Made by a program: the position numbers and the translations under genes. From positions 6-64,005 of the forward strand of contig JAIXRA010000016.1 of NCBI GenBank assembly GCA_027485465.1: DNA of 64,000 bases, in the 5' to 3' direction. The notes under the pieces are model-generated. The model was given only the letters and a program-made list of their open reading frames with translations. It did no database searches and was not told the DNA's origin. Source of the stretch: Bacteroidota bacterium (GTDB lineage: Bacteria; Bacteroidota; Bacteroidia; UBA7662). Numbering within the stretch: the first letter of the stretch is position 1; each line of letters starts with the position of its first letter. This document shows, piece by piece, positions 1 through 64,000 of the stretch.

Positions 1-1
1 T

Positions 2-736
2 CGTCATCCGTCGCTTTTTGCATTGAATACCCAAGTAAGGGGGGATACGGTGATTTGGAGTGGTTTTGGGAATCCGACACCGGCGTTGCCCTTGAACAGT
101 CTTTTGTTTCGCTTGAAATTTGTTTTGCCCACTTCTCTATCAGGTACCTTCCCGGTTCGTTGGCTGCCATCCTACTCCTATATGAGCGATGTTTATCAGG
201 GTTCCTGGAACTTGTCGCTGGCCGATGGGGGGGTGGAGGCGGTTCCGGTCTTGGTCCCATTGCAGATACGACGGCAGTTTCTAGGAGGTCAATACACCGA
301 TACTTTGGAGGTGAACCCGCAGCCTGGGGCGGCGGTACAATGGTTTTTGAATGGTCAGGTCCTGGCAGGTGGGGATAATGGACGGCTTTTGGCCGTTTTG
401 GGCGGGGATTACACCGCAGTACAGAACGTTTCTGGGTGTTTTTCGGCTGTTTCTGCGCCATTTCGGGTCGATCCAGTCGGACTTGAACCATTCTCGGCAG
501 TTCATCGTTCGCTCCTGTATCCTAACCCGGTCCTTGGGAGTTTGGACTGGGAGCAATTGGTAAAGGTCTTGGTAAGCGAAGGAATGACCCCGCCTTTTGA
601 GGGTACGGTGGTGGGACTATCAGGCGGTGTTGTTGGCTCAGTGCAGGAGGTTATCGATTTAGCCCCTGGTTTCTATGGTCTATGGATAAAAGATGCCAGA
701 GGCCGTAATGTATTTATTCGTTTTTTGAAAGGATAA
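2..736 (+). CDS. Secreted protein of unknown function, 5'-truncated at the window edge, ending in a T9SS (Por) C-terminal sorting domain
   Basis: Frame is open back to position 2, so the gene likely starts upstream of the window. The last ~75 aa (..SLLYPNPVLGSL..GFYGLWIKDARGRNVFIRFLKG) match the Por_Secre_tail pattern (PNP motif, GxY..ends in K-rich beta strand). Confidence 0.45.
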   Translation, partial: RHPSLFALNTQVRGDTVIWSGFGNPTPALPLNSLLFRLKFVLPTSLSGTFPVRWLPSYSYMSDVYQGSWNLSLADGGVEAVPVLVPLQIRRQFLGGQYTDTLEVNPQPGAAVQWFLNGQVLAGGDNGRLLAVLGGDYTAVQNVSGCFSAVSAPFRVDPVGLEPFSAVHRSLLYPNPVLGSLDWEQLVKVLVSEGMTPPFEGTVVGLSGGVVGSVQEVIDLAPGFYGLWIKDARGRNVFIRFLKG

Positions 737-746
737 CGCCCCAAAC

Positions 747-1337
747 CTATTTGGGAAAATCGCTCGTTTTGTGTACGACGCCCTGGTTGAGTCGGTAAAC
801 TTCACCGCTTTCGGGGCATGTCGCCATTCCTTTGTCGTTGAAGTTCAGTTTATGACCGTATTCACTCATCCAGCCCGTTTGTTTGGCTGGATTTCCGACG
901 ACTAGGGCATAATCAGGGACATGTTTAGTTACAACGGCCCCTGCACCAACAAAGGCATACTTGCCGATATCATGTCCGCAGACAATAGTGGCGTTTGCGC
1001 CTATGCTTGCACCTTTGCCGACCCTTGTTTGCGCATATTGGCCACGTCGATTTATAGCGGAGCGTGGATTCACTACGTTGGTAAAAACACAGGATGGTCC
1101 CAAAAAAACATCATCTTCGCAGATCACACCGGTATAGAGGCTAACATTGTTTTGAATTTTAACATTGGACCCTAGGACGACTCCAGGAGAAATTACAACA
1201 TTTTGTCCAATGTTACAAAATTTGCCAACAATCGATTCCTGCATAATATGCGAAAAATGCCATATTTTTGTACCCTCACCAAGGATAGAGCCCTCATCAA
1301 CGACCGCAGTTGGGTGAATAAATACGTTGTTATACAT
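747..1337 (-). CDS. Left-handed beta-helix (hexapeptide-repeat) sugar N/O-acetyltransferase, WlbB/PglD-like
   Basis: 196 aa with repeated [LIV]G-x4 hexapeptides (IGQNVVISPGVVLGSNVKIQNNVSL..) and a C-terminal region typical of NeuD/WlbB-family sugar acetyltransferases. Confidence 0.7.
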   Translation of the reverse strand: MYNNVFIHPTAVVDEGSILGEGTKIWHFSHIMQESIVGKFCNIGQNVVISPGVVLGSNVKIQNNVSLYTGVICEDDVFLGPSCVFTNVVNPRSAINRRGQYAQTRVGKGASIGANATIVCGHDIGKYAFVGAGAVVTKHVPDYALVVGNPAKQTGWMSEYGHKLNFNDKGMATCPESGEVYRLNQGVVHKTSDFPK

Positions 1338-1374
1338 CAGAATTTTATCTTAATTGAATTGCTGGGTAAAGGGT

Positions 1375-2010
1375 CTAAAAGAACGAAAGATCCGTGTTCT
1401 GTTCCTTCATGGCATGGTTAAAACAGGGTCGACAAAGCGGTCTGTAATGATCCTCTGCGCCCAATACCCTGGTGGATTGAAGATGTGTATGTCGGTAAGA
1501 ATGAGATGCTTCATTTCCACATGTTGTACAAATCGCCCTAACTTTCGTGACTTCTTCGGCGATCGCCATCAAGTTGGGCATGGGCCCAAAAGGTTGTCCC
1601 AAAAAATCCATATCCAAGCCCGCCACCACCACTCGGTGATTCTGTTGGCTTAATTGCAAGGCAACTTTAACGAGATCTTGATCTAGAAATTGGGCTTCAT
1701 CAATCCCTATGACCAGCCCCTCCACTTCTTCATCTGCTGCTTTTGGAAAATGCAGCGATATATATTCGATAATTTGACTTGCGTGATGAATGTTATAGCA
1801 TTGAATGCTATTCCTATTATGCGATACCACAGCATCGGGCTCATAACGTTTGTCAAATTCAGGCTTGAAAATCAATACTTGAAGTCCTGCTAATTCGGCT
1901 CTCCGTAACCTTCGGATGAGCTCCTCGGTCTTACCCGAAAACATGGAGCCAGTGATCACCTCAATGAAGCCACGCACCGGTGGTTTGGACGTAGGGTGGT
2001 TTGGTTTCAT
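1375..2010 (-). CDS. tdk: Thymidine kinase
   Basis: P-loop GSMFSGKTEELIRR, a C-terminal zinc ribbon (CxxC..CRPC), and ~200 aa length are typical of type II Tdk. Confidence 0.9.
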   Translation of the reverse strand: MKPNHPTSKPPVRGFIEVITGSMFSGKTEELIRRLRRAELAGLQVLIFKPEFDKRYEPDAVVSHNRNSIQCYNIHHASQIIEYISLHFPKAADEEVEGLVIGIDEAQFLDQDLVKVALQLSQQNHRVVVAGLDMDFLGQPFGPMPNLMAIAEEVTKVRAICTTCGNEASHSYRHTHLQSTRVLGAEDHYRPLCRPCFNHAMKEQNTDLSFF

Positions 2011-2108
2011 CGCTTGAAGATAGGCTGAACCCAGTCAACTGGCCAAACGGTATGAATTCGTGTTCGTTGTTTAAACCTCGAATTCTGAAGGTCTTGTGGA
2101 TAAGTTTT

Positions 2109-2143
2109 GTGGGGGAAAGTGGGATATAGTGGGAAAAAGTGGT
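2109..2143 (+). promoter_or_regulatory. Putative MraZ operator: four direct GTGGG/GTGGT repeats at exactly 10-bp spacing upstream of mraZ
   Basis: GTGGGggaaaGTGGGatataGTGGGaaaaaGTGGT sits at 2109, 2119, 2129 and 2139. MraZ is known to bind spaced TGGGN direct repeats in the dcw promoter. Confidence 0.55.
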
Positions 2144-2172
2144 TAATTCGTACCTCAGAATCGCCAACCATC

Positions 2173-2628
2173 GTGACGCAACTCATCGGGGAATTTCCAT
2201 TGAAACTGGACGCCAAGTCTAGGATTAGCCTGCCGGCCGGTTTGCTGCGGCAGGTACCTGCCGAATCGGCAGGCAAATGGGTGATTAACCGTGGATTTGA
2301 GGCTTGTTTGGTGCTGTATCCGGCACCAGAATGGGAATCCATGGTCGCAGAGTTGGGTCAGTTGAATCCGTATGTCCGCGAAAACAGGGAATTTCTTCGG
2401 TATTTCCTCCGTGGAGCGACCTCTTTGGAATCGGATTCGGCTCATCGCCTTCTATTGCCCAAGCCCTTGCTGCAATACGCGGGCATCGACAAAGACTTGG
2501 TTCTCTTTGGGCATTTGAACCGCCTGGAAATATGGTCGGAGCAGGCTTACCTGCGCATGCTCGATCAGGAACCCCAGGATTTCTCGGCGCTTGCCGAGCG
2601 GGTGATGGGAGGAAAATGGAATGGATAG
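2173..2628 (+). CDS. mraZ: Transcriptional regulator MraZ
   Basis: Two SpoVT/AbrB-like repeats (GEFPLKLDAKSRISLPA.. and a second repeat). The GTG at 2173 is chosen as start because the upstream part of the ORF-track call (2107) overlaps the operator repeats. Confidence 0.85.
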   Translation: MTQLIGEFPLKLDAKSRISLPAGLLRQVPAESAGKWVINRGFEACLVLYPAPEWESMVAELGQLNPYVRENREFLRYFLRGATSLESDSAHRLLLPKPLLQYAGIDKDLVLFGHLNRLEIWSEQAYLRMLDQEPQDFSALAERVMGGKWNG

Positions 2629-3613
2629 GCCTTTTTATCATCAACCTGTTATGCTGGACGCCTGCTTGGATGCCCTGCAAATCAGGACGGATGGGGTCTA
2701 TGTGGATTGCACCTTGGGTGGAGGAGGTCACGCAAGGGCCATTCTTGGCCGTTTAGGACCCCAGGGTCGGCTTTTTGGGATCGATCAGGACCCGGACGCT
2801 CTCCAAAGGGCGGCCCAAGGCTCGCTCGATTATGGTCCCGGTTTGACCGAGGACCCTCGATTTACACTCATTGACGGGAATTTCTCTCAGATGGAACGCT
2901 TTCTGCAATGGCATGGGGTTTCCACTGTTCAGGGAATCCTCGCCGATTTGGGTGTTTCATCCCATCAGTTGGACGAAGAACAAAGGGGTTTCGCATTCCG
3001 CCATGAATCATCCCCTCTGGATATGCGTATGGATCGTCGGGGCGGCGTTACCGCCGAAGAATGGTTAAAAACCGCCGAACAAAGCGAGATGGCGGAGGTC
3101 TTTTATAGGTACGGTGAGATTCGTCCATCCCGAGCGCTGGCATTGGATGTGGTCAAGGCGCGTGGCGAGGGTGGTATCTCGACCACCGGGCAGCTCAAGG
3201 CTTTGGCCATGAAGTATGTCGGACAGGAAAAGCCATCGCGTTTTGTGGCCAGGGTTTTTCAGGCCATTCGAATTCACCTCAACCAGGAGTTGGACAGCCT
3301 TTGCGCCCTGTTGGAGCAATCGGCGAGGCTTTTGGCCCAAGAAGGTCGCTTGGTGGTCATGAGTTACCACTCCTTGGAGGACCGTTTGGTCAAAAACTAC
3401 ATCAACCACGGCAGCCTGGATGGCAAAGCGTTCAAGGACTTGTACGGTCATCCGCTCCGGCCCTTTGACCCCATCCGGGGACGTTTTGTGACGGCGGATG
3501 AAGAAGAATCCGTCCAAAATCCCCGTTCACGCAGCGCCCGCCTACGGATTGGGGTCCGCAACGATTTGACCTGGAAACAATGGCAGGAACGATTGAGCCA
3601 AGCCGTGTTATGA
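2621..3613 (+). CDS. rsmH: 16S rRNA m4C1402 methyltransferase RsmH (MraW)
   Basis: N-terminus YHQPVMLDACLDAL..DCTLGGGGHARAIL is diagnostic of RsmH, and it holds the canonical dcw position. Confidence 0.92.
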   Translation: MDRPFYHQPVMLDACLDALQIRTDGVYVDCTLGGGGHARAILGRLGPQGRLFGIDQDPDALQRAAQGSLDYGPGLTEDPRFTLIDGNFSQMERFLQWHGVSTVQGILADLGVSSHQLDEEQRGFAFRHESSPLDMRMDRRGGVTAEEWLKTAEQSEMAEVFYRYGEIRPSRALALDVVKARGEGGISTTGQLKALAMKYVGQEKPSRFVARVFQAIRIHLNQELDSLCALLEQSARLLAQEGRLVVMSYHSLEDRLVKNYINHGSLDGKAFKDLYGHPLRPFDPIRGRFVTADEEESVQNPRSRSARLRIGVRNDLTWKQWQERLSQAVL

Positions 3614-4005
3614 ACGCAGACAAGCCAAAATCTCCTTCCTGGAATCTCTGGACCCTCTTGGACCCAGAGCGTTGGGTTCAGCCTGATTTGTTGCGTCGAC
3701 ACGGTCTTTTTGGGATCTATCTGATCACGCTGATGATTTTGTACATCGCCCACATTCATCGTTGTGAAAGCTTGGTCCGTAACATGAGTTTGCTCGAAAA
3801 AAGCAACCAAGAACTCCGGTCCCAATATCTGTTTTTGAAAACAGAATTGGTGAGTCTTGGGCAACTAGAGCGTGTATCGCAAAGAGCATTGGCCATGGGC
3901 TTGTTTCCCCTGCGGGTACCACCCCTGGCCCTTAACCGCAGCGTGCACGAATTCGAAAAACGCCGCATACCTCCATCTTCAACTAGTTCCAAATCAAGAC
4001 CCTAG
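3610..4005 (+). CDS. ftsL: Cell division protein FtsL (Bacteroidetes type)
   Basis: Small bitopic protein with one TM helix (LFGIYLITLMILYIAHI) followed by a coiled-coil region, between rsmH and ftsI. Its ATG overlaps the rsmH stop (ATGA). Confidence 0.55.
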   Translation: MNADKPKSPSWNLWTLLDPERWVQPDLLRRHGLFGIYLITLMILYIAHIHRCESLVRNMSLLEKSNQELRSQYLFLKTELVSLGQLERVSQRALAMGLFPLRVPPLALNRSVHEFEKRRIPPSSTSSKSRP

Positions 4006-4009
4006 GCCA

Positions 4010-5962
4010 GTGATCGGAACCAATCAGGGATGGCGTTTGAACGGCACTTTTTTGGTGCTGTTGGTATTGGCCCTTGTTATTTTGACGAGGGTCTATCTCT
4101 ATGCGACGACCTGGGGGGAAGCATACCGGGCGCAGTCGGTGAAGGAAAACCTCCGCCTTTTTGATTTACCAGCCAATAGGGGTGATATCTACGATTGTCA
4201 GATGAATTTATTGGCTTCCTCGGTTCCGATGTATGAATTGAGAATTGATTTTGGGGTGCAGACCATGGTGGATTCGGCCTTTGACCGGCAGGTCGACGAA
4301 TTGGCTGCAGGGCTATCGGATATTTTCCCGGATGTTTCCCGCTTGTTGTGGAAGACCAAACTTATACAGGCACGTTATGCCAAAAATCCCAATCGGTATT
4401 GGTTGTTACGAAAAGGAGTGAGCTTCGGGACCTTGGCTCAAGTCCGAAAATTGCCCATGTTGAAAGATGAATCGACCTTGAGGGGTGCCTTGGTAGCGAT
4501 TCAAACCAACCGTCGGGTGATGCCCTATGGTGATTTGGCCGCAAGGACCATTGGGTACCTCAAAAACGATACATCCCGTATTGGGATTGAAAAAGGTCTC
4601 GATACCGTCCTAGCCGGTACGCCAGGGCTGGTCCTCAAGCAGCGAATGGGCGGGGGTGTTTGGAAGCCCATGGGCGATGGGATTCAACGGGATCCCAAGC
4701 ATGGTCAATCGGTTGTTACGACTTTGGATATTCGATTGCAAGAGATTGCTCATGAATCACTTATCAAAGCAATGGAATCCCACAAGGCACGATTGGGTTG
4801 CGCCATCTTGCTGGAAACCCGTACCGGCAAAGTACGGGCCATGGTTAATCTGGTACGCAACCAAAAAGGGGAAGCCTACGGAGAATGGAACCAGGTGGCC
4901 TACGGTTACCCGGTCGAACCGGGTTCGGTATTCAAGTTGGCTTCGTTGATGGCCGGGGTTGCGGATGGTCATTGGAATTTGAACGATACCGTCGAAATGG
5001 GATCGTACGTATTCAATTCGGGTTCCTACCAAATCCAGGACGATCATCGTTACGGATCGCGCATGAGTGTGGAGGAAATTTTCTCCAAAAGTTCCAATGT
5101 TGGGATTTCCAAATTGCTACACCGGGGGTATTCAGGTCAACCCAAAAGATATTTTGACCGGCTACGCGCCTTTGGATTGGATCGTCGCATCAACCTCCCT
5201 TTGTTGGAGGACCCCAGGCCTCTCTACCGTGATCCCGAACATCGTGGTTGGAGTGCATCGGATTTGTATTCCACAGGTATCGGTTATTCGATGCAAATCA
5301 CCCCGCTCCAATTGTTGGCATTTTATAATGGGGTGGTGAACGGGGGGGTGCGTCAGGATCCTAGCTTGGTGGAAGGACTGTCCAAACCCAAGGGCACCCG
5401 CATTCTGGAAAAGCGTCATGCCGCGGCGGCCCTTCGGATGATGCGAAGGGTTGCGGTCGACGGAACCGTCAAGGAACAAATGAAGGGGCTCACTTTTGGG
5501 ATTGGGGGCAAAACAGGCACCGCTCGATTGCGCAATGAGCAGGGTTCGACCTCCGAAAACCGGCACCGGGCCATGTTCATTGGCTATTTCCCGGATCCCG
5601 ATCCACAGTACACCTGCTTGGTGATGATTGAAGAGCCATCGGCGGGGATTTATTACGCCTCGATGGTGGCGGCCCCTGTTTTTCGGGACATTGCCGAACA
5701 AACCATGGCCATCAAAGAATACCGCCCCAATTTGCGAAAAGCCAGCCTCCAAGGAAGGAGTACATCGGTGGTTGAAGTCAACGAAAGCCCTATCCAAAGC
5801 CCGGATGAATTGATAGGGATGGATGCTTCGGCGGCGATATGGGCCTTGGAGCGCCAGGGTTACATCGTTTCGGTGCAAGGCAACGGTCGGGTTCGTCGCT
5901 TTTGGGGCAATTTGAATTCGAATAAACCTGGGCAGCGGGTTACGCTGTTGCTGGGGTCGTGA
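4010..5962 (+). CDS. ftsI: Peptidoglycan D,D-transpeptidase FtsI (PBP3)
   Basis: N-terminal TM helix, PBP dimerisation domain and transpeptidase domain with SxxK (GSVFK), SSN and KTGT motifs. GTG start at 4010 lies just after the ftsL stop. Confidence 0.85.
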   Translation: MIGTNQGWRLNGTFLVLLVLALVILTRVYLYATTWGEAYRAQSVKENLRLFDLPANRGDIYDCQMNLLASSVPMYELRIDFGVQTMVDSAFDRQVDELAAGLSDIFPDVSRLLWKTKLIQARYAKNPNRYWLLRKGVSFGTLAQVRKLPMLKDESTLRGALVAIQTNRRVMPYGDLAARTIGYLKNDTSRIGIEKGLDTVLAGTPGLVLKQRMGGGVWKPMGDGIQRDPKHGQSVVTTLDIRLQEIAHESLIKAMESHKARLGCAILLETRTGKVRAMVNLVRNQKGEAYGEWNQVAYGYPVEPGSVFKLASLMAGVADGHWNLNDTVEMGSYVFNSGSYQIQDDHRYGSRMSVEEIFSKSSNVGISKLLHRGYSGQPKRYFDRLRAFGLDRRINLPLLEDPRPLYRDPEHRGWSASDLYSTGIGYSMQITPLQLLAFYNGVVNGGVRQDPSLVEGLSKPKGTRILEKRHAAAALRMMRRVAVDGTVKEQMKGLTFGIGGKTGTARLRNEQGSTSENRHRAMFIGYFPDPDPQYTCLVMIEEPSAGIYYASMVAAPVFRDIAEQTMAIKEYRPNLRKASLQGRSTSVVEVNESPIQSPDELIGMDASAAIWALERQGYIVSVQGNGRVRRFWGNLNSNKPGQRVTLLLGS

Positions 5963-7476
5963 TGAAACTGGATTTGTTACTCCGGGAATTGGAAGTCCTC
6001 GACACCAGAGGGCCGCTGGATCTTTCCATCGAATCGGTTTGCGCCGATCATCGGGAGGCAAAGCCTGGTGCAATGTGGGTTGCCATCCGCGGTAGCCGAG
6101 TCGACGGCCATGCCTGGGTTGAAGAAGCGCTGAGGGGCGGGGTTAGCGTGGTGGTGGTCGAAAATGACTTGGCTCCATGGGCGGAGGCCTACCCCCAAAG
6201 CACCTTGGTTCGCGTTCAAAACAGTGCCGAAGCTTTGGGACTTTTGGCATCGGCGATGCAGGGGCATCCATCGCGGGATTTCGACCTGATTGGGGTGACG
6301 GGGACCAATGGGAAAACCAGTGTGGTGACCCTTCTTTACCAGGTATTTAGCCAAATGGGATTCACCTGCGGTTTGATATCCACCGTCGAGTGCCGGGTGG
6401 GGGATCGGGTCCTTCCTTCGACCCATACCACCCCGGATGCCCTTCGAATCAACGAATTGTTACGAGAAATGAAAGAAGCCGGATGCCGGTACGTGTTTAT
6501 GGAGGTTAGTTCCCACGCCATGGCTCAGCACCGGGTTCGTGGATTGCGTTTTCGGGGCGGGGTCTTTACCAATTTGACCCGGGATCATCTGGACTATCAC
6601 GGCACGATGGAAAATTATTTTTTGGCCAAGCGTGCCTTTTTTGATAGCCTGGATTCAACCGCCTTTGCTCTGTACAATGCGGACGATGCCTACGGTCAGG
6701 CCATGGTTTCCTGCAGTGCAGCCATTAAGGTCGCCTACACTTTGAAAGGCGGGGCGGACCTACCGGCAGGCCAAGTGGTTTTTGGTGGCTCCAATCTGGT
6801 CTTGGAGCCGGGTTCATTGCGCATGGATACGACCGAAATCCCCGTGCAGGCGAATCTGACGGGGCGTTTCAACGCCTACAACGCCCTGGCCGTTTATGCA
6901 GTTGCCCGCTTGTTATCGGCTGCCCCCGTGGATATTTCCAAGGCATTGGCGCAGGCCCAACCACCGCAGGGACGAATGTGGAGCCTGAAAGGACCCGAGG
7001 GCCGCTGGGGTTTGGTGGATTATGCCCATACCCCCGATGCGTTAGAGCAGGTTTTGACCACCCTAAAGGATCTCCAAAAAGACCATGGCCGCCTCTTGGT
7101 GGTCTTTGGTTGTGGCGGCGATCGCGACCAGGGCAAGCGTCCCTTGATGGCCGAAGTCGCCTATGCGCATTCCGATGTGATGGTGATGACCTCGGACAAC
7201 CCTCGCAGCGAAGAACCGCTTCGGATTTTGGAACAAATGCGTGAAGGATTGCCCTCCGATGCAATCTCGGAACGGGTCCATTCCATGGCAGACCGGGACG
7301 AGGCCATCCGCGAAGCGGTTCGGTTGAGTCGCCGGGGGGATATGATTTTGGTGGCCGGCAAAGGGCACGAAGCCTACCAAGAAATTCAGGGTCAACGCAT
7401 CCCCTTCAGTGACCGTGAGCGGTTAACGCATTACTTGAATTCGATAGAGTCCATCGACGCAAATTCTAAATCCTGA
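5962..7476 (+). CDS. murE: UDP-N-acetylmuramoyl-L-alanyl-D-glutamate--2,6-diaminopimelate ligase
   Basis: Mur ligase P-loop GVTGTNGKTS, a DNPR motif near the C-terminus (MTSDNPRSEEP), and dcw synteny. Confidence 0.9.
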   Translation: MKLDLLLRELEVLDTRGPLDLSIESVCADHREAKPGAMWVAIRGSRVDGHAWVEEALRGGVSVVVVENDLAPWAEAYPQSTLVRVQNSAEALGLLASAMQGHPSRDFDLIGVTGTNGKTSVVTLLYQVFSQMGFTCGLISTVECRVGDRVLPSTHTTPDALRINELLREMKEAGCRYVFMEVSSHAMAQHRVRGLRFRGGVFTNLTRDHLDYHGTMENYFLAKRAFFDSLDSTAFALYNADDAYGQAMVSCSAAIKVAYTLKGGADLPAGQVVFGGSNLVLEPGSLRMDTTEIPVQANLTGRFNAYNALAVYAVARLLSAAPVDISKALAQAQPPQGRMWSLKGPEGRWGLVDYAHTPDALEQVLTTLKDLQKDHGRLLVVFGCGGDRDQGKRPLMAEVAYAHSDVMVMTSDNPRSEEPLRILEQMREGLPSDAISERVHSMADRDEAIREAVRLSRRGDMILVAGKGHEAYQEIQGQRIPFSDRERLTHYLNSIESIDANSKS

Positions 7477-7480
7477 ACCC

Positions 7481-8617
7481 GTGTTGTACTACCTCTTTGA
7501 TTATTTGGACAGGGTATGGGACCTCAGTGGTGCCGGGGCCTTTCGATTTATCACCTTCCGCGCTTCGTTGGCCGCGGCTCTTTCCTTGTTAATTAGTTTG
7601 TTTATCGGCAAGCGGATTATTCGCTGGTTGCAGGCCAAACAAATCGGAGAAAGCATTCGTGATTCCGGGCCGGCGTCCCACCTATCCAAGAAAGGAACGC
7701 CGACCATGGGAGGGCTGATCTTGATAGTTTCCATCCTAGTGCCGACCCTCTTGGCGGCACGGCCTGATAATATTTATGTGATTTTGATGCTCGTAGCCAC
7801 CCTGTGGATGGGTGTGATTGGTGGGGTGGACGATTATATCAAAGTCTTTTTGAAAGACAAAAAAGGCCTGCGCTCCCGTTCCAAGGTGATTGGTCAAATT
7901 GGTTTGGGGCTCTTGATTGCCTCGGTCCTTTACTACCACCGGGATATTTCAACGATGGCCCTCAAAACCAACCTGCCGATCACCAAATACGGGTTGGATT
8001 ATTCCAAACTGGGTTGGGATCCTTCCCTGGTTTGGGTCTTTTACTTTGCGCTGATTGTATTTATTGTTACCGCGGTTACCAATGCCGTCAATCTTACCGA
8101 CGGGGTCGATGGTCTGGCCGCAGGAACCAGTGCGATTGTTGGCACGGGTTTGGGCATTCTGGCTTACATGTCGGGTAATATCAAACTGGCATCCTACCTA
8201 AACCTCTTGTATGTACCTGGTTCTGGGGAGGTGGTGGTTTTCTTGGCGGCTTTGGTTGGAGCCTGTATTGGATTTTTGTGGTACAATGCGTATCCCGCAC
8301 AGGTTTTTATGGGGGATACCGGGTCCATGGCCTTGGGGGGTGCCTTTGCTTCCGTTGCCCTGATTATCAAAATGGAACTGATGCTGCCCATCCTTTGCGG
8401 TATCTTTTTTGTGGAGAGCCTATCGGTCATTATCCAAGTCACTTGGTTCCGATACACCAAAAAAAGAACGGGCGTTGGCCAACGGGTATTCCGGATGGCG
8501 CCCCTGCACCATCATTACGAATTGGGAGGCCTGGCGGAGCCCAAATTGGTCACTCGCTTTTGGATTGTTACGATTCTTTTGGTGATTCTCACCTTTACCA
8601 TGCTCAAACTGCGATGA
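7481..8617 (+). CDS. mraY: Phospho-N-acetylmuramoyl-pentapeptide transferase
   Basis: MLYYLFDYL start and a polytopic membrane protein with the MraY signature (..NAVNLTDGVDGLAAG..). Confidence 0.92.
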   Translation: MLYYLFDYLDRVWDLSGAGAFRFITFRASLAAALSLLISLFIGKRIIRWLQAKQIGESIRDSGPASHLSKKGTPTMGGLILIVSILVPTLLAARPDNIYVILMLVATLWMGVIGGVDDYIKVFLKDKKGLRSRSKVIGQIGLGLLIASVLYYHRDISTMALKTNLPITKYGLDYSKLGWDPSLVWVFYFALIVFIVTAVTNAVNLTDGVDGLAAGTSAIVGTGLGILAYMSGNIKLASYLNLLYVPGSGEVVVFLAALVGACIGFLWYNAYPAQVFMGDTGSMALGGAFASVALIIKMELMLPILCGIFFVESLSVIIQVTWFRYTKKRTGVGQRVFRMAPLHHHYELGGLAEPKLVTRFWIVTILLVILTFTMLKLR

Positions 8618-9984
8618 AAAGGGAACGCTTGCTTGTGTTGGGAGCCGGTGAAAGCGGTTGTGGCGCCGCCCGTTTGGGCAAGGTTTTGGGTATGGAGGTT
8701 GAGGTGTGGGATCAAGGCACCATTCGTGAAGAGCGCATGCACCAATTGGAAGCCTTGGACATTCCGTACACGCCCTCTTGTTCCAAAGACATCGCCTCCT
8801 GGAACCCGGATTTGGTGATCAAAAGCCCGGGCATTGCTCCCGAATTGCCTTGGATTCAAGCAGCCTTGAAAAAGGGCCTGCCCGTGGTGGATGAAATCGA
8901 ATTTGCCGCCGCTCATACCCAAGCCAAGTTGGTAGGGATTACCGGAACCAACGGCAAAACAACCACCACCCATCTGACCCATCATGTTCTCAAGAGCGGT
9001 GGATTGCGCGCAGGCATTGCCGGCAACATGGGCCGCAGCTTTGCGGGGTCGGTGGCCGATGATTTGTTGGCCGATCCAAACACGGTACCGGAAGTTTATG
9101 TCCTGGAAGTTAGCTCCTTTCAGTTGGACGGACTCTTCAAAACACGGTTTGATGTTGGAGTTCTAACCAATATTACCCCCGATCATTTGGATCGCTACGG
9201 ATATCGCATGGAAAACTATGTGAAATCCAAGATGAGGCTGGTTCGTAACATGGATCAACGAAGCGCCCTGGTGTGGTGCAGCGATGACGCCTACAGCCGC
9301 CAAGGCCTGGATCAATTGGAACAAAAACCATTTCAAACCTATACCGTATCGTGGAAACGTTCTTCCTCCTTTGGAGGAGGGGCCTACACCCTTGACTCTC
9401 AACTGCAACTCGAAATTAACGACGAACTTATGTCCATCCCCCTGAATGAATTGGCCTTGGTTGGCCGACACAATGCGTACAATTCCATGGCAGCGGCGGT
9501 CGTCGCTCAATTGATGGAAGTTCGCAAAGAAAGTATCCGCGAGAGTTTGACCAATTTTGATCAGCTGGAGCATCGCCTCGAAAAAGTGGGCCGCATTCGT
9601 GGGGTCGATTATATTAACGATTCCAAGGCGACCAATGTCAATTCAACCTGGTATGCCTTGGAATCCATGGACAAGCCGGTGCTGTGGATTGCGGGGGGCG
9701 TTGACAAGGGAAACGATTATACCGCCTTGTATGATTTGGTCGCTTCCAAAGTCAAAGTTTTGATTTGCATGGGCAAGGACAACCGGGCCCTGCACGAAGC
9801 CTTTGCTGGTAAAGTGCCTGTTATCGTCAATGTTTCCGGTATGCAGGAATGTGTTCAAAGAGCGTATCAATTGGCCCAAAAAGGAGACGCCGTTTTGTTA
9901 TCGCCCGCTTGTGCCAGTTTTGATTTTTTTGAGAACTACGAAGACCGGGGTCGCCAGTTCAAGTATTTTGTCAATCAACTCTAG
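8614..9984 (+). CDS. murD: UDP-N-acetylmuramoylalanine--D-glutamate ligase
   Basis: MKRERLLVLGAGESG.., Mur ligase GITGTNGKTTTT. The ATG at 8614 overlaps the mraY stop (ATGA). The upstream part of the ORF-track call (8278) lies inside mraY. Confidence 0.9.
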   Translation: MKRERLLVLGAGESGCGAARLGKVLGMEVEVWDQGTIREERMHQLEALDIPYTPSCSKDIASWNPDLVIKSPGIAPELPWIQAALKKGLPVVDEIEFAAAHTQAKLVGITGTNGKTTTTHLTHHVLKSGGLRAGIAGNMGRSFAGSVADDLLADPNTVPEVYVLEVSSFQLDGLFKTRFDVGVLTNITPDHLDRYGYRMENYVKSKMRLVRNMDQRSALVWCSDDAYSRQGLDQLEQKPFQTYTVSWKRSSSFGGGAYTLDSQLQLEINDELMSIPLNELALVGRHNAYNSMAAAVVAQLMEVRKESIRESLTNFDQLEHRLEKVGRIRGVDYINDSKATNVNSTWYALESMDKPVLWIAGGVDKGNDYTALYDLVASKVKVLICMGKDNRALHEAFAGKVPVIVNVSGMQECVQRAYQLAQKGDAVLLSPACASFDFFENYEDRGRQFKYFVNQL

Positions 9985-10002
9985 AGAATTCACAGCCCCA
10001 TA

Positions 10003-11223
10003 ATGAATCGTTGGTCGGCTTTGTTCAAAGGAGATCGGGTCCTCTGGATTCTGATAGGGCTCCTCATGCTGAGCTCCTTGCCGCTGATTTATTCATCCAC
10101 CGGCCAATTGGCCCTGAGGGAGTACGATGGAAACACCGAGCGTTCCTTGTTAGCCCACGGCGTCAAACTATTGTTAGGAGGCGTCATCATGCTCTTTGCA
10201 CACCGCATCCCTTACCTCTGGTTGGGTCGGTTATCGGCCTGGGGCGTGTACATCGGTTGTGCAATTTTGGCTGTGACCTTGGTCTATGGGCAGACCATCA
10301 ATTCGGCATCCAGGTCTTTGGTGATTCCGTTTACGAACATCAGCTTTCAGGCCTCGGATCCTGCTCGATTTTTCTTGATTTTGTGGCTGGCCCGGGGTTT
10401 GGCTTTGTTACAAAAAGACGAGCGAATTCGGCGATTCGGGGATGGATGGATGCATTTGTTAGGGGGATTGATGGTAACGGCTGTTTTGATTGCCCCCGAA
10501 AATTTATCGACAGCCCTTATGTTATTGGGCGTGGGAATCGGCATGATTTGGGTGGCCGGTGCCCGCATTGTTGATTTATCCAAAGTGGTTGGCGGTGGTC
10601 TTTTGGTCGTGCTCCTCCTCGTGACGGTGGCTTATTGGGCAGGCTGGCCACGCGCCCGCGTTTGGAAGAATCGAGTTGAATCGTTTTGGAACCCAACCCC
10701 TGGTCAAGAGGATTTTCAGGTCATGCAAGCCAAAATCGCCGTATCGGACGGGGGGCTTTGGGGCAAAGGTCCCGGCAAAAGCATCCAACGGAATTTTTTG
10801 CCCCATGCTTATTCCGATTTCATCTACGCGATTGTGATTGAAGAGTACGGGATGGCCGGGGCCACCTGGGTATTGGTGCTTTACCTGGGCTTGTTCTATC
10901 GCATTCGAAAAATTGCCATGAATGCCCGTTCGCCTTACGGGGCCTATATCGCATCGGGGATGGGCATGGCCTTGATGGCCCAGGCCGTGGTGAATATGCT
11001 GGTTTCGGTAAGTGCCATGCCGGTGACGGGCCAGACCCTGCCGTTTATATCGCACGGTGGTAGTTCCATCCTTATCAATGCTTTGGCGATGGGCGTGGTT
11101 CTGAGCGTTAGTCGGGACATGACGGGCGAAGGCGATTGGTCGGAATTGGATATCGAAGGCGAAAGCCAAACGAACAAAGGGGGCGAAGCCGTCCCCTCCA
11201 AAGGGGAGGTGTCGTATGCCTAG
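10003..11223 (+). CDS. ftsW: Lipid II flippase / SEDS peptidoglycan glycosyltransferase FtsW
   Basis: 10-TM SEDS family protein (..HAYSDFIYAIVIEE..) in dcw position. Confidence 0.88.
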   Translation: MNRWSALFKGDRVLWILIGLLMLSSLPLIYSSTGQLALREYDGNTERSLLAHGVKLLLGGVIMLFAHRIPYLWLGRLSAWGVYIGCAILAVTLVYGQTINSASRSLVIPFTNISFQASDPARFFLILWLARGLALLQKDERIRRFGDGWMHLLGGLMVTAVLIAPENLSTALMLLGVGIGMIWVAGARIVDLSKVVGGGLLVVLLLVTVAYWAGWPRARVWKNRVESFWNPTPGQEDFQVMQAKIAVSDGGLWGKGPGKSIQRNFLPHAYSDFIYAIVIEEYGMAGATWVLVLYLGLFYRIRKIAMNARSPYGAYIASGMGMALMAQAVVNMLVSVSAMPVTGQTLPFISHGGSSILINALAMGVVLSVSRDMTGEGDWSELDIEGESQTNKGGEAVPSKGEVSYA

Positions 11224-12343
11224 ATCTCGTCAACAGGATTCGGTTTGGAGAATCATGGTGAGCGGTGGTGGAACCGGAGGTCATGTTTTTCCGGCAATCA
11301 GCATTGCCCAAGCATGCAGAGCTTTGAGACCGGATTGTTCGGTTCATTTTGTGGGAGCCCTGGGCAAAATAGAAATGTCCCAGGTTCCCAAGGCAGGATT
11401 CTCCATCACGGGTTTTTGGATCCGTGGTTTCCAACGCAAAGCCCTGTGGAAAAACCTGGCCCTGCCCCTGCAGGTTCTGGTTTCTTTGGTCCATGCATGG
11501 AATTTGTTACGAAAGTTCCGCCCCCATGTCGTCGTGGGCGTTGGCGGTTACGCGAGCGGTCCCCTTCTTTGGGTTGCTCAGCGTTTAGGTATCCCAACGG
11601 CCTTGCAAGAACAAAACGCCCTTCCGGGAGCGACCAATCGTTTTCTTTCGGGCGGTGCACGCCGGGTTTATGTGGCTTTTGAGGGCATGGAAACGTATTT
11701 TGGCTCGAACAAGACGGTGGTCACTGGCAACCCGGTCCGACCTGAATTGTTAAATCAAGGTCCTGGCCGTGAGGAGGCCTTGAAGTTTTGGGGCTTGTCT
11801 GGGGAACGAAAAACGGTGTTGGTTTTGGGGGGAAGTTTGGGTGCCAGAGCTTTGAACGAAGCAGTGGAGGCCTGTTTGCGTTCCGGATCACCCGATGTGG
11901 TCTGGCTATGGCAATGCGGACGCCACTACCAATTGCCGGAGGACCTCCAAGCAAAGCAAGGACCGAACCTTCGGGTTTTGCCTTTTGTCCAGGAGATGAC
12001 GATGGCCTATGCCGCGGCCGATTGGATTGTATCGCGGGCTGGGGCGGGTACCATGAGTGAATTGGCTTTGGTGGCCAAACCCTGTTTGCTGGTTCCTTCG
12101 CCGTATGTTGCCGAAAATCATCAGCATCACAATGCCATGAATTGGGTGGATTTGTCTCTGGCATGGATTAGTAGCGACGCGACGATTTCCAACGATTTAC
12201 CCAAGGTCCTCTTGGAATGGGGGCAAGACCCCGAGGCGGCCAAGACCAAGGCCTTGGGTTTGCGAAAATGGTCTCGCCCGGATGCAGCCCAACGAATTGC
12301 CACTGATTTATTTGAATTAACCTACCAAGAGAACGCCGCATGA
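11216..12343 (+). CDS. murG: UDP-GlcNAc:undecaprenyl-PP-MurNAc-pentapeptide GlcNAc transferase
   Basis: GGGTGGHVFPAISIAQ glycine-rich motif and GT-B fold length. An alternative ATG start exists at 11255. Confidence 0.9.
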   Translation: MPRSRQQDSVWRIMVSGGGTGGHVFPAISIAQACRALRPDCSVHFVGALGKIEMSQVPKAGFSITGFWIRGFQRKALWKNLALPLQVLVSLVHAWNLLRKFRPHVVVGVGGYASGPLLWVAQRLGIPTALQEQNALPGATNRFLSGGARRVYVAFEGMETYFGSNKTVVTGNPVRPELLNQGPGREEALKFWGLSGERKTVLVLGGSLGARALNEAVEACLRSGSPDVVWLWQCGRHYQLPEDLQAKQGPNLRVLPFVQEMTMAYAAADWIVSRAGAGTMSELALVAKPCLLVPSPYVAENHQHHNAMNWVDLSLAWISSDATISNDLPKVLLEWGQDPEAAKTKALGLRKWSRPDAAQRIATDLFELTYQENAA

Positions 12344-13806
12344 ATCCCATGGCTTACAAGCGCTATTTTTTGATCGGTATCGGGGGTATCGGAATGAGCG
12401 CCCTTGCCCGTTATCTTTTGTTATCGGGAAAGGAAGTTGCTGGCTATGACCGCGTTAGTAGTGATATTACTCGCTCTTTGCAGGCCTCCGGGGCCTTGGT
12501 GTTGGAGCATTTGAACACCGAACAATGTCCGCCGCCCTTTGATGAGCATCCCGAACATTGCTTGGTGATTTACACGCCGGCGGTACCTTTTGATCAGCCT
12601 TGGCTGACCTTCTTTCGGAATGGCAACTATACCATCATCAAGAGGGCCCGGATGTTGGGATTGCTTACCGCCCGTCGTCCCACGGTGGCGGTGGCTGGAA
12701 CGCATGGCAAAACCACCACCACCTCGTTGATTGCTCATTTGTTGCGATGCGGTGGTTTGGATGTCACCGCCTTTTTGGGTGGTCTGGGGGTTGATGCCTC
12801 ATCGAATCTCATGATGGGCAGCGACCAGGCGATGATGGTGGTTGAAGCCGACGAATACGATCGTTCTTTTCACGAATTGCAGCCCGAATGGGCGGTGGTG
12901 ACCAGCACGGATCCGGATCATCTGGATGTGTACGGGGATGCAGGGGCTGTCCTACGCTCGTATCGTCAATTTGCCCAATCGGCCGCTCGATTGTTGGTGA
13001 CCCGTTCGGGGTTGGATCTCCAGCCCATGGAGGGTGTTCGGCATTTGACCTATGGGAGTAACGATGGCATTTATGCGGATCAGGTGGCGGTTTCCGAGGG
13101 GTATCTCTGGTTTGATTACCATGGGAAAACCGTGATCAAGGATATCCCCAGCATGCTACCTGGTCAACATAACATCGAAAACGCTTTGGCGGCCATCACC
13201 ATTGCCTTGGAATGCGGGGTGGCTCCGGAGAGTATAGCCCCTGCCATGGCGGATTTCAAAGGTATCAAGCGAAGGTTTGAGTACGTGGCCCGTGGCAAAC
13301 GCCGTTGGCTGGTGGACGATTACGCCCATCACCCCCGCGAAATTGATGCCCTCATCCGGGGTTTGCGCCTTATGCATCCCAACAGCCGGATCTTGGGTTT
13401 GTTCCAACCTCATCTCTACAGCCGAACCCGGGACTTTGCATCGGAATTTGCCCGCTCCCTTTCGGCCTTGGACGAATGTTGGCTGTTGCCGGTGTATGCC
13501 GCCCGTGAAAAGCCCATGACCGGCGTTGATAGTTCATTGATTGCCAAGGATATGACCTGTCCAAATCGATGTTTACCGATCAGCGAAGGCCTGTGCCCTG
13601 ATTGGATACAGGACGTGTTGAAACATTCTTCGGATTTGGTCGTCACCATCGGAGCCGGCGATATCGATCAGTATTTGGAGGCCCTTTCGGTTCGGATTTT
13701 GGCCGAAGATTCGCTGACCTCTCTCTCTTCAAAGCCCCTGGGTCCGCAATCATCGGAATCGCCCACCCAACCCAACCCAACCAACGACCGTGATCTCTTC
13801 GCTTAG
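12340..13806 (+). CDS. murC: UDP-N-acetylmuramate--L-alanine ligase
   Basis: YFLIGIGGIGMSALA and GTHGKTTTTS Mur ligase motifs. There is a ~40-aa low-complexity C-terminal tail. Confidence 0.9.
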   Translation: MNPMAYKRYFLIGIGGIGMSALARYLLLSGKEVAGYDRVSSDITRSLQASGALVLEHLNTEQCPPPFDEHPEHCLVIYTPAVPFDQPWLTFFRNGNYTIIKRARMLGLLTARRPTVAVAGTHGKTTTTSLIAHLLRCGGLDVTAFLGGLGVDASSNLMMGSDQAMMVVEADEYDRSFHELQPEWAVVTSTDPDHLDVYGDAGAVLRSYRQFAQSAARLLVTRSGLDLQPMEGVRHLTYGSNDGIYADQVAVSEGYLWFDYHGKTVIKDIPSMLPGQHNIENALAAITIALECGVAPESIAPAMADFKGIKRRFEYVARGKRRWLVDDYAHHPREIDALIRGLRLMHPNSRILGLFQPHLYSRTRDFASEFARSLSALDECWLLPVYAAREKPMTGVDSSLIAKDMTCPNRCLPISEGLCPDWIQDVLKHSSDLVVTIGAGDIDQYLEALSVRILAEDSLTSLSSKPLGPQSSESPTQPNPTNDRDLFA

Positions 13807-14566
13807 AAATCAAATTCGCTCGCTGCGGGGAGCCTCGGTCCGCCTTGCTTTGCTCCGGATCCTGGGGTTGGGCTTGGTGACGGTCGTATGGCTGGGGGCC
13901 CAGAACGAACTAAAGGCCACCAAAATCAAAAAAGTCGCAGTGGTATACCGGGATCACCATGGGATGCATCTCTTGAGTGAACGGGAAATTTCAAGGGTGG
14001 TGGCTTTGAAGGCGAAGCGACCACCTCGTGGAATCATGAACCGTGAAAAGGCTTTGAGATCCCAGCCCTCCCTGGTCGGAGCGGACCTTAGCCTGGGTTT
14101 GGATGGCATTCTATGGGTGGAGGTTGAATCGAGTCGTCCCCTGATGAGGGTCATGCCGGTCGGTAGGCCGGGGTATTATTTGGATGATCGCGGATGCGGT
14201 ATTCCCCTAAGTCCTGGCTTTGCCTGGCCTCTGCCCCTGGTTTTGGGGGCGGTGCCCAGTCACTGGTCCCAAGGCAAGGCTTCTTCGCATGCCGGACTGG
14301 CCTTGGCCCTTCGTTCCCACCAAACGTTGGCAGATGATTCCATTCTGGGACAGGAGGTAACCCAATATGTGCTATCCGGTGTGGACTCGGCCTCGTTGGA
14401 ATTGCAAACCCGTTTCGGCCAACGCATTTGGGTGGGGACTTCCATGGGCTTGGCCTCCAAGTTGAACAAACTATCGCTTTTTTATCGTTGGGCTCCGGCG
14501 GATTCGCTGCCCACACGTTTTCATAACATCAATCTCATTTTTAAAGATCAAATTGTATGTCGCTAA
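13790..14566 (+). CDS. ftsQ: Cell division protein FtsQ (POTRA-containing)
   Basis: N-terminal TM helix (LALLRILGLGLVTVVWLG) followed by a ~200-aa periplasmic domain, positioned between murC and ftsA. Confidence 0.6.
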   Translation: MISSLRNQIRSLRGASVRLALLRILGLGLVTVVWLGAQNELKATKIKKVAVVYRDHHGMHLLSEREISRVVALKAKRPPRGIMNREKALRSQPSLVGADLSLGLDGILWVEVESSRPLMRVMPVGRPGYYLDDRGCGIPLSPGFAWPLPLVLGAVPSHWSQGKASSHAGLALALRSHQTLADDSILGQEVTQYVLSGVDSASLELQTRFGQRIWVGTSMGLASKLNKLSLFYRWAPADSLPTRFHNINLIFKDQIVCR

Positions 14567-15960
14567 ATTTTTCCAGTCTCAAGAACGCTGTTTCTCCCCG
14601 CAAGGCACCGGAGCCGGCCGCCAAGCCTGCCCCCGAACCCGAAATTGTAGTCGGGCTGGATATAGGAACCACCAAAATCTGCGCAGTTGTCGGTCGGCGC
14701 AATGAACACAACAAGGTGGATATTCTGGGCATGGGTTCCGCCGTTTCACAGGGGGTGAACCGCGGGACGGTGGCCAATATTGAACTGACGGTTCAGTCCA
14801 TCAAGCAAGCCGTAGCCGAGGCTTCGGCACGATCGGGCGTAGATATCCGCGTTGTCAACGTGGGGATTGCAGGTCAACACATTCGGAGTCATCAACAGCG
14901 CAATATGATGACTCGCCAAAGCCGCGAAACCGAGATATCCAAAGCGGATGTGAATCGATTGTTGCAGGAGATGTACCGAGTTCCCCAACAAGCTGGTTAT
15001 GAAATCATTCATGTATTGCCTCAGGATTATACGGTGGATGGTGAAAAAGACATCACCAACCCAGCAGGCATGAGCGGTATTACCCTGGAGGGTATGTTCC
15101 ATGTGATTACCGGATCGGTGGGAGCCATCATGAATATCAAACGTTGCGTTGAACTTTCCGGGTTGCTCATCAATGGGTTGACCCTTGAGCCTTTGGCTTC
15201 GGCAGAAGCGGTCCTGGGCCAGGACGAGAAGGATGCCGGAGTGGTATTGGTGGATATCGGAGGCGGCACGACGGATATTGCGATTTTTCATCAGAACATC
15301 ATTCGTCATACCGCGGTGATTCCCTTGGGTGGCAATATCATCACCCAGGATATTCGGGAAGGATGTTCGGTTTTGTTTGATCAGGCCGAAGCGCTCAAAG
15401 TTCGTTTTGGTTCGGCCTTGGCCCACGAAAGCATGGCCAATGAAGTGGTTTCAATTCCCGGTATTCGGGGACGAGATCCCAAAGAAATCAGCCTACTTAC
15501 CTTGGCGAATATTATCAACGCCCGGGTCAAAGAAATCATTCAACATGTTCAGTATGAAATACGTAGCTCCGGTTACGAAAAGAGACTGAGTGCGGGGATT
15601 GTCCTCACCGGGGGCGGTGCCCGTTTGAAGAATATCAAGCATTTGTTTTCGTTGATGACGGGTATGGAGGCCTGCGTTGGGGATTCCAACGGGCATTTGA
15701 GCCAAGCACCGGATCTCATCAAATCCCCGGTTTATGCAACGGTATGTGGATTGGTTTTGACCTCCTTGTCCAAAATGGATGCCGATGAAAGAACCAAGAA
15801 CGGACCAGGAAACAGCGTGCCCATCTCTGAAAGCGGGAACGATGATGAAAGCGCTCGAACGCCGGTCCGCGAAGGATTGCTGGATCGCTTGCTATCAGCC
15901 TTACCGGGGCTATTTATAGACCCCGAATTAGGCTCCAAAAACGGCCCGCATCGTGGATAA
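14557..15960 (+). CDS. ftsA: Cell division protein FtsA
   Basis: Actin-like ATPase motifs IVVGLDIGTTKICAVVG and VLVDIGGGTTDIAIF. Confidence 0.92.
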   Translation: MSLNFSSLKNAVSPRKAPEPAAKPAPEPEIVVGLDIGTTKICAVVGRRNEHNKVDILGMGSAVSQGVNRGTVANIELTVQSIKQAVAEASARSGVDIRVVNVGIAGQHIRSHQQRNMMTRQSRETEISKADVNRLLQEMYRVPQQAGYEIIHVLPQDYTVDGEKDITNPAGMSGITLEGMFHVITGSVGAIMNIKRCVELSGLLINGLTLEPLASAEAVLGQDEKDAGVVLVDIGGGTTDIAIFHQNIIRHTAVIPLGGNIITQDIREGCSVLFDQAEALKVRFGSALAHESMANEVVSIPGIRGRDPKEISLLTLANIINARVKEIIQHVQYEIRSSGYEKRLSAGIVLTGGGARLKNIKHLFSLMTGMEACVGDSNGHLSQAPDLIKSPVYATVCGLVLTSLSKMDADERTKNGPGNSVPISESGNDDESARTPVREGLLDRLLSALPGLFIDPELGSKNGPHRG

Positions 15961-16034
15961 TTTTTAATTCAACTTTCTGTCATTTAACAAAAAACGATAA
16001 ATAATTTTATAACCTCTTAATCCTCTATTTTTTT

Positions 16035-17891
16035 ATGACGCCACTCAGCAATTTTCAATTCAGTTTGGGATCCAACCCCGGTGCTATTATCAAAGTGATC
16101 GGCATCGGTGGAGCCGGAGGAAACGCCGTCAATCACATGTTTCAGAAAGGCATCAAGGACGTGGATTTTTTGGTTTGTAACACCGATTACCAGGCCTTAG
16201 AACGCAATCTTGTGAGGAATCGCCTTCAATTGGGTCCCTACCTAACCGAAGGCCGTGGTGCTGGCAATCAACCCGAAATCGGGCGGCAGGCTGCAGTAGA
16301 GACCATGGAGGAATTCAAGGAGCTCATCGGTAACGAAACCAAAATGGTCTTCATTACAGCTGGGCTGGGTGGTGGAACCGGAACAGGAGCAGCCCCAGTT
16401 TTGGCCGAAGCTTGCAGAGCCCTCGATATTCTGACAGTGGGTATTGTTACCCTGCCTTTTTCCTTTGAGGGAAAGAAGCGTCTGGAACAGGCCGAACATG
16501 GATTGAAAGAATTGCGTCGTTTTTGTGATACCACCCTGGTCATCAGCAACGACAAGGTTCGCGAACTGTTTGGAAATCTGGTATTTAAAGATGCCTTTGC
16601 CAAGGCGGATGATGTTTTGGCCTCTGCGGCCAAGGGCATTGCCGAAATTATTACGGTGGACGGTTACGTGAATGTCGATTTTGCCGATGTTCGAACCGTT
16701 TTGCAACAGAGTGGCAAGGCGGTCATGGGTTCTGGTCAGGCCAGCGGTGAGAACCGCGCCTTGGAGGCCGTGCGCTTGGCCTTGTCCTCTCCTTTGCTCA
16801 GCGAGAACGACATATCCGGTGCCCGCAATATTTTGATCAACATGAGCAGTGGGAATGATGACCCTATTCGATTGGACGAAATCGGAGAAATTAACGATTA
16901 TGTCCAAACCGAGGCAGGATCAGGGACCGATGTTATCTGGGGGAATTGCACCGACGATGAATTGGGAGATGCCCTTCGAGTTACCTTGATTGCCACCGGA
17001 TTCGAAGGGGATGCTCGCCGCGACTACGGTCGTGCTGCTGGCTCGGCAGGTGCAGGGTGGCAGCCATCCACGCCCGAAAAACCGTCCGTGGTCATTCACA
17101 CGCTCGATTCGCCCGTTGTTGCTGAGCAAGCCCCGGTCGCTGAGCAAGCCCCGGTCGCTGCGCAAGCCCCGGTCGAAGAAGAAAGCCTGCCCATGTTCAC
17201 CTTGATTGACGATGAATACATGGACGATGAGGGGGACAACGGATCCGACCCGACCCCATCAACGCCCAGCCCTGAGCCACAAGGACCGGCTTTTGAACAG
17301 GGTTCCCTCGATTTGTTTACCAGGGTTTGGAATTTGGATGATGCTGCTTCTCCTTTCGCTTCGGATGAACCTAGCAACGAACGGAACGATGAACCGGTCG
17401 CTGCTTTGAGCGCTTCGGGAACGGAGGTGAACGATGAGGTCAATCCATTCTTTGGATACGACGGACCGGTCGAATGGGACTTGGCGCCGGTGAATGTTGA
17501 ATCCACCGCGTCCATCACCGCATCCATCAACACGGCCGTGCCTGCCGTCGATTTGGAACCTGTCAACACGGCGCCTGCTCCTTCTCCCATACCTTCGGTG
17601 GAGGCATCGCCCGTGTATGCGAGCGGTCCTTCCGAAGAAGATGTTTTAACGCGCTCGCGCCAGCGCATTCAGAATCTGCGCAGTCTAAATTCATTGATAT
17701 CCGGGGGGAATGTTGCGCTCGAAGAATTAGAAAAAGTTCCGGCCTATGTCCGGGCAGGCTATCAACCAGCGCCTGCGGCTTCCAGTTCGGACCTACCTTT
17801 GAGCCGTACAACGGTGACGGAAAGACCTTTGGGCTCGGGTGCTCCCTTATTCAAAACGGACAACCGGTACCTGCACGATAACGTAGATTAA
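16035..17891 (+). CDS. ftsZ: Cell division GTPase FtsZ with an unusually long disordered C-terminal linker
   Basis: Tubulin signature GGGTGTG and IKVIGIGGAGGNAVNHM. The core is ~320 aa, followed by a ~250-aa acidic/Pro-Ala-rich linker and a C-terminal LEKVPAYVRAG peptide. Confidence 0.93.
   Translation: MTPLSNFQFSLGSNPGAIIKVIGIGGAGGNAVNHMFQKGIKDVDFLVCNTDYQALERNLVRNRLQLGPYLTEGRGAGNQPEIGRQAAVETMEEFKELIGNETKMVFITAGLGGGTGTGAAPVLAEACRALDILTVGIVTLPFSFEGKKRLEQAEHGLKELRRFCDTTLVISNDKVRELFGNLVFKDAFAKADDVLASAAKGIAEIITVDGYVNVDFADVRTVLQQSGKAVMGSGQASGENRALEAVRLALSSPLLSENDISGARNILINMSSGNDDPIRLDEIGEINDYVQTEAGSGTDVIWGNCTDDELGDALRVTLIATGFEGDARRDYGRAAGSAGAGWQPSTPEKPSVVIHTLDSPVVAEQAPVAEQAPVAAQAPVEEESLPMFTLIDDEYMDDEGDNGSDPTPSTPSPEPQGPAFEQGSLDLFTRVWNLDDAASPFASDEPSNERNDEPVAALSASGTEVNDEVNPFFGYDGPVEWDLAPVNVESTASITASINTAVPAVDLEPVNTAPAPSPIPSVEASPVYASGPSEEDVLTRSRQRIQNLRSLNSLISGGNVALEELEKVPAYVRAGYQPAPAASSSDLPLSRTTVTERPLGSGAPLFKTDNRYLHDNVD
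17121..17174 (+). repeat. 3 x 18-nt in-frame tandem repeat (AEQAPV)3 inside the ftsZ linker
   Basis: gctgagcaagccccggtc occurs three times head-to-tail with one substitution in the third copy. Confidence 0.85.
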
Positions 17892-17926
17892 TTGTCACTT
17901 TACCTGGCCTTCAAATCCGTTTTGCG

Positions 17927-19027
17927 ATGAACATAGGCATCCTCAAAGAAGCTAGTCCGGAATGCCGGGTTGCTGCTACCCCTGAATTGGTCCAAGCCTG
18001 GATCACGCGGGGTCACCGGGTTTGGGTCGAAGCAGGGGCAGGCTCCGCAGCGGCTTACCCCGATGAGGCCTACCAAAACGCGGGCGCTCAAGGCGGCTCA
18101 AGGACGGATATCCCCAGCGATACGGAGGTCTTGGTAACGGTCAACTGCCCCGCGGAACTTCCACTCCCCGGTTTGAGGTGGTTAATCGGTACCTTGTCGC
18201 CGGCCCGCCATCGTTCGCTGTTGTCAGCCTGGGCGGAGTCGGGTCTTACCATCCTTAGTTTGGATGCCTTGCCTCGAATAACCCGTGCCCAGAACATGGA
18301 TGTCCTCTCCAGCCAAGCATCGCTTGGCGGGTACCATGCTGTGGTCGAGGCCGCTGCTCTTTTGCCCCGGTGTTTTCCGATGATGATGACCGCAGCAGGG
18401 ACCGTGGTGCCTGCCCGGGTTTTGGTGATTGGAGCCGGTGTGGCTGGACTGCAGGCCATTGCAACGGCCAAGCGATTGGGGGCGGTGGTGGCAGCATTTG
18501 ATACCCGGCCTTCGGTCAAGGAGCAGGTTGAGAGTCTTGGTGGCCAATTTATCGAAGTGGAAGGTGCGGTGGAGGATCGCCAAGCCGGGGGCTATGCGGT
18601 GGAGCAAAGCGAGGACTACCGCCAACGACAACAGGAGCGTCTCAACGAGGAGCTTCTCAAGGCGGATGTAGTGATTACCACCGCTCAAATTCCTGGTCAA
18701 AGGGCTCCAATTCTGATTTCGTCGGCCATGCTAGCCCGAATGAAAGCCGGTTCCGTTGTGATGGACCTGGCGGCCGCCGGTGGGGGGAATTGTGAAGGCA
18801 CCGTGGATGGTCAGAATATTCGATTGGGTCAGGCCTTGGTTTGCGGTCGGTCGGCTCCTGCTTCGGCCAAGGCCCAGGATGCCAGCCGAATGTATTCCAA
18901 GAATTTACTTGCCTTCACGGCTTTGCTGGAAACCGAAGAACCCACCAAGTGGGATCTCGGTCGTGATGAAATTGTAACAGCTTGCTGCCTGGCCCATGAT
19001 GGGAAGAAGCAAGGGCTGATCGCCTAA
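17927..19027 (+). CDS. pntAA: NAD(P) transhydrogenase alpha subunit, part 1 (dI, AlaDH-like domain)
   Basis: MNIGILKEASPECRVAATPELV.., a Rossmann GxGxxG (VLVIGAGVAGLQA), and a downstream pntAB/pntB pair. Confidence 0.85.
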   Translation: MNIGILKEASPECRVAATPELVQAWITRGHRVWVEAGAGSAAAYPDEAYQNAGAQGGSRTDIPSDTEVLVTVNCPAELPLPGLRWLIGTLSPARHRSLLSAWAESGLTILSLDALPRITRAQNMDVLSSQASLGGYHAVVEAAALLPRCFPMMMTAAGTVVPARVLVIGAGVAGLQAIATAKRLGAVVAAFDTRPSVKEQVESLGGQFIEVEGAVEDRQAGGYAVEQSEDYRQRQQERLNEELLKADVVITTAQIPGQRAPILISSAMLARMKAGSVVMDLAAAGGGNCEGTVDGQNIRLGQALVCGRSAPASAKAQDASRMYSKNLLAFTALLETEEPTKWDLGRDEIVTACCLAHDGKKQGLIA

Positions 19028-19044
19028 TCGCATGGACCTCTAAA

Positions 19045-19374
19045 TTGGAAACGATGGAATGGAGCTTACAGGATTTGCCAACACTGATTAACAGTGTACT
19101 ACCTCACCTTTATTTGCTATTGCTCGCTGTTTTTTTGGGCATTGAGGTGATTGGTCGGGTGCCTCAGGTTTTGCACACCCCCCTGATGTCTGGCTCGAAC
19201 GCCCTGTCAGGGGTGGTGGTGGTCGGTTCCATTCTCCTCGTGGGGAAGGCCGAGCAGGCTCCTTGGCCGGTCTTGGTTTTGGGTTGCTTGTCCTTGGTCT
19301 TAGCCACCGTGAATGTGGTGGGTGGATTTGCCGTTACCGGGCGTATGCTCAACATGTTCCGCAAAAAGAAATAA
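19045..19374 (+). CDS. pntAB: NAD(P) transhydrogenase alpha subunit, part 2 (membrane segment)
   Basis: ~100-aa protein with 3 TM helices, between pntAA and pntB. Confidence 0.75.
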   Translation: METMEWSLQDLPTLINSVLPHLYLLLLAVFLGIEVIGRVPQVLHTPLMSGSNALSGVVVVGSILLVGKAEQAPWPVLVLGCLSLVLATVNVVGGFAVTGRMLNMFRKKK

Positions 19375-19375
19375 G

Positions 19376-20806
19376 ATGGAAACACTGATGGAGGTGGGCT
19401 ACTTGGTGGCTCTTGTTTGTTTTGTGTTAGGGATTAAAGGGATGAGCGACCCGGCGACCTCCAACCGAGGGAATCTCGTCTTGGCATTGGGCATGGGCTT
19501 GGCCGTCTTGGTGACTCTTTTTCTCCCAGGGCTCTCCAACCTACCGTACATTCTAGGGTCGTTGGTGTTGGGCTCCGTGGTAGGACTACGGATGTCTGGG
19601 CAGGCCAAAATGACCGAAATGCCGCAGATGGTTTCTTTGCTTAATGGATTTGGAGGCTTGGCGGCGGCCTTGGTGGCCTTGGCCGAGGTGGTGGATTTGT
19701 TGTACGGTGAGGGTCTGCTTCGTTTGTTGACCCAAACATCGGGGATGGGGTCCATGGGATCTTATTACTTGGTTTTTTATATTGTCACCTTGATGATCAG
19801 TTTATCGGTCGGCGGTATCTCGTTTACCGGTTCGGTTTTCGCAATGGCTAAGTTGGACGGCAAGGTGAGTGGTCAGCCCATCCGCTTCCCCATGCAGGGT
19901 TTGGCAACCAATGGACTCTTGTTCGCCCAGGTCCTGTTGATCGTGGGGATGATCCTGGCGCCTACCTATGCCGAGCCGATGGTCTATCTTCTTTTTGTTT
20001 TGTCCTTGGTTTACGGGGTTCTTTTTGTAATGCCCATTGGGGGGGCCGACATGCCGGTCGTCATTTCTTTTTTGAATTCCCTCACGGGTCTGACCGCCGC
20101 CACCACGGGATTGCTCTTTGACAACCGCGCCATGCTCATGGGCGGTGTTTTGGTGGGCGCATCGGGTGTGTACTTGACGGTCCTCATGTGCAAAGCCATG
20201 AATCGGACCTTGGGCGCCGTGCTTCTGGGTCAGTTCAATGCCTCAGGAGGCGGTGCCGGTCGCGAGATGAACGGTCAAATCCGGGAGATAGGCACCTACG
20301 ATGCCGCGGTTTTGCTGGCATATTCTTCCCGCGTTGTGGTGGTGCCTGGATACGGAATGGCCGTCGCCCAGGCCCAGCATCCCATGCACGAGCTCGAAAA
20401 ACTCTTGGTATCGAAGGGCGTTCAATGCCGTTATGCCATTCACCCTGTGGCGGGTCGTATGCCCGGCCATATGAATGTTTTGCTAACCGAAGCCGATGTC
20501 TCCTACGATTTATTGATGGAGATGGAGGCCATTAATCCTGAATTTCCCCAAACCGATGTGGTGGTGGTGGTCGGTGCGAACGATGTGGTCAATCCGGCTG
20601 CCGAAACCGATCCGGGTTCCCCCGTCTACGGGATGCCTATTCTTAAGGCTTACCAGGCCAAGAACATCATCGTGATCAAGCGCTCCATGGCCGCGGGTTA
20701 TGCCGGTGTGGAGAATGAGCTTTTTTACGACCCCAAAACACGAATGTTGTTTGGGGATGCCAAAGCCGTTTTGTCGGAGTTGATTCAGGCCGTGAAGGGT
20801 TTGTAA
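19376..20806 (+). CDS. pntB: NAD(P) transhydrogenase beta subunit
   Basis: Polytopic N-terminus plus a C-terminal NADP(H)-binding dIII domain (..VVVGANDVVNPAA..). The ATG at 19376 is used; the ORF-track start upstream overlaps pntAB. Confidence 0.88.
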   Translation: METLMEVGYLVALVCFVLGIKGMSDPATSNRGNLVLALGMGLAVLVTLFLPGLSNLPYILGSLVLGSVVGLRMSGQAKMTEMPQMVSLLNGFGGLAAALVALAEVVDLLYGEGLLRLLTQTSGMGSMGSYYLVFYIVTLMISLSVGGISFTGSVFAMAKLDGKVSGQPIRFPMQGLATNGLLFAQVLLIVGMILAPTYAEPMVYLLFVLSLVYGVLFVMPIGGADMPVVISFLNSLTGLTAATTGLLFDNRAMLMGGVLVGASGVYLTVLMCKAMNRTLGAVLLGQFNASGGGAGREMNGQIREIGTYDAAVLLAYSSRVVVVPGYGMAVAQAQHPMHELEKLLVSKGVQCRYAIHPVAGRMPGHMNVLLTEADVSYDLLMEMEAINPEFPQTDVVVVVGANDVVNPAAETDPGSPVYGMPILKAYQAKNIIVIKRSMAAGYAGVENELFYDPKTRMLFGDAKAVLSELIQAVKGL

Positions 20807-20986
20807 GGCGGGGTCTTGCCAAGGCTTTTGCAAGGTTGAGGCTTGGTTCTAGTGCCCAAAAATTATTTTTGGAATTACTACAAAAGGTGCAATTTTTGAG
20901 GAGCCGAACGTTTGTGCTTTCGGGCCCAACCTTAGACCTCAACCGCCCACCTTTTTTGTTATACTTTCCAAAATTCTCCTCCACCC

Positions 20987-22276
20987 ATGTCCTCCTCCCC
21001 CGCTGAACTCCATTACAACGGTCAGGTTTACCCCTTGCCCCTCCTGGTTGGTACCGAAAACGAACCGGCCGTCGATATTTCCAAACTGCGGGACGATACA
21101 GGGTTGGTGACCTTGGATATTGGCTACAAAAACACCGGCGCTACCAAGAGCGCCATCACCTTTATTGACGGAGATGCAGGGATTCTGAGTTATCGCGGTT
21201 ACCCCATTGAGCAATTGGCGGCCAATTCCAGTTTTATGGAGGTTTCCTACCTTTTGCTATACGGGGAATTGCCGACCATGTCCCAATTGGAGACCTTTAA
21301 TCATAGCATCACGCACAGGACCCTGGTCCACGAAAATATCAAGAAGTTTTTGGATGCCTATCCGGCATCGACCCATCCCATGGGGGTTTTGATGAGCACC
21401 ATCGCGTCGCTATCTAGTTTTTACCCCAATTCCTTGATTGCGAACCGTCCGATGGCCGATATGGACCGGACCTACCACCGCTTGATTGCCAAAATGGCCA
21501 CCATAGCGGCTTGGACCTACAAAAAATCACTGGGGCACCCCTACATGTACCCCAACAACAAATTGGACTATGTCAGCAATTTCCTCCAAATGATGTTCGG
21601 GCACCGGACGGAGGATTATATCGCGGATCCGGTCGTGGTTGATGCCTTGAACAAATTATTGATTCTCCACGCAGACCACGAGCAAAACTGCTCCGCGTCC
21701 ACCGTACGCATGGTTGGTTCTTCGCATGCCAACATTTATGCGGCTGTTGCTGCCGGGGTAGGGGCCTTGTGGGGTCCATTGCACGGTGGTGCTAACCAGG
21801 CAGTGATTGAAATGTTGGAGCAAATCCGGGCCGATGGTGGGCAGGTTTCCAAGTTTGTGGCCAAGGCCAAGGACAAAAACGACCCCTTCCGCCTCATGGG
21901 TTTTGGTCACAGAGTTTACAAGAATTTTGATCCCCGGGCCCGCATTATCAAAGAAGCCTGCGATCAGGTTTTGAACAAATTGGGCGTCAACGATCCGGTA
22001 CTGGACATCGCCAAACAATTAGAAACCACCGCATTGCAAGACGATTACTTTATCGAGCGCAAGTTGTACCCCAACGTAGATTTCTATTCCGGGATCATTT
22101 ACCGTGCGATTGGTATCCCCACCGATATGTTTACGGTCATGTTTGCCTTGGGCCGTTTGCCGGGCTGGATTGCCCAGTGGAAAGAGATGCGTGAACTCAA
22201 CGAGCCGATAGGTAGGCCACGGCAGGTTTATGTAGGCCATCCCCGCAGGGACTACTTGCCCATTACCAAGCGCTGA
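20987..22276 (+). CDS. gltA: Citrate synthase
   Basis: Full-length type II citrate synthase with the GFGHRVYKNFDPRA signature. Confidence 0.92.
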   Translation: MSSSPAELHYNGQVYPLPLLVGTENEPAVDISKLRDDTGLVTLDIGYKNTGATKSAITFIDGDAGILSYRGYPIEQLAANSSFMEVSYLLLYGELPTMSQLETFNHSITHRTLVHENIKKFLDAYPASTHPMGVLMSTIASLSSFYPNSLIANRPMADMDRTYHRLIAKMATIAAWTYKKSLGHPYMYPNNKLDYVSNFLQMMFGHRTEDYIADPVVVDALNKLLILHADHEQNCSASTVRMVGSSHANIYAAVAAGVGALWGPLHGGANQAVIEMLEQIRADGGQVSKFVAKAKDKNDPFRLMGFGHRVYKNFDPRARIIKEACDQVLNKLGVNDPVLDIAKQLETTALQDDYFIERKLYPNVDFYSGIIYRAIGIPTDMFTVMFALGRLPGWIAQWKEMRELNEPIGRPRQVYVGHPRRDYLPITKR

Positions 22277-22320
22277 CCACTGGTCCAGGCTCTTGGAAAC
22301 CGGAACGAGCGAATTTGGGC

Positions 22321-23625
22321 TTAGTTCCGTTGGGCGCTATGGTAAGCCTCTTCGATTTCGTCGGTCCGTATGGGCAAATCCTTCATTAAATCAACGGGCC
22401 CGGCTGCGCTAACCACGACATCGTTTTCGATCCGAATGCCCAACCCTTCTTCGGGAATGTAAAGACCGGGCTCGCAGGTTATGACCATCCCTTCCTGAAG
22501 GGATTCGTAACGGGCCCCAACATCGTGGACATCCAAACCAAGGAAATGCCCCGTGCCATGGGGAAAATACCTTTTATAGGCCGGTGATTTGGGATCCTGC
22601 TTTGCAACATCTTCGGAGCTGATAAGTCCCAAGCGCAGAACCGCATCTTGCATGATGAGGGCAGATTCCTGGTTGTAATCGTTCAGGCTTCGACCGGGTC
22701 GTAGCAAATCCATTGCTTGGCGTTGTACGTCCAGAACGGCATCGTACACCTCTTTTTGTCGGGGTGTAAAACGACCGTTGACCGGGATACAGCGGGTTAA
22801 ATCGGCGGCGTAATGCGCATACGATGCCCCAAAATCCATCAACAGCAGGTCACCGTCCTTGCAGGGAGCCGCATTGCGGGTATAATGAAGAATGCAGGCG
22901 TGGTCTCCCGATGCGATAATGGGTTCAAAGCTGAAGCCTTCGGCCCCCTGGCCCAGAATAGATCCCGCGAGGGCAGCCTCCACCTGGTATTCCATACAAC
23001 CGGGCCGGATGACCTTCAGGGCCTGCAAAAGGGCGTTGTGGGTAATCGAGATGGCTTTTTGGAGGGTTTGGACTTCCTCTTGGCTTTTGACGGCGCGCAA
23101 GCGGTCCAGGGCAGGGGAGGCTCGATGAAAACGGTGCAGGGGAAAATCGTTGGTGAGGCGGCCGGCCAGCCTTTGGGAGGCGGATCGAACAGGGGAGGCA
23201 GAGGCTCGGTCGTTTTCGTTCAAAGCCAAGTGGATATCGCTGGCGTATTTGGCCTGGGTCCACAAAACAGTCTCAAAATCTTTTTCCCACAGGACTTGGG
23301 CGATTCCCGATAGGGCCGAGGCCTCTTCTCGGCTATGCCGAGGCCCTTCCCAAACGGCCAATTCTGGGCTGGTTTCCCGGACAAAAAGGACTTCCCGGTA
23401 GGCGGGGTTGGGACAATCGGGGAACAAAAGCAGGGCTGTGAGCTCCTGATCGATGCCGCTGAGCCAGTAAAGATTGGAATCCGGTCGATAGGGATGATAG
23501 GCGTCGCCGTTGGCCGGAACCTGGTCAGAGGCCACAAAAACCGCCATGGAACCGCTTCCAAGGGAGGCCGTGTAGCGGGCGCGGTTCGCGACAAAAACAG
23601 AAGAATCGAGGGGTTGATAGCGCAT
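22321..23625 (-). CDS. pepP: Xaa-Pro aminopeptidase (M24B, PepP-like)
   Basis: Creatinase/prolidase N-domain plus M24 metal ligands (..MDFGASYAHYAADLTR.., HGTGHFLGLDVHD, ..EPGLYIPEEG..). Start taken at MRYQPLD, the ATG on the minus strand at 23625. Confidence 0.8.
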   Translation of the reverse strand: MRYQPLDSSVFVANRARYTASLGSGSMAVFVASDQVPANGDAYHPYRPDSNLYWLSGIDQELTALLLFPDCPNPAYREVLFVRETSPELAVWEGPRHSREEASALSGIAQVLWEKDFETVLWTQAKYASDIHLALNENDRASASPVRSASQRLAGRLTNDFPLHRFHRASPALDRLRAVKSQEEVQTLQKAISITHNALLQALKVIRPGCMEYQVEAALAGSILGQGAEGFSFEPIIASGDHACILHYTRNAAPCKDGDLLLMDFGASYAHYAADLTRCIPVNGRFTPRQKEVYDAVLDVQRQAMDLLRPGRSLNDYNQESALIMQDAVLRLGLISSEDVAKQDPKSPAYKRYFPHGTGHFLGLDVHDVGARYESLQEGMVITCEPGLYIPEEGLGIRIENDVVVSAAGPVDLMKDLPIRTDEIEEAYHSAQRN

Positions 23626-23727
23626 ATAGGGGTGGTCTTGGGGGAATGGACAAAGGTAAGCGGGGCTTTTTGATTGTGGATAAAGCCCCCGGAATCCCCT
23701 ATTTTGTTTAAAAAAATGGCCGATACC

Positions 23728-23759
23728 TTTGGATTTACACACAAAATCCTCTACTTTTG
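23728..23759 (+). promoter_or_regulatory. Candidate Bacteroidetes sigma-A promoter for the ribosomal protein mega-operon (TTTG -33 / TAcTTTTG -7)
   Basis: TTTG at 23728, a 20-nt spacer, then TACTTTTG at 23752-23759, about 50 nt upstream of the rpsL ATG. Confidence 0.4.
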
Positions 23760-23808
23760 CACTCCCTCAAAAATAGGGGTCGGACAACGATACCAGAAAC
23801 CAAACACC

Positions 23809-24216
23809 ATGCCTACCATTCAGCAATTGGTCAAAAACGGCCGGGAACACAAGGCGGACAAGAGCAAATCTCCTGCCTTGGACTCCTGCCCACAGCGTCG
23901 CGGGGTCTGCACCCGTGTCTATACGACCACTCCCAAGAAGCCCAATTCAGCCATGCGCAAAGTGGCTCGTGTTCGCTTGACCAACCAAAAGGAGGTCAAC
24001 GCCTACATCCCCGGTGAGGGACACAACCTGCAGGAGCACTCCATCGTGTTGATCCGCGGTGGTCGTGTGAAGGACTTGCCAGGTGTTCGCTACCATATTA
24101 TTCGTGGTGCTTTGGATACGGCCGGTGTAAACGGCCGCAAACAGGGTCGCTCCAAATACGGAGCCAAGGCCAAGCAGGCCGCAGCGCCAACCAAAGGCAA
24201 AGGCGGTAAAAAGTAA
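23809..24216 (+). CDS. rpsL: 30S ribosomal protein S12
   Basis: [12 protein letters not shown].. is near-universal S12 sequence. The ORF-track upstream extension is rejected. Confidence 0.95.
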
Positions 24217-24237
24217 TTTGATTATCAAGGTAAAGTC

Positions 24238-24705
24238 ATGAGAAAAACCTCCGCCAAGAAGCGCTTTGTTGAACCGGACCCCAAATTCCGGGACGAAATC
24301 GTCACCAAGTTCATCAACAACCTGATGTACGATGGGAAGAAGAGCACGGCCAGTCAGATTTTTTACCTGGCCGTTGAGAACATCGAAAAGAAATTATCAG
24401 AGCCCGGTATCGAAGTTTGGCGCCGAGCCTTGAACAATGTGATGCCATCGGTGGAAGTCAAAAGCCGCCGTGTCGGTGGATCAACGTTTCAGGTCCCCGT
24501 TGAAGTGAAGCCCAACCGCAAGCAAGCATTGGGTATGCGTTGGTTGATTGGTTACGCCCGCAAGCGCAATGAAAAGACCATGACCGATAAACTAGCCGCT
24601 GAAATCATTGCCGCCTCCAAAGGCGAAGGTGCTGCGGTCAAGAAAAAAGAAGACACCTATCGTATGGCCGAAGCCAACAAAGCATTCTCTCATTTCCGAT
24701 TCTAA
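24238..24705 (+). CDS. rpsG: 30S ribosomal protein S7
   Basis: Conserved S7 sequence, str operon order. Confidence 0.95.
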
Positions 24706-24750
24706 TTCCAACCGATTCCAACCCCTAGCTACGGCTCATACCCCATTATC

Positions 24751-26883
24751 ATGTCACAGAAGGATTTAGGCTTCACCCGCAATATTGGAATCGCGGCCCA
24801 TATTGACGCCGGCAAGACCACGACCACCGAGCGTGTTCTGTATTATACCGGCATGACCCACAAAATCGGTGAGGTTCACGACGGTGCTGCGACCATGGAC
24901 TGGATGGCCCAGGAGCAGGAACGTGGTATCACCATCACCTCGGCTGCTACCAAGACTTCTTGGAAATGGCAGGACAGGGAATACGCAGTCAATATCATTG
25001 ATACCCCCGGCCACGTTGATTTTACCGTAGAAGTTAACCGTTCCCTCCGCGTATTGGACGGGCTGGTTTTTTTGTTTTCAGCCGTCGACGGGGTTGAGCC
25101 TCAATCCGAAACCAACTGGCGTCTCGCTGATAATTACAAAGTACCCCGTTTGGGTTTTGTAAACAAAATGGACCGTCAGGGTTCTGATTTTTTCAAAGTA
25201 TGCCAGCAGGTCAAAGACATGTTGGGTTCCAACGCCGTCCCGATTCAAATTCCCATCGGCGAAGAAGAACATTTCAAAGGGGTGATCGATTTGATTACCA
25301 ACCAAGCCATTGTTTGGGACGAGGCCTCCAAGGGCATGACCTTCCAAGTGATCGAAACCCCTGCCGATTTAGTGGAGGAGGCCCATCGCTACCGTCAGCA
25401 GTTGATTGAAGTCTGCGCCGATTACGATGACGCTTTGATGGAGAAGTTTTTTGATGATCCCGATTCCATCACCCACGATGAACTGCGTGCGGCCCTTCGC
25501 AAAGCGGTCTGCGACCAAAAAGTCGTCCCCATGCTTTGCGGTTCTGCCTTCAAAAACAAAGGGGTACAGGCCGTGTTGGATGCTGTCTGCGCCTTCTTGC
25601 CATCGCCCACCGATCAGGAAGCGGTGACCGGGACCAATCCCAAAACCGATGCCGAAGAAACACGCAAGCCATCCGTAGATGCTCCTTTTTCTGCATTGGC
25701 TTTCAAAGTGGCCACGGATCCCTTCGTTGGACGCTTGGTATTCTTCCGGGTTTACAGCGGTCGCTTGGATGCGGGTTCCTATGTATTGAAGGTCCGCAAC
25801 GAGCCAGACAAAGGTATTGTCATGGAAAAGGAGCGTATTTCTCGTCTCTTCCAAATGCATGCCAACGATCGCAAGGCCATTGACTTCGTTGAAGCCGGTG
25901 ACATCTGTGCTGCCGTAGGTTTCAAAGACATCAAAACAGGGGATACCCTCTGTGCCGAGAATGCTCCCATCATTTTGGAGGCCATGCAATTCCCAGATCC
26001 GGTTATTGGTTTGGCGATTGAACCCAAGACGCAAGCAGACTCTGATAAATTGGGAACAGCCCTCGCCAAATTGGCCGAGGAAGATCCCACCTTCAAGGTC
26101 AAAACCGACGAGGATACCGGTCAAACCATTATTTCTGGTATGGGTGAATTGCACCTCGAAATCATCGTAGACCGTCTGCGTCGTGAATTCAAGGTTGAGT
26201 GCAACCAGGGTGCCCCGCAGGTTAACTACAAAGAGGCTATTACATCGCCCGTTACCCACCGTGAGGTTTACAAGAAGCAGACCGGTGGTCGTGGTAAGTT
26301 CGCCGACATTTTTGTCGAAATCATGCCCGGTGATCCTGAGAAGGCTGGTTTGGAATTTGTGAATGAAATCGTCGGCGGATCTGTTCCAAGGGAATTTATT
26401 CCTTCGGTCGAGAAGGGCTTTGCCGCCGCCATGGCCAACGGTGTTTTGGCCGGTTTTACCATGGACACCCTCAAGGTTCGCCTTTTTGATGGTAGTTTCC
26501 ACGCAGTGGACTCCGATTCGCTGTCCTTTGAAATTGCAGCTCGTACGGCTTTCCGTGAGGCTTGCCGCAAAGCCAACCCGATTCTCCTGGAGCCCATCAT
26601 GAAAGTGGAGGTTATTACCCCCGAAGATTATATGGGCGATGTGATCGGTGACTTGAACAAGCGTCGTGGTCAGATGCAGGGCATGGATTCCAGGAATGGA
26701 GCCCAGGTCATCAAAGCCCAGGTTCCCTTGGCCGAGATGTTTGGCTATGTGACGGTTCTGCGGACCCTTACATCCGGTCGTGCCACTTCCACCATGGAGT
26801 TCTCGCATTATACCGAAACCCCCAAGAATATTTCCGAAGACGTCCTGGCCAAGTACAAGGCCATGAAAGCTGAAAAAGATTAA
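24751..26883 (+). CDS. fusA: Elongation factor G
   Basis: G domain [20 protein letters not shown], 710 aa. Confidence 0.95.
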
Positions 26884-26892
26884 ACCGCCGTT

Positions 26893-27198
26893 ATGAGCCA
26901 TCGTATTCGCATCAAACTCAAGTCCTACGATCACAACTTGGTCGATAAATCGGCGGAGAAGATCGTAAAGACCGTCAAAATGACGGGCGCCGTTGTGAGC
27001 GGTCCTATTCCATTGCCGACCGAAAAGAAAATCTTTACCGTGCTCAAATCACCGCACGTTAACAAAAAAGCCCGTGAGCAGTTTCAACTCTGCTCTTACA
27101 AGCGGGTGATGGATATCCACAGTTCTTCGTCCAAGACCGTGGATGCTCTTATGAAGCTGGAATTGCCCAGCGGTGTGGACGTCGAAATCAAAGTCTAA
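26893..27198 (+). CDS. rpsJ: 30S ribosomal protein S10
   Basis: [14 protein letters not shown].. is conserved S10 sequence. Confidence 0.95.
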
Positions 27199-27202
27199 CG
27201 CT

Positions 27203-27820
27203 ATGTCAGGTATAATTGGTAAAAAAATTGGAATGACCTCCGTCTTTGCGGCGGATGGTGCAATGATTCCCTGTACCGTTCTGGAAGCAGGACCCTGTGT
27301 GGTAACGCAGGTCCGCACCAAGGACAAGGATGGGTACGAAGCTGTTCAATTGGCTTTTGGTGATCGCAAGGAGAAATCCTCGACCCAACCGCTCATTGGT
27401 CACTTCAAGAAAGCCGGCACAGGCCCCAAGGCCAAGGTAACCGAATTCCGTGGTTTCAAAAAGGACCTTCAGTTGGGCGACCAGGTGGATGTGACCCTCT
27501 TTCAAGAGGGTGATACGGTGGATGTCATCGGAGAGACCAAGGGTAAAGGATTCCAAGGTGTCGTCAAGCGTCACGGTTTTGGTGGGGTCGGCGGCCAAAC
27601 CCACGGTCAGCACAACCGATTGCGTGCTCCCGGTTCTTTGGGCGCTTCGTCATTCCCCAGCCGCGTTTTCAAAGGAATGCGGATGGCCGGGCAAACCGGT
27701 AACGTTCGCCGCACCGCTCAGAATTTACAAATTGTTAAAGTTTATCCCGAGCAAAATCTCCTCGTGGTCAAAGGCTCCGTTCCCGGTGCCAACGGCTCTT
27801 GGGTTTTGGTTCAGAAATAA
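27203..27820 (+). CDS. rplC: 50S ribosomal protein L3
   Basis: [15 protein letters not shown] start at the internal ATG 27203. Confidence 0.93.
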
Positions 27821-27836
27821 TTCACTCGCCTACGTC

Positions 27837-28463
27837 ATGGAAACCGCCGTTTATTCCCGCTCAGGCCAAGCCACCGATCGCAAAGTGGTTCTGGATGATC
27901 AGGTTTTTTGTTCCGAGCCCAACGATCACGCCATTTACTTGGACGTCAAGTTGCACCTCGCTAATCGTCGCCAGGGTACCGCCAAGGCCAAGGAAAGGTC
28001 CGAAATGAGCGGTTCAACCCGCAAACTTTTCCGTCAAAAGGGAACCGGTGGCGCTCGCCGCGGGGATATCAACAGCCCTTTGATGTACGGTGGAGCTCGT
28101 GTTTTCGGTCCCAAGCCACGGGATTATTCCTTCAAACTCAACAAGAAATTACGGCAGCTTGCCCGTCGTTCCGCCCTATCCTACAAGGTTCAGGGGAATC
28201 AACTCTTTGTTGTGGAGGACTTTTCGATGGATGCCCCCAAGACCAAGGAATTCATGACCCTCATCCGGAATTTTCAACTGGACGGACGTCGGGTTCTGTT
28301 GGTGACCGGCGAAAATCAGCCGAACCTGGTTCTCTCTGGCCGTAATATTCCCAATGCCCGGGTGATGATTGCCCAGGATTTGAATACCTACGATGTTATG
28401 AACGCTCACTGCCTTCTCGTTCAACAGAGTGCCGTGGCCAAAATTCAGGAAACCCTCCTCTAA
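27837..28463 (+). CDS. rplD: 50S ribosomal protein L4
   Basis: [11 protein letters not shown].. The ORF-track 5' extension overlaps rplC and is rejected. Confidence 0.9.
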
Positions 28464-28472
28464 GAACTAGTT

Positions 28473-28763
28473 ATGGAAACCCTCAAAAAGCCGGTGGTAA
28501 CCGAAAAAATGACCCGTTTGACGGAGAAGCATCAGCAATATGCTTTTCGTGTTGACAAGCGTGCCAACAAGATTCAGATCCGGACTGCTGTTGAAAGTAT
28601 GTACGGTGTGACGGTGGAATCGGTGAATACCATGCGATATGCTGGGGATACCCGCAGTCGCAGTACCAAATCGGGCATCTTGCGTGGTCGCACCGATTCT
28701 TTCAAAAAAGCTATTGTTACCCTCAAAGCCGGGGATAGTATTGATTATTACGCCGGCCTCTAA
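28473..28763 (+). CDS. rplW: 50S ribosomal protein L23
   Basis: S10 operon order; conserved L23. Confidence 0.92.
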   Translation: METLKKPVVTEKMTRLTEKHQQYAFRVDKRANKIQIRTAVESMYGVTVESVNTMRYAGDTRSRSTKSGILRGRTDSFKKAIVTLKAGDSIDYYAGL

Positions 28764-28772
28764 ATTATTGCT

Positions 28773-29597
28773 ATGTCAGTCAAACGATTCAAACCGCTAA
28801 CCCCGGGACTTCGCTTTAAGGTTGCTAATACCTTTGCGGAGTTGACCACGGACAAGCCTGAGAAGTCCTTGTTGGCCCCTCTTTCCAAATCCGGGGGCCG
28901 AAACAGGGATGGCAAAATGACCATGCGCTATATGGGCGGTGGCCATAAGAAAATGTACCGTGTGGTGGACTTTCGCCGTGACAAGTTGGACATTCCAGCG
29001 ACGGTGAAGACCATTGAATACGATCCCAATCGCTCCGCCTTCATCGCTCTCTTGTTTTATGCCGATGGTGAGAAGCGCTACATTTTGGCTCCCAAAGGGT
29101 TGAAGGTCGGAAACACCGTCATGTCTGGAACCAAGGCGACCCCGGATACGGGCAATTGCATGTACCTCTCCAGTATTCCTTTGGGCTCTAGCATTCATAA
29201 CATTGAATTGCGCCCTGGTCGTGGTGGGCAAATGGTTCGTTCGGCGGGTGGTTCCGCTGTTCTTGCGGCTCGCGATGGCCAGTATGCCATTATCAAATTG
29301 CCTTCCGGTGAAACCCGGATGGTATTGCAGACCTGCATGGCTACCATGGGTGCTTTGTCGAACGAAGACCACTTTTTGGAAATCAGCGGTAAAGCCGGAC
29401 GTTCCCGTTGGTTAGGTCGCCGTCCAAGGGTCCGTGGTGTTGCGATGAACCCAGTCGATCACCCGATGGGTGGTGGTGAAGGCCGTGCATCCGGTGGACA
29501 TCCACGCTCACGCAACAGCATTCCTTCGAAGGGTTACAAAACCCGTCGTGGCAAGCGTCCTTCGGATCGCCTGATCATCAAACGTCGTACCAACTAA
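28773..29597 (+). CDS. rplB: 50S ribosomal protein L2
   Basis: 274 aa, conserved L2 (..[15 protein letters not shown]..). Confidence 0.95.
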
Positions 29598-29625
29598 TTC
29601 CGTAACGCAACTTACATACATCGTT

Positions 29626-29892
29626 ATGCCCCGTTCCCTCAAAAAAGGCCCCTTCATTGAATACACCCTCGAGCGCAAAATCGAGGCAATGAACAACGGC
29701 TCCAAAAAAACCGTGGTTAAAACCTGGTCTCGGCGTTCCATGGTGATTCCCGAATTTGTCGGTCACACCATCGCTGTTCACAACGGTAACAAGTTTATCC
29801 CTGTCTATGTGACCGAAAACATGGTCGGACACAAATTGGGCGAATTTTCACCAACCCGTACGTTCCGGGGTCACTCCGGTAATCGCAAATAA
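29626..29892 (+). CDS. rpsS: 30S ribosomal protein S19
   Basis: [19 protein letters not shown]. Confidence 0.95.
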
Positions 29893-29900
29893 TCGACGCT

Positions 29901-30260
29901 ATGGAAGCCAAAGCTATACTTAGGGATTGCCCTACCTCCCCTCAAAAGATGCGTTTGCTGGCCGATATGATTCGCGGTCGCAAAGTGGATCAGGCCCAAG
30001 GCCTTTTGAAGTTTTCCAAAAAGGATGCTTCCGCCCGCCTCGAGAAGCTTTTGATGTCTGCTGTTGCCAATTGGGAGCGCAAAAACGAGGACCTCAGTCT
30101 TGAATCGGCAGAACTCTACGTCAAACAGATTTTTGTGGACGGTGGAAAGATGCTCAAGCGTCTTCGTCCAGCCCCCCAGGGTCGTGGCCATCGTATTCTC
30201 AAAAGATCCAATCATATTACCATCGTGGTGGATGCCACGACCAACTCCGAAAACGCCTAA
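29901..30260 (+). CDS. rplV: 50S ribosomal protein L22
   Basis: Conserved L22, operon order. Confidence 0.93.
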
Positions 30261-30264
30261 TTAA

Positions 30265-31053
30265 ATGGGACAAAAAACCAATCCAATCAGCTTGAGGCTG
30301 GGATATATCAAAGGCTGGGACTCCAACTGGTTTGGCGGCAAGAATTATGCCGACAAAATTCTCGAGGATGACAAAATTCGTCGCTACCTCAGTGCGCGTA
30401 TCAACAACAGTGGTATTTCCAAGTTGGTGATTGAGCGTACACTCAAGCGGATCATTATCACGATTCATACCAGCCGTCCTGGTATTGTTATCGGAAAAGG
30501 TGGCCAGGAAGTGGATCGAATCAAGGAAGAAATCAAGAAGCTCACCCAAAAGGAGATCCAGATCAATATCCATGAGATCAAGAAACCCGAGCTGGAAGCT
30601 GCTTTGGTTGCCGAGGGCATTGCCCGTCAGCTCGAAGGTCGTGTTTCATTTCGTCGTGCGATGAAGATGGCATTGGCCTCTACCATGCGTCTCAATGCCG
30701 AGGGTATCAAGGTCATGGTTTCGGGTCGTCTAGGTGGTGCAGAAATTGCACGTACTGAACAATACAAAGAAGGCCGCATTCCCCTGCACACCCTACGTGC
30801 TGACATTGATTACGCTCTCAAAGAAGCCCAAACCGTTTACGGAAAAATTGGGGTTAAAGTCTGGATTTGTCGGGGCGAAGTTTTCGGAAAGCGCGATTTG
30901 TCTCCCAATGTAGGAGTCAGTGCTGGCGGTGGTCGTTCCGAACAGGGTGGTGGTCGTGGAGACCGTCCAGGTGGTGGTCGTGGTGATCGCCGCGGGCCCC
31001 GTGGAGAAGGTCGTTCCGAAGGACGTGGGGGAGATCGCCGCAACAGAAGCTAA
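30265..31053 (+). CDS. rpsC: 30S ribosomal protein S3 with a Gly/Arg-rich C-terminal extension
   Basis: KH domain ([11 protein letters not shown]) plus a ~45-aa GGGRG/DRR repeat tail. Confidence 0.93.
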
Positions 31054-31064
31054 AGGAAACCGAT

Positions 31065-31499
31065 ATGTTACAACCAAAAAGAACCAAATTCCGCAAAACC
31101 CACAAGGGTCGAGTTCATGGGATGGCTACCCGCGGCGCCGAGCTGTCCTTCGGTAGTTTTGGACTCAAGTCTCTCGAGGCCAAATGGATTACCTCTAGAC
31201 AAATCGAATCCGCCCGTATTGCTGTGACTCGCTTTATGAAAAGGGAAGGTCAGGTATGGATCCGTATTTTTCCGGATAAGCCAATCACCAAAAAGCCCGC
31301 TGAGGTGCGTATGGGTAAGGGTAAAGGAGCCCCGGAATATTGGGTGGCTGTTGTCAAACCCGGCACTCTGATTTTTGAAGCCGAAGGTGTTCCGCTGGAA
31401 GTTGCTCGCGAAGCCTTGCGCTTGGCGGCTCAGAAGCTTCCTGTTTCGACCTCCTTTGTGGTTCGTCGCGATTATGTCACCGAAGCCAAAAGCGCCTAA
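31065..31499 (+). CDS. rplP: 50S ribosomal protein L16
   Basis: [16 protein letters not shown]. Confidence 0.95.
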
Positions 31500-31532
31500 T
31501 CGTTTTCATCGTACCCTGTAGCCCGTTCTATC

Positions 31533-31736
31533 ATGAAGAATACCGACCTAACCGCTCTCTCCGTTACCGATTTGCAGGAGCGTATCCGTGACGAAAAAGC
31601 CAATTTGCACAAAATGCGCTTTAACCATACGGTATCACCCGTGGAAAATCCGACGCGCATTCGTCAGAGCCGCCGCGAAGTGGCCCGGATGATGACCGAA
31701 CTCAACGCCCGTCAACGCTCGAACAACAACGCATAA
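31533..31736 (+). CDS. rpmC: 50S ribosomal protein L29
   Basis: 67 aa helical protein in the L16-S17 interval. Confidence 0.88.
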
Positions 31737-31746
31737 CCTACCATTC

Positions 31747-32058
31747 ATGGAAGATTTGAATACGCCTACCGCAGCATCCCCTGCGCACACATCGACAGCC
31801 GAACAGCCACGTCGCTTTCGCAAAGAGAAAGTTGGGGTGGTGGTTTCCAATAAAATGAACAAATCCATCACGATTTCGGTGGAAAAGAAAGTTAAGGACA
31901 GCATGTACCACAAGTTCATCAAGAGCTCACGCAAATTCATGGCCCATGATGAAGAGAATACATGCAATGTCGGTGACCGTGTTCGGATTGTCGAAACCCG
32001 TCCTTTGAGCAAAAACAAGTGCTGGCGCCTCGTAGAAGTAATCGAACGAGCGAAGTAA
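31747..32058 (+). CDS. rpsQ: 30S ribosomal protein S17 (with ~20-aa N-terminal extension)
   Basis: ..[42 protein letters not shown]. Confidence 0.9.
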
Positions 32059-32094
32059 TCTCCCCCTACAAACCCTACCCGAAAAGATCCTACC

Positions 32095-32463
32095 ATGGTA
32101 CAACAGGAAAGCCGCTTGGCCGTAGCCGATAATAGCGGCGCCAAAGAAGTTCTTTGCATCCGCGTTTTGGGCGGAACCGGCAAACGCTACGCCAGCGTTG
32201 GCGACAAAATCGTGGTTTCCATTAAATCGGCGATCCCAACCGGCAATGCCAAGAAGGGTACCGTGTCCAAAGCCGTCGTCGTGCGGACCGCCAAAGAAGT
32301 ACGTCGTCGGGATGGTTCTTACATCCGTTTTGATGACAACGCGGTTGTTTTGTTAAATGCACAGGATGAGCCCCGTGGAACCCGCATTTTTGGCCCGGTT
32401 GCCAGAGAATTGCGTGAAAAACAGTTCATGAAAATTGTTTCACTGGCCCCTGAAGTCCTTTAA
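32095..32463 (+). CDS. rplN: 50S ribosomal protein L14
   Basis: [17 protein letters not shown]. Confidence 0.95.
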
Positions 32464-32477
32464 GAATTTTTGATGTT

Positions 32478-32825
32478 ATGAAAAAGTCCAAGAATCACGA
32501 AATCCCTATTGCCAAACCCAAACTCCGCAAAGGAGATTTGGTTCAGGTAATTGCCGGTGACAGCCGTGGCAAACAAGGCCGCATCCTTCAAATGGTACGC
32601 GAAACCAATCGTGCCGTTGTTGAAGGCTTGAACCTGGTCAGCCGTCACACGAAACCCTCTGCGACATCACCCAACGGAGGCATTATCAAGAAAGAAGCCC
32701 CGATTCATTTGTCCAACTTGCAATTGGTTGTGGCAGGTAAGCCAACGCGCGTCGGTCGCAAAACCAACGAGGCCGGAGAGCTGGTCCGTTTCGCCAAATC
32801 CAACCAGGAAATAATCCCGTCATGA
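32478..32825 (+). CDS. rplX: 50S ribosomal protein L24
   Basis: KOW motif ([22 protein letters not shown]). Confidence 0.93.
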
Positions 32826-33379
32826 GCTATCAGGTACGACTTAAAGTCAAATACAACACGGAGGTCGTTTCGGCCCTCAAGGAAAAGTTTGGATACAAAA
32901 ACGTCATGGAGGTTCCTCGCCTTACCAAGATTTGTATCAACCAAGGGGTCGGTGCAGCCGTCTCTGACAAGAAATTGATTGACAATGCTTTGGGCGAAAT
33001 TACCCAAATCACCGGTCAGAAGCCCATCGCTACGTTGTCCCGGAAAGCGATCTCTAACTTTAAGCTCCGCGAAAAAATGCCTATTGGGGTCAAAGTAACC
33101 CTCCGAAACGAACGGATGTATGAGTTTTTGGACCGTTTGGTGGCTGTTGCATTGCCCCGTGTTCGGGATTTCAAAGGCATACCATCCAAGGGTTTTGATG
33201 GCCGTGGTAATTACACTTTGGGTGTAACAGAACAAATTATTTTCCCAGAGATCAACATTGACAAGGTCAGCAAGATCAATGGTATGCATATCACTTTTGT
33301 AACAACGGCCCGCAACGACGAAGAAGCCAAGGCACTCCTGGCCGAATTGGGTCTTCCCTTCAAATCTTCAAAGAACTAA
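32822..33379 (+). CDS. rplE: 50S ribosomal protein L5
   Basis: Conserved L5, spc operon order. Confidence 0.95.
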
Positions 33380-33382
33380 ATC

Positions 33383-33652
33383 ATGGCCAAAGAAGGTATC
33401 AAAGCCCGCGATAAGAAACGCCTCAAAACCGTTGAGCGCTACGCCGCCAAGCGTAAAGCCCTCAAAGAAGCCGGTGATGTTTTGGGTTTGCAGAAGCTGC
33501 CCAGGAACGCATCTCCAGTCCGCATTCACAACCGTTGCAGTATCTCCGGTCGCCCCCGGGGCTTTATGCGTCAGTTCGGTATCTCCAGGGTCTTGTTCCG
33601 CAAGATGGCTTCGAACGGCCTCATTCCGGGTGTCACCAAAGCCTCCTGGTAA
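33383..33652 (+). CDS. rpsN: 30S ribosomal protein S14 (long, 89-aa, zinc-independent form)
   Basis: 89 aa ending ..[11 protein letters not shown], with no CxxC pairs. Confidence 0.92.
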
Positions 33653-33685
33653 TCCTCCTCTTATTGAATTTACGACCCGTATTTT

Positions 33686-34081
33686 ATGACTGATCCAATT
33701 GCCGATTACCTAACCCGCCTGCGCAATGCGCTGAAGGCCCGTCATCGTATTGTTGAAATTCCGGCCTCCAACACCAAAAAAGCCATCACACAGGTTCTTT
33801 TTGAGAAAGGCTATATTGCTAATTACAAGTTTGAGGACGAAGGACCCCAAGGTCATATCAAAATCGCTCTCAAATACATTCCCGGTACCGGTGAGCCCGT
33901 TATCCAAAAGCTTACTCGCGTTAGCCGTCCAGGTCTTCGCCTTTACAAAGGAGTCGAGGAGATGCCAAGGGTTATCAACGGCCTTGGTATCGCCATCCTT
34001 TCCACCAACAAGGGTATCATGACCGACAAAGAAGCCAGAAGGTTGAATGTCGGGGGTGAAGTTCTTTGTTACGTTTCCTAA
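33686..34081 (+). CDS. rpsH: 30S ribosomal protein S8
   Basis: MTDPIADYLTRLRNA. Confidence 0.95.
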   Translation: MTDPIADYLTRLRNALKARHRIVEIPASNTKKAITQVLFEKGYIANYKFEDEGPQGHIKIALKYIPGTGEPVIQKLTRVSRPGLRLYKGVEEMPRVINGLGIAILSTNKGIMTDKEARRLNVGGEVLCYVS

Positions 34082-34112
34082 TCCGGTCATCTTAAGAACC
34101 AACAATCGCATC

Positions 34113-34667
34113 ATGTCACGAATAGGCAAGCTTCCGCTCAGTATTCCCTCCGGGGTTCAAGTCCTCATGGACAAAAATAACGTTACGGTAAAGGGCCCCA
34201 AGGGTGAATTGTCCCGTTTGGTTGATCCGGATATCCGTCTGGAAATGGTCGACGGTGTTATCACGGTCAGTCGTCCAACCGATAGCAAGCGTCATCGCGC
34301 GCTTCACGGCCTTTACAGAGCCCTCCTGGCCAACATGGTCCACGGTGTTTCCGAAGGATATACCTTGCAGCAAGAATTGGTGGGCGTCGGTTACCGCGCC
34401 AACGCCAATGGACAATTTCTAGAATTGGCCCTGGGTTATTCGCATGATATCGTTATGCAAATCCCCAAAGAAGTCAAATTGGCCACCGAAACGCTCAAGG
34501 GTAAGAACCCGATCATCACCCTTAACAGTCATGACAAAGAGCTGTTGGGTCAGGTTGCTGCCAAAATCCGTTCACTGCGTGCTCCAGAGCCTTACAAAGG
34601 AAAGGGTATCCGCTTTGTGAACGAAATCATCCGCAAAAAAGCCGGTAAATCGGCCTCTAAGAAATAA
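34113..34667 (+). CDS. rplF: 50S ribosomal protein L6
   Basis: [12 protein letters not shown] start at internal ATG 34113; the ORF-track extension overlaps rpsH. Confidence 0.93.
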
Positions 34668-34696
34668 TCGCTAACCAAAACTCCCAAAAACATCCC

Positions 34697-35053
34697 ATGG
34701 CCTACGACCGTACCGAACGTCGCTCCCGCATACACAGGGGGATACGCAAGAAAATCACCGGTTCCGGTGAGCGTCCCCGTTTATCGGTGTTTCGTTCCAA
34801 TACCGAAATCTACGCCCAGATTATTGATGACGACCAAGGCCGTACGCTCTGCGCAGCCTCTACTCGTGAGAAATCCCTCAAAGGAATGAATGTCAAGCGG
34901 ATTGAGCAATCCACAGCGGTTGGAAAACTCTTGGCCGAAAAAGCCTTGGCAGCCGGCGTAAACAAGGTCGTTTTTGACCGGGGTGGCTATTTGTATCACG
35001 GTCGGGTGAAGGCCTTGGCCGAAGGTGCTCGTGAAGGTGGGCTTCAATTCTAA
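34697..35053 (+). CDS. rplR: 50S ribosomal protein L18
   Basis: Conserved L18. Confidence 0.93.
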
Positions 35054-35067
35054 ACTGAAATATTGTT

Positions 35068-35586
35068 ATGTCAACTACAGATATTCGCAGGGTTAAGGCC
35101 AGCGAGATAGAACTTAAGGATCGTTTGGTGAGTGTTCAGCGCGTTGCCAAGGTGACCAAAGGTGGACGGACCTTTTCTTTTTCGGCCATTGTGGTCGTTG
35201 GGGACGAACAAGGGATCGTGGGCTATGGTTTGGGTAAAGCCAAAGAAGTATCGGAGGCGATTGCCAAGGGTATTGATGATGCCAAGAAATCTTTGATCAA
35301 GGTTCCGGTCTTCAAGGGGACCATTCCTCACGAAGCCGAAGGAAAGTTCGGAGGGGGTTTGGTCTTCATCAAACCGGCTACGCATGGTACCGGTGTTATT
35401 GCCGGTGGTGCGATGCGTGCCGTTTTGGAGAGTGCCGGGATTACCGACGTTTTGGCCAAATCCAAAGGTTCTTCCAACCCGCACAACGTGGTCAAGGCAA
35501 CGATGGCGGCCCTTGGTGCCTTGAGGGATCCCCACACCGTTTCCCAGCATCGTTCGGTTTCGGTTTCCAAAGTATTCAACGGTTAA
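35068..35586 (+). CDS. rpsE: 30S ribosomal protein S5
   Basis: dsRBD plus S5 domain (..[20 protein letters not shown]..). Confidence 0.95.
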
Positions 35587-35591
35587 TTGTT

Positions 35592-35771
35592 ATGGCAACT
35601 TATCAAATCACCCAAGTCAAGAGTGCCATTGGCCGTACGGAGCGCCAAAAGCGCACGTTGGTGGCCCTGGGCCTCAAAAAGAACCAAAGCACTGTCCGCC
35701 AAGAGGGTACCCCTCAGGTTTTGGGCATGCTCGAAAAAGTTAAACATCTGGTAAAAATCGAGGAGATCTAA
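35592..35771 (+). CDS. rpmD: 50S ribosomal protein L30
   Basis: 59-aa ORF MATYQITQVKSAIGRTERQKRTLVALGLKK.. found by eye between rpsE and rplO. It is below the ORF-track length cutoff. Confidence 0.88.
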   Translation: MATYQITQVKSAIGRTERQKRTLVALGLKKNQSTVRQEGTPQVLGMLEKVKHLVKIEEI

Positions 35772-35773
35772 TC

Positions 35774-36238
35774 ATGGATTTAAGCAAAATTTCCCCTGCC
35801 GAGGGCAGTGTACACCGGACCAAGCGTATTGGCCGCGGTGAAGGTTCTGGCCGTGGTGGTACTTCCACCAAGGGGCACAAAGGAGCGCAGGCCCGAACCG
35901 GCTATTCCTCCAAGCCAGGATTTGAAGGCGGTCAGATGCCTCTCAAATTGCGTGTTCCGAAATTCGGCTTCAAGAGTCGTAACCGCGTTGAATACATCGC
36001 TGTGAACCTGGATCAGTTGCAGAACCTGCACGAAGCCCACGGTGCGTCCGAAATGACTCCCGCGTTTTTTGCACAGCATGGATTTGGAGCGTCGAGGGGA
36101 AGCCGTATCAAAATTTTGGGTCGCGGAGAATTATCCGGCGCCATCAAGGTGCAGGCTCATGCCTTCAGTGCAACCGCCAAAGCCCGTATTGAGGCAGCCG
36201 GTGGATCCGTCACTGCAGTCCAAACCACCTCCAACTAA
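35774..36238 (+). CDS. rplO: 50S ribosomal protein L15
   Basis: Gly/Arg-rich N-terminus (GRGEGSGRGGTSTKGHKG). Confidence 0.93.
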   Translation: MDLSKISPAEGSVHRTKRIGRGEGSGRGGTSTKGHKGAQARTGYSSKPGFEGGQMPLKLRVPKFGFKSRNRVEYIAVNLDQLQNLHEAHGASEMTPAFFAQHGFGASRGSRIKILGRGELSGAIKVQAHAFSATAKARIEAAGGSVTAVQTTSN

Positions 36239-36248
36239 GCCCACACTC

Positions 36249-37616
36249 ATGAACAAGTTCATCGAAACCCTACGGAATATCTTCCGGATTGAGGAGTTGA
36301 AGGATCGGATTGTTCTGACCTTTGCCCTCCTCCTGGTTTACCGTTTGGGTTCTTATGTGGTCCTACCGGGCATTGATCCGGTGGTCCTCGAGCGCTTGAA
36401 CCCTACGGGTGGTTCGGCTGGCTTGACCGGTTTGATTGACCTCTTTGCGGGTGGTGCCTTTTCGCGTGCCTCCATTTTCGCTTTGGGGATCATGCCTTAT
36501 ATCTCGGCCTCTATCGTCGTCCAATTAATGGGCATGGTGATTCCCTCTTTCCAGAAAATGATGAAGGAAGGGGAAAGTGGTCGCAACAAAATCAACCAAA
36601 TCACCCGTTACCTGACCATCGCCGTCACGGCAGCTCAGGCCATGGGCTTTTTGATCAACCTCAAGGCCCAGTCTTTGGAGGCCATCATCCTACGCTCCGG
36701 TGATACCCTTGATTTTTCTTTCGTTTTATCTACGGTGATTGTTTTGACGGCGGGTACCATGTTCGTGATGTGGCTTGGTGAAAAAATCACCGACAAGGGT
36801 CTAGGGAATGGAACCTCCCTGATTATTATGGTGGGGATTATCGCTCAATTGCCCGATGCTCTGATTGCTGAGTTTCAGTTTCGTTCCGGAGCCGGTGGTG
36901 GTGGCTTGATTCCATTCTTGGTAGAAATCGCCATGCTGGCGGTGGTGGTGGGCCTGACCATACTTTTGGTTCAGGGCACCCGCAAAATCCCTCTTCAGGT
37001 GGCCAAACGCGTTGTGGGCAACCGGGTTTACGGCGGTCAGCGTCAACACATTCCCATCAAAGTGAATGCTGCCGGGGTTATGCCGATCATCTTTGCCCAG
37101 GCTATCATGTTTTTGCCTGCAACGGTTGCGCAGTTCTTTCCAGAATCCGATCTGAGTGCCGGTGTCATGGCGGCCTTTGTGGACTACACGGGTGTTACCT
37201 ACAATGTTGTTCTGGCCCTTCTCATTGTTGTCTTTACTTATTTCTACACTTCGCTTTCGGTGAATGCCAACCAAATGTCCGAGGACCTGAAGAGGAACGG
37301 CGCGTTTATTCCCGGTGTTAAGCCCGGTCGTAGCACCGCTGAATACATTGACGATGTTTTGGCTCGCATCACCCTCCCTGGTTCGTTGTTTCTTGCCGGT
37401 GTGGCCATTTTGCCTGCTGTAGCGATCATCCTGGGTGTCAATTCTCAGTTCGCCCAGTTCTATGGTGGAACTTCCTTGTTGATTTTGGTTGGGGTTATTT
37501 TGGATAGCTTGGCCCAGATCGAAACCCATCTGCTGAATCGTCACTACGACGGACTTATGAAATCGGGTCGTATCAAGGGACGCTCCAACAATATTATGGA
37601 GGGCCCCCGAGCCTAA
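36249..37616 (+). CDS. secY: Preprotein translocase subunit SecY
   Basis: [21 protein letters not shown].., 10 TM helices. The ORF-track 5' extension overlaps rplO and is rejected. Confidence 0.93.
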
Positions 37617-37621
37617 AATTT

Positions 37622-37837
37622 ATGGCCAAGCAGACCTCCATCAAGCAAGACGGCGTCATTCTCGAAGCCTTATCCAACGCCATGTTTCGTGTGGAATTGG
37701 AAAATGGTCACGTGATTGTTTCCCACATCTCGGGGAAGATGAGAATGAACTATATCAAGATTTTGCCTGGTGACAAAGTGCAGGTTGAAATGTCCCCTTA
37801 TGATCTAACCAAAGGCCGTATTTGTTACCGCTATTAA
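37622..37837 (+). CDS. infA: Translation initiation factor IF-1
   Basis: 71 aa S1-like OB fold, conserved IF-1. Confidence 0.95.
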
Positions 37838-37863
37838 CCCATTAACACCCCAAACGAGCGCAT

Positions 37864-37980
37864 ATGAAAGTTAAAGCCTCCGTCAAAAAAAGGAGCATAG
37901 AGTGCAAAGTGGTTCGCCGCAAAGGCAAGCTCTATGTCATTAACAAGAAGAACCCCAAGTTTAAACAAAGACAAGGATAA
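37864..37980 (+). CDS. rpmJ: 50S ribosomal protein L36 (C-less form)
   Basis: 38-aa [41 protein letters not shown] found by eye. It is below the ORF-track cutoff and has only one Cys. Confidence 0.88.
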
Positions 37981-37982
37981 TT

Positions 37983-38360
37983 ATGGCAAGGATAGCTGGC
38001 ATTGACCTGCCCCGTAACAAAAGAGGTGAAATCGGGCTCACCTACATCTTTGGGATAGGACGCTCCTCCTCCCGCAAAATTCTGGCTAATGCCGGGGTTG
38101 ACATGAACACTAAAGTAGGTGAATGGGACGACGAACAGCTGAACGCGATTCGTAAGCTCATTACGGACGAGTTCAGAGTGGAGGGCGAGCTTCGTTCCGA
38201 GGTTCAACTTAACATTAAGCGTTTGATGGACATCGGTTGTTACCGTGGTCAGCGGCATCGTAAGGGCCTCCCCCTGCGTGGTCAGCGTACCAAAAACAAT
38301 TCGCGTACCCGCAAAGGCAAGCGCAAGACCGTGGCGAACAAGAAAAAGGTCACCAAGTAA
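37983..38360 (+). CDS. rpsM: 30S ribosomal protein S13
   Basis: [13 protein letters not shown]. Confidence 0.95.
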
Positions 38361-38384
38361 TACCCATACAACCCAGAATCATTC

Positions 38385-38774
38385 ATGGCAAAATCAACCA
38401 AAGTCGTCAAAAAGCGTGTGGTCCGTGTGGATGCCACCGGACAGGTGCATGTTCACTCCACGTTCAATAACATTATTGTTTCGGTCACCAATGCCGAGGG
38501 TCAGGTTATTTCCTGGGCTTCTGCTGGCAAAGCCGGTTTCAAGGGTTCCAAGAAAAACACACCGTATGCAGCCCAGGTGGCTGCGTCGGATTGTGCCAAG
38601 GTGGCCTACGATTTGGGGATGCGTCGCGCCGAAGTTTTTGTGAAGGGTCCGGGTTCCGGTCGGGAATCAGCGATTCGCGCCGTTTCCACTGTTGGTATCG
38701 AAGTCACCGCCATCAACGACGTAACGCCCATGCCTCACAACGGTTGCCGTCCCGCTAAGCGCCGTCGCGTTTAA
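38385..38774 (+). CDS. rpsK: 30S ribosomal protein S11
   Basis: Conserved S11. Confidence 0.95.
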
Positions 38775-38818
38775 TTCCCTTACCCGTTTTATCCCTTTTC
38801 TAACCATACGACATACCC

Positions 38819-39427
38819 ATGGCCAGATATACAGGTCCCAAAACCAAAGTTGCCCGCCGATTTAAGGAGCCCATTTTTGGGCCGGACAAAGGATTGCAAA
38901 AGAAGCAGTACGGTCCCGGTCAGCACGGTCCATCCAAACGTTCTCCCAAAAAATCTGAATACTCGGTTCAGTTGGGCGAAAAACAAAAAATGAAATACAC
39001 CTACGGGGTCTTGGAACGTCAGTTTGCCTTGACTTTCGCCAAGGCTAACCGCAAAAAAGGCAGTACCGGTGAAAACCTCATCAAGTTCCTTGAGGCCCGT
39101 CTTGATAACACTGTTTTTCGTTTGGGCATTGCCCCGACTCGCGAAGCAGGCCGTCAGTTGGTTTCTCACCGGCACATCTTGGTGAACGGCAAGGTGGTGA
39201 ACATCCCTTCGTACCAGTTGAATCCAGGCGATATCGTCGGTGTTCGTGAAAAATCCAAAAACCTTGAGACGATCGTTGATGCGGTTGGTTCCAAAATGGT
39301 TTCCAAGTTTAATTGGTTGGAATGGAATCGCGAAAAACTGGAGGGTCGTTTTGTTGATTTCCCAGAGCGCGATCAGATTCCTGAGAATTTCAAGGAGCAA
39401 CTAATTGTCGAATTGTACTCCAAGTAA
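38819..39427 (+). CDS. rpsD: 30S ribosomal protein S4
   Basis: [15 protein letters not shown]. Confidence 0.95.
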
Positions 39428-39468
39428 CCTCGGCCGTTCTCCCCTCTATCTTTTTTTAAAAAATCCCT

Positions 39469-40461
39469 ATGTCCGTAATCGTTTTTCAAAAACCTGAAAA
39501 GGTTATCATGCACAAGGCCAGCGAGTTTCAGGGGTCTTTTGAGTTCAAACCTCTGGAGCCCGGGTACGGGGTTACCATTGGCAATGCGTTGCGTCGTATC
39601 CTCCTGTCCTCTTTGCAGGGTTATGCCATTTCCTCCATTCGTGTTCCAGGTGTAGATCATGAATTCTCTACCATCAAAGGAGTGGTCGAAGATGTCATCG
39701 AATTGATTTTGAACCTCAAGCAGGTTCGTTTTAAGCCCAAAGGCGAAGGAATCGACGGTGAAAAACTCATTGTTATCCTCAAAGGCAAGGGTGCTTTCAC
39801 TGCCGGAGATATTGAACAATTTTCCAGCAATTTCAAAGTCCTCAATCCGGATTTGTTGTTGTGCACCATGGACGGTAAAATGACCTTGGAATTGGAATTG
39901 ACAATCCGCAAGGGTCGTGGGTATGTGGCGGCCGAAGACAACAAAACCGAGGACGCTCCTTTGGGTGTGGTTCCAATTGATTCGGTTTTCACGCCTATTA
40001 AGAATGTTAGCTACCAAATCGAGAATACGCGCGTTGAACAAAAAACCGACTACGAAAAATTACTTCTTGATGTGACGACCGATGGGTCCATTCATCCTGA
40101 AGATGCTTTGAAGGAGGCGGCTCGTATTCTGATTCAACATTTTGCGTTGTTTTCGGATGAGACGATGGCCCTCGAATTGGCCTCTTCGGATCCCGCGATG
40201 GAAATTGACGAGGATTTCTTGGCCAAGCGCAAATTGCTGAAGTCCAATTTGGGCGACATGAATCTTTCAGTTCGTGCTTTCAATTGCCTTAAGGCCGCTG
40301 AAATCCGTTCCTTGGCCGATTTGGTCAAGTTTGACATTGCCGACCTGTTGAAATTCCGGAATTTCGGCAAAAAATCCCTCACCGAATTGGAGGATTTGGT
40401 ACGAGAAAAGGGCCTCACTTTTGGCATGGATATTCACAAATACAAACTCGACGAAGACTAA
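39469..40461 (+). CDS. rpoA: DNA-directed RNA polymerase alpha subunit
   Basis: 330 aa with N-terminal dimerisation domain and C-terminal alpha-CTD. Confidence 0.95.
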
Positions 40462-40500
40462 GCCCCGGAAACCTAAAGAAGCTCCGCTAAAGACAACGAT

Positions 40501-41217
40501 ATGCGCCACGGAAATACCATTAACCACCTCAGTCGGACCTACGGTCATCGCAAGGCGATGCTCCGTAACATGGCCGTCTCCCTGATCATGAACAAACGAA
40601 TCAACACCACCTTGGCCAAGGCCAAAGAGTTGCGGAAGTTTGTTGAACCTGTTTTGACCCGTTCCAAGTCGGATACCATGCACAATCGTCGGATGATTTT
40701 TGCCGATTTGCAGGACAAAGAAGCCGTCAAGGAATTGTTTGCCACGGTTGCCGAAAAAATTGCGACCCGCCCTGGAGGCTATACCCGTATCATCAAGACA
40801 GGTTTTCGTTTGGGTGATGCCGCGGAAATGTGCATGATGGAATTGGTAGACTTCAACGAATTGTTGTTGGCCGATGCGGCGTCTCGCAAAGCCAAAACGA
40901 CCCGTCGTAGCCGTTCTACGAAGAAGTCAGCGACGGGTATGGAAGCTGCTGCTCCTGTAGCTGCTGCTGCAATAGCTGCTGCTGCTCCTGTTGCAGAAGT
41001 GGCTGCTCCTGAAGTTGTGGAGGAGGCTCCCGCCGTTGTGGAGGAGGTTCCCGCTGTTGTGGAGGAGGCTCCCGCCGTTGTGGAAGAGGCTCCCGCCGTT
41101 GTGGAAGAGGCTCCCGCCGTTGTGGAAGAGGCTCCCGCCGTTGTGGAGGCGGCTCCCGCCGCTGAGGAAAGCGCACCCCAGGACGAAAGCCCCGAACAAG
41201 AGGAGCCCAAAGCCTAA
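40501..41217 (+). CDS. rplQ: 50S ribosomal protein L17 with a long Ala/Glu/Pro/Val-rich repetitive C-terminal extension
   Basis: Conserved L17 core (~120 aa) followed by ~110 aa of (EAPAVVEE)n. Confidence 0.92.
41013..41165 (+). repeat. ~6 head-to-tail copies of a 24-nt in-frame repeat (gaggctcccgccgttgtggaggag) inside rplQ
   Basis: Near-identical tandem units encode EAPAVVEE. The antisense frame reads as a Pro/Arg-rich pseudo-ORF. Confidence 0.85.
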
Positions 41218-41224
41218 ACAATGA

Positions 41225-41251
41225 AACCCCGCCTCGGCGGGGTTTTCTTTT
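41225..41251 (+). terminator. Rho-independent terminator closing the ribosomal protein operon
   Basis: Stem CCCCGCC-tc-GGCGGGG followed by TTTTCTTTT, immediately after the rplQ stop. Confidence 0.8.
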
Positions 41252-41323
41252 GAAAGGGGTTGTGGGCTTTGGGTTGGAGGAGCCTATTTTTGTCCTTGAA
41301 ACATCATCCATTCACATACTTTC

Positions 41324-43769
<2,446 letters not shown>

Positions 43770-43778
43770 ATACTAGGC

Positions 43779-44081
43779 ATGCCCGGTTCTATCATGCGTC
43801 TTCTTCGGAACCGTTACGTTCTCGCGGGGCTTGCCTTTGTTTTGTGGCTCTTGTTTTTGGATGAATACAATTGGATAGGTCAGGCCAAGGTTCGCCGTGA
43901 GTGGAGGCTTCTACAGAAGCAGAAGTCCTTTTATGATTCTTCCATCCAAGTCATGACCCGAGAGAAAGCCGCTTTGGAGTCGGATACCCTTTTGTTGGAA
44001 CGATTGGCCCGCGAAAAGTACCGAATGGTCAAGCCCGGGGAATCGGTATTTTGGTTGTTGGACTCGGGGCAGGCTCTCTAA
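43779..44081 (+). CDS. ftsB: Septum formation initiator FtsB/DivIC-like protein
   Basis: 100 aa with one TM helix plus a coiled coil. The conserved eno-ftsB adjacency matches E. coli. Confidence 0.65.
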   Translation: MPGSIMRLLRNRYVLAGLAFVLWLLFLDEYNWIGQAKVRREWRLLQKQKSFYDSSIQVMTREKAALESDTLLLERLAREKYRMVKPGESVFWLLDSGQAL

Positions 44082-44082
44082 G

Positions 44083-44793
44083 TTATTCCAGGTTTTGTTT
44101 GAGTAGAAGGGCGGTGCTCATCGCTGCCACGCAGCGTTCCACACGGGGGGCAAGGTTTCTCGCGAGGCAAACTTCGCCACGGTTGATCAGCGATATTTGC
44201 CCAAGGACCCGACCGTCTTGTTCAAAACGCAATCCAGCATGGGTGGCCCCAAGCCAGCGATGGTTCCCTTCGAGGGTACGTAGGCTGTGAATTTCGATGA
44301 GAGGTTGGCCGGGAATGTCCAAATGACCGCAAAGGCTCTGTCGGCGTGTCGTGTTTTCAGGTCTAAAAAGCACAAACTCGGCGAGGGGCTCTCCGGCACT
44401 GCGAATTTCACCGGTCATTAGATGGCTGTACGACAAAGGCAAAGCGATTCTTCCCTGCCATAGCGGAACGTCGCTTTGTTTGAAACGGGCATGGGTTGTG
44501 ATCGTATCCTGTGTACCATCGCCGGCACTCTGGATGATGCGCATGCGCTGATTGGCTCCACTAAAACGAATGCGAACATTGGCTTGGTAGGAATTGACGG
44601 GGCCTCGGCGTACTTTGAGGGTGGCGTAGGGGCCGTAGGATACTTTGATTTTGAATCGGAATTGTTGACGGCCTTGCACCGGATAACAATCCGATTGACC
44701 TTGGAGACCGGGGTCCAGGGCCAGTCGGATTGGCGTGCATGAAGACGTCAGGAATACCAAGGTGGCGAACAGTAGATAGTAGAATGATTTCAT
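44083..44793 (-). CDS. Lipoprotein of unknown function
   Basis: Signal peptide plus lipobox (LTSSC). It is the last gene of the DUF62-fabG-VWA operon. Confidence 0.6.
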   Translation of the reverse strand: MKSFYYLLFATLVFLTSSCTPIRLALDPGLQGQSDCYPVQGRQQFRFKIKVSYGPYATLKVRRGPVNSYQANVRIRFSGANQRMRIIQSAGDGTQDTITTHARFKQSDVPLWQGRIALPLSYSHLMTGEIRSAGEPLAEFVLFRPENTTRRQSLCGHLDIPGQPLIEIHSLRTLEGNHRWLGATHAGLRFEQDGRVLGQISLINRGEVCLARNLAPRVERCVAAMSTALLLKQNLE

Positions 44794-44806
44794 GTTATGA
44801 ATTCAA

Positions 44807-46984
44807 TTAGATTCCTCCAAGGGCTCGTGCAAGGAGCCATTCAGCCCCTAACAACAGCGAAACAAGAACCCAAAACCAAATGGATCGTAACCAAGGGCTT
44901 GAGACCAAGCTTAGGCTGCTTTCGGATCGGATGGTCGGATGTTTTTTTATTTTTTGGCTTAGTTGATTCAGGGCCACGGCGCGTGATTTCGCATCCCATG
45001 CATCCATGCGCAGATAGGTCCCGCCGCTCTGCTTCGCTAGGTTCTGGAGCAAGGCGTGGTCACCGGGTTCGCCAGGGTTTTCGAGTCCAAAGGATTGCAC
45101 AGCCAAAACTCCGTTCTTTACGAGAGGCAGTCCGTTGGCGGAGGTGGTGGCGGTGTATCGGTAGGTGCCGGCTTCTAACCGACCCAAATCAAGGCGGTAC
45201 CCCAAACCGTCCGGGACCATGGCGGCATCCCGGACCAGGCGATCCTTTTGAAAAAGTTGAAGTCGTAGGGTGCTTTGGTTGTCAAATTCACCCTGTGCAT
45301 TGCGCAGGCTGCCCTCAAGCAGGACCGGTTGTGTTTCGTTAAAGAAGGGACGAACAGGTCGAATTTCCAGTCCTTCGGAGGCCTGCCCACCCAACAGCAG
45401 AGAAACGGTGTTAAGAACAAGGCTCTCTAAGGGGGTCGTCGCGACCGAACCATTTATTCCGGACCGATGATCGGAATCCATGGCCAATCGCCAACGCCAC
45501 AAGCCCTCGCCCCAGAGGTAGGCCCGGGTAGGGCGGCTTCGGTATTCCACAACCCACAAGGGTCGTTGGGTGACAACACGATCCTTTTGTTGGTACAAGA
45601 GGGTTGTTCCGACCGGGGATTCGATAGGGCCCAGAGAAGGGGTGGTTAACGGAGGGAGACGGCGAATTCCCTCAGCGAGTTGCACCCCGGGTAGGAAGGC
45701 ATTCCAACGATCATTAAGAACGGGGAGAACCTGAACCATCGGAACCGAGGCGGTGGGTCGCCCCTCCGGCCACCCTTTCCAATCGCTGGCCGCTCCACCC
45801 ATCCACCAAAGCGGTTGGCCCTTTTGTTGAATTTTTTGGAGGAGGTCGGCTTCGCCGGGTTCGGGGTTGGCCGAAGGCCATTGATGCCAGATATAAAGGT
45901 CTGCCGAGGGGTCCGCAACGGCTTTGCGCAAGCCTGCCAGACCATACTCCAATTGCACGACATGATTTTTGGTTTGTTCCAAGACGCTCCGCAGGACCCC
46001 CAAGTCCGGGTGCGGGGCTTTGGCTAGCAAAAGGAGGCGCTTTTTGGTCCGAACGGCTTCCACAAAGGCCAGCTTTTCTGGACTATCCAGGACCTTGCCC
46101 GGTCCAGAGGCGCCGCTGATGCTTCGGCCTCTGAATCGAATCGCATACAGGCCTTCTTCGCCAATTGAAATTTTGAAAGTAAGGTTTTGTTGAAAGGAGC
46201 CTGCTCCCGGTTGCCAAACACGGCGCTCAGCAAGGATAGGTGGGGACGAACCAGCCGAAACCAAGGCCTCGACTTGCAATGTTTGGCCGGTCATGTGATG
46301 GCCTCGTACAGGGATTTCGATTTCCAAATCGCTGTGAGCTTCGACGCGATCGGGAACGGACGGAGAACCGAGGGTCCATGTAGGTAGTTGGCCTTGGTCT
46401 GGCCCACATCCCAACGTCAAGACCGGACTTTGATAGTTTGCAAAAAAGGAACGCGGTTCGACCCCCATGTTAAACAGCCCATCGCTGACGAGGACCCAGG
46501 CAGCGATGCTTTCCAATCCCGCTTGGTCCGAGGTCCAATGGGCCAGGGGTTCGGTGGATGTTAGGCTTTGGTCCAAGTGGACCGAACCGGGTTGGGATGG
46601 GTTCAGTCGGTCGGCCCCTGCTCCAAATCCAACCACATCAATTCGATGGGTTCCTCGAAGTTTTTGGGTGAATTCCAAAGCAAATGAACGCAAACCTTCG
46701 GCGCTGACGCCGGGGCGGTTCATGGACTGACTTTGGTCCAAGGCCAAGACGATCAGTGGCGATTGAACGATTCGTTCTTCCCGAATCCAGGTGGGATCAA
46801 AACAGAGCAGAACCAGCAAAAAAACCGCCAATCCGCGCAAAATCCCAAGGAACAATCGGGCCTTTCTCGAAGGTTGGTTGGGTAAAGGGCGCCCATGTTT
46901 TGCCCAAGCCCAGGCCAAGCCTGCAGCGGCGGACAATGGCAGTACCCATAAAGGGGAACCCCATCCCAGTTCGAGATATCCCAT
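44807..46984 (-). CDS. Large membrane protein with a BatA_N-like N-terminal anchor, VWA domain and C-terminal TM helix
   Basis: N-terminal TM region, a DxSxS MIDAS-like motif (LALDQSQSMN), 725 aa, and a C-terminal hydrophobic helix. Confidence 0.55.
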   Translation of the reverse strand: MGYLELGWGSPLWVLPLSAAAGLAWAWAKHGRPLPNQPSRKARLFLGILRGLAVFLLVLLCFDPTWIREERIVQSPLIVLALDQSQSMNRPGVSAEGLRSFALEFTQKLRGTHRIDVVGFGAGADRLNPSQPGSVHLDQSLTSTEPLAHWTSDQAGLESIAAWVLVSDGLFNMGVEPRSFFANYQSPVLTLGCGPDQGQLPTWTLGSPSVPDRVEAHSDLEIEIPVRGHHMTGQTLQVEALVSAGSSPPILAERRVWQPGAGSFQQNLTFKISIGEEGLYAIRFRGRSISGASGPGKVLDSPEKLAFVEAVRTKKRLLLLAKAPHPDLGVLRSVLEQTKNHVVQLEYGLAGLRKAVADPSADLYIWHQWPSANPEPGEADLLQKIQQKGQPLWWMGGAASDWKGWPEGRPTASVPMVQVLPVLNDRWNAFLPGVQLAEGIRRLPPLTTPSLGPIESPVGTTLLYQQKDRVVTQRPLWVVEYRSRPTRAYLWGEGLWRWRLAMDSDHRSGINGSVATTPLESLVLNTVSLLLGGQASEGLEIRPVRPFFNETQPVLLEGSLRNAQGEFDNQSTLRLQLFQKDRLVRDAAMVPDGLGYRLDLGRLEAGTYRYTATTSANGLPLVKNGVLAVQSFGLENPGEPGDHALLQNLAKQSGGTYLRMDAWDAKSRAVALNQLSQKIKKHPTIRSESSLSLVSSPWLRSIWFWVLVSLLLGAEWLLARALGGI

Positions 46985-46995
46985 GGTCTAAAGGC

Positions 46996-47754
46996 CTAGG
47001 CGGGATCCAGTCCCCCGCAGACATTCCAACATTGCCCGGTGACATAGGAGGCCCGATCCGATGCCAAGAAAGCAATGACTTCAGCCACTTCATCAACGGT
47101 TCCGGGTCGGCCCAGCGGGATTTTGGCATTCCAAGCCTCCGAAACGGCCGGATCCAATTGACCGGTCATTTCGGTTTCGATGTAACCGGGTGCGACTGCA
47201 TTGCATCGAATGTTACGAGATCCCAATTCGCGAGCCAAGGATTGGGTGAAGGCAATGACGCCTGCCTTGGAGGCGGAGTAATTGCTTTGACCTGCGTTCC
47301 CACCGCGTCCGACCACCGACGATAGATTGATGATGCTGCCTTTGCGGTTTTTCATGAGGTGGCGAACGGCATGTTTGCACACGTTGAAGACGGATTTGAG
47401 GTTGTTATCCATCACCTGATCCCATTGTTCTTCGGTCATTCGAATCAACAATTGATCCCTCGTAATACCCGCGTTGTTCACGATGATTTCAAGTCCTCCA
47501 AAATCTGCGAGGATTTGTTCAATCAATTTTTCGGCTTGGGCATAATCAGCGGCATCCGAGGCGTAAGCCCGGGCCCGAACCCCCATGGCCTGCAATTCCT
47601 TTTCGAGTTCCAGGGCCGATTGTTGGGAGGATTTGTAGGTAAAAGCAATGTCGGCGCCCTGAGAAGCCAACTTGCGGGCGATGCCCATGCCAATCCCCCG
47701 ACTTCCGCCGGTGACCAGGGCTATTTTGCCTTGAAGTAGTGTAGTTGTATTCAT
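46996..47754 (-). CDS. fabG: 3-oxoacyl-[ACP] reductase-like short-chain dehydrogenase
   Basis: GKIALVTGGSRGIG cofactor motif, NNAG, and the S..YxxxK catalytic triad. It is highly FabG-like. Confidence 0.8.
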   Translation of the reverse strand: MNTTTLLQGKIALVTGGSRGIGMGIARKLASQGADIAFTYKSSQQSALELEKELQAMGVRARAYASDAADYAQAEKLIEQILADFGGLEIIVNNAGITRDQLLIRMTEEQWDQVMDNNLKSVFNVCKHAVRHLMKNRKGSIINLSSVVGRGGNAGQSNYSASKAGVIAFTQSLARELGSRNIRCNAVAPGYIETEMTGQLDPAVSEAWNAKIPLGRPGTVDEVAEVIAFLASDRASYVTGQCWNVCGGLDPA

Positions 47755-47786
47755 GGGTCCAAAGATAAACCAGCCAAAGGCTCCTG

Positions 47787-48647
47787 TCAGGAGCGTTCAA
47801 TCATCACTTGGTCCTGAACCCTCAGCCCCAGCAAGGTCTCGGCATGGTTGTTATTCAGAGCAATTTCGAGGTAACCGATGGCGTTGTAAAGCAGCGTAAG
47901 GTGCTGCCCTTCCACGGCATGGTAATGGCCTTGAATCCGGTCGCTGCGGTTTTCGTGTCGTAGGTTGGAGCGAAGCAGTACCTCGAAGGGTCGATCGGCC
48001 ACAAAGGCTTCGACGGTCCCTTGGTCCAAATTGGTATGCAGGTTGCCGTAACTATCCGCATAGAGGACCCGACCATGCAAGACCCCGTCTTGTTCAAAAA
48101 CTTTGTCGAGCCACATTCCGGTGGGATCCGAAACGGGTTCCTGCCATGGCTCAGGGGCTTTCGTTCGGGAAGGGTCTTGGCCCAAGGCATGGATGAGCAT
48201 ACCCAAGGGCCCGTCCAGCCAATCCAACAAAGCAAAGCCTGCATTCGGTCGGGATACCGTTAAAGGGTAACGTTGTACCAGGGGGGATTCGTCGCGGTCC
48301 ACCAAGAGGGGCAGGAGGCCTTGATCCGGCAAGGCAAACCAATGGCCCTGGTAACGGACCACGATAAACGAAGGCCAAGGGTTTTCTTGATTCTTGCTGC
48401 GATAGCCAACATCCAACAAATGCACCGTACCCGGTGGAAAAAAAGGGAAGGCGGTTTTGAGGACATAAACAGCCTCAACCAAGTCATACTTGCTAATATT
48501 GTGTGAAATATCTTCGGTTCGCCAATGCGGAAACCTGCTCAACAATCGCCCTCTCAGCATCGCGACATAAGGATCGCGCAGTCCGTAATCAGTGGTGAGG
48601 GTGAGAAGTGGCATGGGGAGAGCTAAGCAAGCGAAGACCGACCTCAA
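47787..48647 (-). CDS. SAM hydroxide adenosyltransferase family protein (DUF62; fluorinase/chlorinase/SAM hydrolase superfamily)
   Basis: LTLTTDYGLRDPYV N-terminal motif, DISHN, and C-terminal GNLHTN / LLYNAIGYLEIALN blocks align with SalL/FlA/PH0463-type enzymes. The true start may be the internal Met at 48614. Confidence 0.72.
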   Translation of the reverse strand: MRSVFACLALPMPLLTLTTDYGLRDPYVAMLRGRLLSRFPHWRTEDISHNISKYDLVEAVYVLKTAFPFFPPGTVHLLDVGYRSKNQENPWPSFIVVRYQGHWFALPDQGLLPLLVDRDESPLVQRYPLTVSRPNAGFALLDWLDGPLGMLIHALGQDPSRTKAPEPWQEPVSDPTGMWLDKVFEQDGVLHGRVLYADSYGNLHTNLDQGTVEAFVADRPFEVLLRSNLRHENRSDRIQGHYHAVEGQHLTLLYNAIGYLEIALNNNHAETLLGLRVQDQVMIERS

Positions 48648-48720
48648 ATTTATTCCATAGCCACCAAAGCCACGCCTTTTGCCTCACCCTAACGAACCAA
48701 AGGAATTTGATATAGCCGGA

Positions 48721-49668
48721 ATGGATCCCCTGGGATTCTACGGAGCGGGTAATACCCGTCAGGATCGTATGCAAGCAGCTTTTCCGGAGCTCAAGATGAC
48801 ACTTCGAGGGAGTCGCCTGCTCTTGGAGGGGAACGATCAAGTCATGAACCGTTTTCAGGTATTGTGGGAGCGTTTGTTACGGCAATGCAGCTTGGCCAAC
48901 GGTTTTCTGAGTGATGATGCCTTCAACGAAGCCATGGCCGGGCTGGAATCCCGTCAGCGCACCGAAACCACGGGCTTTGAGACCACCTCCAAAACTATCT
49001 TGGTGCACGGCCCCAACGGTCTCATCGTACGGGCGCGCACCCCAAACCAACAGCGCATGGTGGATGCCATGGAACGTTGTGATTTGTTGTTTGCCTTGGG
49101 TCCGGCGGGTTCCGGCAAAACCTACACCGCGGTGGCCCTCGCCGTCCGTTCCCTCAAAAACAAAGAGGTGCGAAAAATCATTCTGACCCGCCCGGCCGTG
49201 GAGGCCGGTGAGAGTTTGGGCTTCCTGCCCGGTGATCTCAAAGAAAAAGTGGATCCCTACCTGCGCCCCCTTTACGATGCCCTCGAAGATATGTTACCAC
49301 CCCAGAGGCTGGCCAAGTACCTGGAGGAGGGCATCATCGAAGTGGCTCCTTTGGCTTTTATGCGGGGTCGGACCTTGGACAAAGCCTTTGTGATTCTGGA
49401 CGAGGCGCAGAACTGCACCCCCACCCAGCTCAAAATGTTTTTGACTCGTATGGGTCCATCTGCTCGATTTATTGTTACGGGCGATTTGACCCAGGTTGAT
49501 TTGCCAACCCGAATGGTCTCAGGCCTGGGCCCCACCCTTCAAGTCCTCAAAGGTCTGCAGGGGATTGCCGTGGTTGAACTGAACGAAACCGATGTGGTCC
49601 GCCACCCCCTTGTCAAAACCATTGTTCAAGCCTACCAAAACCAAAACCAAAACAACGGTCATGCCTAA
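48721..49668 (+). CDS. phoH: PhoH-like ATPase
   Basis: P-loop [14 protein letters not shown] Walker B, and a PhoH N-domain. The start is ambiguous; a TTG at 48679 would also be in frame. Confidence 0.85.
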
Positions 49669-50623
49669 TTCCTTCCCTCAAGCGCCGATTCAATTACCCG
49701 GTATGACCGGCTTCTACCGGGGCAAGGTCCGGGATGTTTATTTCTTGGAAGAAGGTCGATTGGTGATGGTTGCCTCGGATCGTATTTCGGCCTTTGACGT
49801 GGTCCTGCCCGCGGCCATTCCCCGCAAAGGGGAGGTGCTCAACCGTACCGCCGCGTATTTTCTCGAAAAAACCAGGGATTTGGTACCTAACTGGCTGATC
49901 AGCAGCCCGCACCCTCGTGTTTCCTACGGTTACCGCGCCGAACCTGTCGCGGTGGAGATGGTGGTCCGTGGTTACCTGTCCGGGCATGCCTGGCGTTGTT
50001 ACAGGGACGGTGCCCGAACCCTCTGCGGGGTTCCGCTACCGGACGGTTTGCGGGAGTCTGACCCGTTGGGTGCGCCGATCATCACGCCCACCACCAAAGC
50101 ATCCCAAGGCCATGATCAAGACATTTCCCGGGAACAGATTTTGGAACAAGGGCTGGTCAGTGAAGAACATTACCGCACGATGGAGCAATACGCCCTGGCC
50201 TTGTTTGAACGCGGTTCCAAGATGGCTTTGGAGCGTGGTTTGATTTTGGTGGATACCAAATACGAGTTTGGCCTTTTGGACGGAAAAGTCATCTTGATGG
50301 ACGAAGTGCATACCCCCGATTCGTCCCGTTACTTCTACGCAGAGCCCTACCGGGAATTGCAAGAAACCGGCCAACCCCAACAGCAGTTGTCCAAAGAATT
50401 TGTTCGTCAGTGGCTTATTGTCCATGGTTTTCAGGGTTTACCCGGACAACAAATACCGCCCATGACCCCGGAGTGGGTTGAACAGATCAGTGCCCGATAC
50501 CAAGAATTGTACCATCAATTGACCGGCCAAGACCTGGGCCCTTCGGATGCTCTGCAAGTTGGCCTGGAACCCACCGATTGGGTCGATGATTTTTTGGACT
50601 ATCGTCGAACCCTCGGTCTCTAA
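49661..50623 (+). CDS. purC: Phosphoribosylaminoimidazole-succinocarboxamide (SAICAR) synthase
   Basis: [30 protein letters not shown] is diagnostic. The ATG at 49661 overlaps the phoH stop. Confidence 0.88.
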
Positions 50624-51555
50624 CGAACGCGGGTAAAGCTCCCGATATGCCTTTCGATTTTGGAGGGGTTGATGTCGGCAATGGTTACCAAGATCCCGGC
50701 TTCATCCACCCGACCAAAAGCGGCGTTGTGGGCAAAGCCAAAATACCTCATCGTCGAGGACAAGTTCATATAGGCTGGGAAGAGAGGCGGAACCCGGGTT
50801 CCCCAATCGAGGGTTTTTTTGTGGAGCAGGGCCAAGGCTTTTTCGTAATCCAATCCGGCCCAGATTTCCTTGAACGCGTCGGCTTGGGAAAGATCCAGGG
50901 CAAATTCTTGGCGGGGGAGTACCCATCCGTCGGGGTCGGTAAAGAAATGATTCAAGAAACTGTGAAGGCCAACCAGGGCCTCGTGGGGGTAATCCTCAAA
51001 GACCGTGACTTTGCCGTAGAGATAACGGATATCTTCCCTGACCACGGACAAGGCCCCCAATCCATCCCACAGATTGTCCAAGGCAAAGATGCCTTTGCGA
51101 TAGGGGCCTTCGGGTTGGTAATCCGGAGCCACAAAAGCCCGACCCAATTCGAGGGTGTAGGGTAACACATGGTTGCAAAAATCCGGGCTGAATGAAAAAA
51201 TGGAATTCGACGAAAGTCGAAAAACCCCCTGGGCATCCGGTCCCGTTTTGCGGCATTCCACAAAGCGGTAGGCGGCCATGATTTGCCGATTTTCGGGGTC
51301 CCAAACCAGCAATTGTTCGTAGCCATCGGGTTCCATGTCGTAGGCATCCAGATCGCAGGCTTTGCCGGTCCCTCCGCCTTCGGCCCGAAAACAGAGCTCC
51401 CGCAGACGGCCGATTTCCTGAAGGCAGGCCGGTGCATTGTCTGCATTGACCACGTAGAGAAGGTTGTTCCCTTTGTTGGTGGTGCGTAGCAGGCGTTCAG
51501 GCAACAACTCTGCTTCGATCACTGCGGGGTCTTGGGCGTTAATGAGCGTCTGCAT
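50620..51555 (-). CDS. Hemolysin-like GNAT N-acyltransferase (OlsB/GlsB family), candidate lipoamino-acid N-acyltransferase
   Basis: ~310 aa with the OlsB-type acyl-ACP N-acyltransferase fold signature, immediately downstream of a PlsC-like acyltransferase. Confidence 0.55.
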
Positions 51556-52378
51556 GGGGATTTTTTGCGGGCTTGGCTGGGTCTAGGCTGTAAACAAGGG
51601 AACGAACGCGCTCGGTCCAAGCGGCATCTCCTTCGCCATTGGATAGGCTTTCAGGCTGCAGGGGCGGACCAAGGTGCAGGGTAACTCGGGTGCCGCGCAG
51701 GCGGTACATTTCATCCGGCAATAGGATCATTTCTATGTTGGCTTTGATTCCTAATCGCTTACGCCAAGTATAGGTTTTATAAAATCGTTCCGACAAACGT
51801 CCTTCAATGAACAAAGGAATCAAGGGAATCTGGTTTTTGCGCGCAAGGGTAATGGCTGTTTTTTTCCAAGCCAAATCACCGATTGCTCCGTCATGCCGAC
51901 GCGAAACTAAACCGGATGGAAAGATAATGATTCCGTAACCGGAAGCAATTTTGTCCTTTAGGTTGGCGAGGTTTTCCTTCGACTGACGGCCGTGTTTATT
52001 AACAGGAATAAAAAGTCCTTCCAAGGGCTGAACCTGCATGATGATATCGTTGCTAAGGGACGCAAAACGATCCCTCACTTTTCCAATGACATCGTAGATC
52101 GCTAGGCCATCCAATCCTCCAAGGGGATGATTGGCTACCAAAACAAAAGGCCCTTGAACCGGTAGATGCTCCAGACCCTTGACAGCAACGCTCACCCCAA
52201 AATGCCGGAGCACCTCCCTGGCAAAGGGTAAATTCCGTAGGTGACCGTATTCAGCTAGAAAACGGTTGATTTCGTCTTGGTGTATTAAGCGTTCGAGGGC
52301 CTTAAACAGCCAAGACGGTATCCAGCGGGCCAGCCCGGGGTTCTTGGCCTGGAAGGCCGCACGCAGGTTGATTTTCAT
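51539..52378 (-). CDS. Lysophospholipid / 1-acyl-sn-glycerol-3-phosphate acyltransferase family protein (PlsC/OlsA/GlsA-like)
   Basis: HX4D acyltransferase motif (VANHPLGGLDG) and FPSG block. It overlaps the downstream N-acyltransferase by 17 nt. Confidence 0.6.
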   Translation of the reverse strand: MKINLRAAFQAKNPGLARWIPSWLFKALERLIHQDEINRFLAEYGHLRNLPFAREVLRHFGVSVAVKGLEHLPVQGPFVLVANHPLGGLDGLAIYDVIGKVRDRFASLSNDIIMQVQPLEGLFIPVNKHGRQSKENLANLKDKIASGYGIIIFPSGLVSRRHDGAIGDLAWKKTAITLARKNQIPLIPLFIEGRLSERFYKTYTWRKRLGIKANIEMILLPDEMYRLRGTRVTLHLGPPLQPESLSNGEGDAAWTERVRSLVYSLDPAKPAKNPHADAH

Positions 52379-52394
52379 AGCCCCTTAGGCCTCT

Positions 52395-53666
52395 TTAGGT
52401 GGCGAACAATGGGAAGGTGGGGGCAAAGGCTTTGACTTCCTTTCCAACCGCTTCGGCGACCGAGGGATCCTGGTGTTGACGAATAACACGGTCAATCCAA
52501 TCGGCTATTTTTTCCATATCCACTTCATTCATACCCCTCGTGGTCACAGCGGCTGTACCCAAGCGAATACCGCTGGTCACCATCGGGGAAGCGGTATCAA
52601 AGGGGACCATGTTTTTGTTGATGGTGATATGGGCCCTTCCCAAGGCCTGCTCGGCTTGCTTTCCTGTGCATGATTTGTTACGAAGATCAATCAGCATGAG
52701 GTGGTTGTCTGTCCCCCCGGAAATGAGTTGGTAACCTCGATTCACCATCGCTGTTGCCAAGGCCTGGGCGTTCCGACGGACCCGTACGGTGTATTCCTTG
52801 AAGGAGGGAAGCAAGGCCTCACCAAACGCAACGGCTTTGGCCGCTATAATATGTTCCAAAGGTCCTCCCTGGGTTCCTGGGAAAACGCCGGAATCCAAAA
52901 GCGATGATAGCGAACGCAATTCGCCCTTGGGGTTACGTAGATTCCAAGGATTGGGTAGGTCTTCGCCCATCATAATGATGCCGCCCCGTGGACCCCGAAG
53001 GGTTTTGTGGGTGGTGGAGGTTACGATATGGCAATGCGGAAAGGGATGGTTCAACAATCCCGTAGCGATCAAACCGGAAGGATGGGAGATATCTGCCATT
53101 AACAGAGCACCAACTTCATCAGCAATCCGTCGAAGACGTGCATAATCCCAATCCCTGGGATAGGCGGATGCCCCGCAAATGATGAGCTTTGGCTGTACTG
53201 CTTTGGCTTTTTCGGCCACTCGGTCCCAATCGATGCAGCCTGTTTCTTGTTCCACCCCGTAGAAATGGGCCTTGTAAAGTTTGCCGGAGTAATTCACGGG
53301 TGAACCGTGGGTCAAGTGCCCTCCGTGGCTGAGATCAAAGCCCAAAATGGCGTCGCCCGGTTGGAGCACGGCCAGCATAACAGCCGCGTTGGCCTGGGCC
53401 CCCGAATGGGGTTGGACATTGGCCCAGCCCGCCCCAAAAAGTTGGCAAAGCCGGTCGATGGCTATTTGCTCGATTTGGTCAACAATTTCGCAACCACCGT
53501 AGTATCGTTTTCCGGGAAGGCCTTCAGCGTATTTATTGGTTAAAATGGAACCGGCCGCCTCCATGACCTGATCGGAGACATAATTTTCGGAAGCAATCAA
53601 TTCAAGGCCAACGCGTTGGCGTTCTTCTTCGGCTTGGATAAGGTCCGCCAAGAGGGTGTCGTTCAT
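52395..53666 (-). CDS. glyA: Serine hydroxymethyltransferase
   Basis: Full-length SHMT with the PLP lysine motif (..[12 protein letters not shown]..). Confidence 0.95.
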
Positions 53667-53713
53667 AGGGGTCGTTAAAAGGTCTTAGGAAGCGGAATCT
53701 ATAAATGGATTGG

Positions 53714-54763
53714 TTATAACACAGGATCAGATGCTTGGTTTTGTTCCCAGGCCCAAGCGGTCCGCATCATGTCTTCGAGGCTGTATTGAATTTTCCAGCC
53801 CAAGTCACGGGCCGCTCGCTGGTTGTTCGCATATACGGCCACAACGTCCCCGGGTCTCCGTGGGCCAAAGTTCCAATTAAGATGCAGGTGGTTGACGGAT
53901 TCAAAAGCTTGAATCATTTCCAAGACGGTTTGTCCCACGCCGGTTCCCAAATTAAAGACAGACCAGGGTCCAGCAGGTGCTGCGTTTTGGTCCAGGTAAC
54001 GCACGGCATCAACATGTGCTTGTGCTATATCGCAAACGTGTATATAATCCCGAAGACATGTCCCGTCCCGGGTTGGATAGTCGTTGCCAAAGACGGTGAG
54101 CTGCTTCCGCAGTCCCATGGCCGTTTGCGTAATATAGGGCACTAGATTATCGGGAACACCGACGGTGCATTCCCCCAGACGCCCGGAGGGATGAGCCCCT
54201 ACCGGGTTAAAGTAGCGCAAGGCCACCACGCGTTGACCCGCGGTGCGGGCCGGTGTTCCGGAGAGGACCCAGTCACGGAGCAAAGCCTCGCCGACGGCCT
54301 TGGTACGCCCGTAGGGGGATTCGGTTTCGAGCAACGGAGAATCTTCGGTGACTTGGGTTTGTTCCGGATTTCCGTAAACGGTACAACTTGATGAGAAGAC
54401 CATGCCGGGTATTCCGTATTCTTCGCAGGCCTTCATCAAATTCATTTGCCCTACCAGGTTGTTTTGAAAGTAGAACAAAGGATGTTGGGTGGACTCACCC
54501 ACCGCCTTGAAGGCTGCAAAATGTATAACACAAGAAATATCGCCCTCTTGTTCCAAAACTTTGGCCAGCTCTTCCTTGCGGGTCAAGTCGGCCTGGTATT
54601 GATGGTAGTCTTTTTGGGCGATTTCTCGAATTCGATCCGCGATGGCTGGTTTGGAGCGGCTGTAGTTGTCTACGCCTACCACCTGATAACCTGCTTCAAG
54701 CAATGCTACGACCGTATGCGATCCGATATACCCGGTGCTTCCGGTCAACAAAACCTTGGGCAT
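53714..54763 (-). CDS. galE: UDP-glucose 4-epimerase
   Basis: GSTGYIGSH Rossmann motif, YxxxK, 349 aa. Confidence 0.88.
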   Translation of the reverse strand: MPKVLLTGSTGYIGSHTVVALLEAGYQVVGVDNYSRSKPAIADRIREIAQKDYHQYQADLTRKEELAKVLEQEGDISCVIHFAAFKAVGESTQHPLFYFQNNLVGQMNLMKACEEYGIPGMVFSSSCTVYGNPEQTQVTEDSPLLETESPYGRTKAVGEALLRDWVLSGTPARTAGQRVVALRYFNPVGAHPSGRLGECTVGVPDNLVPYITQTAMGLRKQLTVFGNDYPTRDGTCLRDYIHVCDIAQAHVDAVRYLDQNAAPAGPWSVFNLGTGVGQTVLEMIQAFESVNHLHLNWNFGPRRPGDVVAVYANNQRAARDLGWKIQYSLEDMMRTAWAWEQNQASDPVL

Positions 54764-54766
54764 GGT

Positions 54767-55636
54767 CTAGGAGCGCAATAGTTGGAGGAGGTATTGGCCA
54801 TAGCCGGATTTGATCAGGGGTTGGGCCACCGCCCGCAGTCCTTCATCATCGATAAAGCCCATGCGCCATGCGATTTCTTCGATACATCCAATTTTGAGTC
54901 CTTGACGCTCTTCAATGACTTGTACGAATTGTCCGGCTTGCATCAACGATGCAAAGGTGCCCGTATCCAACCAAGCAGTTCCACGGTCTAGGACCTGAAC
55001 CTTGAGACGTCCCTGGGCCAGGTAGTGCCGGTTGATATCCGTGATTTCGTATTCGCCCCGAGCGGATGGTTGCAGGTTCCGGGCAATTTCGACCACGTTT
55101 TCGTCGTAGAAATACAGACCCGGGACGGCGTAATTCGATTTGGGTTTGGCTGGTTTTTCTTCGATGCTGAGGGCCCTGCCTTCGGCATCAAATTCAACAA
55201 CCCCGTAACGCTCTGGATCGTTGACGTGGTATGCAAAAACCACCCCTCCATCGGGATCCGAATGCGAAGCCAATAATCGACTCAGTCCGGATCCGTAAAA
55301 AATATTATCGCCCAATACCAAGGCGGATTTGTTGTTACCAATAAAGTCCGCTCCCAAAACAAAGGCCTGCGCCAAACCATTGGGAACCTCTTGAACACAA
55401 TATTCAAAACGACATCCGATCCGCGACCCGTCCCCCAGCAATCTTTCGAAGGAGGGAAGGTCCTGGGGGGTTGAAATAATCAAAATTTCCCGGATTCCGG
55501 CCATCATCAAGACCGAAATGGGGTAGTACACCATGGGCTTGTCGTAGACCGGCATCAGCTGTTTGCTGGTAGCCAAGGTCAAAGGGTGCAAACGGGTTCC
55601 GGATCCACCGGCTAAAACAATACCTTTCATGATCAA
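54767..55636 (-). CDS. rfbA: Glucose-1-phosphate thymidylyltransferase
   Basis: [18 protein letters not shown].., 289 aa RmlA. Confidence 0.9.
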
Positions 55637-56577
55637 GAAATAGGGTTACGTATTTGGTCAGCTAGGAGATAGAGGACGGCCATCCGCACAGCCACACCGT
55701 TTTCGACCTGCTGCAAAATCACGGAATGCGGTCCATCGGCCACATCGGATTGGAGTTCCACGCCGCGATTGATAGGCCCCGGGTGCATGATGACCAGAGG
55801 ATGGGAAAGCTTCTGGAGACGGGCCTTGTTGATCCCAAAATACAGAGCGTATTCCCGCAGGGAGGGGAGGTATCGAATGGCCTGTCTTTCGTGCTGAATG
55901 CGTAGAACATTGGCGACATCGCACCATTCAAGGGCTTCATCCAGCCGTTGCATGACAGGGAATCCCATATCTTCCAGATGGGGAGGCAACAACGTTGCCG
56001 GTCCGGTGACCCGTACCTCGGCCCCCAATTTGCGCAAACAAAAGAGATTGGACATGGCGACCCGCGAATGCAGAACATCCCCAACCATCAAGACTTTGAC
56101 ACCGCGTAGGCGTCCCATCTTTTGACGAATGGTGAAGGCATCCAAGAGGGCCTGGGTTGGGTGCTCGTGGGCCCCATCGCCGGCATTGATAATGCGGGCA
56201 TCGACCCGGTCTGCCAGGTAACGACAGGTACCGGCATGGGCATGTCGCACCACGAGCATATCGATTTTCATGGCGAGAATATTGCGGACCGTATCGCTCA
56301 GGGTTTCACCTTTGGATACGGAGCTCCCGCTACTCGAAAAATTTACGACATCGGCCGAAAGGCGTTTCTCGGCCAATTCAAAGGAGAGTCGGGTCCGGGT
56401 GGAGTTCTCAAAAAAAAGGTTTGCGATGGTCAAATCCCTTAGAGAGGGAACTTTGCGTACCGGGCGATAAAGGACCTCCAGAAATTGATCCGCGGTTTGC
56501 AAAATCAAATCCAGGTCGTTTTCGCTGAGGTCTTTGATGGCAATCAGGTGTCGGGTGCTGAGGGTTCCTGTTTTCAT
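55633..56577 (-). CDS. pyrB: Aspartate carbamoyltransferase catalytic subunit
   Basis: STRTR and HPxQ motifs; there is no adjacent pyrI. Confidence 0.92.
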
Positions 56578-57143
56578 CCAGCGGAGGGTGTTTGAGAGGC
56601 CTCAAAAGTTTCGATCCACACGAAATCACGCCCCGATTCTTCCATCCATTCCACGTGGATGCGTTGGTTGGGCATGGTATTGACTTTGCGCCCGCAGTAA
56701 TCAGGCCGAATCGGAAATTCCTGGCTGTAAAGTCGATGCAGGAGTACCATCAGCTCCACTTTGGCCGGGCGGCCAAAATCCAGCAAGGCATCCAAACCTG
56801 AACGCAGCGTCCGACCCGTGAAAAGAACATCGTCAATGAGCACAACGGACTTTCCTTCGATGGAAAAATCAATGCGGGTATCCGAGGGAAGAAGGGGGGC
56901 TTCGCGGCGGCGAAAATCATCCCGGTGAAATGTAACATCAAGTAAACCAAGTGGAACGGCTGTTCCCGTTTTGGCTTCGAGGATTCCGTGAATGCGGCGG
57001 GCCAGGAGGGTTCCCCGCGGTTGAAGCCCAATCAATACGCTGTTCTCAAAGCGATGATGGGTTTCGATTAATTCCTGACTGAGTCGATCCAACATCAGGC
57101 TCAACTGTACGGGATCGAGTAGGTTTTGGCGTCCTGGAGTCAT
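56574..57143 (-). CDS. pyrR: Bifunctional pyrimidine operon regulator / uracil phosphoribosyltransferase PyrR
   Basis: PRTase motif VVLIDDVLFTGRT, ~180 aa. It overlaps the pyrB start by 4 nt. Confidence 0.9.
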   Translation of the reverse strand: MTPGRQNLLDPVQLSLMLDRLSQELIETHHRFENSVLIGLQPRGTLLARRIHGILEAKTGTAVPLGLLDVTFHRDDFRRREAPLLPSDTRIDFSIEGKSVVLIDDVLFTGRTLRSGLDALLDFGRPAKVELMVLLHRLYSQEFPIRPDYCGRKVNTMPNQRIHVEWMEESGRDFVWIETFEASQTPSAG

Positions 57144-57144
57144 C

Positions 57145-57564
57145 TTAGAGGGCGGGCCGCTGAGCGTGTGCTAAGATAGTATCAAAATGAGCCTTGCTCA
57201 AGGGAACAACCGACAAGCGGGTATGGGTTAACAGGGGCAATCCACGCAGGGCCGGATCGCTTTTCATTTCCTGCAAGGTAACGGGTCTTTGGAGGGCTTG
57301 GAAGGGGCGGACTTTGACCGCTACCCAGGGCTCATCCGGGCCCGCGGTGGGGTCCGGAAAGGAGGCTGAATCGATCTCCATGATGCCTACCACCGCTTTT
57401 TGGGTCACGCTATGATAAAAAAGCGCTTGATCGCCCTTTTGCATGGCTTTGAGATTCAGTTTGGCCTGGTGATTGCGTACCCCATCCCAGGTTCCTACTT
57501 TTTCCCGGCATAAATCATCCCACGCGTAGGTTTCGGGTTCCGATTTGAGTAACCAATAAGCCAA
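57145..57564 (-). CDS. EVE (PUA-like) domain protein
   Basis: MAYWLLKSEPETYAWDDL.. is a canonical EVE-domain N-terminus, 139 aa. Its stop lies 2 nt before the pyrR start. Confidence 0.75.
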   Translation of the reverse strand: MAYWLLKSEPETYAWDDLCREKVGTWDGVRNHQAKLNLKAMQKGDQALFYHSVTQKAVVGIMEIDSASFPDPTAGPDEPWVAVKVRPFQALQRPVTLQEMKSDPALRGLPLLTHTRLSVVPLSKAHFDTILAHAQRPAL

Positions 57565-57615
57565 GGAGAGATTTTCAGGATTTTGAATCCTAAATTTAAG
57601 GCATAATCCGCGCCC

Positions 57616-57852
57616 ATGCCTCGTTCAACCCCCAAGGAATCCGTGAACGCCCCCGATGCGGGCGGCCCAGGTGCCTTCTCGCAACGCATGAACCGCGCAC
57701 GGCATTGGGTTGAACAGATGGAAAGGCAGACCGAGGACCTGGACCAGGCCATGGAGGCGTATCGTCAGGCCATGGAGGACTTGGATTGGTGCAGGGAATA
57801 CCTGCGCAAGGCTCGTTTGCAGGTGGAGGCCTTGGTCAAAAGCCCGGATTAA
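57616..57852 (+). CDS. xseB: Small helical protein, exodeoxyribonuclease VII small subunit (XseB)-like
   Basis: 78 aa. The segment QMERQTEDLDQAMEAYRQAMEDLDWCREYLRKARLQVEAL aligns to the XseB pattern LE.G.LPLEESL.LYEEG..L...C...L..AE..V. No xseA is adjacent. Confidence 0.4.
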   Translation: MPRSTPKESVNAPDAGGPGAFSQRMNRARHWVEQMERQTEDLDQAMEAYRQAMEDLDWCREYLRKARLQVEALVKSPD

Positions 57853-59417
57853 AGGGGCAAGGAGGCCGGCTGAATATCTTGGACAAAGGCCAACCAGGAT
57901 TCGGCGTATTTGCCTTTGAGAACCCGAGGAAATTTATTTTGACCCCCCATTTTGTTAAGGGTATTCATCCATTGCAGGGGTACTTCTTCGGAGAGGATGA
58001 CAATTTCCATGATACGCAAGGCATGCCGTCTTTCCACATCGTAGTCGTCGTTCAAACCCCGAAGAATGGCATCTAATTTGAGCAGCAGGTCCACTTGCCT
58101 TTCCCGCGCTTGGGCGACTTGTTCCTTGGCTACCGACAAATACCAACGATGCCCGTAGCCACCGTTCGTTGACAACCCCATGACGGCGCATTCTCCCAAT
58201 GTAAGGTCTTCATCATGAGCTAGTTTGAGACATCCTTCGTTGATGTTTTCCATCGAAAGATGCTCTCCACATAGGCTCAAAAAATGTTTAATCCGGCCGG
58301 TGATTTTAATTTCGATATTTTGCAAACACTCAAAGCGAATCGTATCGCCAATCAAATATCGCCAGGCCCCGGAGCAGGTGGTAATCAAGAGAGCGTAATC
58401 CTTGTGGGCCTCCACTCGATCAAGGGGAATCGCTTGGGCCTGCGGTCGGACCTGTCCGTCCTCGTCAAAATGATCTTCGTCAAAGGGAATGAATTCGTAA
58501 TAAATTCCGTTGTTAAGACTGAGGCGCATGCCTTTTCGTTCCGGAGCAATCCGGGTATCGTAAGCCAGGAATCCTTCGGAGGCCAGATACGTCTCGATGT
58601 AGGATAAGGGCCGGGCACAAATCCGCTCAAAAGCAGGGAGGTAGGGATCCATTGCCACACCACCGTATGCAAAAACCTGCAAATTGGGCCAGATATCATG
58701 GATGGTACGGACCCCGTGATGTTGAATAATTCGTTCAAACAAGAGTTGCACCCAGGATGGAATCCCGGAAACCACCCAGATATCCCAATTTTTGGCCTGC
58801 AAAGCAATTTCTTCAATTTTTTGGTCCCAATCTCGAATTCTTGAAATGCGATCCCCGGGTTTAAAAAAGGGGGTGAACCACAAAGGAATTTTGGAAGTGT
58901 TGATGCCGCTGAGGTCACCGAAATAATAATGACCCGAGTGTTGGAGGTTGGCCGAACCTCCCAACATCAAAATTCCTTTTTCAAAGAGTTCGCTTGGGAA
59001 ATTAAAGCGGGACAAAATCAGCATCTGCTTGATCGACGTGCGACGCATGGATTTGATCATGTCCCCCGATACCGGAATGTATTTGCTGGCGGCCTCCGAG
59101 GTCCCGCTGCTCAGGGCGAAATACTTGATTTTGCCAGGCCAAGTGATGTTGGACTTGCCTTCGTGATACCGCTTCCACCAACGTTCGTTGATGGCGTTGT
59201 AATCATGAATGGGCACGCGTCGGCTAAACTCATCCAGCATGTGGCCGGAATCCAATATGGAAGAGAAACCGTAATAACGACCGATATCCGTCTGCCGGGC
59301 CTTGCGAAGCAAGCGGGCCAGGACCAACTTTTGTTGGAGTCTGGGGCTTAATATATTGAATTGAAGGGCCTTCCCTGCTTGAAGGGTGCGTTTGAAGAGG
59401 GTCCCAAGTAGTGCCAT
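57849..59417 (-). CDS. GH3 (auxin-responsive promoter) family acyl-acid amido synthetase-like adenylating enzyme
   Basis: Adenylation motif ALSSGTSEAASKYIP and ~520-aa length are typical of bacterial GH3 proteins. Confidence 0.65.
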   Translation of the reverse strand: MALLGTLFKRTLQAGKALQFNILSPRLQQKLVLARLLRKARQTDIGRYYGFSSILDSGHMLDEFSRRVPIHDYNAINERWWKRYHEGKSNITWPGKIKYFALSSGTSEAASKYIPVSGDMIKSMRRTSIKQMLILSRFNFPSELFEKGILMLGGSANLQHSGHYYFGDLSGINTSKIPLWFTPFFKPGDRISRIRDWDQKIEEIALQAKNWDIWVVSGIPSWVQLLFERIIQHHGVRTIHDIWPNLQVFAYGGVAMDPYLPAFERICARPLSYIETYLASEGFLAYDTRIAPERKGMRLSLNNGIYYEFIPFDEDHFDEDGQVRPQAQAIPLDRVEAHKDYALLITTCSGAWRYLIGDTIRFECLQNIEIKITGRIKHFLSLCGEHLSMENINEGCLKLAHDEDLTLGECAVMGLSTNGGYGHRWYLSVAKEQVAQARERQVDLLLKLDAILRGLNDDYDVERRHALRIMEIVILSEEVPLQWMNTLNKMGGQNKFPRVLKGKYAESWLAFVQDIQPASLPL

Positions 59418-59420
59418 CGT

Positions 59421-60074
59421 TTAGGGTATAAAGGAGTCTGTTGTCCAGGATTCTGGATGGGTTCGCCAAGCTTCCAGCGAGGTGAGGGCATCCGAAGAGA
59501 GGTAGCCCTGTTCAACGGCTGCTTCCAAGAGGTCGGAATAGGAGCAAAGGCTGATGGAACGAAAACCGGCCTCCTTAAAGCGCTCGTCGGCGATGGGAAA
59601 ACCATACGTAAAAACGCTCATAACACACAAAACATCCAGGCCCTCACTGCGCAATGTTTCGGCCGCTTGCAGGGAACTCTGTCCAGTGGAAATTAAATCT
59701 TCGATGAGGACGGTTCGGGACCCCGGTTCGGCTCGGCCTTCAACGAGGCTGCGGGTACCGTGCTCCTTGGCTTTGGCGCGAACGTACGCAAAAGGCAGAC
59801 CCAATTGTTCGGCCACCAGGACCCCTTGGGGAATGCCAGCGGTGGCTACTCCGGTGATCAAATCACAGCGACCGAAGGAGGCCGTTATTCGATCGGCCAA
59901 TTGCTGCCGGATGAACGTACGGTATTTGGGATAGGATAAGGTGATCCGGTTATCGCAATAGATGGGCGATAACCAACCCGAGGCCCACCGAAACGGTTGG
60001 GAAGGTGAAAACTTCACAGCTTTGGTTTCTAACAATATCTTCGCAACGGCCAAAGCGGTTTCTTTCATTTCCAT
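59421..60074 (-). CDS. pyrE: Orotate phosphoribosyltransferase
   Basis: PRPP-binding motif VLIEDLISTGQS, 217 aa. Confidence 0.9.
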   Translation of the reverse strand: MEMKETALAVAKILLETKAVKFSPSQPFRWASGWLSPIYCDNRITLSYPKYRTFIRQQLADRITASFGRCDLITGVATAGIPQGVLVAEQLGLPFAYVRAKAKEHGTRSLVEGRAEPGSRTVLIEDLISTGQSSLQAAETLRSEGLDVLCVMSVFTYGFPIADERFKEAGFRSISLCSYSDLLEAAVEQGYLSSDALTSLEAWRTHPESWTTDSFIP

Positions 60075-60729
60075 GACTCAAAATTACTTGTTTTTTTGCC
60101 AGGACGTTCCTTTTGAACTTCGAAGCCCCCGACCTGGAGAGTCGGTACAGGGGGTTGAGGAGGTCTGGAATAGGATCCAAAGCATCTTGTACAGCCAAGA
60201 AAAAACCAGCCAATCTCCGGGTTTTTGGGCTGCCCGCGATGTGGTTACAGAGGATCAAGACCGAATGTGGGCCGACTTGATGCAGCGATGTTGGTTGTTG
60301 GAGGCCGGTGGGGGGCTGATTTTTAGTGAAGATCAAATGTTATGGATTCTTCGACACGGTCGATGGGATCTGCCCAAGGGCAAAGCCGAGCCCGGCGAAA
60401 CCATGCTGGAAACGGCTATCAGGGAATGTGTTGAAGAGTGCGGTTTGGTTGATTTAACCCCGTTGGATTCCTATAAAAAATTGGAAACCAATCATTTGTA
60501 TCTATACAAAGGCCAAGTCGCTTGGAAGCGGAGCCATTGGTTCACCATGACCTGTCCGAAGGACCGCAATCAGCGGCTCCAACCCCAAATCGAAGAAGGC
60601 ATCACCGAGGTCCGTTGGATGTCACCCGAGGAGGTGCAATCGGTTGCCTTGCCAGGGACCTACCCATCGGTACGTAGCCTGCTGCAAGGGGCCGGCCCCG
60701 AATACCTCAAAGGTTTGGGTCGGATTTGA
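60073..60729 (+). CDS. NUDIX hydrolase
   Basis: Nudix box GKAEPGETMLETAIRECVEECGL. The ATG at 60073 is chosen as start but a shorter form is possible. The ORF-track 5' extension overlaps pyrE. Confidence 0.65.
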   Translation: MTQNYLFFCQDVPFELRSPRPGESVQGVEEVWNRIQSILYSQEKTSQSPGFWAARDVVTEDQDRMWADLMQRCWLLEAGGGLIFSEDQMLWILRHGRWDLPKGKAEPGETMLETAIRECVEECGLVDLTPLDSYKKLETNHLYLYKGQVAWKRSHWFTMTCPKDRNQRLQPQIEEGITEVRWMSPEEVQSVALPGTYPSVRSLLQGAGPEYLKGLGRI

Positions 60730-61198
60730 GGGCCGAAATACCTCTGGCGACAACGGCGGGTACCAAGGGAGCAGGGTTGCCACCGTGCAATACGATATCG
60801 CGAACTACGGAGGAAGAAACCGCCTGCAATCCTGGGTCGCAGACCAAAAAAAACGTCTCAACCCCAAAAAGATCCCGGTTTAATTGAGCAATGCTCTTTT
60901 CGCTCTCGAAATCGAGGGTGTTGCGCAGGCCCCGAACAATGAAAGAGGCTCCGATTTCCTGACAAAAACGAGCCGTCAAATCTTCGTAGGTCAAGACCTG
61001 AATGCGACTATCTCCAGCCAGCAATTCCTGCAACCAACGCAATCGGGTGGTTAAGTCAAAGAGGTATTTTTTGTCGCTATTGTGTCCAACGGCGACCACC
61101 ATTCGATCAAAATGCACGAGGGAACGCTGAATGAGGTCCAAATGCCCCAGGGTAATGGGGTCAAAGGACCCGGGAAACAAGGCGGTGCGAGGGCTCAT
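60707..61198 (-). CDS. coaD: Phosphopantetheine adenylyltransferase
   Basis: FPGSFDPITLGH (T/HxGH nucleotidyltransferase motif), 163 aa. Confidence 0.92.
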   Translation of the reverse strand: MSPRTALFPGSFDPITLGHLDLIQRSLVHFDRMVVAVGHNSDKKYLFDLTTRLRWLQELLAGDSRIQVLTYEDLTARFCQEIGASFIVRGLRNTLDFESEKSIAQLNRDLFGVETFFLVCDPGLQAVSSSVVRDIVLHGGNPAPLVPAVVARGISALKSDPNL

Positions 61199-61258
61199 GG
61201 TCGGAGGGTGGGGCTGGGGGGAACTTAGTTTCAGGAGGGTGGTCTCCTTCTTGGTAGG

Positions 61259-61816
61259 CTATTCGTTCTCAAAAATACAAAAACGGCTGAGACCGTAGGT
61301 TAGTTCATGCTGTGCCTGGTGGCGAAGGCTAAAGCGTCGGTAAGTGATGGCATGCTCAACAACGAGCAATCCCCCAGAAATCAACAATCCCCCGTCCAAA
61401 ATGCGCTCAACCAATCCCTCTTGGCGGGCATCGCCGTAGGGTGGGTCGGCCAAAATCAATCCAAAAGGCTGCCCTCCCAAGCTGGACAAGGAGAGGGGCC
61501 GGTCATTGGGTGTGAGAAGGTCCGCATGAACGACGCTCCAACGCGGGTCGCTTGAACGATCGCGCAGGCTGTTCAGATGCCGAAGAGCCGCTGGATGCCG
61601 GTCCACACTCATCAATCGACGGGCACCCCGGTTCAGACAGGCCAAACCCAGGCTGCCTGTGCCCGCAAAAAGGTCCAGTACATCGGTTTCTTTCCAATCC
61701 AATCGCGTATTCAAGTGATTAACGAGGCCCGATACTGCTTTGGCCGTTGTGGGCCGTACCACCCATTCGTTGGACTTGGCGCCGAGGAGGGATTGTCTTC
61801 GGCCTTTTTCCTTCAT
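61259..61816 (-). CDS. rsmD: 16S rRNA (guanine966-N2)-methyltransferase RsmD
   Basis: DPPY catalytic motif, SAM-binding DLFAGTGSLG, and conserved rsmD-coaD adjacency. Start taken at MKEKG, where ATGA overlaps the upstream stop. Confidence 0.85.
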   Translation of the reverse strand: MKEKGRRQSLLGAKSNEWVVRPTTAKAVSGLVNHLNTRLDWKETDVLDLFAGTGSLGLACLNRGARRLMSVDRHPAALRHLNSLRDRSSDPRWSVVHADLLTPNDRPLSLSSLGGQPFGLILADPPYGDARQEGLVERILDGGLLISGGLLVVEHAITYRRFSLRHQAQHELTYGLSRFCIFENE

Positions 61817-62703
61817 TCGCAGGCCGCCTGCCATAGACGCAGGCCTTCTTGGAGGCATTCAAGTCGGTTGATTGCACCGTCCTGCGCACCCTCGATCCCC
61901 ACCGCAAAAACTTGTTCAAAAGCGCCCTCCAAGGCTGCGCGCAATTCGGGGTCCTCGGTTATGGAGCCCGCAAAATGCAAAACGCTCGCCCCGTGTTCTT
62001 CTTTTTGACGCAGCAGGTGAAAGAGAATGTCATGCGAATGGCTGATGAGGTAGCGGCCGTGATGGCAAAGTTTATGGGGTTCCATGACCCAGATGGAGGC
62101 ATCCCGCTGACCGATGAGAAGGGTGATTTGACGGGTTTTGGAATCCGATGCAGCGATTCGATGCTGCCAAAAAGCCGTCCAAAGGACCGAGGAACTGTAC
62201 ACGGGTCCCAAGGTCGGGTTCTGGGCCAAAGCATGGTGCCAGGGTTGGGGCAAGGCAAAGATCTGAACCGCCTGAAAGGCCGGCCACGCCTGCCAGCCAA
62301 GAGCCTCTCCGCCGAGTGGACCGCAAACCGATTCAAAGAGGGGCCGAAGACCCGGTGTACTGTCAGGATCCTGGACCAAGCCTCTACGCCCGCTTCCCCA
62401 ACCCCATTCAGAAACCAAACCGAGGGGCATCCAGGTGCTGCGAGGAAAATCTGCGACCCAAGCCTCCCAACGAGGTCTTTTTTGAATCAAAGCATCGAAA
62501 TAGGCCAAGGCCTGATCAGGGCGGGCGGTATCCCGCTCTGGGAGCACCGCTTCGGTTTCTGAGGACCGATAAGCGCGGAGTGATTCAGGTAGAAGGAGAC
62601 CCTGAGGGGGTAATTCCAAGCGTTGCCAAGGGGGACCGGCGTACAATTCGTCATCCAGCTCCAGTAAGCAGGGATTCGGAAAGGTTTGAAGGTGTTCCGT
62701 CAA
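61813..62703 (-). CDS. Hypothetical protein (possibly DUF3822-like; often found upstream of rsmD in Bacteroidota)
   Basis: 296-aa ORF with coding-like composition and a translationally coupled stop/start with rsmD. I recognise no catalytic motif. Confidence 0.5.
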   Translation of the reverse strand: MTEHLQTFPNPCLLELDDELYAGPPWQRLELPPQGLLLPESLRAYRSSETEAVLPERDTARPDQALAYFDALIQKRPRWEAWVADFPRSTWMPLGLVSEWGWGSGRRGLVQDPDSTPGLRPLFESVCGPLGGEALGWQAWPAFQAVQIFALPQPWHHALAQNPTLGPVYSSSVLWTAFWQHRIAASDSKTRQITLLIGQRDASIWVMEPHKLCHHGRYLISHSHDILFHLLRQKEEHGASVLHFAGSITEDPELRAALEGAFEQVFAVGIEGAQDGAINRLECLQEGLRLWQAACE

Positions 62704-62715
62704 CCAAAAAAGGGC

Positions 62716-63252
62716 TTATTCCCAGTTACCGCTCAAATTCGCGTCGACCATGGAGCCGACCCGGAGGACTTTGCGGGTGTCGAAGGGAGCTGAATCTTCC
62801 ACCTCAAAAACGTTGAGCTCCAGGTTGCTTTTTTTGACTTTGCCGGCCCGCAGGATGAATCGTGCCGTATCGGCATAGGGAACATAAGGCAAGGAGTCGA
62901 TAGGGTAATTCTTGAAAAGCGAGTCGGCTACTGAAATCAAGATGGTTTCGTAGCGAATCCCACGACGGATATCCGCCGAATCATCGGGGTTACCGATGAC
63001 TTTGGTGATTTTCATTTTCCCGTTCTTGGTGTATTGAAGGAGTTTTTCCCACGTATCTGCGAACTCGCCGTTGTTTTCACGGTAGGTAACCTGGGCGGTT
63101 CGAATTTGCTTCAGTCGTTCAATGACGGCTGCGTAGCGACGGTCCCGCTCCTTTTCGAAACGCAAAGGTTTGGCCACGGTTTCGATGGTTTCGTAGGTGA
63201 GCCAAACAATCAGACCCAGGAGAACGAGTTTGAGGATGTTTTGGAGGTTCAT
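62716..63252 (-). CDS. Hypothetical membrane-anchored protein
   Basis: N-terminal signal anchor (ILKLVLLGLIVWLTY) plus a ~150-aa soluble domain with no recognised motifs. Confidence 0.5.
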   Translation of the reverse strand: MNLQNILKLVLLGLIVWLTYETIETVAKPLRFEKERDRRYAAVIERLKQIRTAQVTYRENNGEFADTWEKLLQYTKNGKMKITKVIGNPDDSADIRRGIRYETILISVADSLFKNYPIDSLPYVPYADTARFILRAGKVKKSNLELNVFEVEDSAPFDTRKVLRVGSMVDANLSGNWE

Positions 63253-63348
63253 AAAGCGGATTTGCCCTGCAATATTACCAACAACCCCTTGAATTAGGGT
63301 TTGTATTCATGTAAACATTTTGGTCGCCTTGGTGTTGAACTCTTGACC

Positions 63349-64000
63349 ATGGACCGTTTTTCGATCAAAGACATCGAAGCCTTAACAGGCATCAAGGCCG
63401 CTACCCTGCGGATGTGGGAGACTCGGTACAATCTGGTGGAGCCCAAACGCAGCACCACCAACATTCGCTATTACGATCAAGATGACCTTCGCAAGCTTCT
63501 CGGAGTAGCCGCACTGATGCGCCAAGGTGCCAAAATTTCCCACCTGGCCAAAATGCAGGCGGAGGAATTGCATCAGGCTGTCCTGCATCAGGAACTGGCC
63601 CCGTTGCCCTTGGATGAACGACTAGAGGCCCTCACCTTGGCCATGATTAGCTTGGATGAACCGGCCTTTCAGAGGCTCCTAACCCGGGCTTTTGATCAAT
63701 GCGGGGTCGAAGAGGCCATGATGGATTTGATTTTTCCTTTCTTTCGACGCATTGGCATTCTTTGGCAAACGGGGTCCATCAATCCGGCCCACGAGCATTT
63801 TATTACCAATATCATCCGCCAAAAATTAATTGTGGCGATTGATCGATTGGCTGAACAGGCCGGTCCCGGCTCATCAACAGGCCCAAGCCAGAGCGCACGG
63901 CGATACTTGTTGTACCTGCCCGAAGGCGAGTTCCATGAATTGGGTTTGCTTTTTGCGTCTTTTCTCCTCAAGGCCCGCGGTCAGCAAGTGGCCTATATTG
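63349..64000 (+). CDS. MerR-family transcriptional regulator with a CarH/LitR-type cobalamin-binding domain, 3'-truncated at the window edge
   Basis: N-terminal MerR HTH (FSIKDIEALTGIKAATLRMWETRYNL..NIRYYDQDDL). The C-terminal part carries RRYLLYLPEGEFHELGLLFASFLLKARGQQVAYI, which matches the B12-binding E-x-H-E-x-G...G motif of CarH. It is not in the ORF track because no stop falls inside the window. Confidence 0.7.
   Translation, partial: MDRFSIKDIEALTGIKAATLRMWETRYNLVEPKRSTTNIRYYDQDDLRKLLGVAALMRQGAKISHLAKMQAEELHQAVLHQELAPLPLDERLEALTLAMISLDEPAFQRLLTRAFDQCGVEEAMMDLIFPFFRRIGILWQTGSINPAHEHFITNIIRQKLIVAIDRLAEQAGPGSSTGPSQSARRYLLYLPEGEFHELGLLFASFLLKARGQQVAYI

Follow-up and report, generated by a model that had tools for sequence, protein, structure and literature searches.

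A four-gene DUF62-fabG cluster in Bacteroidota as a probable juxtaposition of two independently conserved neighborhoods

Four minus-strand open reading frames occupy positions 44083-48647 of the window, by which we mean the whole 64-kb stretch of DNA analyzed here; they encode a DUF62-fold protein, a FabG, a 725-aa membrane protein, and a lipoprotein. We consider it probable that in this cluster two neighborhoods, each conserved independently of the other, were brought together in one lineage along with an orphan gene, and that the four genes are not a dedicated pathway. The sole old, widely kept link in it is the one between fabG and the gene for the 725-aa protein, which, together with its family of about 700 aa, we call BIG.

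Layout of the cluster and promoter-like boxes

The tight packing reported in a preliminary description of this DNA is reproduced exactly by the ORF analysis, with spacers of 32 nt (47755-47786), 11 nt (46985-46995), and 13 nt (44794-44806), and the gene identities proposed there are essentially correct as judged from profile matches, the signal peptide and lipobox, and the MIDAS (Table 1). The program-made DUF62 ORF runs from 47787 to 48647 (286 aa, TTG start at 48647). The likely start is the ATG at 48614, giving a 275-aa protein that opens with MPLLTLTTDYG, because the homologues (275 aa) and the Pfam match begin there.

Same-strand packing this tight makes co-transcription of the four genes possible. 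A terminator belonging to the DUF62 gene, named in the preliminary description as evidence against an operon, was not seen: none of the three spacers holds a terminator-like site, and a small hairpin overlapping the DUF62 stop codon is unremarkable (z = -1.5). Throughout the window's clade, DUF62 and fabG remain only 32-45 nt apart and no terminator is recognizable between them, so that co-transcription, and hence co-regulation, of all four genes is possible.

The -7 promoter consensus of Bacteroidota is TAnnTTTG. It is matched 23 times in the window, and 5 of these 23 matches are correctly oriented and lie no more than 35 nt ahead of a long ORF. One match, TAAATTTG, is located in the 64-nt divergent spacer between DUF62 and phoH; a second, TATCTTTG, falls between DUF62 and fabG. 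Six loci share the block TTATCTTTG before the fabG ATG without variation, although the rest of their spacers cannot be aligned. This conserved box suggests that fabG may have its own promoter, which would be a candidate promoter for BIG and the lipoprotein gene as well.

Table 1. Features of the cluster and its flanks (window coordinates)
Feature	Position	Strand	Basis or remark
eno + ftsB	42477..44081 (eno 42477-43769; ftsB 43779-44081)	+	convergent on the cluster
Predicted lipoprotein, 236 aa, clade-restricted orphan	44083..44793	-	signal peptide and lipobox
BIG, 725 aa, conserved downstream partner of fabG	44807..46984	-	gene order; structure model
BIG GATase1-like (ThuA/PF07090-like fold) domain	45395..46042	-	fold match
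BIG VWA domain, MIDAS D83, S85, S87, T142, D168	46400..46792	-	fold and conservation
fabG, 3-oxoacyl-ACP reductase, 252 aa	46996..47754	-	TIGR01830; PDB matches; motifs
TATCTTTG, TAnnTTTG -7-like box	47760..47767	-	in the 32-nt DUF62-fabG spacer, ends 5 nt before the fabG ATG
DUF62-fold protein (SAM_HAT_N + SAM_HAT_C), 275 aa	47787..48614	-	Pfam; homologue length
TAAATTTG, TAnnTTTG match	48645..48652	-	consensus match only; 30 nt upstream of the DUF62 ATG
phoH + purC	48679..50623 (phoH 48679-49668; purC about 49658-50623)	+	Pfam; divergent from DUF62

The DUF62 protein and its neighborhood

Both Pfam gathering scores are exceeded by the DUF62 protein (PF01887, E = 1e-25, 90.7 bits, cut-off 26.3; PF20257, E = 2.6e-15, 56.9 bits, cut-off 25.5), with the PF01887 match spanning only profile positions 1-101 of 145. 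It thus shares the two-domain family of the SAM hydroxide adenosyltransferases/(R)-SAM hydrolases PH0463, StDUF62, and MJ1651 and retains the N-terminal TTD(Y/F)G motif, counterparts of H36 and H63, and, toward the C terminus, YGN..TN. In contrast to these hydrolases, it has its own conserved genomic context of phoH-purC and an ABM gene and lies far under the cut-offs of the (R)-SAM hydrolase equivalogs NF053629 (64.1 vs 470 bits) and NF058624 (54.7 vs 350 bits).

The water-activating triad corresponds to D68/R75/H127 of PH0463, numbers obtained by counting along the sequence of that protein. In all 36 aligned Bacteroidota DUF62 sequences, Arg is absent from the R75 column and His from the H127 column, while the triad Asp is arguably retained (LLDVG). 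The HGRD and DPGxG motifs are absent at 80 of 80 further Bacteroidota DUF62 loci, and alignments of the window's branch contain neither DPGVG nor FHGRD. In the published description of DUF62 hydrolases (PMC10491745), a His-Arg-Asp triad is strictly conserved. On the evidence of these alignments, the window protein is a member of a Bacteroidota-specific branch without the triad Arg and His; it retains the adenosyl-binding signature (TTDYG, YGN..TN), and we infer that SAM or an adenosyl compound is still a ligand of this protein.

The fluorinase FlA and the chlorinase SalL belong to the same fold family, and the hydrolase triad is missing in both them and the window protein, but the latter has neither a biosynthetic gene-cluster context nor the ion-binding signature. 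It does not match the Gly/Tyr halide pocket of SalL. The ion-binding signature of fluorinase consists of Thr, two aromatic residues, and Ser (PMC12080486); in the alignments, this is missing from the window protein, where the equivalent stretch is GFALLD and is variable within the branch. The active-site comparison with fluorinase and SalL that had been proposed for this protein thus finds no ion site, and it is doubtful that this protein, which lacks the triad Arg and His as well as the halogenase ion-site residues, cleaves SAM at C5' with halide or hydroxide.

The genomic neighbors of DUF62 were surveyed at 80 diverse Bacteroidota loci, 51 or 53 of which were evaluable, depending on the neighbor. 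phoH is divergent from and adjacent to DUF62 in 46/51, purC lies within 3 kb in 38/51, and the small ABM gene (∼90 aa) adjoins it, usually downstream, in 33/53; phoH and purC are the ancestral neighbors of this branch. FabG adjoins DUF62 at none of the 53 evaluable loci, and BIG occurs at none of the 80. The DUF62-fabG junction is confined to the window's clade, which supplies 4 of the 71 evaluable loci in the BIG survey described below; further loci of this clade that have it are L001-L004 and L096. Within the clade, the DUF62-fabG-BIG order is found with BIG identity down to about 39-40% and DUF62 identity down to 52%, and at the next-closest locus (L016) fabG, BIG, ftsB, and eno are kept while DUF62 is missing. 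Conservation of the arrangement inside the clade is uninformative because the entire ∼30-kb region is syntenic there. The linkage, whose conservation in other genomes the preliminary description had treated as decisive, is therefore a feature of its own clade only.

fabG, BIG, and the lipoprotein

The reductase passes the TIGR01830 equivalog cut-off (325.9 bits vs 297.75), and its best PDB matches (222-243 bits) are bona fide FabGs, including that of E. coli (1i01). Direct reading of its translation gives VTGGSRGIG (the NADP(H) motif), LSS, and YSASK (S...YxxxK); TIGR01830 status and cofactor and catalytic motifs are shared with the FabGs of E. coli (1i01) and S. aureus (3osu). It scores as an ordinary NADPH-dependent FAS-II 3-oxoacyl-ACP reductase, so that the earlier wording "almost indistinguishable from FabG" was right about the likeness but is better replaced, given the TIGR01830 result, by calling the protein a FabG. 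What differs from type II FabG is the setting: the window gene lies outside a fabD-fabG-acpP-fabF cluster and has BIG downstream.

That setting recurs. At 71 evaluable species-level BIG loci, a same-strand FabG gene lies upstream of BIG in 35 (adjacent or one gene apart; directly adjacent in 30), across a gap with a median of a few tens of nt and mostly <100 nt. All-against-all clustering of the neighbors at 79 BIG loci left only FabG (36/79), FtsB (16/79), and Eno (13/79) as recurrent, with FabG at position -1 on the BIG strand in 29/79 loci across several orders. The pair is found in Pedobacter and other Sphingobacteriales, Flavobacteriales, Bacteroidales, and Cytophagales and about half of the loci, among them those of Chitinophagales, Saprospiraceae, and Lewinellaceae, lack it. 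ftsB-eno belongs to this older fabG-BIG neighborhood, being present in Sphingobacteriales too. The co-occurrence of fabG-like and VWA partners that the preliminary description proposed to look for is real and old.

BIG has predicted transmembrane helices at residues 14-30, 40-62, and 702-721. Its modeled domains are a VWA/MIDAS domain (65-195), Ig-like sandwiches (200-311 and 539-630), a GATase1/ThuA-like domain (315-530), and a small alpha/beta domain (643-697). Positive charges occur in the loop joining TM1 to TM2 and beyond the final TM helix. The model is consistent with a protein held in the inner membrane by both of its termini, with a body of ∼640 residues that would be periplasmic; the VWA domain of the BatA-like protein BB0173 has been experimentally shown to be exposed to the periplasm (PMC5700661). 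As the preliminary description had it, the VWA fold carries a MIDAS; this is complete (DxSxS...T...D), with residues kept across the family. Its BatA_N anchor survives in shape only: the two-helix N-terminal anchor resembles BatA_N, but the domain is undetectable by sequence, with no PF07584 match on residues 1-92 even at E ≤ 10.

Compared with BatA/BatB of the Bacteroides aerotolerance operon and Borrelia BB0173, BIG is about twice as long and adds the Ig-like, GATase1-like, and C-terminal TM parts. Bat operons have a MoxR/DUF58/batABCDE context, whereas BIG stands behind fabG, with fabG, the lipoprotein gene, ftsB, and eno as its local neighbors. The function of the Bat proteins is itself unproven (PMC3557215). 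The GATase1-like domain resembles the fold of 3rht (Planctomyces), STM3548 (2gk3), 4jqs, and 1t0b but differs from these proteins in having neither a sequence-level Pfam match nor a conserved Cys. No Cys occurs among the invariant or near-invariant family columns, so the domain would lack the amidotransferase nucleophile; BIG was considered as a class I glutamine amidotransferase and rejected, the Cys-His-Glu triad being incomplete despite the fold. The family numbers more than 7,500 representatives of uniform length, yet neither Pfam nor NCBIfam has a model for it. Fold and topology together point to BIG as a possible ligand- or protein-binding envelope scaffold co-expressed with fabG, in which the VWA domain would bind in a metal-dependent (MIDAS) manner and the GATase1-like domain would be non-catalytic.

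The fourth gene was correctly recognized as a lipoprotein gene: its product carries a signal peptide, and every homologue keeps the lipobox cysteine, Cys19, together with four further invariant Cys residues. It has no Pfam or NCBIfam match, its relatives form only six clusters at ≥50% identity among 5.8 billion proteins, and its structure model is of low confidence and gives no fold match. The gene is absent at the sister-clade loci.

Origin of the cluster

The arrangement would be explained by two blocks. Block A is purC <- phoH <-|-> DUF62, typical of the Bacteroidota-specific DUF62 branch, in which DUF62 is normally followed by the ∼90-aa ABM gene; block B is fabG -> BIG, often convergent on ftsB-eno. 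A rearrangement in the window's clade, presumably recent, has probably brought block A into place immediately ahead of block B, the ABM gene having been lost or moved there, and a young lipoprotein gene would fill a variable slot behind BIG. fabG, BIG, and the lipoprotein gene would then be read together from the conserved -7 box before fabG, with read-through from DUF62 into fabG possible.

It is highly improbable that the four genes instead form a true module in which DUF62 consumes SAM, and its product or a lipid is then the substrate on which FabG, the VWA protein, and the lipoprotein work. The tight same-strand packing with no terminator-like site speaks for it, as does the retention of the arrangement through the clade to ∼39% BIG and 52% DUF62 identity, but that retention says little where ∼30 kb is syntenic. 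At the loci surveyed, DUF62 and fabG never meet outside the clade, each half of the cluster has its own older conserved context, and a conserved promoter-like box stands between the halves; moreover, the reductase scores as a FabG equivalog, and the lipoprotein is absent from sister-clade loci. The proposed envelope-associated module pairing a SAM-consuming enzyme with a reductase accordingly loses its footing, its DUF62-fabG link being limited to one clade and its lipoprotein to the closest relatives. A specialized SDR paralogue, working with BIG on a non-FAS substrate in place of a housekeeping FabG, is distinctly improbable too. FabG-type SDRs are notoriously hard to assign, and the window protein falls short of the cut-offs of three other FabG equivalogs (e.g., NF004197, 312 vs 332), but TIGR01830 is passed both by it and by all five SDRs tested that adjoin BIG at distant loci (321-347 bits). 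Across orders, the BIG-linked FabG orthologues are 54-62% identical to it, a level that would be expected for an essential orthologue. Its closest matches among solved structures are genuine FabGs, and no other SDR match was found within the 64-kb window.

Somewhat unlikely, in our estimate, is a real functional pairing of fabG and BIG in which BIG would be an envelope factor, for instance one serving outer-membrane or lipid homeostasis, whose dosage has to keep pace with the synthesis of fatty acids and membrane lipids, with DUF62 and the lipoprotein as passengers. FabG is by far the commonest BIG neighbor, in several orders and across short gaps, and BIG is a large family of uniform length that keeps its MIDAS residues. 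Against this, the link is missing in about half of the loci, and it is not obvious what biochemistry would connect a reductase in the cytoplasm with a scaffold predicted to be periplasmic; conservation at this level could be inherited synteny, which may persist without function, and not functional coupling. The juxtaposition of blocks A and B remains the reading we prefer. A bolder proposal, which we regard as unlikely, is that fabG-BIG is a functional unit across much of Bacteroidota, with BIG co-expressed with the FAS-II reductase for membrane/envelope lipid homeostasis, and that, separately, the triad-less DUF62 branch may carry out adenosyl-transfer chemistry other than hydrolysis.

These results indicate that a SAM-plus-reductase envelope pathway does not hold here, which avoids a false functional inference from tight gene spacing alone. 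They also bear on annotation, as Bacteroidota DUF62 proteins are routinely labeled 'S-adenosylmethionine hydrolase' despite the missing catalytic residues; a triad-less, phylum-wide branch is relevant to enzyme discovery in the fluorinase/chlorinase superfamily and offers a testable lead. BIG offers another: it represents a very large, unnamed family of Bacteroidota membrane proteins and is a candidate envelope factor, and the fabG-linked family is of interest because the envelope biology of Bacteroidota is poorly known.

The four genes and their products

Reading the open reading frames of the cluster gave products of 286, 252, 725 and 236 aa, reproducing exactly the four minus-strand genes and the 32-, 11- and 13-nt spacers of the preliminary description. 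Its family calls for the first, second and fourth genes also hold. Gene 1 matches both DUF62 Pfam domains (PF01887, E 1e-25; PF20257, E 2.6e-15), and its likely start is an internal ATG, because homologues and the domain match both begin there. Gene 2, described as FabG-like, passes the FabG equivalog TIGR01830 (325.9 bits, cut-off 297.75), and the solved structures closest to it belong to true FabG enzymes; as alternatives, flexirubin FlxB, acetoacetyl-CoA reductase and further SDR identities were rejected, since each scores below its cut-off. Gene 4, called a lipoprotein, has a signal peptide and five cysteines that never vary among its homologues, one of them in the lipobox, and finds no match among the Pfam and NCBIfam models.

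The window's DUF62 protein keeps the fold signatures TTDYG and YGN..TN and the conserved His positions. The archaeal enzyme PH0463 carries the motifs DPGVGT and FHGRD and the Arg and His of the hydrolase triad. Both motifs are also present in two non-Bacteroidota homologues (P0074 and P0076) and absent from every Bacteroidota member examined; none of 36 aligned sequences has Arg in the column of PH0463 R75 or His in that of H127, and HGRD, DPGxG and [FYW]HG are missing in 80/80 metagenomic loci. Absence of the triad Arg and His is common to the entire branch (the window gene and the related loci L091-L098 and L099-L178). With NCBIfam's two (R)-SAM hydrolase equivalogs the window protein reaches 64 and 55 bits, far from the required 470 and 350. 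Without the motifs and the triad Arg and His, and with these low scores, the protein belongs to the DUF62 superfamily but lacks the defining feature of the SAM hydrolase family. The comparison with fluorinase proposed in the preliminary description did not bring out a halide-type site: fluorinase has the ion-site signature Thr-aromatic-aromatic-Ser (PMC12080486), and the corresponding stretch here is GFALLD. As judged from sequence, the protein probably still binds an adenosyl compound, and the routine annotation of the Bacteroidota branch as "S-adenosylmethionine hydrolase" may be mistaken.

The third product, a 725-aa membrane protein that we call BIG, gives only a sub-threshold VWA_2 match in Pfam. 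AlphaFold, given 20 homologues, produced a model (pLDDT 81.8) that resolves the domains listed in the table. The VWA part of the earlier BatA_N/VWA call is borne out, with MIDAS residues D83, S85, S87, T142 and D168 invariant or nearly so in the family alignment; the BatA_N part is not, since Pfam searches of separate segments (N-terminus, GATase1-like region, C-terminal part) matched neither BatA_N, GATase nor any other family. The alignment contains no conserved cysteine, and thus the GATase-like domain is without a nucleophile. Positive charges cluster in the loop between the first two helices and past the last one, which places the ~640-residue body, by prediction, in the periplasm. This orientation was demonstrated by experiment for the BatA-like protein BB0173 (PMC5700661), whereas for BIG it is a prediction. 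The family counts 7,516 representatives at E<=1e-30, with a uniform length of ~690-700 aa, under the public names "hypothetical protein" or "VWA domain-containing protein".

Coordinates of the cluster, of nearby features and of the BIG domains
Feature	Window position (strand)	BIG residues	Remark
Four-gene cluster	44083-48647 (-)		
DUF62 gene	47787-48614 (-)		likely ATG at 48614, 275 aa
BIG gene	44807-46984 (-)		
ftsB (+) and lipoprotein gene (-) stops	44081-44083		convergent, 1 nt between them
TAnnTTTG box, DUF62-fabG spacer	47760-47767 (-)		TATCTTTG; ends 5 nt ahead of fabG ATG
TAnnTTTG box before ORF 59421-60074	60079-60086 (-)		ends 4-5 nt before ATG
Other gene-proximal TAnnTTTG boxes	23768 (-), 41285 (+), 48645 (-)		each 26-32 nt upstream of gene
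phoH end	49668		
purC start, mechanical ORF	49592		77-nt overlap with phoH
purC start, fitted	near 49658		11-nt overlap with phoH
glyA (SHMT)	52395-53666 (-)		
PF19576/PF01553 acyltransferase gene	51539-52378 (-)		
PF13444 Acetyltransf_5 gene	50620-51555 (-)		
Ribosomal protein L17	40501-41217 (+)		238 aa; L17 domain on residues 20-116 only
Tandem repeat in L17 tail	41014-41168		21 nt, 7.4 copies, 93% identity
TM helices, N-terminal		14-30, 40-62	AlphaFold model
VWA domain		65-195	AlphaFold model
Ig-like sandwich, first		200-311	AlphaFold model
Rossmann-like (GATase1-like) domain		315-530	AlphaFold model
Ig-like sandwich, second		539-630	AlphaFold model
Small alpha/beta domain		643-697	AlphaFold model
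TM helix, C-terminal		702-721	AlphaFold model

Gene neighbourhoods in other genomes

Contigs with BIG homologues at 39-41% identity are syntenic over the whole ~30-kb region (rpoA-rplQ-carA-eno-ftsB ... BIG-fabG-DUF62 / phoH-purC-...), so conservation of the cluster at this distance is uninformative on function. Distant homologues (21-25% identity) from a Cytophagales chromosome, a gut Bacteroidales MAG and another Bacteroidales MAG have a 248-aa SDR directly upstream, with DUF62 and the lipoprotein gene in none of these loci; one further BIG locus has neither. Five BIG-adjacent SDRs from distant loci all pass TIGR01830 (321-347 bits), which makes them FabG on the standard applied to the window gene.

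A scan for the family motif GEGxWRWRL, taken from a seven-sequence alignment and run on a single genome of each species, returned at least 563 BIG loci. Neighbourhoods were scored by tblastn in the best 80 of these, 71 of which had sufficient upstream sequence to be evaluated. The co-occurrence of the fabG-like and VWA partners suggested for checking was found: 35/71 loci have a FabG orthologue (54-62% identity) upstream of BIG in the same orientation, which is the immediate neighbour in 30 and about one gene away in 5; the fabG-BIG gaps are mostly below 100 nt. The linked loci include Pedobacter and other Sphingobacteriales, Flavobacteriales, Bacteroidales and Cytophagales; among the 71, the link was not seen in Chitinophagales, Saprospiraceae, Lewinellaceae and some others. 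Only four of the 71 carry DUF62, and each belongs to the clade of the window; in L016, next-closest of the loci analysed (28% identity), fabG-BIG and the convergent ftsB-eno are in place without DUF62. When every neighbouring ORF was clustered without preselection, FabG (36/79), FtsB (16) and Eno (13) came out as the only recurrent neighbours of BIG.

The DUF62 gene keeps different company. Four distant Bacteroidota homologues (29-35% identity) all share with the window a divergent phoH-purC. The gene that follows DUF62 is purM in one locus and a small ABM-domain gene in the others, in no case fabG or BIG; one non-Bacteroidota homologue has an unrelated context. Across 80 diverse loci from a metagenome scan, scored by tblastn, phoH is divergent and adjacent in 46/51 evaluable loci, purC lies within 3 kb in 38/51 and ABM is adjacent downstream in 33/53, with FabG adjacent in 0/53 and BIG anywhere in the locus in 0/80. 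The linkage of DUF62 to these partners is therefore not conserved in other genomes, an outcome that the preliminary description had named as refuting its reading. A 52%-identical homologue shows purC-phoH<>DUF62-SDR-718 aa, and so the fused arrangement spans the whole clade.

The usual arrangement in the branch is thus a DUF62 gene divergent from phoH-purC and then a ~90-aa ABM (PF03992) gene, which is found nowhere within the window's 64 kb. At L097 (5828-8915), DUF62 is followed by purM (AIRS), with an S-adenosylhomocysteine hydrolase gene 1.8 kb downstream, which strengthens the tie to purine/SAM-cycle housekeeping rather than to envelope functions. In the window, the SAICAR_synt match and homologues fit the later purC start, and translation of purC is probably coupled to that of phoH.

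Lipoprotein relatives form only six clusters at >=50% identity in 5.8 billion protein sequences, and phmmer found no homologue among the genes downstream of BIG in sister-clade loci, where the slot is empty or holds unrelated genes. In L001 (10143-12659) and L015 (3412-7674), a 256-265-aa secreted protein stands in place of the 236-aa lipoprotein, joined by paralogous lipoproteins of ~557-561 aa, one or two per locus (N-termini ...GSCNKDPL...); L014 has no gene in this slot. The structure model is poor (pLDDT 61), and Foldseek of this model against the PDB returned nothing at E<=0.001. The position behind BIG takes variable insertions, and the lipoprotein gene is a young, clade-restricted occupant of it.

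Elsewhere in the window, glyA is directly followed by the acyltransferase and Acetyltransf_5 genes, a trio kept in related contigs L001, L004 and L096; the pair behind this glycine-forming enzyme gene presumably resembles GlsA/GlsB-type glycine-lipid acyltransferases. The L17 protein has an Ala/Pro/Glu/Val-rich C-terminal tail, where the tandem repeat encodes roughly VVEEAPA, and is also long (220-223 aa) in L001 and L004.

Transcription signals

A terminator search found no terminator-like site in the three spacers. A terminator 3' of DUF62, which would have broken the proposed operon, was rejected: the hairpin spanning its stop codon is small and not unusual (z = -1.5). Rfam matched no RNA family on 43000-50000, and thus no SAM riboswitch precedes DUF62. 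With a single nucleotide between the ftsB and lipoprotein-gene stops, any terminators there must sit within the opposite coding sequence.

Since their spacers are only 11 and 13 nt, it is very likely that one transcript covers fabG, BIG and the lipoprotein gene. The Bacteroidota -7 promoter consensus is TAnnTTTG, and the 32-nt DUF62-fabG spacer contains a match, TATCTTTG; the block TTATCTTTG is invariant across six loci whose spacers are otherwise unalignable. Of 23 matches in the window, five are correctly oriented and <=35 nt ahead of a long ORF, for which a rough estimate of the chance expectation is well under one. The boxes just before the fabG and ORF 59421-60074 ATGs suggest leaderless or near-leaderless mRNAs. 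Because the box is conserved, and a start is also required in genomes without DUF62, fabG probably keeps its own start, possibly leaderless; read-through from DUF62 into fabG could also occur.

Origin of the cluster

The preliminary description read the four genes, on their tight spacing, as one envelope module pairing a SAM-consuming enzyme with a reductase. We consider this highly improbable, as the DUF62-fabG link is confined to the window's own clade, and the company of DUF62 (phoH, purC, sometimes purM and SAH hydrolase) fits nucleotide/SAM housekeeping better than envelope biology. The neighbourhoods argue with good confidence for a lineage-specific fusion of [purC-phoH<>DUF62] with [fabG-BIG><ftsB-eno], into which an orphan lipoprotein gene was inserted. 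BIG itself would be co-expressed with fabG and act, from its inner-membrane anchors, as a metal-dependent binding scaffold in the periplasm. That this co-expression mirrors a functional coupling to lipid synthesis is a tentative idea that we regard as rather doubtful, the recurrence of the pair across several orders speaking for it and its absence from others against. With the fusion as the preferred reading, the cluster is mostly ordinary as a finding, and what stays of interest is the age of the fabG-BIG pair, the size of the unnamed BIG family and a DUF62 branch without the triad Arg and His.

Follow-up and report, generated by a model that had tools for sequence, protein, structure and literature searches.

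Gene organization of the locus

The window analyzed here, a stretch of DNA 64,000 nucleotides long, carries on one strand a gene for serine hydroxymethyltransferase (SHMT), glyA, followed by two acyltransferase genes that we assign to the glsA and glsB families (Table 1). The three minus-strand open reading frames (ORFs) lie exactly as the original prediction described them, with a 16-nt gap after glyA and a 17-nt overlap between glsA and glsB.

Table 1. Positions in the window of the genes and sequence features discussed in the text
Feature	Description	Coordinates	Strand	Size	Source
glsB	GNAT-like Acetyltransf_5 family; predicted glycine N(alpha)-acyltransferase	50620..51555	-	311 aa	
glsA	Predicted lyso-glycine-lipid O-acyltransferase; Acyltransf_2 branch of the LPLAT/PlsC superfamily	51539..52378	-	279 aa	
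glyA	Canonical SHMT; upstream neighbor	52395..53666	-	423 aa	
GlsA catalytic box	N83-H-P-L-G-G-L-D-G91, H-x5-D	52106..52132	-		Regex on translation
GlsA FPSG	Residues 153-156; LPLAT substrate-coordination motif FP[E/S]G	51911..51922	-		Read from translation
glyA-glsA spacer	AGAGGCCTAAGGGGCT	52379..52394	-	16 nt	Between glyA TAA and glsA ATG
Eight-gene string	Co-directional EVE-pyrR-pyrB-rfbA-galE-glyA-glsA-glsB	50620..57564	-		ORF coordinates, families, gap table

The three genes are part of a co-directional string of eight in which the gaps range from -17 to +47 nt and the functionally unrelated genes pyrB and rfbA overlap by 4 nt. Across the window, 23 of 46 same-strand neighbor pairs are separated by 20 nt or less (median, 22.5 nt), and the 16-nt gap between glyA and glsA is ordinary against this background. 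The eight genes, which are of mixed function, probably form a transcription unit.

The identification of the upstream gene as glyA was borne out by its matches to the Pfam SHMT family (538.8 bits) and to NCBIfam NF000586 (602.4 bits), and it looks like an ordinary housekeeping SHMT. The spacer that follows is too short for a terminator. Scans for sigma-70-type promoters and for terminators gave counts not above shuffled expectation (3 versus 6.4; 18 versus 13.8), and the Bacteroidota -7 box TAnnTTTG was not enriched (23 versus 29 expected), with no site between glyA and glsA. An Rfam scan at gathering thresholds and a tRNA scan of the whole window returned no matches, which argues that neither glyA nor glsA is preceded by a riboswitch or leader. 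Cotranscription of glyA with glsA and glsB is geometrically likely, and the lack of a promoter hit between glyA and glsA means that all three could well be coexpressed.

Assignment of the acyltransferase pair

The 311-aa protein exceeded the cut-off of the NCBIfam GlsB equivalog model NF053696 (353.6 bits; cut-off, 300) in an alignment that was nearly end to end (residues 5 to 305 on profile positions 3 to 302 of 303), and it also matched Pfam PF13444 (Acetyltransf_5). Against the OlsF model NF052615 it reached only 184.8 bits where 620 are required, and the OlsB models NF052554 and NF052555 gave 22.0 and 18.4 bits against cut-offs of 320 to 350. All of 30 diverse homologs matched the GlsB model, and the 68 columns that are invariant across 30 homologs (43 to 85% identity), including the motif ELGRxF, are all kept in the window protein. 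Among labeled representatives of 50% identity clusters, GlsB-type proteins scored 304 to 487 bits on the GlsB model, compared to 137 to 222 bits for true OlsF proteins. In a neighbor-joining tree of representatives labeled by hidden Markov model (HMM), the split between OlsF and the rest was recovered in 100 of 100 bootstraps, and the window clade was nested within GlsB rather than basal to it. The placement of the N-acyltransferase as a GlsB-type enzyme apart from both OlsF and OlsB is strongly supported by these profile and tree comparisons. Two fused matches of approximately 600 aa (P0126 and P0132) were considered as OlsF candidates and rejected, as each half exceeds its Gls cut-off and the OlsF cut-off is not reached.

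The 279-aa protein scored 280.7 bits against the GlsA equivalog model NF053697, a modest margin over the cut-off of 260, and 196.1 bits against Pfam PF19576 (Acyltransf_2; cut-off, 27). Its original description as an HX4D PlsC-family O-acyltransferase was right about the superfamily, to which PF01553 (42.8 bits) provides a match at that level only, and wrong about the motif. A regular-expression search of the whole translated protein found no H-x4-D; the catalytic box NHPLGGLDG instead reads H84-x5-D90. The same H-x5-D spacing was present in 71 of 72 GlsA homologs with motifs aligned by tblastn, the remaining one having H-x5-E. Canonical PlsC/LPAAT identity was ruled out for this protein by the missing H-x4-D together with a TIGR00530 score of 29 bits, below the cut-off of 102.95. 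Activity with an H-x5-D box has been documented for SalA, an aminolipid O-acyltransferase, and the same study defined FP[E/S]G as the LPLAT substrate-coordination motif (PMC8319176); we placed the FPSG of the window protein relative to H162. The correction of the motif assumption is of practical use in that H-x5-D, carried by GlsA-type enzymes, serves as a discriminating signature.

The equivalog scores of both proteins and the position of the N-acyltransferase inside GlsB in the tree strongly support the identification of the two genes as a GlsA/GlsB pair, in agreement with the lipoamino-acid pair originally proposed. The order with glsA directly upstream of glsB is also found in 58 of 83 distant loci.

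Distribution of the glyA linkage

Within the window's own clade, glyA precedes glsA in all 12 testable loci (GlsB identity, 63 to 97%), and galE lies upstream of glyA in every locus with sequence. The glyA-glsA junction is kept down to 63% GlsB identity and approximately 78% SHMT identity. Non-operonic gene order is often lost at such depth, so it is possible that the glyA-glsA arrangement is under selection. However, the whole block of approximately 12 kb is collinear in the window-clade loci (L001 to L013), including unrelated and opposite-strand genes such as the convergent purC-phoH pair and the run formed by a SAM hydrolase gene, fabG, and a 725-aa ORF. No rearrangement that breaks neighboring junctions but spares glyA-glsA was found among these loci.

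Outside the clade, glyA was within 5 kb of GlsB in none of 83 distant loci (41 to 50% identity) and was the upstream neighbor at none of the 48 positions that could be tested. It is likewise missing beside the pair in the three nearest outgroups (50 to 51% identity). A search of 80 distant loci for a recurrent third gene beside glsA-glsB, such as one for a serine-adding enzyme, turned up only housekeeping genes as recurring neighbors. Among those 80 loci, a divergent mraZ-rsmH-ftsL-ftsI cluster recurs in approximately 18 and an EngB-like GTPase gene in 19.

These distributions suggest that the adjacency of glyA and glsA is inherited synteny within a single uncultured lineage of freshwater Bacteroidota. 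Judged by the refuting condition of the original prediction, a linkage that fails to hold in related genomes, the outcome is mixed: the linkage persists among close relatives and is gone one phylogenetic step further out. As a hint of coupled glycine supply, the adjacency is unsupported beyond its own lineage (0/48 testable, 0/83 in total).

A different reading would treat glyA-glsA-glsB as a functional module, in which cotranscription of SHMT matches the supply of glycine or serine to aminolipid synthesis, for example where lipids without phosphorus take the place of phospholipids in oligotrophic fresh water. The biochemistry is consistent, SHMT being the source of the head-group amino acid; a divergent recombination tract spans glyA and glsA together, and both the short spacer, free of terminator or promoter signals, and the unbroken adjacency within the clade fit such a module. 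We nevertheless regard it as unlikely. Every other junction of the block is as well conserved as this one, the clade shows no rearrangement that would set the glyA-glsA junction apart, and glyA is missing from all 83 distant loci and the nearest outgroups. The gene, with its apparent housekeeping character, adjoins nucleotide and sugar-nucleotide genes equally, and we found no published link between SHMT and glycine-lipid genes. The collinearity of the whole block and the absence of glyA from distant and outgroup loci weaken the idea of coupling, and functional coupling of glyA to lipid assembly is thus unsupported. The specific proposal that SHMT was drawn into the transcription unit of glsA-glsB in an abundant, uncultured freshwater clade, such that head-group production and phosphorus-free aminolipid assembly are coregulated, we consider quite unlikely; if true, it would be the first case in which a gene for amino acid supply is tied to an operon for aminolipid synthesis.

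Predicted function of the glsA-glsB pair

We consider it likely that positions 50620 to 52378 of the minus strand hold an ordinary Bacteroidota glsA-glsB operon whose place after glyA reflects lineage synteny and not selection for glycine supply. By homology to the characterized Bacteroides enzymes, GlsB would N-acylate glycine with a 3-hydroxy fatty acid, yielding a lyso-glycine lipid of the commendamide type, and GlsA would then attach a second fatty acid to the 3-hydroxyl through an ester bond. The resulting diacyl glycine lipid would also be the precursor of serine-glycine lipids (flavolipin). In GlsA, the H-x5-D pair is the putative catalytic dyad in place of the canonical HX4D. Expression probably involves read-through from upstream, with the two genes at the 3' end of the packed eight-gene housekeeping string.

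The analysis itself establishes the ORFs, the families to which they belong, their motifs, their place in the tree, and how widely the linkage occurs; the enzymatic activities, cotranscription, and glycine as the head group are inferred. The pair might instead make an acyloxyacyl aminolipid with another head group, such as ornithine, lysine, or serine, given that the clade is a long, uncharacterized branch. It has no cultured member and is only 41 to 50% identical to any other GlsB, the score of the window protein lies in the lower portion of the 304 to 487 bits spanned by the family, and shifts in head-group specificity are known for enzymes of the OlsB/OlsF type: the OlsB homolog GluB produces a glutamine lipid, and lysine lipid is formed besides ornithine lipid by some aminolipid synthases (PMC12971839). 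Against this stand the GlsB equivalog cut-off, which is exceeded; the clear separation from OlsF (184.8 versus 620 bits) and OlsB (at most 22 bits); the nested position of the clade within GlsB; and the retention of all 68 invariant columns. We therefore judge a different head group very unlikely. That the genes are unrelated to lipids, encoding a "putative hemolysin" or a generic GNAT acetyltransferase, is hardly credible, since the public names ("GNAT family N-acetyltransferase," "hypothetical protein," "putative hemolysin") are legacy labels superseded by the curated GlsB and GlsA models. The family came to be labeled "hemolysin" because lyso-glycine lipid is itself lytic (10.1101/371807; PMC11631085).

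The glsA-glsB pair is already well known, and the ordinary operon that we favor is one further member, in an uncultured lineage. Its value lies in annotation and in little beyond that: genes publicly labeled "hypothetical," "GNAT acetyltransferase," or "putative hemolysin" can be given a predicted role in glycine-type aminolipid synthesis across a widespread freshwater lineage. The glyA adjacency would be of importance only if coregulation were shown experimentally.

Comparison with known systems

The sulfur-aminolipid O-acyltransferase SalA, from marine roseobacters, resembles the window GlsA at the motif level only: it is also an LPLAT-type enzyme and shares H-x5-D and FP[E/S]G (PMC8319176), whereas its substrate (lyso-SAL) and phylum differ. 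OlsB and OlsA of Sinorhizobium meliloti form ornithine lipid by a pathway of this type, in which an N-acyltransferase acts first and an O-acyltransferase second; their genes are often adjacent. However, the similarity of OlsB to the window GlsB is marginal (at most 22 bits against cut-offs of 320 to 350), and OlsA has the canonical HX4D, in contrast to the H-x5-D of the window GlsA, which is a member of another Pfam family (Acyltransf_2).

OlsF, the bifunctional ornithine lipid synthase of Serratia proteamaculans (Spro_2569) and Flavobacterium johnsoniae (Fjoh_0833), is homologous to both window proteins, its N-terminal domain to GlsA (178.5 bits) and its C-terminal domain to GlsB (184.8 bits), and follows the same two-step logic of N-acylation and then O-acylation. 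It is a fused protein of approximately 570 aa (cut-off, 620 bits) with ornithine as the head group, whereas the window activities are divided between two ORFs and glycine is the presumed head group.

Close counterparts are GlsB and GlsA (ChoA and ChoB) of Bacteroides thetaiotaomicron (BT_3459/BT_3458) and B. vulgatus, which function in glycine lipid and flavolipin synthesis. The host differs, an uncultured freshwater Bacteroidota lineage as opposed to a gut organism; identity to the Bacteroidales homologs is only approximately 45%; the window genes overlap by 17 nt; and their place as the last genes of a long housekeeping string, directly after glyA, is a context seen in none of the 83 other GlsB loci. 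In Bacteroides, too, the O-acyltransferase gene is immediately upstream of the N-acyltransferase gene (10.1101/371807; PMC12971839), and the window pair matches this system in gene order, in its Pfam families (PF19576 and PF13444), and in its place inside GlsB in the tree.

Identity of the acyltransferase pair

The ORF list contained three ORFs in a row on the minus strand, at precisely the positions given in the original prediction (see the table). The 311-aa and 279-aa ORFs overlap by 17 nt, and a spacer of 16 nt (AGAGGCCTAAGGGGCT) separates the glyA stop codon (TAA) from the ATG of the 279-aa ORF. At its other end, glsB meets the convergent purC gene tail to tail. Their stop codons overlap within CTAA, which reads as TAA on the plus and as TAG on the minus strand, and thus leave no intergenic space for a terminator of either gene; tail-to-tail overlaps of 4 to 31 nt were seen again in the related loci L007, L010, and L013. 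The mechanically called purC ORF (343 aa) shares 77 nt with phoH. Relatives match it only from residue 23 or so onward, and the genes called in them span 317 to 320 aa; the true start is probably an internal ATG at about 49661.

Coordinates of features in the window
Feature	Position	Strand	Length	Pfam match or remark
glsB (GNAT-like N-acyltransferase)	50620-51555	-	311 aa	Acetyltransf_5 (PF13444)
glsA (O-acyltransferase)	51539-52378	-	279 aa	Acyltransf_2 (PF19576, 196 bits); Acyltransferase (PF01553)
glyA (SHMT)	52395-53666	-	423 aa	SHMT (539 bits)
Eight-gene string	57564 to 50620	-		Tail is glyA-glsA-glsB
GH3 protein	57849-59417	-	522 aa	GH3-family N-terminal, middle, and C-terminal domains
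ORF	44807-46984	-	725 aa	No Pfam match
ORF	44083-44793	-	236 aa	No Pfam match
glsB/purC stop codon overlap	50620-50623			CTAA
purC/phoH overlap	49592-49668		77 nt
Main mosaic tract	about 53240-51440			glyA 3′ half, glsA, glsB start
Second mosaic zone	54440-53840			Patchier, in galE
TAnnTTTG upstream of gene starts (examples)	60079-60086, 48645-48652, 47760-47767	-

NCBIfam curated equivalog models cover exactly the system of the two ACYLTRANSFERASES (GlsB, NF053696; GlsA, NF053697). The 311-aa protein scored 353.6 bits on the GlsB model (cut-off, 300), compared with 184.8 bits on the model for OlsF, the fused ornithine lipid enzyme (cut-off, 620), and at most 22 bits on models for the ornithine N-acyltransferase OlsB. 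The 279-aa protein scored 280.7 bits on the GlsA model (cut-off, 260) and 178.5 bits on OlsF. In an alignment of GlsB homologues, all 30 diverse sequences matched the GlsB model, and the window GlsB kept all 68 invariant columns. In public records, these genes are named “GNAT family N-acetyltransferase,” “hypothetical protein,” or “putative hemolysin.”

An exhaustive phmmer search over 1.84 billion 50%-cluster representatives (E ≤ 1e-30) returned 128 proteins. One of them, P0005 (67% identity), represents the cluster of the window GlsB itself, and the next representative was 41% identical. Twenty representatives were labelled with the curated GlsB, GlsA, and OlsF models. Twelve single-domain proteins scored 304 to 487 bits on GlsB, and another, P0192, fell below the cut-off at 252 bits. 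Four fused proteins of ~570 to 600 aa exceeded the OlsF cut-off (639 to 790 bits) and a fifth, P0216, reached 580 bits; these five OlsF-type proteins scored only 137 to 222 bits on GlsB. Two further fused proteins, P0126 (614 aa) and P0132 (597 aa), exceeded the GlsA and GlsB cut-offs with their respective halves and failed on OlsF (398 and 323 bits versus a cut-off of 620), which identifies them as natural single-polypeptide GlsA-GlsB fusions. They have an OlsF-like architecture inside the glycine-lipid clade. In a neighbour-joining tree (100 bootstraps), the bipartition between OlsF and the rest was supported in 100/100 replicates, and the window's clade was monophyletic (100/100) and nested within the GlsB group. 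The window GlsB therefore does not cluster with unrelated GNATs. Together, the curated GlsB and GlsA scores and the tree position bear out the predicted glycine-lipid-type acyltransferase pair.

Linkage to glyA and surrounding gene order

A genome-collection scan recovered six species-level MAGs, all from uncultured freshwater Bacteroidota (GlsB identity, 76 to 97%), and exact-protein look-ups added three sequence types at 63 to 67% identity. glyA lies directly upstream of glsA in all 12 clade loci with upstream sequence, and in these loci the entire ~12-kb neighbourhood is collinear: EVE-pyrR-pyrB-rfbA-galE-glyA-glsA-glsB, then convergent purC-phoH, then SAM hydrolase-fabG and the 725-aa ORF. 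That ORF is syntenic across the clade, but its sequence changes far more quickly than those of its neighbours (identity of about 40%, versus 77% for fabG and 76% for phoH). No rearrangement in the clade loci separates the glyA-glsA junction from the others, and galE precedes glyA wherever sequence exists. Conservation of the linkage is therefore indistinguishable from ordinary inherited synteny.

Compared with its closest relatives, the window has a mosaic structure produced by recombination. Both flanks are ~95 to 100% identical in nucleotide sequence to the clade locus L001, whereas the main mosaic tract is 65 to 93% identical to L001 but 88 to 98% identical to L006, another clade locus, which elsewhere is only 65 to 90% identical to the window. 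glsA is the most divergent segment, with 78 to 80% amino acid identity to L001 to L003; its neighbours reach 94 to 99%. A second mosaic zone lies in galE.

Outside the clade, we examined 83 distant loci (GlsB identity, 41 to 50%). A metagenome scan supplied 80 of them, and the other three lie on long contigs, among them a Paramuribaculum and a Cyclobacteriaceae MAG. In 58 of the 83, glsA immediately precedes glsB. SHMT adjoins glsA in none of the 48 testable distant loci and lies within about 5 kb in none of the 83. The three nearest outgroup loci (GlsB identity, 50 to 51%) likewise lack glyA; in L098 (6001-7535), L100 (515-2052), and L099 (1400-2338), glsB has no adjacent glsA, and an EngB-like GTPase gene directly follows glsB in L098 and L100. 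Clustering of neighbours across the 80 loci yielded only housekeeping genes as recurrent neighbours, namely a divergent mraZ-rsmH-ftsL-ftsI run beside glsA-glsB (about 18/80) and an EngB-like GTPase (19/80). Conservation of the glyA linkage thus holds within the clade and fails beyond it.

Spacing was assessed against a greedy longest-ORF set of 61 genes (about 87% coding), in which 23 of 46 same-strand neighbour pairs lie ≤20 nt apart (median gap, 22.5 nt). glyA-glsA-glsB ends a co-directional string with internal gaps of −17 to +47 nt, which encodes an EVE-domain protein, pyrimidine (pyrR and pyrB) and sugar-nucleotide (rfbA and galE) functions, SHMT, and the lipid genes. Because tight spacing is common in this compact genome, extending to the functionally unrelated pyrB and rfbA (4-nt overlap), the 16-nt gap is no evidence of metabolic coupling. 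The GH3 gene lies just upstream of the string, and the 284-nt gap between them is the only sizeable one; GH3 proteins resemble acyl-acid amido synthetases and are known mainly from plants.

Sigma-70-type promoter-like sites (3 in the window versus 6.4 expected), terminator-like sites (18 versus 13.8), and the Bacteroidota −7 box TAnnTTTG (23 versus 29, not enriched) were all absent between glyA and glsA. The minus strand carries no TAnnTTTG between 60079 and 48997; several copies of the box nevertheless lie just upstream of gene starts, with minus-strand examples in the table. Across the 64 kb, no Rfam family at the gathering threshold, hence no regulatory RNA, and no tRNA gene was detected. 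Given this lack of signals at the junction, transcriptional read-through from glyA into glsAB is geometrically likely, probably from further upstream too. Coupled glycine supply through glyA, as originally suggested, is attractive but unsupported: the linkage is limited to a single lineage, where the order of all the genes around it is just as well conserved, and a literature search found no paper connecting SHMT with glycine-lipid genes. We consider real functional coupling quite unlikely.

Proposed pathway and comparison with known systems

In Bacteroides thetaiotaomicron, glycine lipid and flavolipin require glsB (BT_3459), glsA lies immediately upstream, and coexpression of both genes in Escherichia coli yields diacyl glycine lipid (10.1101/371807). 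With family function established in the literature, the window pair belongs to a known, widely distributed system. By analogy with characterised homologues, GlsB would attach a 3-hydroxy fatty acyl chain to the α-amino group of glycine, and GlsA, through an H84/D90 dyad, would esterify a second acyl chain to the 3-hydroxyl. The predicted product is a glycine lipid devoid of phosphorus, with possible extension to serine-glycine lipid. Of these steps, the choice of glycine as head group is the least certain, since the clade forms a long branch and the window GlsB scores in the lower portion of the range seen across the family. Both features would also suit a different head group, which we nevertheless regard as very improbable.

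The HX4D motif ascribed to the O-acyltransferase is absent throughout the 279-aa protein. Its catalytic box is instead N83-HPLGGLD-G91, with H-x5-D spacing, which occurs in 71 of 72 GlsA homologues extracted from related loci (H-x5-E in the other), and FPSG occupies residues 153 to 156. In SalA, another aminolipid O-acyltransferase, H-x5-D is a documented active variant, and an FP[E/S]G motif is also present (PMC8319176). Window GlsA and SalA thus have the H-x5-D box in common, and the FPSG of the former corresponds to the FP[E/S]G of the latter.

Follow-up and report, generated by a model that had tools for sequence, protein, structure and literature searches.

The window analysed here, a 64-kb (64,000-nt) stretch of Bacteroidota DNA, ends inside a gene that the initial annotation read as a CarH/LitR-like, B12-dependent and light-sensing regulator of the MerR type. 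The locus raises the question of whether this truncated gene encodes such a photoreceptor, which genes the protein would control, and through which DNA element the control would be exerted.

Truncated carH-type gene at the window end

The gene and its domains are located in the window as follows.
63349..64000, plus strand: 5′ part of a carH/litR-type gene, 652 nt, 217 codons from the ATG at 63349, running off the window end
63358..63561, plus strand: MerR-type winged-helix DNA-binding domain, amino acids 4-71 (Pfam MerR_1, E 5e-15, 55.7 bits against a cut-off of 21.6)
63409-63429, plus strand: recognition-helix motif RMWETRY, with R21, W23, E24 and R26 kept in 46/46 family sequences
63622..63828, plus strand: B12-binding four-helix bundle, amino acids 92-160 (Pfam B12-binding_2, E 8e-12; helices 88-170 in the AlphaFold2 model)
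63763..63798, plus strand: Wx9EH motif WQTGSINPAHEH, amino acids 139-150, with W, E and H invariant in 46/46 family members
63928..63945, plus strand: E-x-H-x2-G (EFHELG), amino acids 194-199, start of a Rossmann module that is cut by the window end

The MerR-type helix-turn-helix that the initial annotation placed at the N-terminus is the MerR_1 match listed above. The string quoted there, LLYLPEGEFHELGLLFASFLLKARGQQVAYI, corresponds to amino acids 187-217 (nt 63907-63999), and its reading as a cobalamin-binding signature with a lower-axial His was borne out by alignment with Thermus thermophilus CarH (TtCarH): EFHELG falls on E175-x-H177, with His196 on the lower-axial His177, and W139, E149 and H150 fall on W131, E141 and H142. 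E194, H196 and E197 are invariant in the family alignment of 46 sequences, and His196 is predicted to be the lower axial cobalt ligand. In a sequence search of the PDB the fragment matched TtCarH entries best (3whp/5c8d, E 1e-17), and the domain and PDB matches are far beyond chance. Domains, motifs and fold, together with TtCarH as the best match in the PDB, support the CarH/LitR-type identity. The Wx9EH motif WQTGSINPAHEH was absent from the initial description.

Both the family alignment and an in-frame TAG at 63295-63297 led us to reject, for the window gene, the longer N-terminus called in the 331-aa proteins P0002 and P0003.

Full-length orthologue and class assignment

A protein search returned more than 5000 relatives of the window protein. 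The 311-aa orthologue P0001 differs from it at 2 residues within the shared 217 amino acids and is encoded on a JGI metagenome contig (L002), which overlaps window positions 63290-64000 with 98.9% nucleotide identity and continues 1 kb beyond. P0001 contains the motif E194-x-H196-x2-G199-x41-S241-x-T243-x26-T270-G271. The classic B12 signature is D/ExHx2G/P-x41-SxT/V-x22-27-GG (PMC9304148); P0001 fits it except for TG in place of GG, and the window itself holds only the E-x-H-x2-G part.

The AlphaFold2 model of P0001, made with the 46-sequence family alignment as input (pLDDT 87.5, pTM 0.78), ends in a five-stranded beta/alpha domain (residues 185-304). In a Foldseek search against the PDB all top 39 matches were TtCarH, with a full-length E of 2e-14 and target-normalised TM-scores of 0.76-0.81 to its cobalamin-binding domain; the full-length protein matched the TtCarH sequence at E 1e-22. 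The initial annotation had allowed that the full-length protein might lack the remainder of the Rossmann-like B12-binding domain. Since P0001 carries it, as the five-stranded module and the Foldseek matches to TtCarH indicate, that objection fails.

Classes II-V of LitR are without the Rossmann B12 module or without the whole B12 domain (PMC9758184). According to the same scheme, we assign the window gene product with good confidence to class I CarH/LitR, a MerR domain fused to a putative AdoCbl-binding four-helix bundle and Rossmann fold, because both B12 subdomains are present. In TtCarH the Wx9EH motif caps the 5′-deoxyadenosyl group, and an intact Wx9EH separates AdoCbl-dependent CarH from CarA (PMC9304148). 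The motif is intact here, and the protein is therefore CarH-like and not CarA-like. A CarA-type, B12-independent paralogue was rejected on the Trp of Wx9EH, which is present and invariant, and class II-V LitR and AerR-like readings were discarded because of the domains that the protein has. By analogy with TtCarH and Streptomyces LitR, the window protein would be expected to bind B12 and to respond to light.

Some scores and residues depart from the curated models and from TtCarH. Pfam B12-binding (PF02310) gave 23.9 bits, under its gathering score of 32.1, and the NCBIfam CarH equivalog NF052513, with its cut-off of 400, scored P0001 at only 103.1 bits over the full length and the window fragment at 88.8 bits. 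The classic motif has degenerated within the family: most members have V or I in place of the Ser of SxT, and GG becomes S/T-G. The recognition-helix motif is RMWETRY in the window and RIWEQRY in the family consensus, against RxWERRY, the fifth residue being T or Q and not R. Where TtCarH has His132, which serves as bis-His ligand in its light state, the window protein has Gln (Q140), as do 43/46 members. R176 and D201 form a dimer salt bridge in TtCarH; the window lineage has F195 and N220 at these positions, and the family F/L/Y and N/S. The equivalent of Gly192, G211, is mostly kept (37/46). With Gln for His132 and without the R176-D201 bridge, oligomer assembly and light state may therefore differ from those of TtCarH. 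These assembly and light-state residues (His132, R176-D201, Gly192) are not conserved in every known CarH (PMC9304148).

Genes beyond and inside the window

On L002 a crtZ-like ORF of 156 aa (1015-1485) starts 19 nt past the carH stop. It contains the motifs HKYLMHGPLWFIHxxHH, HDxxVHRR and AHRxHH and shares 42% identity (E 1e-40) with a Pfam FA_hydroxylase-positive protein encoded beside a more distant carH; homologues at 62% identity bear the JGI name beta-carotene 3-hydroxylase. The ORF itself obtained no Pfam or NCBIfam score. The order carH, crtZ was also found in L087 (93% nucleotide identity over window 60635-64000), L001 (80%) and L003. The gene order past the edge in close relatives is carH, crtZ-like, S9 peptidase, UvrD-like helicase, DUF4271, HEM4, PorP/SprF, GldK, GldL, and crtI and crtB are absent downstream of carH-crtZ in L002, L087, L001 and L003. 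The initial expectation of carotenoid genes just past the window thus stood for crtZ, present in relatives whose DNA is 98.9%, 93% and 80% identical, but not for crtI and crtB, which are not there. A lack of light- or carotenoid-related neighbours, the other outcome that would have spoken against the initial reading, was not seen, as crtZ adjoins carH in these close relatives. We conclude from the gene order that carH and a crtZ-type beta-carotene hydroxylase gene make up a predicted two-gene operon in the window organism.

Inside the window, Pfam searches with about 20 large ORFs gave housekeeping functions only (pntB, gltA, EF-G, SecY, carA, eno, SHMT, pyrB and others). Neighbour genes from related carH loci were used as tblastn queries against the 64-kb window; crtZ, crtI, crtB, lytB, crtW, lycopene cyclase and Caroten_synth queries gave no matches, nor did ECF sigma, TspO and DUF4286 queries. 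Since the 64 kb contain neither an ECF sigma gene nor crtI or crtB, the regulon is a predicted one. No cobalamin riboswitch or other Rfam family was detected in the window at gathering thresholds. From ORF layout alone, window 2.6-19 kb may be a candidate cell-division (dcw) cluster. The gene divergent from carH is the following.
62716..63252, minus strand: 178-aa hypothetical protein, no Pfam or NCBIfam match, cluster c18, adjoining carH in L003-L010
This gene is a conserved neighbour and probably lies outside the light system.

The family in Bacteroidota

A scan with one genome per species found at least 584 carH relatives. The best 80 of these are mostly titled Bacteroidota, chiefly Cytophagales (Algoriphagus, Cyclobacterium, Emticicia, Spirosoma, Runella, Roseivirga). 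Neighbour genes were clustered in 86 carH loci. crtZ adjoins carH in 44 of the 86, and an ECF sigma gene is near carH in 42, immediately after it in about 38 and usually before crtI-crtB. The order carH, ECF sigma, crtI, crtB, (lycopene cyclase), lytB/ispH, crtW or crtZ was found in 36/86 loci. Full carotenoid clusters often had Caroten_synth, DUF4286 and TspO upstream. In L006 a photolyase gene is linked to carH.

The clade of the window comprises L001-L010 and L087, in which carH-crtZ lies beside pyrE, NUDIX, coaD, rsmD, DUF3822 and the gene for the 178-aa hypothetical protein. In this clade carH-crtZ has moved beside a conserved pyrE-to-DUF3822 block.

NCBI names the relatives only as "MerR family transcriptional regulator". 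Some family members are labelled "light-induced transcriptional regulator" by JGI, and annotation pipelines therefore already know the family. No experimentally studied Bacteroidota CarH was found in the literature searched, the coverage of which was incomplete, so that this is weak negative evidence. The window gene is an ordinary member of a very large, already annotated and widespread Bacteroidota family.

Intergenic region in front of carH

The elements between the divergent gene and carH are as follows.
63253..63348: intergenic region from the divergent hypothetical gene to carH, 96 nt
63268..63278, minus strand: conserved block TGCAATATTAC, read on the minus strand as GTAATATTGCA, which contains TAATATTG; conserved in orthologue alignments
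63312..63338, plus strand: bipartite element TAAACA-N15-TGTTGA, fitting AACA-N16-GTTG and ending 10 nt before the ATG

The length of 96 nt agrees with the initial annotation, which expected the operator here as repeated CarH-type half-sites. The CarH operators described so far consist of 11-bp repeats, nnnnTnnACAn, three or four of them in tandem (PMC9304148). The best array of 3 x 11-bp nnnnTnnACAn on both strands of 63253-63348 scored 7/12, which is the modal value of 2000 shuffles, and 72 family promoter regions showed no enrichment of the 11-bp CarH repeats over shuffles. Direct or inverted repeats (6-nt seed) were not found in the intergenic region, and a scan of 63150-63450 for sigma-70 promoters and terminators gave no sites. 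The expected half-sites are thus missing above chance level, and a single half-site-like TAAACA is all that the region contains of them.

The block at 63268-63278 carries TAATATTG within GTAATATTGCA on the minus strand, and may therefore be the -7 box of the promoter of the divergent gene. The Bacteroidetes -7 promoter consensus is TAnnTTTG.

As regards the bipartite element, 6 orthologous sequences share the invariant blocks G(T/G)AAACA and GGTGTTG but differ in spacer and flanks. The family-wide form of the second block is rGTTAt, and further conserved positions around the family motif were not found. AACA-N16/17-GTT[AG] lies on the coding strand in 45/87 operon-promoter regions of the family, against 4 on the opposite strand. 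For counts per gene, [AT] was added in front of AACA-N16/17-GTT[AG] and the motif was sought within 120 nt upstream.
Upstream of crtZ: 20/43 loci
Upstream of Caroten_synth: 13/43 loci
Upstream of lytB: 11/35 loci
Upstream of carH: 19/84 loci
Upstream of crtI: 0/36 loci
Upstream of ECF sigma: 1/42 loci
Upstream of all other genes: 3/506
In motif copies near the gene, the end of the second block is mostly about 4-11 nt ahead of the start codon; some others are found farther off, 86-170 nt upstream.

A first position weight matrix (PWM), trained partly on close orthologues, ranked the window site top in 128 kb with 17.4 bits. After retraining without L001-L010 the site obtained 13.2 bits, fourth in 128 kb and within the range of whole-window shuffle maxima; for the 96-nt region alone this match is significant (roughly p = 0.002-0.005). 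By this non-circular rank, the motif is therefore meaningful only through its position in the 96-nt promoter region and its conservation there. Because of its shape, strand bias and position, TAAACA-N15-TGTTGA is more likely a promoter, of a putative ECF-sigma type with AAACA as -35 and GTTr as -10 element, from which a nearly leaderless mRNA would be transcribed. Its TAAACA part (63312-63317), which fits TnnACA, may serve as -35 element, as CarH half-site or as both.

Half-site arrays beside carH in relatives

In the spacer between carH and the ECF sigma gene of 38 loci, 163 copies of TAAACA/TGTTTA were counted against 16.7 +/- 4.3 in shuffles. The half-sites have preferred start-to-start spacings of 24 from a reverse to a forward copy, 20 from a forward to a reverse one, and 44. 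The array consensus, about 20 nt before the sigma start codon, is TTTTGTTTAA-N16-ATTAAACAA..TTTG..TTTTTGTTTAA-N6-TAnATTTG-ATTAAACAAAA, in which we take TTTG and TAnATTTG to be the -33 and -7 consensus of the Bacteroidetes primary sigma factor. Four alternating TTAAACA half-sites thus appear to interleave the -33/-7 promoter of the sigma gene. TAAACA agrees with the CarH half-site TnnACA, although its copies are not arranged as tandem 11-bp repeats.

Clusters of at least three half-sites were found 33 times in the carH-sigma spacer and about 9 times elsewhere in about 1 Mb, mostly also beside carH. The window contains no cluster of at least three half-sites. The arrangement in the relatives points to repression of the sigma gene by CarH, with the sigma factor in turn driving the AAACA-N16-GTTr promoters; the main operator of the window system would then probably lie elsewhere in the genome.

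Proposed circuit and alternatives

A relay like that of LitR/LitS is the most likely circuit by analogy, because distant members of the family have carH, an ECF sigma gene, crtI, crtB and the four-half-site array in the spacer. In the dark, AdoCbl-bound protein would oligomerise and occupy promoter DNA of carotenoid-pathway genes, as in TtCarH and Streptomyces LitR. Near-UV to green light would cleave the Co-C bond, and the oligomer would dissociate or its DNA binding would change, so that carotenoid genes would be switched on and photoprotection would follow. CarH would gate an ECF sigma factor, unlinked in the window lineage, and this factor would drive carH-crtZ and other carotenoid operons. 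Repressor action and sigma dependence are presumed in this scheme. We propose tentatively, as something quite possible, that the Bacteroidota CarH subfamily has a new operator architecture and circuit, with 24/20/24-bp alternating TTAAACA half-sites, a sigma relay to satellite operons including carH-crtZ, and, with Gln for His132, a different light-state chemistry.

The element before carH could itself be read as a CarH operator, an imperfect inverted repeat for one dimer, by which carH-crtZ would be directly autorepressed with no sigma relay. TAAACA does fit the CarH half-site TnnACA (PMC9304148), the same hexamer is ten-fold enriched in the arrays beside carH in relatives, and the second block TGTTGA of the window clade is nearly its reverse complement. 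Family-wide, however, that block is rGTTAt and not TGTTTA, the forward-to-reverse spacing is 21-22 against 20 in the arrays, and the motif is strand-specific (45 forward, 4 reverse), with its second block placed like a -10 element. The region also holds no other recognisable promoter, neither of sigma-70 type nor, by inspection, TAnnTTTG. We consider direct autorepression somewhat unlikely. The same -35/-10 resemblance could be turned to another account, since a MerR protein could bridge such a pair: the regulator would then be mainly a light-dependent activator in the classical MerR manner, remodelling the promoter spacer, as is reported for the light form of Streptomyces LitR at litS, rather than repressing in the dark. 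MerR-activated promoters typically have an overlong spacer of 19-20 nt; the spacer here is 16-17 nt. The arrays of relatives, interleaved with the -33/-7 elements of the sigma promoter, suggest occlusion, and this account seems to us improbable even though LitR-hydroxy-B12 is described as an activator of the litS promoter in Streptomyces (PMC11519972).

The signal, too, might be other than light. A B12-binding regulator could report cobalamin availability or redox state, or the protein could be a B12-independent, CarA-like repressor, and the partly degenerate B12 motif, the loss of His132 and of the dimer salt bridge, and the sub-threshold scores with the curated CarH and B12-binding models would agree with this. 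Against such a reading, which we regard as very improbable, Wx9EH, by which CarH is told from CarA (PMC9304148), is intact and invariant, the lower-axial His is invariant, and light is indicated by the carotenoid genes linked to carH throughout the family and by the photolyase gene linked to it in L006.

Significance

For the window gene, the annotation is settled as a putative class I CarH/LitR B12 photoreceptor gene in a predicted operon with crtZ, in place of "MerR family transcriptional regulator". It would imply light-regulated xanthophyll synthesis in a non-phototrophic, probably freshwater lineage of Bacteroidota. The value of the analysis comes from the family comparison, there being nothing unusual at the window locus, and the family-level pattern of operator and sigma relay is the sole part possibly of specialist interest. 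CarH is in use as an optogenetic and biomaterials module. A large subfamily that is still uncharacterised, has Gln where TtCarH has His132, and differs in its dimer interface and apparently also in its operator layout would be a reasonable biochemical target.

Comparison with known systems

TtCarH (PDB 5C8D/5C8E/5C8F, 3WHP) is built of the same three parts: a MerR winged helix, a four-helix bundle that carries Wx9EH, and a Rossmann module that provides a His as lower ligand. Linkage to carotenoid genes is common to both. However, it is only about 25% identical to the window-family protein. It has His132 and R176/D201 where the latter has Gln and F/N, and RxWERRY where the latter has RxWE(Q/T)RY, and the tandem 11-bp nnnnTnnACAn operator is not found here.

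Myxococcus xanthus CarH and Bacillus megaterium CarH match in domain organisation, in Wx9EH and in the role in photoregulated carotenogenesis, a role that is presumptive here. M. xanthus CarA is B12-independent and without the Trp of Wx9EH, whereas the window protein has this Trp. B. megaterium CarH is associated with four tandem direct repeats, whereas successive half-sites in the arrays of Bacteroidota relatives switch orientation, with a periodicity of about 22 bp. With class II-V LitR (Pseudomonas, Burkholderia, Vibrio, Micrococcales) only the N-terminal MerR-type domain is shared, both B12 subdomains being present here.

Streptomyces class I LitR acts with a partner ECF sigma factor, LitS, in a relay from photoreceptor to sigma factor to crt genes (PMC11519972). 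The likeness lies in the ECF sigma gene near carH in 42/86 related loci and in the ECF-type promoter-like motif on carotenoid operons; the difference is that carH of the window lineage has no sigma gene beside it. The Streptomyces promoter is GCATCCR-N15-CVGAAD, compared with AAACA-N16/17-GTTr in the Bacteroidota family, and the gene order is divergent in Streptomyces but tandem in Bacteroidota.

Bipartite motif upstream of carotenoid operons

In the related loci, a bipartite, strand-specific motif, [AT]AACA-N16/17-GTT[AG], was found 5′ of the operon starts of crtZ, Caroten_synth, lytB and carH, and upstream of only 3 of 506 other genes. The end of the second block typically lies about 4–11 nt from the start codon in gene-proximal copies. 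The window has a copy ahead of carH:

63312-63338, bipartite promoter-like motif

Because the motif is strand-specific and precedes carotenoid operon starts, with its second block close to the start codon, the sequences suggest that it is an ECF-type promoter and that the mRNAs would be leaderless. The MDRFSIKD start of carH is backed by the family alignment. A 20-aa N-terminal extension is present in the gene calls of some orthologues (P0002 and P0003, 331 aa); it is impossible for the window gene, which has an in-frame TAG at 63295-63297. A scan of positions 1-64000 with Rfam at gathering thresholds gave zero RNA families, with no tRNA, riboswitch or ribosomal-protein leader in the 64 kb.

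Divergent gene next to carH

The following features lie on the other side of the intergenic region:

62716-63252, minus strand, gene of a 178-aa protein with a hydrophobic N-terminus, divergent from carH
63268-63278, conserved block TGCAATATTAC, near the start of the divergent gene

The 178-aa protein had no match in Pfam or NCBIfam. Its gene (cluster c18) is a kept neighbour of DUF3822-rsmD-coaD and carH, even in distant relatives. The minus strand of the conserved block includes TAATATTG, which we take to resemble the -7 promoter box of Bacteroidetes.

Half-site arrays and related loci

In related loci, the spacers between carH and the ECF sigma gene contain arrays in which four TTAAACA/TGTTTAA half-sites, spaced 24/20/24 bp, alternate in orientation. 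Examples are:

L083, about 6900-7100, half-site array in the carH-to-ECF-sigma spacer
L019, L043 and L046, half-site arrays in the same spacer

Across 38 such spacers 163 half-sites were observed vs about 17 expected, and half-site clusters are nearly confined to this spacer. The arrays interleave with a putative TTTG / TAnATTTG promoter ahead of the sigma gene.

In L006, a relative with 57% protein identity, an ECF sigma gene is grouped at 1-2097, 8 kb upstream of carH, with genes for a 205-aa protein and a DNA photolyase. This sigma shares a cluster with the carH-adjacent sigmas. The arrangement hints further at a light regulon. The same contig has four TGTTTA hexamers in one orientation within 77 nt (10627-10703); they fall in the 3′ end of carH, a short way 5′ of crtZ.

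Two compared MAGs are titled 'Sphingomonadales bacterium' (L007, VHAW01000009.1) and 'Agrobacterium sp.' (L014, CALRQL020000007.1). Both are likely mislabelled or mixed bins; the label of L007 is doubtful since its gene order, pyrE-coaD-rsmD-carH-crtZ-S9 peptidase, is that of Bacteroidota-type contigs.

Comparison with known CarH systems

His132 of Thermus thermophilus CarH (TtCarH) is the upper ligand in the light-state bis-His adduct. In alignment A1 (P0001 numbering), its equivalent is Gln in 43 of the 46 Bacteroidota family members, and the R176-D201 dimer salt bridge of TtCarH is replaced by F/L/Y/P and N/S. Known CarH operators are tandem 11-bp sites (PMC9304148), whereas the Bacteroidota spacer arrays have another layout.
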